From assembly GCA_036702475.1 (NCBI GenBank), contig JAUBTL010000010.1: 24,000 nucleotides of DNA; one strand, given 5' to 3'. Source of the stretch: Microcoleus sp. D2_18a_B4. GTDB lineage: Bacteria; Cyanobacteriota; Cyanobacteriia; Cyanobacteriales; Microcoleaceae. Made by a program: the position numbers and the translations under genes. This document shows, one piece after another, positions 1 to 24,000 of this stretch (position 1 is the stretch's first letter; the number at the start of each line of letters is the position of its first letter). The notes beneath the pieces were generated by a model that made no database searches, was not told the origin of the DNA, and was given only the letters and a program-made list of their open reading frames with translations.

Positions 1-287
1 GGATCTACAAACAAACAGTTGCTAGGAAATCCTGTATAGCCACAGAATCGCTTACCCGATGAGAGTGAGCCAATTCCCACAGCTCGGATTGCTATCCCTT
101 GTGTTTCCAGCCGTTGAGCGTCCCGCTGCAACCACCAAGCATATTCAAGGCTGTCGAAATCTCCCAATTGTGGCAAGAACAGAACCAATTGCCTCATAGA
201 GGAATCGCAACCGCTCAAGATGGGTAAAACGGCTCCATCACTCACCCGTTGGCGTGAGGTTTGGCTCAAGAGGGTATGGATATTCAT
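1..287 (-). CDS. Thioredoxin-fold / peroxiredoxin-like (AhpC/TSA-like) protein; the N-terminal part lies in the window and the 3' end runs off the left edge
   Basis: I translated this by hand from ATG (complement of 285-287): MNIHTLLSQTSRQRVSDGAVLPILSGCDSSMRQLVLFLPQLGDFDSLEYAWWLQRDAQRLETQGIAIRAVGIGS... The frame stays open to position 1. The LPQLGDFDSLEYA motif is typical of the cysteine-less thioredoxin-like family. The ORF is missing from the supplied track because it has no stop codon inside the window. Confidence 0.6.
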   Translation of the reverse strand, partial: MNIHTLLSQTSRQRVSDGAVLPILSGCDSSMRQLVLFLPQLGDFDSLEYAWWLQRDAQRLETQGIAIRAVGIGSLSSGKRFCGYTGFPSNCLFVD

Positions 288-739
288 CGGCTAATTATCT
301 ATTGAGGAATTGGGAAAGTAGAAAATCATCAATTGTTGGACAGATGCTTTACTCACATCAAATCGGGCGGCTACTTTCGGAATTGATGTATCACCTGGTT
401 GAGATGCTTTGACTATCGCGCTTGAGCTGGCAGGGTATGTCTAGCTGTGCTACTTTACCACAGATAAGCCGGTGATTAGAGGCGATCGCCAATCCTCTCT
501 CCGGTTCGCAGACTCAATAAAATTGGTGCCGACAAGCGTGAAATATTTTGGCAGACTAACTGGAATCAGCGTCAGTTCACGGCATCTGTAGGTAGCTTTT
601 CGCTCGGCTTTCCCAAATAAAGAATACCGAGAGCAAGTAGCTCCCGGTATCAGCTTTTCCAGTTCCGTTGTTGCGCGAGTAAATCCAATCAGGCTCAATT
701 TGGGGAAATTTGCCTCACTCGATTAAGCACAGCCGCTCG

Positions 740-1222
740 TTATTGGTTAGCCTGTTCCAAAGCTGGATTTGTTGAAGCTCCAGCAATTTCGGCTAAATTA
801 ATCTTGACGACTTTATTGCGAGCTTCAGTCACTTTGGGCAGTGTTAGCGTTAGAATCCCATCTTTGCATTCAGCTTGCACAGAGTCGTTTTGAATGTGTG
901 CCGGCAAGGAAATTACCCGGTGGAATTTGCCATATCGGAATTCAGAGCGGACGTACCCCGATTTCTCGTCTGTGTTTTCGTAGCGGCGTTCGCCAGAGAT
1001 AGAAATTGCTTCACGAGTGACTTGAACGTCAATGTCTTTGGGGTCAATTCCGGGCAGTTGCGCTTTTAATACGAAGTTGTCCCCAGCATCAGCCAATTCC
1101 AGAGCGGGCATCCAAGTGGCTTCTGAATTATCTCTCGTTGTTGCCAGTTGGTCAAAAACTTTATCGAGTTGCTGACGGATGGTTTCAATTTCCGTGAAGG
1201 GTTGCCAAGAGCGCATCAACAT
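740..1222 (-). CDS. hspA: Small heat-shock protein, Hsp20/alpha-crystallin family
   Basis: 160-aa ORF. The alpha-crystallin domain is clear (WMPALELADAGDNFVLKAQLPGIDPKDIDVQVTREAISISGERR...FRYGKFHRVISLP...AECKDGILTLTLPK). A GAGGTG Shine-Dalgarno sequence sits just upstream of the start. The true start could be the third codon (Met at 1216). Confidence 0.92.
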   Translation of the reverse strand: MLMRSWQPFTEIETIRQQLDKVFDQLATTRDNSEATWMPALELADAGDNFVLKAQLPGIDPKDIDVQVTREAISISGERRYENTDEKSGYVRSEFRYGKFHRVISLPAHIQNDSVQAECKDGILTLTLPKVTEARNKVVKINLAEIAGASTNPALEQANQ

Positions 1223-2032
1223 AATGTGTCACCTCAAAGATTGGTAATGCTTTATGAGTTTGTTTGGGTTGAAGCTCATTGCTTACAGTTATTATGATGC
1301 CGCTTCCCAAGTGGGAGGAACAGTCAGGAGAACCCAACCTTATTGGTCGTATTTGCCAGAATGGACGTGAAAGAACCAGGGGGAATTGGGATTGAAGAAA
1401 ACCGTACAAAGCTATTCCTAGAAACCGAAAATGCTGTAGCAACGCCATGAGCTTGCCTCGCCCGTTCTGCTGGCGTGTGAGCGTCGGGGGAAGGATCGGC
1501 GGTGTTGCCAACCGTACCAAAAGCACGGTGCGGGTGGTGTGTAGCACCGTAAGGATGTGCAGAGCGGGCGTGAGCTGCTTTCCAATAGCCATCGCTTGCT
1601 GTATGAGGGATCTCGGATAATCCCCTTCTTAAAAACAAAGTTTTGATATAGCTAGCTGCGGGAGTGGGAGTCCCACATTAACGCCTCCACAAGCCGAGTG
1701 TTACCCACAGCTACTTAATAAATTCTCCCAAGCAGTAATTCAAAACAGCCAAGACACCTTCATTGTCTAATGACAATGAAACAATTGTGTGACTGGTTTG
1801 CTTGCATCTTCCTCATGATGGCTGCCGCTTTCCGCTTTAATAACTATCCTTTTTTTCGCTCTATTTATGCTTCTTTTTTAGCGAGCCAACCCTCAGCGTG
1901 AACAATTAAACTCATCAATTTTTCGTAGTCAGTGCATAGGACAACATATAGGCTAGAATGATCAAGCCGATTTCCTAAACCGGAACATTAAAAACTAGAA
2001 AACCTACACATTAAAGTCGGCTCCGTAAAAGA

Positions 2033-2063
2033 AGAATCCCCGAAATAGAATTTCGAGGATTCT
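2033..2063 (-). terminator. Candidate intrinsic terminator of norB
   Basis: 14-bp stem with one mismatch (agaatccccgaaat / atttcgaggattct) and a 3-nt loop, 49 nt downstream of the norB stop. On the minus strand the hairpin is followed by TCTTTTAC. Confidence 0.55.
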
Positions 2064-2111
2064 CAAGAAAATCAAAAATTTGACCACAATCCTGAAGCTA
2101 AAAAACCAGAT

Positions 2112-4421
2112 TTAGCCTTCAGTGGGATAAGGTTTCTCCTGACTTGGTAGACTGGGAGTGCGGAAAATCGCAATAATCGCACGTACCACGAAGATAAACA
2201 TTGCCAGCGCCCCAATAGAAAAGATCACATCACCAGGAACCCTTGTCCAAACCGTCCAGTGCATCCATTGGGAACCCATCACCGTTTCACCCCGTGCATA
2301 CCAAGTTCCGTAATTGATCGACTGGGTAAGCTGGTAAAAACCATTCGGAATCGGCCCAAATAGCAGCATCACCACCAAACCAATATTTAGGAACCAGAAC
2401 GAGAACTTTAGCTGCTTCTCATTCCATACCGATTCCGGCGTAAATTCCCGCAGGGCAAACAACATTAGTGCTAATGCCAGCGACCCATACACCCCAAACA
2501 GCGCTCCATGCGCGTGAATAGCGGTTGTATTCAAGCCTTGAGAGTAATAGAGAATACTAGGCGGGTTGATCAGGAAACCAAACACCCCTGCCCCCACCAA
2601 ATTCCAAACGCAGGTAGCAATAAAGAACCGTAGAGGCCAGCGATAGAAACCTTCCGCCTCCCGTGAAAGCTTCAGCGTTTGCAACACCTCAAAGCCAATC
2701 AAGGTGAGGGGAATCACCTCCAAAGCAGAAAAGACAGACCCAACTGCCGCAATAAACACCGGAGTTCCCGAGAAATACAGGTGGTGCAGCGTTCCCACAA
2801 CACCACTACCCAAGTAGAGGATTGTAGTCAGATATGTTGCCCGTAATGCTGAGGACTTTTTCAAGAAGCCTAACTCACTACACAAGTAGGCAATCACCAC
2901 CGTGGCGAACACTTCAAAAAAGCCTTCGACCCACAGATGCACCACCCACCAGCGCCAGTATTCGGCAATACTCAACGGAGTCCGGTTCGTGTAGAACAGT
3001 CCCACCGAGTAGAACAGGGGAATCGTAATCGCACTGTAGAGGAAAAAGTGACTTAATCCTGTCGGGCTTTTCTCCTGTTGTAAAGCCGGGCGGAAGGCAC
3101 GGTACATCAGGAATAGCCAGAACACCATCGCCACAATCAGGAGAACTTGCCAGACCCGCCCTAACTCAATATACTCATAGCCTTGATGCCCCCACATAAA
3201 GCTATCTTCAATGCCGAGAATCCCTTGAATGGCGGCCCATGACCCCACAAGGGAACCCACCACCACAACGGTCAAAGCACCTAACAACACCAGGTTTCCC
3301 ACCGCCTGACCTTTCGGTTCAATACCTCCAAAGCGCGGCGCAAAGTAAAGTCCTGCAGCTAACCAGCAGGTAGCAATCCAGAATATCGCCAGTTGCACGT
3401 GCCAGGTGCGGGATGCTGCATAGGGAAGAAATTGTGCTAGGGGAATGCCATAAAAACTATCGCCTTCAACGGCATAGTGTGCCGTTACCATTCCCATCGC
3501 CATTTGCACCATAAATAGTGCCATTGCCACACCAAAAAAGAGTGAGGTGGTTTTCTGGCTGGCCGTCGGGATTCGCACGGTGGGACGAGTGGTGACCGAC
3601 TGGAGGTCGTCTACACTTTCACGAGTCAAGTAAAGCAGTAGAAATCCACCGGTTCCGGCAATCAGCAGCACCACGGAAATGATTGACCACAGAATGAATT
3701 GTCCGGGTTGTTCATTTCCAATCAGGGGGTCGTGAGGCCAATTGGCGGTGTAGGAAAAAGTCGCGTTGGGACGATTGGCGGCAGCAGCCCACGCAGTCCA
3801 GGCAAAGAACGCCGTGACATCATGAATCTGGGATGGCTCTTTAAACCAGCCATGCGGAATCGAGTGAATGACGGAACCGTAGGTCAGCAAATGTTCATAG
3901 TCGGCAAAGACTTGTTTTAGTCCCTGTGTCTGAGCGTCAGTCAGTAGCAATTTATGGGTGTTCGGGTCATACCGATTGGTTTTGAATTGCTCGCTGATTG
4001 TGGCTTGCAACGCTGCCCGTTCTGGTGCAGGCAATGCTTCTAAATCACTCTGGCTCATAGCGGGGTCATTGTTGTGCAAAACCCCGGCGGTGGCTAATCC
4101 CCAGCGATGCAATACATCTGCTGTCCAGTCGGGAGCGAGGTAGCTACCATGTCCCCAAATACTGCCGATGTGCTGACCACCCCTTGCTAGGTAAGTGGCT
4201 TGACCATCCTGAATCTGTGCTTTTGTGATCACAATCTCCTGTTTTGGAGACTGGATTACATCAGGTAAAGGGGGAGCATTTTTCCAAATGGCAGCCCCTG
4301 CTGCTAGGAGAGCGGTAAAAGCAATGATACAGATTAGTACCAACCAAGCCGGAAGACCTAGGGCTAATCGTCTATGAGGAGGTGCCAGTATTTCAGGACT
4401 GGCTATCTGAGAATCTGTCAT
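2112..4421 (-). CDS. norB: Nitric-oxide reductase large subunit, quinol-dependent type (qNOR; heme-copper oxidase superfamily)
   Basis: 769-aa polytopic membrane ORF. It has an N-terminal extension with a single transmembrane helix followed by a soluble domain. Heme-copper oxidase signatures are present: WWVVHLWVEGFFE, GTLHHLYF, HAHGALFGVYG. The length matches single-subunit qNOR rather than the ~450-aa cNOR NorB. Confidence 0.88.
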   Translation of the reverse strand: MTDSQIASPEILAPPHRRLALGLPAWLVLICIIAFTALLAAGAAIWKNAPPLPDVIQSPKQEIVITKAQIQDGQATYLARGGQHIGSIWGHGSYLAPDWTADVLHRWGLATAGVLHNNDPAMSQSDLEALPAPERAALQATISEQFKTNRYDPNTHKLLLTDAQTQGLKQVFADYEHLLTYGSVIHSIPHGWFKEPSQIHDVTAFFAWTAWAAAANRPNATFSYTANWPHDPLIGNEQPGQFILWSIISVVLLIAGTGGFLLLYLTRESVDDLQSVTTRPTVRIPTASQKTTSLFFGVAMALFMVQMAMGMVTAHYAVEGDSFYGIPLAQFLPYAASRTWHVQLAIFWIATCWLAAGLYFAPRFGGIEPKGQAVGNLVLLGALTVVVVGSLVGSWAAIQGILGIEDSFMWGHQGYEYIELGRVWQVLLIVAMVFWLFLMYRAFRPALQQEKSPTGLSHFFLYSAITIPLFYSVGLFYTNRTPLSIAEYWRWWVVHLWVEGFFEVFATVVIAYLCSELGFLKKSSALRATYLTTILYLGSGVVGTLHHLYFSGTPVFIAAVGSVFSALEVIPLTLIGFEVLQTLKLSREAEGFYRWPLRFFIATCVWNLVGAGVFGFLINPPSILYYSQGLNTTAIHAHGALFGVYGSLALALMLFALREFTPESVWNEKQLKFSFWFLNIGLVVMLLFGPIPNGFYQLTQSINYGTWYARGETVMGSQWMHWTVWTRVPGDVIFSIGALAMFIFVVRAIIAIFRTPSLPSQEKPYPTEG

Positions 4422-5014
4422 CTATCTCACCTTAAAAAAATATTAAATAGGCAAGGAAATATTCTTCGCTTTTTTGAGCATCGGCTATTACCAAAGAGCC
4501 GACTTACTACAAGAGTAAGATAAGATTTTGGTGATGGAAAAAACTTTAACAAATAAAATAGTTTCGCAATATAATTTATTACTTCCGAAGCTGCCTGTTC
4601 AATTGCTTTGCCGGCGACCAAGGTAATCCCAAGGGTGGAAGTAAAACTAGATTCAAAGCGGATCTAACATTAAATTATTTCCCTTAAAATATTTAAATCA
4701 TAGTCATCTATCTTAAGAGTGAAGTGTGATAGGGAAAGTCCAAAGTAAAGTTTTTGTAGCTAAGTATGAAAGTAATAACCGAACAGTTCGCATCGAGTCC
4801 AGTGTTTGCTCAACAGCAACCCGATCGGCTAGCAGAGTTCTGGTAAACGAATACGGGATTCGCTATCTTGAAGACTTAGACGCTCGGAAAGCTGCTCCAA
4901 ATCTTGTAGCGATTGCTAATCTTATCTAGTTTGATGAACCTGCCACAAGTCCTTATAGTTCTGTGATGATGGGTAACTGCTGTGGGGTTTAGTCAGAGGC
5001 GATCGTACTTTTGC

Positions 5015-5518
5015 TCAGTTAATCCCCTCTGGCAAGTACAAATCATCCCCCGGAAGTCGCCGCTCGATCACTTCTTGCCGATTTTCCAACATAACCGAAT
5101 CAACGAATTTACCAAACCGCACATTGTACTCACTTTCAGTGCGCTTGATGCTAAATGCTGCATCAGCCCGCCGTTCGATGGATTCTGCCATGCTGGCTTG
5201 AACTAAAGCTTGAGCTTTTACGTTGCCTTTGCCTACTTCATGCAACCAATATGCTGTAGCTAATGCAATGGGAATAGGCTTGATTAATTGAGCGTTACCT
5301 TCCACTGGAATGCTTTGAGCTTGCGTAAAATTATATCCGCCAAAAGGCAGAGCCAAGGGCGATTTCCCAGTGAGAAACCGGCTCAAGGCGCTGCCCTTTT
5401 TATCCACCGCACCCATAACCCCAATTGCATCGACTTTGTAGCCGCCGTCGGGTAGCTGGTAAACGTGAAGCGGAATTACACCTAAAAGGATGGTGGCGGA
5501 AATAGCTTTAACTGTCAT
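5015..5518 (-). CDS. Hypothetical protein (167 aa); no family confidently recognised
   Basis: Long ORF in an otherwise ORF-poor stretch. The overlapping plus-strand ORF (4982..5206) is shorter and looks antisense. I cannot name any recognisable catalytic motif. Confidence 0.55.
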   Translation of the reverse strand: MTVKAISATILLGVIPLHVYQLPDGGYKVDAIGVMGAVDKKGSALSRFLTGKSPLALPFGGYNFTQAQSIPVEGNAQLIKPIPIALATAYWLHEVGKGNVKAQALVQASMAESIERRADAAFSIKRTESEYNVRFGKFVDSVMLENRQEVIERRLPGDDLYLPEGIN

Positions 5519-5673
5519 TTCTTAGTTCAAATAATTTACAATTGCCAAAGATTAGCCTGTTTTTGACTAATTAATCAACGATATCTCTGAGCAAAGAATT
5601 TAGTTTGCGGACTACCGAACCTAGCAAGTAGTGTTTGCTCTACATAGAGTAATCCACTGCTGAGAATGATGAC

Positions 5674-6036
5674 TTAGAACTTCGCGTTGGCCGTTTTAGG
5701 TCGCAGAACTTCGACATTCAGCTCTAGTTTTTCTCCCAGCCACAAAGAATGTGTTGTATGGTCTGCCACATCGTCGCCTGTTTCGGGATGGACGAGAATA
5801 TCTAACCCCTCGCGGTGGAGCATCAACCAGGGAACGACTTTGCCAAACTGCGGGGGTAAAAACGCAACTTGATACATCGCTTGGGGGTGGGGCCCAACGG
5901 GTTTATCGTGCCAGCGCCCTAGCTGCACCTCAAACTGAGCCAATCCTTCACGCACGCGCGATGCTGCATCGCGGCTATCATTGTCAAAGTAAATATGTGC
6001 GTGAAAACCAACAATTTCGATGGTGTCTGCTTTCAT
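5674..6036 (-). CDS. DOPA 4,5-dioxygenase family protein (aromatic ring-cleaving dioxygenase-like)
   Basis: 120-aa ORF. The pattern GFHAHIYF...GPHP...ILVHPETGDDVADHT..SLWLG and the ~120-aa size are typical of the DOPA-dioxygenase (PF08883-like) family. Confidence 0.75.
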   Translation of the reverse strand: MKADTIEIVGFHAHIYFDNDSRDAASRVREGLAQFEVQLGRWHDKPVGPHPQAMYQVAFLPPQFGKVVPWLMLHREGLDILVHPETGDDVADHTTHSLWLGEKLELNVEVLRPKTANAKF

Positions 6037-6168
6037 GATTTTCAGTGGGGTATTATGGGGAGGTTCATTGCAGCCAAATCCAACAAAGAAGTATACCCTA
6101 GCTTATTAATTTTACCTGCGAGTAAACATTACTCTTTCACAATACCGCCTATATTTCAGGGTGAACCA

Positions 6169-7447
6169 ATGACTCAAGAAAACAACTGGTTTGAGACAGC
6201 ACGATTGGGAATGTTTGTTCATTGGAGTCATAGCAGCCAGTGCGGGTACGAAGTATCAAAGGCGGTTAGTGGGAGGCGTCTTTAGCTTGCCGTACTGCCA
6301 AGATGTCCCGGTAGCCGACTATCACCGCAGCGCCCAAACTTTCAATCCGACTGAATACGACCCTCAAACTTGGGCGCATTTAGCGAAACGCTTGGGGATG
6401 CAGTATGTGATTTTGACGGCTAAACATCATGATGGATTTTCCTTATTTCATACCCAGGAATCCGACTTTTCTATCGAGTATGCGCCGTACAAAAAAGATA
6501 TTGTCCGAGAATTTGTGGAGGCGATGCGGGCGGAGGGTTTGCGAATTGGGTTGTATTTTTCCTTAATTGATTGGCATTACCCTGACTATCCGGCTTTCAC
6601 CGAAGCCGATAAACCGTATCAGTTTGGGAAATTCCGACAGCCGACGACTTCGAGCGTGGGAGCGCTACCTTGAATTTATGTTCGCTCAAGTCAAAGAATT
6701 GTTGAGCAACTACGGAGAGATTGACTTGAAGAGGTTTGATGGCGGTTGGGAGCGAAAGCCAGAGGAATGGCAAGCTAGACAGCTACATGAAATGATTCGC
6801 TCGCTGCAACCGCATTTGCTAATCAACTCACGCCTCAGAGGATTTGGAGACTTCGATACCTGCGAACAATTCATTCCCCCCCAACCGCCTCAACGTACTT
6901 GGGAAGCTTGCCTAACTCTGAATGAAAGCTGGGGTTATAACCCTCTATGACACCCAATTCAAGTCAGCTCGCCAACTTATTCATACCCTCTGTGAAGTTG
7001 CAGGTAAAGGTGGCAATCTGCTGTTGAATGTCAGCCCTATGGGCAACGGGCAGATTCAATCCGAACAATTGGATTTGTTGCAATTCGTAGAAGCATGGAT
7101 GAGTGTCCATGCCCAGAGTATCGTAGGAACACAGCCTGGACTGGAACCTTGGCAATTCTACGGCCCTTCTACTCGGCGGGGCAATCGCTTTTACCTATTC
7201 TTGCTGATGAAGCCCTACGAGTCAGTAACAGTAAGAGGTGTACCCATTAAACGGATTCAAGCCGTTTCTAAAGTCGCTGGAGGGGAATCATTACAATACT
7301 CAACTCGCTGTGCGATTGTCGATTCTATGTTAAGTCCCGATCCAAGGCGGGGAGTTAACGATTCAAGTGCCTGAACAAGCTCTCAATCCCTATGCTACGG
7401 TGATTGCAGTTGATATTGCTCCAGCCAATGATAGAACAAGGATGTAA
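6169..7447 (+). pseudogene. GH29 alpha-L-fucosidase, disrupted by four frameshifts
   Basis: One continuous fucosidase-like protein is split over five reading-frame segments: MTQENNWFETARLGMFVHWSHSSQCGYEVS | LVGGVFSLP...LTAKHHDGFSLFHT...LYFSLIDWHYPDYPAFTEADKPYQFGKFRQPT | WERYLEFMFAQVKELL...WEACLTLNESWGYNP | YDTQFKSARQLIHTLCEVAGKGGNLLLNVSP... | ELTIQVPEQALNPYATVIAVDIAP. The shifts lie at about 6255-6285, 6640-6672, 6935-6950 and 7335-7375. Confidence 0.85.
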
Positions 7448-7469
7448 CCAGTGTAGCGATCGCACTTCT

Positions 7470-7864
7470 TCACTTCCTACCCCAGTTGCTTTTGGCATCC
7501 AACTCAACATCACTCAGCATTTTGGGTGCCCTTTCGTACAAACCCCGCAGCACGACCTTGACATTAGGAAACGCGAAATACTTAGCTAGGCAGGCCGATG
7601 CAATGGGGGCTAGGGCGTGTTTTCTTGCCTCGTTGTATCCTAAAAATAGGCGATCGTAGGCAGGGAGTCTGGATGAATCGAGGAGACCAGCCCTGTCAAG
7701 GTGCGGGAAGCTAGTCGTTCAGTTAATGTCAATAAGCGGCCTGAATTTTCAAGAACCTTTAGGAAGAAGCGAAAATTCTTATAAATGCCTACAGTTGGAG
7801 ATATTTTCTTTGTAATCAACTCGTATAATTGTCCTATTCCCTCGAAAATTTCCACGTTAAACAA
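7470..7864 (-). pseudogene. Hypothetical gene apparently broken by one frameshift near 7640-7650
   Basis: The 74-aa ORF 7640..7864 ends ...IHPDSLPTIAYF*. An adjacent frame continues without a stop as FLGYNEARKHALAPIASACLAKYFAFPNVKVVLRGLYERAPKMLSDVELDAKSNWGRK* (stop at 7470-7472). No family assignment. Confidence 0.3.
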
Positions 7865-7974
7865 CCCTGACAGTCTCTAACAAACCCACCTATCATAGGA
7901 AGAATGTCTCAGACATCACAGGCGTGAGAAACTTAATTAAGTTAATCCCCCTCTAGCTGCAGTCCAGACGGGAT

Positions 7975-8157
7975 TTAAGGAGACTTTTTCCTTTTTGCCT
8001 CGGCAAGAAGTTTAGCAGTAGAAACATGAGGATGAGCTGGGTCATACGTTGGTTTGGGCTTGGATTTCTTTGGTCCTCGGACTGAAGAAGAAAATCTCTC
8101 AAGTCGTACTTGATTGGCTAAATCGTTTAGGGTGTTGCTAAATTCAGAGATAGTCAT
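7975..8157 (-). CDS. Small hypothetical protein (60 aa), divergent from tnpA; possibly a gene remnant
   Basis: ORF MTISEFSNTLNDLANQV...RGPKKSKPKPTYDPAHPHVSTAKLLAEAKRKKSP. The basic C-terminus resembles transposase tails, but I cannot assign a family. A hairpin (aatccc/gggatt) overlaps its stop. Confidence 0.3.
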   Translation of the reverse strand: MTISEFSNTLNDLANQVRLERFSSSVRGPKKSKPKPTYDPAHPHVSTAKLLAEAKRKKSP

Positions 8158-8191
8158 TTGCTGAAAAATTTGCTATGTTGGTTTGCAAGTA

Positions 8192-8629
8192 ATGACAACT
8201 ATTTACCGCAGGGAACGCCATTCTGTTACAGAACTTAAGATACACTTGGTCTGTGTGACAAAGTATCGTCGGTCTGTCTTCACAGGTGAAAGTATTGATT
8301 TGATTGAAAAGTCGTTTCGAGAGGTGGCTGAAAAAATGAATTTTCAAGTGCTGGAATTCAATGGCGAAGGCAATCATGTTCACGCGCTGATTGAGTATCC
8401 GCCTAAGTTGTTTATCTCTCAAATAGTTAACGCATTAAAAGGCGTTTCTAGCCGTCGTTACGGACAGGCTGGACATAAGAAGCCCCATAAAGAAGCATTG
8501 TGGAGTCCTAGCTATTTTGCTGTTTCTGTAGGGGGTGCGCCCTTAGAAGCTTTAAAGGAGTATATTAGAAATCAAGAAAAGCCGTCCACTGAAGAAGGGG
8601 CTGGTATCCCAATTTCTTGGTCAATCTAA
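8192..8629 (+). CDS. tnpA: IS200/IS605-family Y1 (HUH) transposase TnpA
   Basis: The ~145-aa ORF carries the family hallmarks: LKIHLVCVTKYRRSVF at the N-terminus, the HUH motif in GNHVHALIEYPP, SRRY, LWSPSYFAVSVGGAPLEALKEYI, and the catalytic-Tyr region. ATG at 8192 is the preferred start; the track ORF begins at TTG 8183. Confidence 0.9.
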   Translation: MTTIYRRERHSVTELKIHLVCVTKYRRSVFTGESIDLIEKSFREVAEKMNFQVLEFNGEGNHVHALIEYPPKLFISQIVNALKGVSSRRYGQAGHKKPHKEALWSPSYFAVSVGGAPLEALKEYIRNQEKPSTEEGAGIPISWSI

Positions 8630-8663
8630 TCCAGTGGTAAAAAAGTTAAAGTTGATGGTAGAA

Positions 8664-9629
8664 CTAGCGACTTGGGATCTTAGGAATGTACTTAGCACTA
8701 TCCTTGTCAGGAAGCGGTTCTATCTGACCTTGATTGACCAAAGCTTGATGAATTAGGGCAGTAGCACTACCCCGACTGAGCAACTCGTTCGGATTAAGAA
8801 CTCTGGGATCTGGATAGTTGACCACTATCTTTGCCTTTGTCGCTGCTGCCACTGGCTCAACCGCATATTTAGGAATTTTCTCGGCATCTTTATAGTACGA
8901 ATTGAGAAAATCTAATGCCGAATTTTTAGCAGGCGCAGTTGCAGCTTTTGTGGTTGTTGGTGGAACAGCCTTAGCCGGTTTAGGTGCGGGCGCAGCCGCA
9001 GGCTGCAGCCTTGCCACTACAGGTAATAACGGCTGCATCAAAACAGTCGCTGCGAGGGGAAATGCCAAACGGTTCCTAGCAATTCGACGTTTATTTACTG
9101 GAGTTGCCTTGGCTGCAGTTACAGCCGCTTGATCAGTTTTGACAACAGGGGGATTGTAATCCATATTTAAACCCCTCATTAACACAACTAATGCTTGTGC
9201 CTTAGTCAAGGGCTGCTTCGGACGAAACTTCTTTCCGGGAAAATCATTCATAAATCCCGTTTCATAAGCTTCTTTAATCGGAGTTGCTGCCCAGTAGTTT
9301 TGAGGCACATCCTTAAAGTAACTTCCACTGGGTATCTTTCTAATGCTTGCTCGATTAAAAGCTTGGTGGATCATCGCCGAAAATTCATCCCGATCCACAA
9401 CCTGTTTTGGTCTAAAACTTCCGTTTACATATCCGGTAACAATCTCTTTTTCAGCTAAGGAATCAATAAACGGACGCGCCCAGTAATTCGGCGGTACATC
9501 AGGAAATTTCGATTTAGCTTGTTGAGCAGCAACTTGCTGGGAACTTAGCACAAAACCAGTGCCACTGACACTAACGGCTAAAGCTAAAAAGGCTACGCTG
9601 ATTGACGGTAAATGCCTGCGAGTAGACAT
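8664..9629 (-). CDS. S-layer homology (SLH) domain-containing secreted protein
   Basis: 321-aa ORF with an N-terminal signal-like segment (LPSISVAFLALAVSVSGTG). It has three SLH-like repeats (FPDVPPNYWARPFIDSLAEKEIVTGY..FRPKQVVDRDEF; FKDVPQNYWAATPIKEAYETGFMNDF..FRPKQPLTKAQA; IPKYAVEPVAAATKAKIVVNYPD...LLSRGSATALI) and an Ala/Pro-rich linker. Confidence 0.85.
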   Translation of the reverse strand: MSTRRHLPSISVAFLALAVSVSGTGFVLSSQQVAAQQAKSKFPDVPPNYWARPFIDSLAEKEIVTGYVNGSFRPKQVVDRDEFSAMIHQAFNRASIRKIPSGSYFKDVPQNYWAATPIKEAYETGFMNDFPGKKFRPKQPLTKAQALVVLMRGLNMDYNPPVVKTDQAAVTAAKATPVNKRRIARNRLAFPLAATVLMQPLLPVVARLQPAAAPAPKPAKAVPPTTTKAATAPAKNSALDFLNSYYKDAEKIPKYAVEPVAAATKAKIVVNYPDPRVLNPNELLSRGSATALIHQALVNQGQIEPLPDKDSAKYIPKIPSR

Positions 9630-9679
9630 AATAAATTTCCTCCTGATTTTTGCATTTTTAACGATACTCTTTGGCTGAG

Positions 9680-10603
9680 TTAAAGCGGATTACTTTTTTT
9701 CCGCTCCGAATCCCATTCTGTTTTTTTTACATCTAACTCTTCGCGACGTACTGTGTCTGTTGCCTCAACCGTATCTTGCTCAACTTCTTTTCTGACTTGC
9801 ACTTCCTCGCGCACGAACGCTTGCTTTTTGATATTGACAGTTTGTTCGTAGATTTCAAAATGTGCCATTTCTTCTTGCTTGAAGGCGGTATCTGGAGTTA
9901 CTCGACTCCCTGCATATTCTGGAGTAGTGCGCTCAATCACAACTCGCTCTTTTTCTACAGGAAGCTGCAGTTGTACCGTTTTGGTTTCAACTTGCTTGCC
10001 AATTATTACCTCGCCTGTTTTGCGACGGGTTTTATCTGCAACTAATCGTTCTTCGTACAGTTTGAGTTTTTGATGATCCTGTTCGTTCATCTGATACAAT
10101 TGGGGCTCTTTATCGTAAGTATAGGTATCCCGGTCATAAGCAGGATTACTAGCTTGAGGCGAGACAGCATGCCGTGTAGAAACTCGAACAGGTGCTTCTA
10201 AAGGTAATGATGCTTCTACTGGTGCAGACCCTTCTACTGTTGCAGTCCGATAAATACCCCGCACTTGTTCTTCATAAGCGTAATCAACTGCCATCCCATG
10301 CTCATACCTGGGTAGTTTTTCCACTTGGTCTTTACTCCGCAAATTTGTAGCGTAAACACGCCGCCCATTAAAATCAATGCGACAAAGAGCGATGGGAAGT
10401 AAAACTTTTTTGTCAACAATCCAAGAACCAGTCTCTACCACAAAATAGCGGAAACGTCCTGTCTCATCTACCAGCACAGTATCGATCGTGCCAATTTTAT
10501 CATAGGTACTTCCGCCATACACATCCAGCCCTTTGATATCGTCGTCATCAAAAGCTGCTTGGCGGTAGTGGGGATTAAAATCTTCTATTTTGTAAAGTAA
10601 CAT
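9680..10603 (-). CDS. PRC-barrel plus DUF2382 (YsnF/AvaK-like) domain protein
   Basis: 307-aa ORF. The N-terminus looks like a PRC barrel (LDVYGGSTYDKIGTIDTVLVDETGRFRYFVVETGSW...KKVLLPI). The C-terminus has a duplicated DUF2382-type motif (LKLYEERLVADKTRRKTGEVIIGKQVETKTV...PVEKERVVIER; VREEVQVRKEVEQDTVEATDTVRREELDV). Confidence 0.8.
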   Translation of the reverse strand: MLLYKIEDFNPHYRQAAFDDDDIKGLDVYGGSTYDKIGTIDTVLVDETGRFRYFVVETGSWIVDKKVLLPIALCRIDFNGRRVYATNLRSKDQVEKLPRYEHGMAVDYAYEEQVRGIYRTATVEGSAPVEASLPLEAPVRVSTRHAVSPQASNPAYDRDTYTYDKEPQLYQMNEQDHQKLKLYEERLVADKTRRKTGEVIIGKQVETKTVQLQLPVEKERVVIERTTPEYAGSRVTPDTAFKQEEMAHFEIYEQTVNIKKQAFVREEVQVRKEVEQDTVEATDTVRREELDVKKTEWDSERKKSNPL

Positions 10604-10796
10604 TGTTGTTTCCTGTACCTATGTACATCAAGCCCTCTACCTACTTTAGATAGATATCAGTTCTAATACTTCCATCTTATGAATGATTCAGCAAATTGAA
10701 AATCATCAAGATAGGGAGATTTTTTTATATTTTTCTATCTTTAGGTAGATGATTTTAGCTCTCCCGTACTGAGGGTGATAAATTTATCTAATCATT

Positions 10797-10895
10797 CGTA
10801 GGTTGGGTTGAGCCAAAGGAAGCCTCCGTTTCACTCCGCCCAACTATCTCAGGCTAACCAGTTGGCTTTCGTTCCCAGGGCTCCAACCTACAACC
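10797..10895. repeat. Small hairpin-forming intergenic element bounded by inverted repeats
   Basis: cgtaggttgggttgagcc (10797-10814) is the imperfect reverse complement of gggctccaacctacaacc (10878-10895). The 'gtaggttgggttgag' motif resembles short dispersed repeats common in filamentous cyanobacteria. Only one copy is in this window, so copy number is unknown. Confidence 0.35.
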
Positions 10896-11169
10896 TTTAT
10901 GCCAAAAGCTCTCACAAGGATTTCTCAGGTTTTATTATGACCTCAACTAGGGGAGAGCCTACAAAATTAAGGGCATCTATAAGTAGCTGCTGGGGTTTTT
11001 TCTGAATGAGATTTCGATTGATGAGCGAAATTACTACTTTTGAGCCTTAAAATAATCAAATTAAAAACTATTATGCCCCTCGGTAGATATTCTAGTAATA
11101 TTTATTAAGTAAAATTAAATTCCCATCAATGGGAAAAAAGTAACAACGTAACGCAGGGGTTAATCTTTT

Positions 11170-11781
11170 ATGACTTATCCAGATCGATCGGGCAGTCCAC
11201 TCACTGATCCTACAATCGTCAATCCGCTGGTGGATTACCACGATCAAGTGAGGTGGGGGCCAATTTTGGCAGGAATTGCGATCGCTCTGGGCACTCAACT
11301 AATTTTAAGCGCTTTGGCAATGGCGATCGGATTAACCGCAGGTGCAACAGGCGCGGATGCAGGTTCCGTTGGTTTTGGGGTCGTAATTTGGTCGATTATC
11401 AGTTTGCTGATTTCCCTATTTTTGGGCGGTTGGGTAATGGCTCAAAGCTGCGGGCCGATGACCAAGAAAACAGCATTTTTGAATGCAGCAATTCTTTGGG
11501 GAACTACATTAGCACTTAGTGCTTGGTTATTAGGAAGCGGGATATCGGGTGCTGTTGGCGCTGCGGCTGCTAATGCTGGAGAAATTGCCAATCAAGTACA
11601 ACAACAGGGCGGCGTTAATATACCGAATCAAGCGCCGAATGTAGACCCAAATCAAGTTCGCGATATAGCTGGTAATACAGCTAAAGCTGTTTGGTCATTT
11701 CTACTTGGCTCTTTGCTGGGTTTGGCAGGGGCAATGAGTGGTGCTGCTCTTGGCGCTCGCAAACCTCGCGTTTATGCTTGA
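11170..11781 (+). CDS. Hypothetical integral membrane protein (Gly/Ala-rich, about 4 transmembrane segments)
   Basis: 203-aa ORF with several hydrophobic stretches (ILAGIAIALGTQLILSALAMAIGL; VVIWSIISLLISLFLGGWVMA; AAILWGTTLALSAWLLG; WSFLLGSLLGLAGAMSGAALG). It contains a HIP1 site at 11278-11285, consistent with a native gene. Confidence 0.65.
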   Translation: MTYPDRSGSPLTDPTIVNPLVDYHDQVRWGPILAGIAIALGTQLILSALAMAIGLTAGATGADAGSVGFGVVIWSIISLLISLFLGGWVMAQSCGPMTKKTAFLNAAILWGTTLALSAWLLGSGISGAVGAAAANAGEIANQVQQQGGVNIPNQAPNVDPNQVRDIAGNTAKAVWSFLLGSLLGLAGAMSGAALGARKPRVYA

Positions 11782-11795
11782 TTAGCGGTCAACCA

Positions 11796-11829
11796 CCCAC
11801 CACTAATCGGAGTACCGATATAGTGGGGG
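11796..11829 (+). repeat. Left subterminal imperfect hairpin of the IscB element
   Basis: CCCACCACta-atcgGAGTACcgata-taGTGGGGG. The stem carries a conserved A/G mismatch. Stem and loop core match the hairpin at 13327-13361. Confidence 0.65.
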
Positions 11830-12035
11830 CACAGAAATTGCCAAGTTGACCAGTCTAGGTGTTAAATCACTACGTTTAAGGCAAGTGTTAAAGACCTACC
11901 AGAGAATGCGTTGCTAGTTCTGTGCTCTAGAACTTAAAAGTTAAACAGGTGTAAGGGTTAAGCCAGTGCTTTTAAGATAGTTACCGACCTTAAACATTGA
12001 CGAAGCTAACATTACCCCGAAAGGGAGGACTTAAA
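11829..12035 (+). ncRNA. Candidate IscB omega RNA (HEARO-type scaffold); the 5' end, including the guide, is not resolved and may start further upstream near 11782-11800
   Basis: The 254-nt stretch between the upstream stop (11781) and the iscB ATG has no credible ORF. It contains nested complementary segments: 11829-11836 gcacagaa / 11918-11925 ttctgtgc; 11933-11940 cttaaaag / 11969-11976 cttttaag; 11874-11881 gtttaagg / 11988-11995 ccttaaac (possible pseudoknot); and a CCC-GAAA-GGG tetraloop hairpin at 12016-12025 that runs into the GGAGG Shine-Dalgarno sequence. The position and orientation, immediately 5' of iscB, are those reported for omega/HEARO RNAs. Confidence 0.6.
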
Positions 12036-13307
12036 ATGTCTAACTTTGTTTTTGTACTAGATACCCAAAAACGACCGCTCAATCCAATCCACCCAGGAAT
12101 GGCCCGTAAATTGCTAACTAATGGCAAAGCTGCTGTTTTTAAAAGGTATCCATTCACACTAATTCTCAAGGTAGAGGTGACAGCAACCCAAAAACCAATC
12201 ACTCTCAAAATAGACCCTGGCTCTCAAACCACTGGATTCGCATTACTGCAACGAGAAAAAGTAATCTTTGGTGCCGAACTAACTCACCGAGGTCAAGCTA
12301 TTAAAGCCAGCCTTGAATCTCGTCGTTCATTGCGTAGAGTCCGGAGGAATCGCCATACTCGCTATCGTCCAGCTAGATTCCTAAATAGAACTCGCCTTAA
12401 AGGTTGGCTAGCCCCAAGTTTGCAACATCGCGTTGAAACAACTATAACATGGGTGACTAAATTGATGAAAGTAGCCCCCATTGTTTCTATTGTTCAAGAA
12501 CTTGTGCGGTTTGACTTACAACAATTAGAAAACCCGGAAATTTCTGGAATCGAGTACCAACAAGGCGTTTTGTGTGGCTACGAGGTTCGCGAATACTTGC
12601 TCAACAAATGGGAGAGAAAGTGTGCTTACTGTGGTGTTACAAATACACCATTACAAGTCGAACATATTCATCCTAAAGCTAAGGGTGGTTCTAATCGTAT
12701 TTCTAATCTTTGCCTTGCTTGTGAAAAGTGCAATATCAAGAAAGGAACTCAAAATATAGAGCAATTCCTGTCTAAAAAGCCAGAGGTTTTAAAACGGGTT
12801 TTGTCTCAAGCAAAGCGTTCTTTAAAAGATGCGACAGCAGTCAATTCAACTCGTTGGGCATTATTTAATCGGCTTAGCATGATTGGTTTGCCTGTTTCTA
12901 CTGGCAGTGGTGGCTTAACAAAGTTCAATCGCACTCGATTAAGTCTAGCTAAAACTCACTGGTTAGATGCAGCTTGTGTAGGGAACGTTGAATCGCTGAA
13001 AATTTTAACAAACAAGCCGTTGTTAATTAAAGCTACTGGGCATGGGACGCGCCAAATGTGTCGTACCGATAAGTTTGGATTTCCATGTCGCTATGTTCCC
13101 CGGCTTAAGTTTGTTAAAGGTTTTCAAACTGGAGATATTGTCAAAGCAATCGTTACTTCTGGCAAGAAAGTTGGTAAATATGTTGGGCGTGTTGCCGTTA
13201 GAACGAGTGGTTCATTTAATATTGCCGCATCAGAATTGGTGTCAGGGGTTAGCCACAAATATTGTTCAATTATTCACAGAAAGGATGGTTATTCGTATGC
13301 AGCATAA
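12036..13307 (+). CDS. iscB: IscB, RNA-guided DNA endonuclease of the OMEGA family (split RuvC with inserted HNH; Cas9-ancestor type)
   Basis: 423 aa counted from ATG 12036, with GGAGG 7 nt upstream; the track's TTG 11997 start adds 13 aa that I consider unlikely. The domain order is complete: PLMP-like N-terminus (VFVLDTQKRPLNPIHPGMARKLL...AAVFKRYPFTLIL); RuvC-I (KIDPGSQTTGFALL); Arg-rich bridge helix (SRRSLRRVRRNRHTRYRPARFLNR); RuvC-II (IVQELVRFDLQ...GIEYQQG); HNH (CAYCG...LQVEHIHPKAKGGSNRISNLCLACEKCNIKKG); RuvC-III (THWLDAACVG); and a C-terminal TAM-interaction-like domain (GFQTGDIVKA...GKYVGRVAVRTSGSFNI). Confidence 0.9.
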   Translation: MSNFVFVLDTQKRPLNPIHPGMARKLLTNGKAAVFKRYPFTLILKVEVTATQKPITLKIDPGSQTTGFALLQREKVIFGAELTHRGQAIKASLESRRSLRRVRRNRHTRYRPARFLNRTRLKGWLAPSLQHRVETTITWVTKLMKVAPIVSIVQELVRFDLQQLENPEISGIEYQQGVLCGYEVREYLLNKWERKCAYCGVTNTPLQVEHIHPKAKGGSNRISNLCLACEKCNIKKGTQNIEQFLSKKPEVLKRVLSQAKRSLKDATAVNSTRWALFNRLSMIGLPVSTGSGGLTKFNRTRLSLAKTHWLDAACVGNVESLKILTNKPLLIKATGHGTRQMCRTDKFGFPCRYVPRLKFVKGFQTGDIVKAIVTSGKKVGKYVGRVAVRTSGSFNIAASELVSGVSHKYCSIIHRKDGYSYAA

Positions 13308-13313
13308 ACCTTG

Positions 13314-13374
13314 CCCCCCTTGGACTCCCACCACGCTCCCTGAGTACAGGTGAGCGTGGGGGTCTCCAAGGGGG
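13314..13374 (+). repeat. Right subterminal hairpin of the IscB element (may double as the iscB terminator)
   Basis: The inner stem-loop CCCACCACgctc-cctGAGTACaggt-gagcGTGGGGG (13327-13361) is homologous to 11796-11829. It is extended by an outer stem cccccttggac / gtctccaaggggg. It starts 7 nt after the iscB stop. Confidence 0.65.
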
Positions 13375-13442
13375 AAGACAGATGAACGAGCTAAAAACCT
13401 TTTATAAGGTTTGGGCATAGAGATTTAAAAGAAGATGAAGCG

Positions 13443-13994
13443 ATGCAACAGCAGAGGATCTGGCAAAAATATACAAGGTTAACAAGTTCGATCTTGTTAA
13501 CGGCAACGGTTTTAGTTGCTCCCTCGTTCGCCGCTGATAGAAATCAAAAACAGATTCAAGGTGAATCTTTACTAGCGCAAGTACCCGATAGCTGTCGCCA
13601 GGTTATTGCGAGGAATGGTCTTAATGTTCGGCGACAACCGACGGCTAACAGCGAAGCGGTTGGCACCATCGGTTCCGCACGAAATGTGACGATTCAAAGT
13701 CTTGGTGAGAATGGCTGGGTACCAATTACAGCCCCGCTACAAGGCTACGTATATGGTGGTTTTCTCGGATTGTGTGAAGCCGCAACCGCCCCGCCTCCTA
13801 CTAACTGCCGCCAAGTTGCAGCCGCCAGAGGAATTAACGTACATCAAGCACCTTCCACTGATGGGGAAAGGGTTGGAGTCGTCGCGAGTGGACGAAGAGT
13901 GACGATTGAAAGTTTAGGAACGGATGGTTGGGTGCCGATTACAGTGCCTGTGAGAGGCTACTTCCAAACTGAAAACCGGGCGTATTGTAGTTAA
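13443..13994 (+). CDS. Secreted protein with two bacterial SH3 (SH3b) repeats
   Basis: 183-aa ORF with a signal-like N-terminus (LTSSILLTATVLVAPSFA). It has an internal duplication: CRQVIARNGLNVRRQPTANSEAVGTIGSARNVTIQSLGENGWVPITAPLQGYV and CRQVAAARGINVHQAPSTDGERVGVVASGRRVTIESLGTDGWVPITVPVRGYF. Confidence 0.8.
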   Translation: MQQQRIWQKYTRLTSSILLTATVLVAPSFAADRNQKQIQGESLLAQVPDSCRQVIARNGLNVRRQPTANSEAVGTIGSARNVTIQSLGENGWVPITAPLQGYVYGGFLGLCEAATAPPPTNCRQVAAARGINVHQAPSTDGERVGVVASGRRVTIESLGTDGWVPITVPVRGYFQTENRAYCS

Positions 13995-15130
13995 TGGAAA
14001 AAACAGTGATGGATCACCAATCAAAGCCAAAAAAAGAAACTAATTCACAGCAAAAGTCTGGTTGGTTAAATTTCATTGCCGAGACAACAGAATCTGCACT
14101 GAATACAGGCAAAGCGGTTGTTGAAACAGCAGTTAATTGGGGGGAAGCTGCTGCTAAACAAACTTATCGATTGATTGGACAAGCGACGCAAGGAACCGGA
14201 GATGCGGTAACTTATGTTGGCAATTTTCCCTTTGTTAAACAAGTGGCAGGGGTACTCAGGCTTGATTGGTTAGTTGGGGTCAGCGATCGCATCGACTTAG
14301 CTAAAGCCGAAGCTCAAGTCAAGGAACTCCAACAAAAGTATCCCAATGAATATCCCAGCGAAATTGCCCATCGCATTATGGTGGAAAAAGCGATTCACGC
14401 CGGTGGTGTTGGATTTGCTAGCAGCATTTTACCCGGTGTCGCGGCTGCACTGCTGGCGATCGATCTAGCCGCGACTACTGCGATTCAAACCGAAATGGTT
14501 TATGAAATTGCCGCCGCTTATGGGATGAATTTGCAAGAGCCAGCCCGAAAAGGCGAGGTTTTGGCAATTTTTGGGTTAGCGCTAGGCGGTAGCAACGCAA
14601 TGAAAGCTGGTTTGGGCTTTTTACGCAACGTACCGCTGGCTGGCGCGATGATTGGTGCGAGTACGAATGCTACGATGCTGTACGCGCTGGGATATGCGGC
14701 GCGCCAGTTTTACGAAGCCAAACTGAGGGAAGATACTGAAGAACCTGGAACCGAAACGCTGCAAGCGATCCAGCAACAAAGCGAGAAATATCTCGATGTT
14801 GCGATCGCGCAGCAAGCAGGGATGGATCAAATTATGGTTCACATGATTTTGGCAAGTTATCCCAACAAAAACTGGGAAGATATTCTGCCAGAATTGAAGG
14901 CATTGCAATTAAATGCGGATTCTCTCAAAAGGATTGCTGCTAACATCAAGTCCCCTAAACCATTGGGTGCATTGTTAGAGCAACTTAACCCCGACTTTGC
15001 AGTACCGCTATTAGCTCAATGCCGTCGCATTGCCGAAAATAGCGGAGAGGTTTCCGAAGCAGAACAGAAGGTGCTGGATGCGATCGCACAAAAACTCAAC
15101 GGTCAAGATGTGGCTTCGATATCCGCTTGA
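13994..15130 (+). CDS. EcsC/DUF697-like protein with a C-terminal helical (TerB-like) region; function unknown
   Basis: 378-aa ORF. Its start overlaps the preceding stop (TAATG at 13992-13996). The core GGVGFASSILPGVAAALLAIDLAATTAIQTEMVYEIAAAYGMNL...EVLAIFGLALGG resembles the EcsC/DUF697 type. It contains three HIP1 sites. The start could be the downstream Met at 14009. Confidence 0.7.
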   Translation: MEKTVMDHQSKPKKETNSQQKSGWLNFIAETTESALNTGKAVVETAVNWGEAAAKQTYRLIGQATQGTGDAVTYVGNFPFVKQVAGVLRLDWLVGVSDRIDLAKAEAQVKELQQKYPNEYPSEIAHRIMVEKAIHAGGVGFASSILPGVAAALLAIDLAATTAIQTEMVYEIAAAYGMNLQEPARKGEVLAIFGLALGGSNAMKAGLGFLRNVPLAGAMIGASTNATMLYALGYAARQFYEAKLREDTEEPGTETLQAIQQQSEKYLDVAIAQQAGMDQIMVHMILASYPNKNWEDILPELKALQLNADSLKRIAANIKSPKPLGALLEQLNPDFAVPLLAQCRRIAENSGEVSEAEQKVLDAIAQKLNGQDVASISA

Positions 15131-15284
15131 AAAAAATTGTTGGTGTGTTAGCTTTCTGCGTAACGCATCATCCCCAATATTTACTGTGGCTGTGTAAGTC
15201 CTAAATTAGCCTCACGTTAAAGTAATCTACAGCCTTAAGATAGAGTTTGACATGGCTAATTTTAATACTATCAATAATGATTGA

Positions 15285-15677
15285 GGCAAGAGGAAGTTTT
15301 ATGACAGCAGAAATATCCGCCGACTCAGCGCCGGATTATCCCGCCTCGCTCAAAGGGATTTTCCCTCGCCCTATCGCTACGACGATGAAGATAATTTGCG
15401 CGTCATTGTTGAAGGAGTGACGTTTGAAGGGTTAGTCGATGCTGCCTTTAACCAAATTCGCCAGTACAGTAAATCAGATGTGGCGGTAACAATTCGCTTA
15501 TTGGAAGCTATAGCTTGCATCGCCACTTACACCCGCAATTCCACACAACGAGAAGCTTTACGCCGTCAGGCGGAGAGGATTTTAAATAGTAGCCACGAAC
15601 AAATCTCTCAGGAGCAAGACCAGAAAGATGTCCAAGAGCGGTATTATCAAGTCATTAAAGCTTTAAGACAGGATTAA
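15285..15677 (+). pseudogene. 5'-truncated remnant of a DUF2254-family membrane protein gene (C-terminal ~130 codons only)
   Basis: The frame is open from 15285 and reads ...SRLAQRDFPSPYRYDDEDNLRVIVEGVTFEGLVDAAFNQIRQYSKSDVAVTIRLLEAIACIATYT... This matches my memory of the cytoplasmic C-terminal part of DUF2254 proteins, which are normally over 400 aa with N-terminal transmembrane helices. No transmembrane region and no credible start lie upstream. The track ORF starts at an internal TTG (15396). Confidence 0.5.
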
Positions 15678-15682
15678 TTTGG

Positions 15683-16447
15683 TTGAGCAGAATTATGGTA
15701 ATAACAGCAGCTTTGCGATCGGCTCCTAATAATTTAGCTTTAACCGCGCTGATTGCCATTGGTTTAGCGCTGACACATTTATTTTGCGGCAAGTTGCGGT
15801 TTGCTCCTATTCCTCGCAGTGGCTGGCTTTCAGCGGCTGGTGGGGTTTCGGTAGCTTATGTTTTTGTGCATATTTTACCGGAATTAAATCTGCACCAAGC
15901 GGTATTAGAGCAAGTAGAAGCAGGAGTTATTTCTTATCTAGAACACCACGTTTATTTAATAGCTTTGTTAGGATTGACTGTATTTTACGGCTTGGAGCAA
16001 ATTGCAAATTTATCTCGTCAGCGTGGCGAAGATGATGTGACGAGTCCTGGTGTTTTTTGGTTGCACATAGGCTCTTTTGCAATCTACAACGCTCTGATTG
16101 GCTATCTGCTGGTGCATCGGGAAGAACCGGGCCTTACCAATCTGCTGTTGTTTTCTTGTGCAATGGCACTGCACTTTGCAGTGAACGACTCTGGTTTGCG
16201 GGAACACCACAAACATATTTATGACCGCATCGGACGCTGGATACTAGCAGCAGCTATTATTGTGGGGTGGGTGTTGGGTAGCGCTACTGAAATTGGAAAA
16301 ACTGCGATCGCAGTTTTATTTGCTTTTTTAGCCGGAGGAATTGTTCTCAACGTCCTCAAAGAAGAATTGCCAGAAGAACGAGAAAGTCGGTTTTGGGCAT
16401 TTGCCCTTGGTGCTGGAATTTACACCGCTCTTTTATTGGCTTTGTAG
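15683..16447 (+). CDS. Integral membrane protein, about 7-8 transmembrane segments (possibly a ZIP-like metal permease fold; unassigned)
   Basis: 254-aa hydrophobic ORF with HILPEL and NVLKEELPEE motifs and several His/Glu residues in predicted helices. The start is either TTG 15683 or ATG 15695. Confidence 0.6.
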   Translation: MSRIMVITAALRSAPNNLALTALIAIGLALTHLFCGKLRFAPIPRSGWLSAAGGVSVAYVFVHILPELNLHQAVLEQVEAGVISYLEHHVYLIALLGLTVFYGLEQIANLSRQRGEDDVTSPGVFWLHIGSFAIYNALIGYLLVHREEPGLTNLLLFSCAMALHFAVNDSGLREHHKHIYDRIGRWILAAAIIVGWVLGSATEIGKTAIAVLFAFLAGGIVLNVLKEELPEERESRFWAFALGAGIYTALLLAL

Positions 16448-16482
16448 AGGAATCATATCGATTCCGGTTGCACCGGAATGAT

Positions 16483-16510
16483 TGTTGACTGTTGACTGTT
16501 GACTGTTGAC
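16483..16510. repeat. Heptamer tandem repeat (TGTTGAC)x4, equivalent to the STRR3-type (CAACAGT) cyanobacterial repeat
   Basis: Four perfect consecutive copies. Read in another phase or on the other strand the unit is ACTGTTG/CAACAGT, which I recall as the STRR3 consensus of heterocystous cyanobacteria. Confidence 0.8.
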
Positions 16511-16590
16511 GGTGAGTCAAAAGAATGAATATTACGCGAATTATTTGTGGGCAGCTTGATTCGACTTTTCGGCCGACGATGAAGCGCGGA

Positions 16591-16633
16591 TTTGATATCA
16601 TCATTCCGGCGCAGCCGGAATGATGATATCAAA
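16591..16633. repeat. Perfect 20-bp-stem palindrome (tttgatatcatcattccggc gca gccggaatgatgatatcaaa)
   Basis: The arms are exact reverse complements around a 3-nt loop. It shares the core cattccgg...ccggaatgat with a smaller hairpin at 16461-16479 (attccgg ttgca ccggaat). The two hairpins flank the STRR repeat. Confidence 0.8.
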
Positions 16634-16784
16634 TAAAGCCAAAACGTTCGAGCTTAAAACCATTATCAGGAATCAAGTGTTCTTTCAGACGGCGTTTAAA
16701 ATTACCGGAAGAATTTTTCCTAGCACTGCTACCCACTGCGGCGGTATTAACAGTCTTAACTTTAAAAGGTAAAGCTCTGCTCAT
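16629..16784 (-). CDS. Possible small basic protein (51 aa), below the ORF-track cutoff
   Basis: Hand translation: MSRALPFKVKTVNTAAVGSSARKNSSGNFKRRLKEHLIPDNGFKLERFGFI*. The stop codon lies inside the 16591-16633 palindrome. There is no clear Shine-Dalgarno sequence and no family assignment. Confidence 0.25.
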   Translation of the reverse strand: MSRALPFKVKTVNTAAVGSSARKNSSGNFKRRLKEHLIPDNGFKLERFGFI

Positions 16785-17192
16785 AGTTTAAGTGCTTAAA
16801 AGCTTACATTTATCTGACAGACTTTTTACTCCCTCATATAAATGTGTAGTTACTAAGACTACCCAGTTATCATTTTTGGCGATTTCACGCCATATATTGT
16901 CGCCAAACTCTTGCAGTTAAAGAGCCACTTTTTCGCTAGACCTGAGTCATCTATGATTAGGGTGAACCCCGTTTTTTGGGATTTGTGGGTAAAAACATCG
17001 TCTCTCGCGGCGAAACCATTTATCGAAGCATGGGGACATTGTGGTGGGAGTTGTTTCCTTTATGAGAGTTTTTCGACGTGGAAGCGCCAACTACACTACA
17101 ATGGATTTTACAATAAAAGGGACTAATTTTTGGTTTAAGTCCCTATAATCAACATTAAAGGCCGCAGCCTGTCAAGAGGTGTTGGAAGATTT

Positions 17193-19607
17193 ATGTGTGT
17201 CAACTTAGGGCATATCCTGCATGAAAGCTACGAAATTCTCGCTTTGTTGGGAGAGGGAGGGTTTGCTAGAACCTACACGGCTGTACAAATGAACCAACCT
17301 AATAATCCTCTGTGCGTTGTTAAGGAAATTCCTTTTCCCCCATCGAACGAGCCGCGCGTCTTGGAGGGGGCAAGGCACCGATTTGAAAGGGAAGCTAGGG
17401 CTTTGCGCCGTCTGGGGAGAAACTCGCGCATTCCCGAATTATTCGATAGCTTTGAAAAAAAGGATTATTTTTACTTAGTGCAAGAATACGTTCAAGGACA
17501 TCCGCTTAGTCAAGAACTCACTGCGGGCGATCGGTGGAATGAGCAACAAACTGTTGCTTTGTTGCGGGAAATTCTGGAAATATTAACATCAGTCCACCAA
17601 GAAAATATTATTCACCGCGATATTACACCTTCTAACTTAATTCGGCGCAAAACAGATCAAAAAATTGTTTTAATTGATTTTGGGGCCGTCAAAGAAATCG
17701 GCACTTTTACCTCTAACTCTACAGGTGAAATATTCAGCTCGCAGGCGATCGGCACCAGGGGTTATATGCCTGCCGAACAACACGATACGCGGTCTCTCCC
17801 GCAACCCTACAATGATATTTATGCAGTAGGAATCATCGCGATTCAAGCCCTCACCGGGCGGCGTCCCACCAATCTGCCGCAAGACCCCGAAACTGGTGAA
17901 ATTGTCTGGGATTATTTAACATCTGAACCTGTTAGCTGCAAGCTCAAAAATATTTTAACCAAGATGGTGCGTTTCCACTTTCAAGACCGCTACCAATCTG
18001 TTGATGAAGTTTTGCAAGACTTGGATTTGTCGATCGTCCCAGGGCCCCAGGTACCCAAAACTTCGCGGAAGTTGCGATCGGGCTTTCGCGGGCTGCTGTT
18101 CGGCGTTGCGGGAATTGCGGCTTTTGGGGCGATCGTACTTTTAATCCCCAGAATTTCCCCGCTAATCCCCAGAATTTCCCCGCAACCAACGCTGGCTACG
18201 CCCTCCGCAGATGGTGTAAGTTCCGGCGAAAAACTTCTAGTGCAAACCTCCGCCTTGTGGTCAAAACAAAGGGGAATCAATGAGTTTGCCGATTCTAATT
18301 ATCCCGAAGCTTTAAAATTGCTCAAACAGTCCTGGCGGGAAGACCGCAGAGATCCAGAAACTTTAATTTACATCAACAATGCTCTGCTAAAGGCAATAAA
18401 TGCAGAATATTACACGATCGCAATTGTTGTCCCTATCCGCAGAAATCAGGACGGCAGCATCCTCAACGCAAATTTAGCAGAAGAACTGATCCGCGGCATT
18501 GCTCAAGCTCAAACCGAAGTTAATTTAGGTCTTCTGGCTGCAAATGAGAACAATAAAGATTTTCCCGGTCAAGGCTTTCTCGAACCAAAAGCTATTAAAG
18601 GAAAAGGTCTCAAAGTCATCATTGCTGATGATGGCAATATCAAATCATACGCGGTTCAAAGGGCTAATTATCTGGTCGCTCAGCCCGATATTCTAGCAGT
18701 TATCGGACACTACACCAGTGACATGACTGTGGAAACAGTAGATATTTACAATCGAAATCAACTAATCGCCATTTCTCCGGGAAGCACAACAGAAGAACTG
18801 ACGCGAAAACCTAGAAAATTTTTCTTTCGGACGGCTCCGACAACTAGCATAGAAGCTGAAGCTTTGGTAAATCAACTGCTCTTGGTCGGTGAGAAAAAAG
18901 TCGCAGTATTTTACAATCCCAACAGTCCGTTTAGCGCTTCTTTGTGGGAAGAATTCAAAAAGCAATTTGAAGCAAAAGGAGGCTCGACTTTTAGGCTAAG
19001 TAATTATTACGACTTATCTAAAAATAATTTTAAGGCCGAAGCAGCAATCACAGAAGTTGAGAAAGCCGGAAAAACAGCCTTACTTGTCATTCCCGACGGT
19101 CAAGTCACTAATTCCCTGGAAAATGCGATCGAAATGATTAAAGCTAATGGCGATCGCAATTGGATTGTCGGGCCTTGGACTCTGTACGAGCCGAGAACGT
19201 TAGAAGTAGCAAAAGAGCTAAAGTCTGTTGAAAAACTGGGCATATCCGTGTTTTGGCATCCGTTAATAAGTTTTGACAAAAAATTTCCGCAAAACGCTGA
19301 AAAATTGTGGGGAGGCCCGGTCAATACTCGATCGGCTTTAACCTACGATGCCGCCCGGACGCTGATTAAAGCCCTCGAAATGCAGCCAGAACCCAGCCGC
19401 GAAGGAATGCAAAAAACCTTAGCCGATCCCAACTTTAAAGCCGAAGGAGCTACGGGTATAATTGAGTTTGACTCAAAGACTGGAAATCGGAAAAACCCTC
19501 CTAAACGAGTGGCGCATATTGTGCCGTGTTCTAGAGAACAGTTTGGAGTTACATTTGTGCCGAACGAATTTCCCACAGCCGCAGCCGCAGGTTTAAAATG
19601 CGATTGA
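17193..19607 (+). CDS. Hanks-type Ser/Thr protein kinase fused through one transmembrane segment to an extracytoplasmic type-1 periplasmic-binding-protein (Leu/Ile/Val-binding-like) domain
   Basis: 804-aa ORF. Kinase motifs are present: GEGGFARTY, VVKEI, HRDITPSNL, DFGAVK, GTRGYMPAEQ. The transmembrane segment is LLFGVAGIAAFGAIVLLIP. The C-terminal ~420 aa have PBP1/LivK-like features (YTIAIVVPI..., AVIGHYTSDMT, ISPGSTTEEL, ALLVIPDG). Confidence 0.9.
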   Translation: MCVNLGHILHESYEILALLGEGGFARTYTAVQMNQPNNPLCVVKEIPFPPSNEPRVLEGARHRFEREARALRRLGRNSRIPELFDSFEKKDYFYLVQEYVQGHPLSQELTAGDRWNEQQTVALLREILEILTSVHQENIIHRDITPSNLIRRKTDQKIVLIDFGAVKEIGTFTSNSTGEIFSSQAIGTRGYMPAEQHDTRSLPQPYNDIYAVGIIAIQALTGRRPTNLPQDPETGEIVWDYLTSEPVSCKLKNILTKMVRFHFQDRYQSVDEVLQDLDLSIVPGPQVPKTSRKLRSGFRGLLFGVAGIAAFGAIVLLIPRISPLIPRISPQPTLATPSADGVSSGEKLLVQTSALWSKQRGINEFADSNYPEALKLLKQSWREDRRDPETLIYINNALLKAINAEYYTIAIVVPIRRNQDGSILNANLAEELIRGIAQAQTEVNLGLLAANENNKDFPGQGFLEPKAIKGKGLKVIIADDGNIKSYAVQRANYLVAQPDILAVIGHYTSDMTVETVDIYNRNQLIAISPGSTTEELTRKPRKFFFRTAPTTSIEAEALVNQLLLVGEKKVAVFYNPNSPFSASLWEEFKKQFEAKGGSTFRLSNYYDLSKNNFKAEAAITEVEKAGKTALLVIPDGQVTNSLENAIEMIKANGDRNWIVGPWTLYEPRTLEVAKELKSVEKLGISVFWHPLISFDKKFPQNAEKLWGGPVNTRSALTYDAARTLIKALEMQPEPSREGMQKTLADPNFKAEGATGIIEFDSKTGNRKNPPKRVAHIVPCSREQFGVTFVPNEFPTAAAAGLKCD
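18142..18183 (+). repeat. Perfect in-frame 21-bp tandem duplication inside the kinase gene
   Basis: taatccccagaatttccccgc occurs twice (18142-18162 and 18163-18183) and encodes the duplicated peptide LIPRISP-LIPRISP just after the transmembrane segment. Confidence 0.9.
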
Positions 19608-19638
19608 ATTAATATCTTGTGGCATTTTCCACAAACCT

Positions 19639-19747
19639 TTTAAGGGCGGGCTCTCCTGCCCAACCCCTACTCCCCACAATAAAATTTACTCTTTAAGGGC
19701 GGGCTCTCCTGCCCAACCCCTACTCCCCACAATAAAATTTACTCTTT
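19639..19747. repeat. Perfect 53-bp tandem duplication in the kinase-PHP intergenic region
   Basis: The unit aagggcgggctctcctgcccaacccctactccccacaataaaatttactcttt is found at 19642-19694 and 19695-19747, preceded by a matching ttt. The unit length is not a multiple of 3. Confidence 0.9.
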
Positions 19748-20069
19748 GTCGAACCGGCCGTCGGGCCTGTTGCTGAGAATGATGCAATAGGGGCGAGTAA
19801 ATTGATATCTTGCGGCATTCTCCCCAAACCTGTAGATCCGCGTTTTACCAACTATAATTGCCTAAAATCAATAATCTCATAAACCCGCCCCACCCGACGA
19901 TAAAATGCTGGATAGAGAATTGTGGAAGATGTGCGAGTGAATTGATATCTGGTGTCGAACGCAACAATCCGCCAGATATTTCAATCCCACAGCAGACTAT
20001 TGCCACAGGTGCAGCATATCAATTTATTAGATATATTAAACAAAGCTAGTTTTTTTTATAATAACGCTT

Positions 20070-20789
20070 ATGACTGTCAATCTCGCTCCCTTCCCCGGTT
20101 CTAGCCTCAAACCAGAAGCCCAGAATATCTCAGCACTCAAACAAGTCTTTCAGACAATTGATGCCGATAGCTGTCCGGGTTCCTATAATTTTCATATGCA
20201 CACAGTCTACTCCGACGGGCGATTGCAGCCAGAGAAATTGATGGAACAAGCCATAGCCAGAGGTCTCAAAGGCTTAGCTATCACCGACCACCACAGCACC
20301 GAAGGCTACGTTAAAGCTCAAATTTGGCTGGATAATTGGAAATTAAACCATCCCGACAAAAATAGCGAAGCACCTAGTCTCTGGACAGGCGCTGAAATTA
20401 ATGCCGAATTGCTCAACAATGAGGTACACATTCTCGCTTACGCCTTCGATCCGCAACATCCCAGTCTCAAACCATACCTACGAGGTAAAAGCACTGAAGG
20501 CACTTATTGTTATTCAGCAGCCAGGGTAATTGAAGCTATTCATGAAGCAGGAGGTTTAGCAGTTCTCGCACATCCTTGCAGGTATCGATCGACTGCAGAT
20601 AAACTAATCCCAGAAGCAGCCAGTTTCGGCATTGACGGTGTAGAAATTTACTATGCTTACGGTAATCCAAATCCTTGGAAACCGAGTCCCAAACAAACTG
20701 CTTTAGTGAAAGATTTAGCAGAAACTTATGGTTTGCTGGGAACTTGTGGCACGGACTCTCACGGGCTGAGTCTTCTCGTCCGAATCTAA
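20070..20789 (+). CDS. PHP-domain metal-dependent phosphoesterase
   Basis: 239-aa ORF with the PHP His/Asp motifs NFHMHTVYSDG, LAITDHHS, EVHILAY, LAHP, GIDGVEIYY and GTDSHG. Confidence 0.88.
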   Translation: MTVNLAPFPGSSLKPEAQNISALKQVFQTIDADSCPGSYNFHMHTVYSDGRLQPEKLMEQAIARGLKGLAITDHHSTEGYVKAQIWLDNWKLNHPDKNSEAPSLWTGAEINAELLNNEVHILAYAFDPQHPSLKPYLRGKSTEGTYCYSAARVIEAIHEAGGLAVLAHPCRYRSTADKLIPEAASFGIDGVEIYYAYGNPNPWKPSPKQTALVKDLAETYGLLGTCGTDSHGLSLLVRI

Positions 20790-20940
20790 ATAGTTCGGAA
20801 ATAACAAGTGCTTTATCCTGTCATTACCAGTCTAAGCGTTAGCGGATATATCTCTTATGAAAGCAATCACAATGAGCCGAAAACAAACAGTTTATCAGGG
20901 CATATTATGTCCGCTAAAATGACGACTATAAAATTGTTTG

Positions 20941-20992
20941 GTAGTGAGGACTTCAGTCCTCATAAAAGTCTCTGGACTGAAGTTTTCACTAC
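20941..20992 (+). repeat. Long hairpin repeat element (19-bp stem) between the convergent PHP and chpX genes
   Basis: gtagtgaggacttcagtcc (20941-20959) pairs with ggactgaagttttcactac (20974-20992), including two G-U pairs on the plus-strand RNA. The gtgaggacttcagtcctcac-type motif resembles a dispersed cyanobacterial hairpin repeat family. It may act as a bidirectional transcript-end structure. Confidence 0.5.
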
Positions 20993-21138
20993 TTGCCTTA
21001 TAACGGCTATTTTACGGGACGTGATATCATTGCGATCGCCAGGATGAGCTTTCGCTTTCCCAAAGAAAGCAATTGCTTTCTTCAGGTATTATTGTGGTAA
21101 CTCCTAGAGACATTGCGCCCTCAAAACCAGTCGCCATT

Positions 21139-22305
21139 CTACCGTTCGGGGAACAACTGACAGGCCCTATTAGTTGGCTGATTTGCCCAATCCAAGCGAG
21201 AATTCCCAAATCGATCCATCCAACCTTCCAAATAAGCCCGATTAGCCTTTCTTTCCTCTGGATCTGATGTATTCATTGGATGAGGTGCTAGACCGAAAAT
21301 AGTCGCCGTCGTCACGCAAAACATCGACTTTTGAAAACTCTGGCAAATTTGCACCCGCACATCGTCTTCACCGCGACAGCTAGTGCGATAAACTTCGTGC
21401 AAATACTCCGGCAAATAATGACGCATATCTTGCATTAATTGAGTTGGCGGAATCCCTGCACCTCCAATCGGTAAAGGGTCAGCAAACAAAGCCCCGTAGG
21501 CAAATTCTCTTTGTTCTTCCGGGATTTGATGAGCTTGAGCGTTGTAGGAAACTGTACCAAAAAACGCAGTGCCCCGAAAGAAAATTGACTCTACATAAGG
21601 CACTGCTACATCTGGTAAAAATGTTAAGTTAGCGCTCGCCGGAATGATATCGTAGACTTGAGGGCCAATCTTGACGCTGTAGGTAATTGGTAAACTGGCG
21701 GCGCTAACCAAACCTGCTAAGACAAAATCAACTACGTCTGCGATCGACTTAATTTTACCGGCTTCGTAGGAATCAGATAAGTCGATGAACAAATCGCTCA
21801 TTACCCGCCAAAACTGACCGAGACCGGTGTAGTAAGCCAGCATCCGCACTTGTTCCGGCAAAAAATCAGGAAATGCTTTGTTTAGTCCCTGCATGAAAAA
21901 ATTGCCTTTCAATTTAGCAGCGATCGCCTTTTCGACCAAACTGCTAAATTCCGGGGAATCCAAATAAGTGTCCAAACCGCCGCCCCCGTGCCACAGCATT
22001 GTTCTCATACAATACTCAGCATACTCAAAATTAATGCGATCGTGCCACAAATAGCGAATTAATTTGGGTAGCGTTACCTCTCCGTTGAAATATTTAAAAA
22101 ACGGGAAAAGCACTAAAAACTGTTCTTCTGCAATATAATTGAGATTGCGAGAATAGGCATCGAGAACCACACCGTAACTTTTGAGAATGCCGACAACTTC
22201 TACTACATTTTCCGCCGATTCGGGAAGCAAAGCTTTGCCTGATTCCAAGAGGTCAATGTATGCGGATAGGGGATGGGAAGAGGGTTTTAATACGGTACTT
22301 TTCAT
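21139..22305 (-). CDS. chpX: CO2 hydration protein of the NDH-1 CO2-uptake complex (ChpX/CupB type, judged by size)
   Basis: 388-aa ORF immediately downstream of ndhD on the same strand. The sequence is ChpXY-family (…VVEVVGILKSYGVVLDAYSRNLNYIAEEQFLVLFPFFKYFNGE…LWHDRINFEYAEYCMRTMLWHGGGGLDTYLDSPEF…). The ~390-aa length fits CupB/ChpX better than the longer CupA/ChpY. Confidence 0.85.
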   Translation of the reverse strand: MKSTVLKPSSHPLSAYIDLLESGKALLPESAENVVEVVGILKSYGVVLDAYSRNLNYIAEEQFLVLFPFFKYFNGEVTLPKLIRYLWHDRINFEYAEYCMRTMLWHGGGGLDTYLDSPEFSSLVEKAIAAKLKGNFFMQGLNKAFPDFLPEQVRMLAYYTGLGQFWRVMSDLFIDLSDSYEAGKIKSIADVVDFVLAGLVSAASLPITYSVKIGPQVYDIIPASANLTFLPDVAVPYVESIFFRGTAFFGTVSYNAQAHQIPEEQREFAYGALFADPLPIGGAGIPPTQLMQDMRHYLPEYLHEVYRTSCRGEDDVRVQICQSFQKSMFCVTTATIFGLAPHPMNTSDPEERKANRAYLEGWMDRFGNSRLDWANQPTNRACQLFPER

Positions 22306-22375
22306 TCTTATTTAACCTTAAGTGAAGGAAGGAACGACAAGGATTTGAACACGGATACACTGATAAAGGGAATAG

Positions 22376-22404
22376 GTAGGGACACGGCAGTGCCGTCTCC
22401 CTAC
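22376..22404. repeat. Hairpin in the ndhD-chpX spacer
   Basis: ggtaggga-c-acggc-agt-gccgt-c-tccctac: two stem segments (7 bp and 5 bp) separated by a C/C mismatch. The motif gtagggacacggcagtgccgt resembles a dispersed cyanobacterial hairpin repeat. Confidence 0.5.
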
Positions 22405-22479
22405 AGCCGTCTGCTGTATTTCATGGGATTGAAAACTGCCATAAGACTAAAGTCCGATGCTACGAACCTAGGTCATATT

Positions 22480-23997
22480 TTATTTCAAGTTTTGAGCAAT
22501 CACTTTAACTTGGGGTGGCACATTAGCAACCATTCCGATCGCAGTTTTCTCGCTCAAAGCAACTAAAACTCCCGGTTGCACTCCCATGATTGCGATAATT
22601 ATGGCTAAAACCAGCGAAGGGATGCGATCGCGCCAGCGGACTTGCGGCAAATTTACCACCACATCCGAAAGGCGGCCGAAAAAGGCGCGGTTGACCATAA
22701 TTAAAAAGTAAACAGAAGTTAAACCAGTGCCGATCATGCAGAGCAAAGTTTGCACCGGAAACACTGGCAAACTGCCCCGAAATATCAAAAATTCAGCAAT
22801 AAATCCAGCCAAACCCGGAATGCCGGCACTAGCCATCACGCCGAGGATCATTAAACTGCCAATCATCGGCAAACCGCGATCGGGATTGAACAAACCTTTG
22901 AGCACATCGATGTTGCGGGTGCCGGATTTTTTGTAAACAACGCCGACACTCAAAAATAGCAGCCCCGAAATTAAACCGTGGCTAACCATTTGCAAAACAG
23001 TTCCCAGCATACTAATCGGAGTAGCTGCGGCGCTAGCTAACAAAATGTAGCCCATGTGAGCGATCGAACTGTAAGCTACAATTTTTTTCATATCTTTTTG
23101 GGCGATCGCGCAACTCGCCCCGTAAAGCACGCTTACCACCGCCCAACTCGCCAAAGTCGGCGCCGCCACCGCCCACGCATCTGGAAACAAACCCAAACCA
23201 AAGCGCAGCATCCCATAAGTTCCCAGCTTCAAAAGCACCCCCGCCAGCAGCACCGAAACCGGCGTCGAAGCTTCTACGTGAGCATCCGGCAGCCAAGTAT
23301 GAAAAGGCACTAAAGGCATCTTAATTCCAAAAGCCAGCAACACCCCTGCCAGCAAAACAATTTGCCTTACCAAAGGCAATGGCAATCCTCCTTGCAAATG
23401 CGATGCGCCCGCTGCACCAACCATATCGAAACTAGAAGCACCACTAAGCCAACCAGTCCCCAAGAAAGCAGCCAGCAGCACAATTCCCGAAAATGCAGTA
23501 TAGATTAAAAACTTAGTAGCAGCATAACCCCGGCGCTCGCCTCCCCAAATCGCAATTAACAGGTAAAGCGGAATCAATTCTACCTCAAAAAACAGGAAAA
23601 ACAGCAGCAAATTTTGAGATAAAAAAGCCCCGGTTACGCCGCCTGTAATTAACAGAATCAAAGAATAATAAAGTCGAGGTCTGCGGATCGACTCATCCGT
23701 AGCGTAAATAGCTAGCCCTGTCAGCAGAGTATTTAAAATTACCAAAGGCAGAGACAAACCATCAACGCCGAGATTGTAATTCAATCCCAAAGCATCTATC
23801 CAAGGGATAAATTCCGAAAACTGCAACTGACTGGTACTGGCATCAAACTGAACTGCCAAAATCACCGATAGAATAAAAGTTATACCCGCAATGGCGATCG
23901 CGACATTCCGAACTATTTTAGAACTGATCGCACCGGGCCAGAGCCCAATCAGGGCGGCCGCCAACATTGGTATCCAGATTAAAGCACTGAGCATCAA
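22480..23997 (-). CDS. ndhD: NAD(P)H-quinone oxidoreductase subunit D (NDH-1 chain 4), CO2-uptake-associated D3/D4 class
   Basis: 505-aa polytopic ORF with NuoM/NdhD signatures (…PFHTWLPDAHVEASTPVSVLLAGVLLKLGTYG…AYSSIAHMGY…). Linkage to chpX suggests ndhD4. ndhF4 is expected just beyond the right edge of the window. Confidence 0.9.
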   Translation of the reverse strand: MMLSALIWIPMLAAALIGLWPGAISSKIVRNVAIAIAGITFILSVILAVQFDASTSQLQFSEFIPWIDALGLNYNLGVDGLSLPLVILNTLLTGLAIYATDESIRRPRLYYSLILLITGGVTGAFLSQNLLLFFLFFEVELIPLYLLIAIWGGERRGYAATKFLIYTAFSGIVLLAAFLGTGWLSGASSFDMVGAAGASHLQGGLPLPLVRQIVLLAGVLLAFGIKMPLVPFHTWLPDAHVEASTPVSVLLAGVLLKLGTYGMLRFGLGLFPDAWAVAAPTLASWAVVSVLYGASCAIAQKDMKKIVAYSSIAHMGYILLASAAATPISMLGTVLQMVSHGLISGLLFLSVGVVYKKSGTRNIDVLKGLFNPDRGLPMIGSLMILGVMASAGIPGLAGFIAEFLIFRGSLPVFPVQTLLCMIGTGLTSVYFLIMVNRAFFGRLSDVVVNLPQVRWRDRIPSLVLAIIIAIMGVQPGVLVALSEKTAIGMVANVPPQVKVIAQNLK

Positions 23998-24000
23998 TTA

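Follow-up and report, generated by a model that had tools for sequence, protein, structure and literature searches.

The iscB gene and its product

The window, which is the whole 24-kb stretch of DNA that was analysed, contains an iscB gene on the plus strand (12036..13307) that is preceded by a ribosome-binding site (GGGAGGA, 12023-12029) and encodes a protein of 423 amino acids, the length also found in its close homologues. The motifs that an earlier note on this DNA had listed for the ORF were found. From the N-terminus, the protein contains a PLMP-like motif (PLNP, residues 14-17), RuvC-I (IDPGS, with D60), an Arg-rich bridge helix, RuvC-II (E155), an HNH domain with the motifs CAYC/CEKC and VEHIHP (C196/C199/C229/C232, H210, N224 and N233), RuvC-III (HWLDAAC, with H308 and D311) and a beta-rich C-terminal domain. 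The linker between RuvC-I and RuvC-II comprises only about 95 residues, and the protein has the small size of IscB (~400 aa) and no REC lobe. In the NCBIfam profile search, the guided_IscB equivalog NF040563 matched residues 5-316 with 462.7 bits (cut-off 175 bits), which places the protein with IscB and not with plain HNH/McrA endonucleases. Pfam RRXRR covered residues 5-177 (245.8 bits, 3.1e-73), and the Pfam families HNH and HNH_5 matched residues 196-246, between E155 and H308, in an HNH region of approximately residues 184-254. [quoted passage not shown]

In a HMMER alignment, D60, E155, H210, H308 and D311 were found opposite D61, E193, H247, H340 and D343 of OgeuIscB (7xht), which are its published catalytic residues (PMC9640706). 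H210 and E155 are conserved throughout 71 homologues, and so are the zinc cysteines (C199 in at least 90 %), while D60, H308 and D311 are kept in at least 90 %, in line with the initial prediction that all catalytic and zinc residues are present. The window protein belongs to IscB and has kept all catalytic residues. Comparison of the window iscB with intact copies yielded dN/dS values of 0.07-0.16 (about 0.1), with omega of 0.07-0.09 for orthologous copies, indicating that the protein is under purifying selection.

The best matches among PDB sequences were solved IscB structures (E 1e-37 to 1e-26), and IscB structures were also the best Foldseek matches to an AlphaFold model of the protein (8csz with 4e-22, followed by 9liq, 9nvu, 9k30 and 7xht), as had been expected for the predicted fold. 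The model was built from 71 sequences down to 58 % identity and reached a pLDDT of 69, compared to 45 with 29 close homologues. The claim of a complete IscB domain order was borne out by profiles for RuvC, HNH and the bridge helix, but not for the C-terminal domain: the profile search against solved IscB ended at residue ~343, leaving the last ~80 residues without a match to TI domains, and the C-terminal 108 amino acids alone had no match among PDB sequences even at E = 10. Residues 357-418 are beta-rich with a pLDDT of 82-89 in this one medium-confidence model, and we infer that they may form part of a TAM-interacting domain.

The omegaRNA and the ends of the mobile unit

Directly upstream of iscB and on the same strand lies the omegaRNA scaffold (11788..12035), as anticipated from the OMEGA architecture (IscB plus omega RNA) proposed for this locus. 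It begins with a match to HEARO (Rfam RF02033; 11788-12015) that covers model positions 1-211 of 211 with 130.6 bits (gathering score 83) and ends 20 nt before the iscB ATG; a short GNRA hairpin (CCC-GAAA-GGG, 12016-12025) and the ribosome-binding site follow on its 3' side. Compensatory changes were detected in 37 of the 61 predicted pairs among 13 diverse copies. The omegaRNA is therefore a full-length HEARO with covarying structure. The predicted guide, TTATGCTTGATTAGCG, is located directly 5' of HEARO position 1 (about 11772..11787, plus strand), in flanking DNA that overlaps the stop codon of the upstream gene; its length of approximately 16 nt is a literature value. The guide sequence occurs once in the window, and the guide position varies among paralogous copies. 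Of the segment from position 11782 that had been suggested to encode the RNA, the scaffold indeed lies inside, whereas the guide lies outside.

Comparison of paralogous copies and empty alleles defined a mobile unit of 1,594 bp (11788..13381, plus strand), so that the previously postulated ~1.6-kb unit is real but slightly narrower than 11782..13390. Aligning paralogues, as the earlier note had recommended for finding the boundaries, gave more than 20 copies that end sharply; across some 20 sites that have no relation to each other the alignment is exact from 11788 to 13385/6, and the left flanks are unrelated. The left edge (11787|11788) was set by the empty alleles L081 and L084-L089, which also show that the terminal ATGAA is target DNA outside the element. 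The unit is flanked by a 203-aa ORF without a Pfam match, which the earlier note had put down as a membrane-protein gene, and by a gene for an SH3_3-domain protein, the latter corresponding to the SH3b neighbour named before.

Both ends carry subterminal hairpins, as had been proposed. At the omegaRNA end, which is RE in TnpA terms, a pattern search located the hairpin CCCACCAC-TAATCGGAGTACCGATATA-GTGGGGG (11796..11829, plus strand), with AU/GC covariation across copies. The hairpin at the far end, LE in TnpA terms, spans 13315..13374 on the plus strand and was identified by folding, covariation and pattern search; it folds as DNA with -28.9 kcal/mol (z = -7.6) and is conserved with covariation in 24 copies. 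Its inner stem (13327-13362; CCCACCAC..GAGTAC..GTGGGGG) is similar to the hairpin on the omegaRNA side. For the shared pattern CCCACCRC..GYGGGGG, 0.01 occurrences were expected in the window; there are exactly two, one close to either end of the element. Right junctions and empty alleles point to ATGAA (13382..13386, plus strand; TTCAT on the other strand) as the predicted TAM and TnpA target motif. In 20 of 20 independent right junctions ATGA was invariant, and the fifth base was A in 13, C in four, G in three and T in none. With defined ends, subterminal hairpins, insertion next to a short conserved motif, no terminal inverted repeats and no target duplication, the unit has the features of a non-autonomous IS200/IS605 element.

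Copies, empty alleles and flank losses

Elements of this type occur in many copies in Microcoleus and other filamentous cyanobacteria; cyanobacterial homologues have 80-91 % identity, and close relatives number in the thousands. In publicly available Microcoleus genomes, orthologues with 98-99 % identity occupy the very site of the window copy; strains Pol10D4 and AT8-B5 are examples of carriers of this allele. The window and loci L001, L016 and L083 share the insertion at the identical site, with flanks that have diverged by 4-8 %. Nucleotide identity between members of the IscB family, which occupy about 20 unrelated sites, is 84-96 %, and one MAG alone contains at least six of them; this implies fairly recent transposition. 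Several members are broken, by stops at codon 25 (L020), codon 386 (L077) or codon 405 (L038 and L021), and L026 reads through. L001 has a second IscB insertion, for which the nearest protein match returned was 90 % identical.

A search for the exact pattern joining both flanks of the element found no empty site because the real empty allele holds 86 additional nucleotides; empty alleles were detected with a degenerate pattern for the last nine codons of the upstream gene. They carry a sequence identical to the guide, the 16 nt that precede the omegaRNA, and directly after it ATGAT, whose fifth base, T, is absent at the 20 other junctions. The presence of numerous copies at unrelated sites and of natural empty alleles demonstrates that the unit is mobile now or was mobile recently.

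A stretch of ancestral DNA, 86 nt long and lying between two ATGA motifs, is missing from occupied alleles. Since this loss of target DNA is not compatible with a simple insertion, the history of the window copy includes at least one extra event. A second locus is similar: compared with L013, L015 is missing 46 nt, starting with ATGAA, at the omegaRNA end. These flank losses beside the element might be products of the transposase itself, a tentative and rather doubtful reading. TnpA would cut at the omegaRNA-side end and again after the next TCAT downstream, and the intervening DNA would leave as a circle, so that the omegaRNA would become fused to a new flank. If this were true, flank loss by TnpA would constitute a natural, in-place re-programming of the OMEGA guide. 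Collapse of tandem insertions and slippage are other candidate causes of the losses. A limited literature search for "adjacent deletion" in connection with IS608/TnpA returned no description of such flank loss, and TAM-bounded flank losses could merit a systematic survey of how OMEGA guides change.

Interpretation of the element and its relation to known systems

With a probability of about 0.9, as judged from its sequence, the locus represents a non-autonomous IS200/IS605-family element of ~1.6 kb with an intact iscB and an upstream omegaRNA (HEARO) on the same strand, an OMEGA system of the usual kind on a cyanobacterial chromosome of the Microcoleus type. The omegaRNA would be produced by read-through transcription from the co-oriented upstream gene, as suggested by published IscB work. 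A promoter scan gave nothing beyond shuffled expectation, and read-through is the probable source here because the stretch separating the upstream gene from the element contains no promoter-like site. The ~16 nt at the 5' end of the omegaRNA, copied from the flank, would serve as guide. The element may be excised as single-stranded DNA by a Y1 transposase (TnpA) whose gene lies elsewhere, and excision would rejoin the guide-matching flank to ATGA. IscB with its omegaRNA would then recognise the empty site by protospacer and 3' TAM, RuvC and HNH would cut both strands, and recombination with an element-bearing copy would restore the element. An empty allele with a perfect guide match followed by ATGA is what the published "cut empty site, copy back" model predicts.

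No tnpA adjoins the element, and tblastn with the TnpA of the window found no match within 3 kb of any of 80 related loci. The window itself contains a tnpA (8183..8629, Y1_Tnp 1.3e-36), which we rejected as a demonstrated partner, as its ends and those of the element have no sequence in common and no CCCACCRC-type hairpins lie near it. The statement of the earlier note that repeat-spacer arrays and cas1/cas2 are missing was upheld: no CRISPR-like array was detected in the 24 kb, and no Cas family match among the window ORFs scanned with Pfam and PADLOC, the latter giving matches at the level of the HNH domain only.

An intact nuclease may also be encoded by a stranded copy, for which no matching TnpA is left in the genome and which persists by IscB-independent inheritance or by a host-adopted role in defence or regulation. 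The shared insertion site between diverged flanks, the purifying selection on orthologous copies and the consistent absence of tnpA beside the 80 loci would all agree with this scenario. However, we consider it unlikely in view of the similar copies at about 20 unrelated sites and of the multiple copies in one MAG; moreover, neither the hairpin ends nor the TAM show damage, iscB without adjacent tnpA is the norm, and PADLOC matches stay at the level of the HNH domain. Considering the broken members of the family, the window copy could be decayed or inactive and intact in appearance only. This is very improbable for a copy whose reading frame runs through all 423 codons, whose dN/dS is low and which retains the complete set of catalytic and zinc residues as well as an intact omegaRNA scoring well above the gathering threshold.

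Two further explanations are refuted, the second of them within the window, and retain next to no probability. JGI labels many homologues as "5-methylcytosine-specific restriction endonuclease McrA", and HNH Pfam families do match, as they would in an ordinary HNH/McrA-type restriction endonuclease, but HNH accounts for residues ~184-254 only, the remainder is RRXRR and split RuvC, and the IscB equivalog profile applies end to end; the matched IscB structures and the HEARO upstream are equally at odds with McrA. A miniature CRISPR-associated Cas9, such as Cas9d or a CRISPR-associated IscB, with its array outside the element, was suggested by weak partial matches between the HNH region and models of Cas9d and Cas9. 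These matches reached a score of 41 for Cas9d (cut-off 375) and 11.7 bits for Cas9 TIGR01865 (cut-off 100), and within the window the hallmarks of Cas9, i.e. a CRISPR array, cas1/cas2 or other cas genes and, in this protein of 423 amino acids, a REC lobe, are all absent; its RNA consists of a HEARO/omegaRNA to which a guide from the flank is joined. What the window IscB has in common with Cas9 and Cas9d is the split RuvC with inserted HNH, the bridge helix and the descent as RNA-guided DNA nuclease. In contrast to the CRISPR systems, its guide belongs to a single long omegaRNA that is linked to one end of a transposon.

Cyanobacterial HEARO/IscB elements, for instance those annotated in Microcoleus, Kamptonema, Tychonema and Nostoc, have the same protein length, domain order, omegaRNA, ends and multi-copy spread as the window element, and nothing of substance differs; only the insertion site, and with it the guide taken from the flank, is particular to the window copy. 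The GstIscB element of Geobacillus stearothermophilus (Meers et al., bioRxiv 10.1101/2023.03.14.532601) is likewise non-autonomous IS200/IS605, with an RE-bounded omegaRNA upstream of iscB, a flank-derived guide and an orientation matching the upstream gene, although it comes from another phylum and the TAM in the window is a prediction from junctions. Four points published in that study fit the locus, namely that HEARO is bounded by RE, that the TAM of GstIscB is TTCAT, the reverse complement of ATGAA, that iscB is rarely found beside tnpA (~1.5 %) and that IscB insertions are biased toward the orientation of the upstream gene. OgeuIscB (7xht, 7utn, 8csz) shares the fold family, the catalytic residues and the PLMP-type motif at residues 14-17, but has 496 instead of 423 amino acids and ~20 % identity in the structural alignment, and the C-terminal domains do not align in sequence. 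Its TAM is given as NWRRNA in PMC12660989, as compared to the predicted ATGA(A) in the window.

The window element is intact but ordinary, one more copy of a mobile element that is already well known. The earlier note had singled it out as the most noteworthy system in the window; the cyanobacterial family to which it belongs is very large and has been annotated before, and this member is a routine one: NCBI names relatives "RNA-guided endonuclease IscB", and the subfamily is annotated in dozens of Microcoleus genomes. IscB-omegaRNA systems, the HEARO RNA, its transposon context and the homing role have been published already, so that the discovery value is low. A modest value lies in the clean natural illustration that occupied and empty alleles of one site provide, both being available in public data. 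The predicted TAM, ATGAA/TTCAT, is a simple motif, known by measurement from a distant relative.

The IscB protein and its omegaRNA

The uninterrupted iscB reading frame of 423 codons (12036..13307, + strand) carries a GGGAGGA ribosome-binding site seven bases before ATG 12036. This ATG is the start and a longer reading from a TTG (11997) was rejected, because close homologues almost all have 423 aa. The protein matched RRXRR (PF14239; 3.1e-73, residues 5-177) and HNH families (residues 196-246) in Pfam and, over residues 5-316, the NCBIfam equivalog NF040563 "RNA-guided endonuclease IscB" with 462.7 bits (cut-off 175); matches to the NCBIfam Cas9d and Cas9 models were confined to the HNH segment and far under the cut-offs. 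The best matches among PDB sequences were likewise IscB proteins (TbaIscB 9k30, OgeuIscB 7xht/7utn/8csz, HfmIscB 9k2z and 9liq; E 1e-37 to 1e-26), followed by IsrB, Cas9d and Cas9. In the HMMER alignment, D60, E155, H210, H308 and D311 lie opposite D61, E193, H247, H340 and D343 of the structurally solved OgeuIscB, which were named as RuvC and HNH catalytic residues by Kato et al. (PMC9640706), and PLNP at residues 14-17 aligns with the PLMP motif of OgeuIscB. Among 71 homologues with 58-91 % identity, E155, H210, C196, C229, C232, N224 and N233 were invariant, and D60, C199, H308 and D311 were at least 90 % conserved. Against intact copies, orthologous ones included, dN/dS was 0.07-0.16.

An AlphaFold model built from 71 sequences (pLDDT 69, pTM 0.51) contains a confident, beta-rich C-terminal domain (residues 357-418). 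The top ten Foldseek matches in the PDB were IscB-omegaRNA complexes (8csz, 4.1e-22), with Cas9d and Cas9 next; the modest TM-scores (0.4-0.46) are what a multi-domain apo model would be expected to give. Since no PDB sequence matches the C-terminal domain, we infer its identity as the TAM-interacting domain. The earlier note had listed IscB motifs, all of which are present at the residues it gave, and its IscB call agrees with the NCBIfam equivalog, Pfam RRXRR and HNH, PDB sequence and Foldseek matches, so that both its observation and its interpretation are judged correct. The element is an ordinary find, because its IscB has over 8,000 protein matches in the database at E < 1e-20, close relatives (80-91 % identical) are already named "RNA-guided endonuclease IscB" by NCBI, its RNA has a curated Rfam family of its own (RF02033), and public Microcoleus assemblies contain this very insertion.

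This RNA, HEARO, is now known as the IscB omegaRNA (bioRxiv 10.1101/2023.03.14.532601; PMC9755519). It was detected at 11788..12015 (+ strand; 130.6 bits, gathering score 83, model positions 1-211 of 211) as the sole gathering-level Rfam match within 24 kb, and 37 of its 61 predicted base pairs keep pairing via two-sided changes when 13 diverse copies are aligned. Just past the end of the Rfam model, a short GNRA hairpin (CCC-GAAA-GGG, 12016-12025) covaries across copies and overlaps the iscB ribosome-binding site (to 12029); it may be part of the 3' region of the omegaRNA or may affect iscB translation. The element follows the stop codon of the upstream gene, which is co-oriented with it, at a distance of six bases, and no promoter-like site was found between the two, which suggests that the omegaRNA is made by read-through transcription from this gene. 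The co-orientation fits the reported bias of iscB elements toward the orientation of the upstream gene (bioRxiv 10.1101/2023.03.14.532601). The HEARO of one MAG copy (L005, 2697-2981) has 285 nt instead of the usual ~228; BLAST pieces suggest a ~50-nt tandem duplication toward the omegaRNA 5' end, which may be genuine or an artefact of assembly and is absent from the orthologous L006.

Element ends and empty alleles

Scanning one genome per species revealed 226 relatives. Of these, 80 loci were retained, and almost all belong to Microcoleus or other filamentous cyanobacteria. Where the flanks are unrelated, the alignment of a copy with the window starts exactly at 11788 and runs to 13385/6, conservation upstream of 11788 is absent among paralogous copies, and the downstream end of every copy reads ...AG-ATGA-N, with A (13), C (4) or G (3) but never T as fifth base at 20 independent right junctions. 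Two loci, from Microcoleus sp. Pol10D4 (L001) and AT8-B5 (L016), have both flanks in common with the window (92-96 % identity) and represent the same insertion in sister genomes, so that the window itself belongs to Microcoleus. The hairpin ends described in the earlier note were recovered as similar structures of CCCACCAC-loop with GAGTAC-GTGGGGG at the omegaRNA end (11796-11829) and the 3' end (13327-13362). This pattern was found only at the two element ends in the window (0.01 expected), and the 3' hairpin shows a fold z of -7.6 and covariation among copies.

Nine metagenome contigs were recovered with a degenerate pattern built on the final nine codons of the upstream gene; one is occupied (L083) and eight are empty (L081, L082, L084-L089). 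Empty alleles read ...TTATGCTTGATTAGCG, directly followed by ATGATAAAACC...(86 nt)...GGAGAAG and then ATGAACGAGC, which places the left edge exactly between 11787 and 11788 and assigns the terminal ATGAA (13382-13386) to the target, so that the mobile unit is 11788..13381 (+ strand). The predicted 16-nt guide match of the omegaRNA is followed by an ATGA motif in the empty allele. This arrangement matches the published model, in which the transposon end RE bounds HEARO, flanking DNA supplies the guide, and a single motif is read by both TnpA and IscB (bioRxiv 10.1101/2023.03.14.532601). For GstIscB from Geobacillus stearothermophilus this motif is TTCAT, the reverse complement of ATGAA at the window element. 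By analogy with relatives, IscB-omegaRNA would cut the empty site in an RNA-guided manner and recombination would then restore the element, and this published account is the best-supported mechanism.

Loss of target DNA beside the elements

The occupied allele does not equal the empty allele plus the element, as the 86 nt from ATGATAAAACC to GGAGAAG (L081:4339-4424, L084:466-551, L088:658-743) are missing in occupied alleles. They lie between the first and the last ATGA; the first reads ATGAT and directly follows the guide match, the last reads ATGAA and directly precedes CGAGC. The stretch is ancestral, because the more distant empty alleles L082 and L086 keep a similar one, and its loss from ATGA to ATGA links the insertion to a deletion of target DNA bounded by TAMs. 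The pattern recurs at a second locus, where 46 nt starting with ATGAA are located directly upstream of the element in L012, L013 and L038 (ATGAAggcc...gggaaaaa, abutting the omegaRNA end at L013:2707-2752). The orthologous L015 lacks exactly these 46 nt (between 2752 and 2753) with junctions devoid of microhomology, and the omegaRNA would thereby gain a different guide. In L072, also orthologous, this position is taken by unrelated, repetitive sequence of ~100 nt.

Flank loss could result from a transposase cutting at the element end and a nearby TAM, or from homologous recombination that collapsed two copies sitting at neighbouring TAMs; slippage between AGATGA repeats is a possible route for the window locus only. 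A limited literature search found no paper using the phrase "adjacent deletion" with IS608/TnpA.

Neighbouring genes and other copies

Consistent with the absence of an array and cas genes claimed in the earlier note, no CRISPR-like array was found in the window and no Cas protein family match among the window ORFs scanned. Neither the element nor any of the 80 related loci is adjoined by tnpA, which is typical, given that ~1.5 % of iscB genes are located beside tnpA (bioRxiv 10.1101/2023.03.14.532601). At 3.2 kb upstream of the IscB element, the window carries an intact-looking IS200-type Y1 transposase gene (8183..8629, + strand; Pfam Y1_Tnp 1.3e-36), the start of which is spanned by a hairpin (8153-8196); no end sequences common to this gene and the element were found. 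Synteny breaks between 8619 and 8620, precisely at the tnpA 3' end; the last codons of this ORF are read from native sequence. Left of GTCAAT..., a GH13 alpha-amylase-family gene ends in L081, L083, L087 and L089 (L083:1-1416 matches Pfam Alpha-amylase, 1.2e-61), where the window has tnpA. Beside the tnpA region are three overlapping ORFs on the + strand (6191-6673, 6567-6950 and 6922-7374). A Pfam scan of the first and third matched both to parts of Alpha_L_fucos, and 6191..7374 looks like a frameshifted alpha-L-fucosidase pseudogene.

At the orthologous locus of Microcoleus sp. Pol10D4, a second, divergent HEARO and iscB (L001:6046-7269; Rfam 116.8 bits, ~64 % nucleotide identity) are inserted in the 3' end of an EcsC-like gene, equivalent to ~15085 in the window, where this gene (13994..15130) is uninterrupted. 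Planktothrix sp. PCC 11201 has two full-length HEAROs ~500 nt apart (L034:2042-2258 on the - strand and 2756-2978 on the + strand), indicating two elements head to head. Broken iscB ORFs in L020, L077, L038, L021 and L026, which stop at codon 25, 386 or 405 or run on to 447, show that the family includes decaying beside intact copies. Within the window, a perfect tandem duplication (19639-19747; 53 nt, 2.1 copies, 100 % identical) occupies the intergenic region after a Ser/Thr kinase gene.

Follow-up and report, generated by a model that had tools for sequence, protein, structure and literature searches.

Within the window, a 24-kb stretch of Microcoleus sp. D2_18a_B4 DNA analysed as a whole, an iscB gene lies downstream of a structured leader and of a co-oriented ORF of 203 aa (11170-11781, stop codon at 11779-11781); the features of the locus are listed in Table 1. 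The upstream ORF has no Pfam match, and an exact look-up of its protein gave nothing; its orthologues came from a homology search. Elsewhere in the window, a 150-aa ORF at 6922-7374 on the plus strand matches PF01120 (alpha-L-fucosidase) over positions 291-344 of 345 only, and is possibly a gene fragment.

The iscB product matches the Pfam family RRXRR (3.1e-73) as well as HNH, and aligns to the solved structures of TbaIscB (1.8e-37) and OgeuIscB (7.5e-28). Its RuvC residues D60, E155, H308 and D311 fall opposite D61, E193, H340 and D343, the RuvC catalytic residues of OgeuIscB (PMC9640706). The protein also carries an N-terminal PLNP motif (PLMP type) at residue 14, an HNH motif at E209-H210, and an arginine-rich bridge helix, RRSLRRVRRNRHTRYR, at residues 96-111. 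The ORF at 12036-13307 is an intact IscB with all catalytic residues present.

Table 1. Coordinates of the element, its RNA and its gene in the window.
Feature	Position	Strand	Evidence
Whole non-autonomous IS200/IS605-type (ISC) element, 1594 bp	11788..13381	+	blastn boundaries, empty alleles
Putative omega-RNA guide, 16 nt, TTATGCTTGATTAGCG	11772..11787	+	flank at sharp conservation edge, empty alleles
Omega-RNA scaffold	11788..12015	+	Rfam HEARO match, RNAalifold, covariation
Guide-adaptor stem, enclosing long hairpin 11797-11829	11788-93/11845-50	+	
Outer 'nexus-like' stem	11853-57/11997-12001	+	
Multi-branch stem	11874-81/11988-95	+	
Hairpin	11900-07/11917-24	+	
Hairpin	11933-41/11968-76	+	
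Pseudoknot, 5' half, loop UGCU of hairpin 11900-24	11912..11915	+	covariation
Pseudoknot, 3' half, AGCU	12004..12007	+	covariation
Terminal GNRA hairpin, CCC-GAAA-GGG	12016..12025	+	beyond Rfam model end; covariation
iscB, 423 aa	12036..13307	+	Pfam RRXRR + HNH, alignment to IscB structures
Subterminal imperfect hairpin, far transposon end	13315..13374		DNA fold, conserved in 17 copies
ATGA, target/transposon-adjacent motif (TAM)	13382..13385	+	20/20 copies, most empty alleles

The interval between the two genes (11782-12035) had been described in the initial annotation as free of any plausible ORF and as a candidate omega (HEARO-type) guide RNA placed 5' of iscB, and both descriptions hold. 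The ORFs touching the interval are all artefacts: one of 52 aa is an out-of-frame overlap, another of 72 aa lies antisense, and the third is iscB lengthened to a TTG. The covariance-model search that the annotation had suggested for the leader was positive: cmscan against Rfam 15 returned a HEARO (RF02033) match at 11788-12015 on the plus strand, scoring 130.6 bits where the gathering score is 83 (E = 3.2e-27) and spanning the full model (positions 1-211 of 211), and this is the single Rfam match in the window. The scaffold ends at about 12025, just ahead of the iscB ATG at 12036 and on the same strand, which is the placement that characterizes HEARO RNAs. Among 17 diverse, more distant relatives, 16 have a HEARO match at or above the gathering score in the same place upstream of iscB (125-156 bits, with the 3' end 20-35 nt ahead of iscB).

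The leader at 11788-12015 is an ordinary member of the HEARO/omega-RNA family and the guide RNA predicted for a small IscB transposon; the RNA family is a known one, and the locus is a routine case of a well-described system. Like the HEARO/IscB omega-RNAs of the OgeuIscB, GstIscB and KraIscB types, it shares the strand of iscB and sits directly 5' of the gene, and it has in common with the HEARO/OMEGA systems a guide-adaptor stem, an outer stem, a multi-branch core, a pseudoknot between a loop and the 3' tail, a terminal hairpin, and a guide drawn from the DNA that flanks the end of the transposon. It differs from the Rfam HEARO consensus in three respects: its first hairpin has 17 additional nucleotides, GG pairs with CC in the inner multi-branch stem (11880-81/11988-89) where the Rfam alignment pairs differently, and the GNRA terminal hairpin lies past the model end. 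These differences are inside the known variation of the family.

Two other Rfam results came from the related loci. In Planktothrix sp. PCC 11201 (L034), full HEARO matches lie about 500 nt apart at 3042-3258 (minus strand) and 3756-3978 (plus strand), forming two elements back to back on opposite strands with their guide ends facing each other. A Pseudanabaena metagenome-assembled genome (L046:477-763, minus strand) gives a full-model match of 100 bits to 5_ureB_sRNA, a family described from Helicobacter; this match probably reflects conserved ureB coding sequence.

Structure of the leader RNA

For the structural analysis, 23 copies were aligned with MAFFT (alignment A1), and the Rfam structure was mapped onto them via the window row. 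RNAalifold on A1 gives the HEARO architecture independently, with compensatory changes in 25 of 65 pairs. In the Rfam structure 90.1% of cells are paired; shuffling gives 84.4%, and sliding the partners by one to three columns 28-42%. Of its 62 pairs, 19 have changed on both sides, a count that none of 500 shuffles equalled. The compensatory changes among homologous copies that the initial annotation had proposed as a check are present under both structures. Single-sequence folding of 11772-12040 gave an MFE z of -1.28, no better than shuffles, and mispaired the guide with distal sequence, and it was rejected as evidence; because thermodynamic folding is unremarkable, the case for an RNA rests on the covariance model and on covariation.

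Three 8-nt complementary pairs had been read from the raw sequence: 11829-36/11918-25 (stem 1), 11933-40/11969-76 (stem 2) and 11874-81/11988-95 (stem 3). All three do occur in the sequence; stems 2 and 3 are borne out as covarying helices, and stem 1 is not. Stem 2, at 99.5% paired, is the Rfam structure's helix 10. Every cell is paired (100%) in stem 3, which has compensatory changes at four pairs and matches the Rfam consensus in the outer six; the two G-C pairs at its inner end, which Rfam reads otherwise, fit better than Rfam's own alignment of the window sequence. In stem 1, by contrast, pairing reaches 67.9% of cells and 70.2% after shuffling, with 484 of the 500 shuffles equal or better. 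Its perfect 8 bp hang on a C-to-G change at 11922 that is private to the window copy: in L001 and L016, which are orthologous, the C is present and the covarying hairpin 11900-07/11917-24 stays intact. Stem 1 is a chance match.

Stem 3 had also been thought to cross stem 2 as a pseudoknot would. In fact it encloses stem 2, the two being nested, and the sole crossing among the three stems is that of stem 1 with stem 3. The true pseudoknot is formed by 11912-15 (UGCU) with 12004-07 (AGCU). It was located by reference to its counterpart in the OgeuIscB omega-RNA, the nexus pseudoknot stem (PMC9640706), and then tested for covariation: 96.7% of cells are paired, a value matched by one shuffle in 500, and the outer pair is U-A in ten copies, A-U in eight and U-G in two. 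The square-bracket pairs in the Rfam structure line, considered as another candidate for the pseudoknot, were rejected; in WUSS notation they denote a nested outer stem. In the window copy only three of the four pseudoknot pairs form, the outermost being a U.U mismatch (11912/12007). The same mismatch is found in L003 and L026, and L001 restores the pair by a U-to-A change. The private C-to-G change at 11922 likewise leaves a G.G mismatch (11902/11922) in a covarying hairpin of the window copy.

The hairpin loops of some omega-RNAs carry insertions of about 10-35 nt, the remaining scaffold being unchanged. These were seen in L029 and L037 (A1 columns 80-110), in L047 (A1 columns 160-183) and in L074, and one of them lies in the pseudoknot-forming loop.

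The terminal CCC-GAAA-GGG hairpin had been noted as adjoining the Shine-Dalgarno sequence, and the arms (12016-18/12023-25), the GGAGG and the ATG at 12036 are all as described; the 3' arm (12023-25) in fact overlaps into the GGAGG (12024-12028). The hairpin is paired in 94% of cells, and its inner pair occurs as C-G, A-U, G-U and U-A among the copies. Its position past the model end is in line with the report that RF02033 is without downstream structural elements (Meers et al.). The conservation of this hairpin and its overlap with the ribosome-binding sequence would suit a leader acting mainly in cis on iscB translation, for example by occluding part of the Shine-Dalgarno sequence, but such an account leaves the remaining 220 nt and the family's known trans-acting role unexplained, and we regard it as very improbable. 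Cis-regulation could be an additional role of the leader, not an alternative to its reading as an omega-RNA.

Element ends, guide and flanking motif

Eighty loci encoding relatives were collected by a scan of one genome per species; most belong to filamentous cyanobacteria, Microcoleus among them. Boundaries were determined by blastn of window positions 10501-14500 against these loci, and the junctions of 20 copies were aligned. Where the surroundings are unrelated, similarity begins at 11788 (in a few copies at 11785-87) and stops at 13385-13390. To the left of GTCAAC (11788) the sequences of copies at different sites are unrelated among the 20, and on the right all 20 read ...GGGGGAAGA(C/A)AGATGA before variable sequence begins. 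The element thus has the termini 5'-GTCAAC...GAAGACAG-3'. ATGA adjoins all 20 copies compared and occurs once in the filled allele, and there is no target duplication.

Seven insertion-free alleles were reached via orthologues of the 203-aa upstream protein. In most of them ...gcttgattagcg (...gtttatgcttgattagcg) is directly followed by ATGA, with ATTA at that position in L085 and ATAA in L207. Because the empty alleles join the guide sequence to ATGA, the left junction is exact and ATGA is part of the target and not of the element. The sharp loss of 5' conservation that had been proposed as the mark of the guide falls exactly at 11788, and the guide is accordingly placed in the flank at 11772-11787, its 16-nt length being taken from the literature (PMC9640706). 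This region is host flank outside the element and spans the last codons of the upstream gene and its stop codon, in keeping with the earlier expectation that a guide would lie at the junction of element and flank and might overlap the 3' end of the CDS at 11170-11781. The sequence TTATGCTTGATTAGCG is present once in the window. The excised state would read as guide-matching sequence followed by ATGA, the order of target and then TAM that is expected for IscB.

At the far end, the subterminal hairpin at 13315-13374 folds as DNA at -29 to -30 kcal/mol (z about -7 on either strand) and is kept in 17 copies, with compensatory changes at three pairs. Its inner stem, CCCACCAC/GTGGGGG, resembles the first hairpin of the scaffold (11797-11829). 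This end is the 'left end' in the sense of TnpA, since iscB reads antisense to the top strand of the transposase, and the likeness of the two hairpins is as would be expected for the two TnpA-binding ends of an IS200/IS605 element. That same likeness could be taken to mean that the conserved structure is merely transposon-end DNA, bound by TnpA as a hairpin, followed by an ordinary 5' UTR and without any guide RNA. TnpA, however, requires one subterminal hairpin only, whereas the covariation covers about 240 nt and includes long-range stems and a pseudoknot, and the leader matches in full the model of a family shown experimentally to act as IscB guide RNA; an explanation by DNA ends seems to us scarcely credible.

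The element joins defined ends (11788 and 13381) and subterminal hairpins at both of them to a specific motif at the insertion, as is characteristic of ISC elements, a class that is also marked by the lack of terminal inverted repeats. A close described parallel in organization is the cyanobacterial ISC1-1_MA (Kapitonov et al. 2016, PMC4810608), which is likewise non-autonomous, carries iscB only, is about 1.6 kb long, begins with 5' GTCA, has subterminal hairpins, and inserts directly 5' of ATGA without target duplication; the rule of N and then ATGA, the 5'-GTCA terminus, and the ...CG before ATGA were described for it (PMC4810608). It differs in host (Microcystis, against Microcoleus here), in sequence family, and in its 3' terminus (...CG, against ...GACAG). 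Eighteen ORFs of the window are at least 130 aa long, and the 15 of them that were scanned include none with a Y1 transposase domain; with no tnpA in the 24-kb window, the element is non-autonomous, as are about 98% of iscB loci (Meers et al.). The TnpB omega-RNA (reRNA) of IS605 is comparable in being derived from a transposon end, in using the flank as guide, in having a TAM in common with TnpA, and in its proposed role in homing. It differs in lying 3' of its gene and in having the guide at its own 3' end, and both the RNA family and the RuvC-only nuclease are unrelated; this system does not apply to the locus.

All seven empty alleles, namely L081 (3613-3710), L083, L084, L085, L086, L207 and L208, contain an intergenic segment of 88 bp, flanked on one side by the ATGA next to the guide sequence and on the other by a second ATGA. 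The three filled alleles (the window, L001 and L016) are without it and resume at the second ATGA (junction 11787/13382-13386 in the window). Insertion and the 88-bp deletion are therefore perfectly associated, since 7/7 empty alleles keep the segment and 3/3 filled alleles lose it. The element may have inserted at the first ATGA, the DNA between the repeats being deleted afterwards; or two insertions may have occurred side by side and their copies then recombined. That the loss is a footprint of flank remodelling, through adjacent ATGA insertions with recombination or through TnpA cleavage at the second ATGA, strikes us as unlikely. If true, such remodelling would change the combination of target and TAM that the guide of the element defends, and if general it would give IscB elements a route for deleting host DNA and shifting their homing site. 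An intermediate allele, carrying the element and still keeping the 88 bp, would have either of two junctions, the element end with ATGA and taaaaccagaaaattc or ctttcttggagaag with GTCAAC, and either would reveal the original ATGA. A metagenome scan for such an allele with the 16-mer GACAGATGATAAAACC gave, among the matches listed, chance matches only and none with the element end; the pattern is too short for such a scan.

In one of the empty alleles, on a Microcoleus-type metagenome contig, the 203-aa host gene is followed after about 0.6 kb by a TnpB gene (OrfB_IS605; L208:1207-2448), which lies within or beside an SH3-domain gene. The neighbourhood has drawn elements of the IS200/IS605 type more than once.

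Constraint on the gene and its RNA

L001 and L016 carry the same insertion as the window, the strains being about 95% identical; since the insertion is common to all three, the element has not recently moved. Codon differences in iscB from the window copy are mostly synonymous (26 synonymous and 8 nonsynonymous for L001, 20 and 5 for L016), and the gene, its catalytic residues intact, is under purifying selection (synonymous to nonsynonymous about 3-4 : 1). Identity between the orthologous copies is 98.8-99.6% in the omega-RNA region; the neighbouring host gene reaches 95.8%.

These comparisons bear on whether the element is an inactive relic, in which RNA and gene are recognizable and function has been lost. 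Such a relic could account for the two mismatches in covarying helices of the window copy (G.G at 11902/11922 and U.U at 11912/12007), for the lack of a tnpA nearby, and for an insertion fixed in three related strains, and some relatives are visibly broken: iscB is frameshifted in L026 (4001-5265) and has an internal deletion of about 145 bp in L061 (1941-1946). Against it stand the full-length ORF with all its catalytic residues, the excess of synonymous differences, an omega-RNA more conserved than the neighbouring host gene, and a model score far above threshold, and we consider loss of function improbable here.

Among the other relatives, L005 has the 5' end of the element partly duplicated (3165-3241). 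In L001 a second, divergent iscB-like stretch (7186-8336; 65% nucleotide identity) lies about 1.9 kb downstream of the first, and it is missing from the corresponding part of the window.

Proposed activity and significance

The only sigma-70-like promoter near the element on the plus strand lies at 11047-74, ahead of the upstream gene; a scan for sigma-70-type consensus sites found none on that strand over 11075-13600. At 23 of 29 distinct insertion sites the upstream ORF (called crudely, from stop to stop) is co-oriented with iscB (p = 0.0012), an orientation bias of upstream genes at iscB loci that has already been published (Meers et al.). Such co-orientation agrees with read-through transcription as the likely supplier of the guide.

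Beside the RNA and protein families, element ends, guide flank, ATGA, covariation, and intact catalytic residues observed at this locus, published work on the family (10.1101/2023.03.14.532601, PMC9640706, PMC4810608) suggests how transcription, the use of a 16-nt guide, cleavage and homing would proceed. Transcription would enter from the host side, most likely by read-through from the co-oriented 203-aa gene, so that the RNA would start with flank sequence (the guide, ~11772-11787) and continue into the scaffold of about 240 nt, from 11788 to ~12025. IscB would bind this RNA of flank plus scaffold, and the complex would recognize double-stranded DNA in which ATGA follows a match to the guide. 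That combination would be the scar, or donor joint, left after excision by a TnpA encoded elsewhere; IscB would cut the scar by its RuvC and HNH sites, and recombination with the sister chromosome copy would restore the element. We hold it very probable that 11788-13381 is a non-autonomous insertion of the IS200/IS605 family (ISC), with iscB and a 5' omega-RNA (HEARO) scaffold, and that it works in this way.

A reading of the raw sequence made without tools had thus recognized an IscB omega-RNA correctly, and annotators are now supplied with coordinates for the element ends, the guide, the TAM and the pseudoknot. The comparison further yields a Microcoleus family of IscB nucleases that are compact (423 aa), apparently use ATGA as TAM and come with numerous natural variants of the omega-RNA; the family may be of interest for genome-editing screens.

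Follow-up and report, generated by a model that had tools for sequence, protein, structure and literature searches.

The stretch of DNA analysed here (the window, 24 kb) contains an iscB gene bracketed by two similar hairpins, which a first-pass annotation had read as the left and right ends of an IS200/IS605 element. Are these hairpins the ends of a transposon, and if so, where exactly does the element begin and stop, and how would it be cut out and pasted? Our analysis indicates that positions 11788-13381 of the window are very probably a non-autonomous element of the IS200/IS605 family, in which the hairpins are the subterminal imperfect palindromes and iscB with its ωRNA is the sole cargo. 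The kind of element, found here in the genome of a Microcoleus-like cyanobacterium, is a well-known one and its architecture is already published (Meers 2023; Hirano 2022).

Element boundaries and insertion site

A total of 160 related iscB loci were compared, 80 from genomes and 80 from metagenomes. Among the 80 genome loci, inter-locus homology begins at GTCA and ends before or at ATGA, and copies at separate loci part exactly before GTCA and after ...CAG-ATGA. Together with precise empty sites, this homology delimits a whole IscB element of 1,594 bp (~1.6 kb; 11788-13381, no strand assigned). The element's 3' edge is directly abutted by the host target motif (TAM) ATGA (13382-13385, + strand; TCAT on the minus strand), which lies outside the element and is present in empty sites; TCAT/ATGA adjoins the element at every genome-set locus with a definable end. 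At 49 of 89 independent junctions (55%), the ATG of the junction is the start codon of a host gene.

An exact-sequence look-up of the window's flanking proteins returned no match, and the search for empty sites went via homologues of these proteins. The host flank TTATGCTTGATTAGCG (11772-11787, + strand), which comprises the final bases of the upstream gene and a further 6 nt, stands immediately 5' of position 1 of the HEARO model, and in empty alleles of the window's site the next bases after it are ATGA. For the window itself, the comparison with empty alleles is complicated by the loss of 88 nt of host DNA beside the element. Host deletions bounded by ATGA/GTGA were observed at three insertions. 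At the sucD site, occupied (L012/13/38/125) and empty (L102/103) alleles differ by the element with 0 nt duplicated or lost, the occupied L040 and the empty L116/118 are likewise precise with a difference of 0 nt, and the occupied L123/126 and the empty L149 are precise to 1 nt. Occupied and empty alleles of these three sites show neither target-site duplication nor terminal inverted repeats. The search for empty sites in relatives, which the first-pass annotation had suggested, confirms both ends of the element and its fixed target motif.

Structure of the two hairpins

Hairpin L (11796-11829, + strand) and hairpin R (13327-13362, + strand) were defined by folding, motif scan and covariation, and hairpin L also by its match to HEARO. 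They are homologous, of the same build and on the same strand, as had been described, except that the right copy ends at 13362 and not at 13361. The motif CCACCAC-N10-30-GTGGGG occurs exactly twice in the 24-kb window vs 0.01 times expected from shuffles, and its version with the GAGTAC core is found in the same two places only. As single strands, hairpin L folds with -12.0 kcal/mol (z = -5.1 vs shuffled sequence) and hairpin R with its outer stem with -28.2 kcal/mol (z = -7.3). The stem irregularity that had been taken for an A/G mismatch is a bulged A in both hairpins (11799 in L and 13330 in R), because the two arms are 8 and 7 nt long; the 3' arms also contain one bulged base each (A11820 in L and T13351 in R). 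The GAGTAC core is indeed shared by both hairpins but is not itself the loop, since its G-C pair closes an AGTA tetraloop.

The hairpin ends of the relatives were read directly and folded under constraint as single stem-loops of up to 46 nt. A strict hairpin regex was abandoned in favour of direct end reading, because it missed most relatives, and unrestricted minimum-energy calling was rejected, because it ran on into the neighbouring hairpin of the ωRNA. A set of 22 distinct hairpins, taken from the two ends of related elements, fits one gapless 34-nt architecture in which 98% of the cells are paired and 8 of the 14 pairs show compensatory changes, vs 30-51% paired in slid controls. The covariation-like pattern noticed in the two stems of the window is therefore genuine. 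Covariation alone cannot separate a DNA role from an RNA role, nor one strand from the other.

Cleavage motifs and candidate DNA guides

The hairpin foot lies 8 nt from the element boundary on the L side and 19 nt on the R side. The former distance is always 8 nt in the relatives, and that of 19 nt at the other end is found in most type I elements, as in IS608. By IS convention, the active strand would be the complement of iscB (Meers 2023); while both hairpins are ends, the original labels left and right are therefore swapped, and on the minus strand hairpin R represents the left-end imperfect palindrome (IP_L) and hairpin L the right-end palindrome (IP_R). The minus strand reads TCAT|, 19 nt ending in GAGA, hairpin, ..., TGTG, hairpin, and 8 nt ending in TGAC|. 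TGAC (11788-11791, minus strand), which by the same convention makes up the last 4 nt of the right end, is the transposon-encoded cleavage motif (TEM), and either TGAC or TTAC is found at every readable locus.

The motifs are probably recognized, as judged from base complementarity, by pairing with the tetranucleotide 5' of each hairpin foot. Under the pairing rule of IS608, position 1 of the guide pairs with position 2 of the cleavage motif, position 2 with position 1 and position 4 with position 4. The candidate right-end guide TGTG (11830-11833, minus strand), immediately 5' of the hairpin foot, pairs with the TEM TGAC via T:G, G:T and G:C, and most relatives have CAAG at this position. The candidate left-end guide GAGA (13363-13366, minus strand) is the hairpin-proximal 4 nt of the 19-nt linker between cleavage point and hairpin foot (13363-13381, minus strand). 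It fits TCAT under the same rule, as do the left-end guides GAGA/GAAA of the relatives in the genome and metagenome sets. Of the 76 right ends, 66 obey the rule at each of the three positions with Watson-Crick or G:T pairs, and about 13% depart from it. TEM and guide covary: where the TEM is TGAC, the guide begins with C or T in 62 of 68 cases, and where it is TTAC, the guide is AAAG in 7 of 8, across both hairpin types. In the replicate of 80 metagenome loci, the combinations are TGAC-CAAG (29), TTAC-AAAG (10) and TTAC-GAAG (7). An asymmetry of G:T vs A:C pairs was tried as an indicator of the folded strand and set aside, as the cases are too few.

The hairpin type is equal at both ends of an element, with 28 I/I, 27 II/II and 0 mixed. 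The replicate set contains 37 concordant elements and one apparent mixed case, L166, which was traced to a regex misclassification. In subfamily D, the two end hairpins are unlike in sequence.

ωRNA, iscB and the outer stem

The ωRNA scaffold (HEARO, RF02033; 11788-12015, + strand) was identified by cmscan with 130.6 bits vs a gathering score of 83 (E = 3e-27), covering model positions 1-211 of 211. It is co-oriented with iscB and ends 21 nt before the gene. In the + strand RNA, hairpin L forms the first internal stem-loop, which belongs to the guide-adaptor region of the ωRNA and is enclosed by the P1/S1 stem (11788-11793 with 11844-11849). The intact iscB (12036-13307, + strand) encodes 423 aa with RRXRR (positions 1-174 of 174, 3e-73) and three HNH models in Pfam, and its product matches solved IscB structures in PDB, down to E = 2e-37. 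The upstream gene is co-oriented with the ωRNA with no promoter-like site between them, and the flank 11772-11787 would be transcribed as the ωRNA guide, for which a length of 16 nt is predicted.

At the 3' side of iscB, hairpin R is enclosed by an outer stem of 10 bp (13315-13324 paired with 13365-13374, + strand), which was identified by folding and whose core shows compensatory changes in 5 of 7 pairs across 23 relatives. The first-pass annotation had noticed this stem and suggested that it could terminate iscB transcription. The stem is real, but the terminator role was rejected: a terminator scan of 13315-13385 found nothing, the stem is followed by AAGACAGATGAA with no T-run, and host genes begin right after the element. 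As they start 20 nt after the hairpin, termination at hairpin R would also be costly. The 3' arm of the outer stem, AAGGGGG, is purine-rich and Shine-Dalgarno (SD)-like.

Distribution among relatives and the transposase

In 630 kb of related DNA, 93 of the 94 motif sites are iscB element ends at fixed boundary distances and one is an orphan; the motif is not dispersed in the manner of a REP repeat. A cargo-less, PATE-like mini-element (L077, 2072-2444, 373 nt) comprises the full HEARO and the distal end without iscB, followed by ATGA. Many loci are orthologous insertions common to different strains, and there are about 90 independent insertion sites. Within one genome, several copies are 94-97% identical over the full element length; because they are not identical, transposition was probably not very recent. 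Across relatives, the elements are only 65-80% identical, yet the hairpins, guides and TEM are kept with compensatory changes, which argues for continuing selection on them.

A Y1 transposase gene was found within 3-4 kb of iscB at none of the 160 loci, and there are no autonomous tnpA-iscB copies among the 80 genome and 80 metagenome loci. Y1 transposase genes are present in these genomes, with none of them tied to the iscB element ends. The tnpA of the window (8192-8629), about 3 kb from the hairpins, had been put forward as the candidate TnpA, but nothing links it specifically to the iscB element. It is what remains of an IS605 of the tnpA-tnpB type, truncated and with a mutated hairpin. 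A role as the cognate transposase is not supported, since the members of its family combine tnpA with tnpB and differ in hairpins and target, and since the window copy is incomplete.

Weighing the explanations

The hairpins could in principle act as RNA only, the left one as a module of the ωRNA and the right one as a 3' stabilizer, processing signal or terminator of the iscB mRNA, with their likeness arising from a shared RNA-binding partner (IscB or an RNase). We consider this improbable. It would account for the position of the left hairpin within the Rfam HEARO consensus, for the location of both hairpins on the transcribed strand and for the covariation of the outer stem round the right hairpin, as covariation is not specific to DNA. 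However, the right hairpin has no T-run with host genes only 20 nt downstream, and nicking persists when the equivalent stem-loop, SL1, is removed from the related IsrB ωRNA (Hirano 2022, PMC9581776). An RNA role would also leave unexplained the fixed 8-nt and 19-nt distances to DNA boundaries, the covariation between the terminal tetranucleotide and one with which the RNA model does not pair it, and the retention of both ends by the mini-element.

Short palindromic repeats are numerous and widely scattered in the genomes of cyanobacteria, and a Y1-type transposase gene is found 3 kb away, so that the hairpins might be copies of a generic REP-like host repeat that came to lie beside iscB by chance or through RAYT activity. 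REP/RAYT repeats are expected as many dispersed copies unrelated to cargo, along with a RAYT-type transposase, whereas only two copies exist in the window, nearly all sites in the related DNA are at iscB ends with fixed distances, and the transposase gene nearby is that of a classical tnpA-tnpB IS605. We regard this explanation as extremely improbable. It is also conceivable, but quite improbable, that the family spreads mainly by IscB/ωRNA-guided cleavage and recombinational homing and that the hairpins are non-functional relics of a TnpA-mobilized ancestor. The lack of tnpA near any of the loci, the non-identity of within-genome copies and the many insertions shared among strains are consistent with such a history. 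The continuing selection on hairpins, guides and TEM speaks against it, and homing alone cannot make insertions at new sites, of which there are about 90. The reading of the hairpins as IS200/IS605 ends is supported by the boundaries 8 and 19 nt outside them, the empty sites, the target motif, the guide complementarity, the matching of hairpin types, the non-dispersed distribution and the mini-element.

Proposed mechanism

Based on these results, we propose that a Y1 HUH transposase TnpA, supplied in trans, acts on single-stranded DNA and binds both hairpins. The top strand, the complement of iscB, would run TCAT|, 19-nt linker with GAGA, IP_L (13362-13327), reverse complement of iscB, TGTG, IP_R (11829-11796), 8 nt with TGAC| and host flank. 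Each guide tetranucleotide would pair with its own cleavage motif and TnpA would cut at both bars, after which a single-stranded circle may be released, the donor resealed and the circle pasted on the 3' side of a new TCAT. Read-through transcription of the iscB strand, starting from the upstream gene, may turn the right-end region into the guide-adaptor part of the ωRNA, with ~16 nt of the upstream flank becoming the guide. After excision, the resealed site, a guide match followed by ATGA, would be a substrate for IscB. In this pathway, we infer TnpA binding and cleavage, the active strand, the identity of TnpA and IscB-mediated homing.

Comparison with known systems

In Geobacillus stearothermophilus, the transposon RE marks the boundary of the HEARO that precedes iscB, the TAM of GstIscB is TTCAT, and TAM and TEM covary with DNA guides (Meers 2023, 10.1101/2023.03.14.532601). 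Like the window family, these IscB elements (ISGst family) are mostly non-autonomous, have subterminal palindromes at both ends on one strand and give rise to PATE-like derivatives. Their TAM (TTCAT, or ATGAA on the iscB strand) differs from the TCAT/ATGA of the window family, as does their TEM (TTCAC vs TGAC/TTAC). The window family also belongs to another host phylum, possesses 34-nt hairpins with an AGTA loop and an additional covarying outer stem round the left-end hairpin, and is described here from its sequence.

IS608 of Helicobacter pylori (He et al. 2011, PMC3201880) has its cleavage sites in the same arrangement, the left one external to the IS and 19 nt 5' of IP_L, the right one internal and a few nt beyond IP_R on its 3' side. 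The two also have in common a 4-nt guide just 5' of either hairpin foot, crossed pairing of guide and motif, and the lack of inverted repeats and target duplication. IS608 differs in carrying tnpA and tnpB, in its motifs (TTAC and TCAA), in its right-end distance (10 nt vs 8) and in that its accessory guide RNA is at the opposite end relative to the cargo gene. The family to which the window's tnpA belongs, the IS605 elements with tnpA and tnpB in Microcoleus (L087-L091), follows the same IS608-like logic in the same host genomes. The ends of these elements read GAAT-hairpin-10 nt-TCAA| and, at the other end, TTGAC|-20 nt ending in CAAG-hairpin. On the tnpA side, their hairpin (CCGTCC...GGACGG) is similar to the distal one of iscB subfamily D, but their hairpins are unlike the type I hairpins of the window, their target is TTGAC vs TCAT and their cargo is tnpB vs iscB.

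According to published work, the guide-adaptor region of IsrB/IscB ωRNAs doubles as transposon-end sequence, and nicking does not require SL1 (Hirano 2022, PMC9581776). The window's HEARO is a full-length match to RF02033, the family of the IscB ωRNA (Hirano 2022, PMC9581776; Kato 2022, PMC9640706), in which hairpin L corresponds to the first internal hairpin with the consensus foot CCC...GGGG. OgeuIscB has a single 43-nt guide-adaptor hairpin, whereas the window's P1 stem encloses two hairpins.

Implications

The concept itself is not new, and only start-codon docking and TAM-bounded deletions could add something to it. It is possible, though rather doubtful, that the cyanobacterial IscB family is a start-codon-docking transposon that lands between the 5' UTR and the ATG of host genes, since its target motif is ATGA. 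The element and iscB read-through would then take over expression of the docked gene, as the SD-like purine tract of the terminal 20 nt in the covarying stem and the lack of a terminator may suggest. Flank deletions that start exactly at a second TAM would place the ωRNA beside a new flank and thus re-programme its guide; such deletions could arise by a TnpA reaction that connects the right end with a cleaved TAM close by, or by a second nearby insertion and later recombination.

The end architecture that was experimentally established in Geobacillus is confirmed here in a second phylum at 160 loci. For an IscB family that is abundant in filamentous cyanobacteria, Microcoleus among them, the analysis provides the ends to the exact base, the target motif, the DNA guides and the position of the ωRNA guide, which can be used for correct annotation, for choosing the TAM when the window's IscB is employed and for designing mini-transposon assays.

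End Hairpins and Their Architecture

The window contains two matches to the pattern CCACCAC-N(10-30)-GTGGGG, where 0.01 would be expected; they lie on the + strand at 11796-11829 and 13327-13362. This bears out the proposal of the first-pass annotation that two homologous, same-strand hairpins bracket iscB; its left coordinates were correct, while its right hairpin ended one base short, at 13361. The intact iscB (12036-13307) encodes 423 aa with a full-length Pfam RRXRR domain and an HNH domain, and the protein sequence matches IscBs of solved structure. HEARO (RF02033), the IscB ωRNA, gives a full-length Rfam match at 11788-12015 (130.6 bits vs. a gathering score of 83), and within this model the left hairpin corresponds to the first of the internal hairpins, enclosed by the P1 stem GUCAAC/GUUGAC. 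The upstream gene (11170-11781) has the same orientation as iscB and stops 6 nt short of the element; no promoter-like site was found between them.

Folded as single strands, the left and right hairpins have z-scores of -5.1 and -7.3 relative to shuffled sequences. Both consist of a 3-bp foot (CCC/GGG), an A bulge after the foot, a CCAC/GTGG stem, an inner stem that is complementary in each copy though the sequences differ between copies, a single bulged base in the 3' arm and an AGTA tetraloop with a G-C closing pair. The A had been described as an A/G mismatch, but it is bulged, because the arms are 8 and 7 nt. In the single-strand fold, a 10-bp outer stem (13315-13324 with 13365-13374) surrounds the right hairpin.

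The hairpins of related elements fall into two types: type I, to which the window's hairpins belong, has 34 nt and an AGTA-type loop, and type II has 21 nt and a TAAA loop. The two ends of an element agree in type: 28 elements are I/I, 27 are II/II and none is mixed. Another 37 elements from metagenomes are concordant, where the one apparent exception is a misclassification. A gap-free alignment of 22 distinct type I hairpins, drawn from both ends, fits a single architecture, with 98% of cells paired vs. 30-51% in slid controls and compensatory changes in 8 of 14 pairs, which upholds the covariation-like pattern first noticed in the inner stem. For the distal end together with its outer stem, the figures are 96.5% paired and compensatory changes in 11 of 21 pairs. 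The stem sequence common to both copies in the window (CCCACCAC) is confined to the window's subfamily; in other subfamilies the two end hairpins are alike in architecture only. Type II arms come in two versions, CTCAG/CTGAG and CGAGCG/CGCTCG, and several type II copies (the distal ends of L031, L056 and L028, the ω end of L039 and a mini-element in L077) combine one arm of each and are unable to pair.

Boundaries, Cleavage Motifs and Candidate DNA Guides

The comparison covered 80 related iscB loci taken from genomes of cyanobacteria (Microcoleus for the most part), to which 80 metagenome loci were later added. Similarity among copies at different loci begins at GTCA(A/G), corresponding to window position 11788 and HEARO model position 1, and ends at CAG-ATGA, outside of which the sequences diverge completely. 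The ATGA beside the element is host DNA. The empty sucD site in L102 and L103 reads ...gggaaaaa|ATGAATTT..., and the element lies exactly at the bar in L012, L013, L038 and L125, with no nucleotide duplicated or lost; L040 differs from its empty counterparts L116 and L118 by 0 nt, and L123 and L126 differ from L149 by 1 nt. These precise empty sites coincide with element ends outside the hairpins and, together with the homology limits, therefore place the element at 11788-13381 and the target motif ATGA at 13382-13385.

The window flank is ATGAA, i.e., TTCAT on the other strand, and an NTGA/TTCAT-type target motif (TAM) is known for IscB elements (Meers 2023). The minus strand, the top strand by IS convention, reads TCAT|, 19 nt, IP_L (the right hairpin), IP_R (the left hairpin) and 8 nt ending in TGAC|. 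IS608 is cleaved on the left outside the IS, 19 nt 5' of IP_L, and on the right inside the IS, 10 nt 3' of IP_R (PMC3201880); the left distance is 19 nt in both elements, whereas the right distance is 8 nt in the window. The IS608 guides are 4 nt located 5' of each hairpin foot and form the crossed pairs C2:G1 and C1:G2 (PMC3201880). By this rule, the tetranucleotide 5' of IP_L (GAGA in the window, GAAA in other subfamilies) fits TCAT, and that 5' of IP_R (TGTG in the window, CAAG in most relatives) fits TGAC. In 66 of 76 right ends, each of the three predicted guide pairs is either Watson-Crick or G:T. The transposon-encoded cleavage motif (TEM) TTAC accompanies guide AAAG in 7 of 8 elements, across two unrelated hairpin lineages, and the pattern recurs in the metagenome loci, with TGAC-CAAG (29), TTAC-AAAG (10) and TTAC-GAAG (7). 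Because the covarying guide and TEM positions do not pair with each other in the HEARO RNA model, their covariation points to a DNA-level interaction, as judged from sequence.

A generic, REP-like dispersed hairpin is rejected, as 93 motif occurrences lie at iscB element ends and 1 elsewhere in 630 kb of related DNA. The hairpins of tnpA-tnpB IS605 are unlike the type I iscB hairpins. The lone type I-like hairpin away from a recognised iscB end (L031 4416-4451, minus strand, close to the contig end) lies ~55 nt past the ATGA of another element, on the opposite strand, and may mark one end of an additional element. The outer stem had also been suggested to terminate iscB transcription, which is rejected: no T-run follows it, and host genes begin 20 nt beyond.

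The hairpins could instead function in RNA only, which may apply to the outer stem. The ωRNA region at the transposon end encodes transposon-end sequence as well, and IsrB nicking survives deletion of SL1 (PMC9581776). An RNA-only function leaves unexplained the guide/cleavage-motif covariation, the hairpin distances to the DNA boundaries, which are fixed (8 and 19 nt in the window), and the 373-nt mini-element L077 2072-2444, which lacks iscB but retains a complete HEARO (117 bits) and a distal end, with ATGA after it. In the same orientation, ~300 nt downstream of this mini-element, lies a complete iscB element that belongs to a different subfamily. The precise empty sites, fixed distances, IS608-type guide pairing and matching hairpin types argue that the hairpins are IS200/IS605 ends, as first proposed. 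Hairpin ends, TAM/TEM, DNA guides, an ωRNA overlapping the right end and PATE-like derivatives have been published for IscB elements (Meers 2023; PMC9581776), and the window element is an instance of this architecture.

Transposase

No Y1 transposase gene was detectable within 3-4 kb of any of 160 iscB loci, so the elements are non-autonomous. The window tnpA (8192-8629) has an intact Y1_Tnp domain. Its relatives usually encode 132 aa and are divergently paired with tnpB (Microcoleus loci L087-L091), in ISs with IS608-like ends: GAAT, hairpin, 10 nt and TCAA| at one end, and TTGAC|, 20 nt ending in CAAG and hairpin at the other. Only 8174-8625 of such an IS is left in the window, without tnpB; mutation has removed both the tnpA stop codon and the hairpin overlapping it, so that the ORF extends to 145 aa. 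The window tnpA is a remnant of a tnpA-tnpB IS605. M. vaginatus CP031705.1 (L082) lacks tnpA at this position, where an alpha-amylase gene end lies upstream of an SLH gene, and its host sequence at the tnpA boundary, GTCAAT, fits a TTGAC target. Comparison of ends, hairpins and pairing found no specific tie between tnpA 8192-8629 and the iscB element, on which it may act in trans. The distal hairpin of subfamily D (L057-59, L068, L070), GCCGTCTTGAAAGACGGGG, resembles the tnpA-side hairpin GCCGTCCTAGAAGGACGGGG of Microcoleus tnpA-tnpB IS605 (L087 3390-3435), a hint that some iscB subfamilies and tnpA-bearing ISs have an end type in common.

TAM-Bounded Deletions and Insertion at Start Codons

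Full-length comparison of element copies from the same genome gives 94-97% identity. In three insertions, the stretch of host DNA between two target motifs is missing: 88 nt in the window, L001, L016 and L105 (empty allele TTAGCG|ATGA...GAGAAG|ATGAACGAG, vs. L082 3113-3210), 46 nt in L015 (vs. both the precise insertion L012 and the empty L102) and 140 nt, GTGA-bounded, in L085 (3384-4987, vs. L082). In each case, two successive ATGA/GTGA motifs of the empty allele correspond to the left and right junctions, respectively. Such deletions might arise if a second element inserted at a nearby motif and the two copies then recombined, or if TnpA joined the right end to a motif close by that had been cleaved. 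A TAM-bounded deletion changes the flank serving as ωRNA guide.

The junction ATG opens a long ORF in most loci (e.g., L012 4345, L066 1812, L026 4341 and L036 4240). Ten of these ORFs encode identifiable host proteins, with N-terminal Pfam domains starting at residues 4-15 (SucD, GT4 and DICT sensors among those checked). The ORF is at least 100 aa in 49 of 89 independent junctions. Among the 1,376 ATGA sites of the same DNA that are non-disruptive, the share is 17% (P about 4e-16), and it is 14% among all ATGA sites other than the junctions. In the window, the ORF that starts at the junction ATGA has only 12 codons. We found no mention of a start-codon bias of IscB insertions in the searchable literature. 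The sucD start is occupied by different subfamilies in different organisms (L012/L013/L015/L038/L125 vs. L072/L150), beginning GTCAAT in one and GTAAAC in the other, and the start codon of a gene beginning MTEQ is likewise taken by different subfamilies (L048 vs. L080); either repeated insertion or one very old insertion held in common could account for this. In 35 of 61 loci, an SD-like tract lies 4-18 nt ahead of the junction ATG. In type I distal ends, the 3' arm of the outer stem (13365-13381 region) contains the purine-rich, SD-like AAGGGGGAAG, which stops 7 nt short of the host ATG, and other subfamilies end in GAGGTTTT|ATG or GGAGGTATTCTG|ATG. The SD-like tract in the outer stem might supply or mask the ribosome-binding site of the docked host gene.
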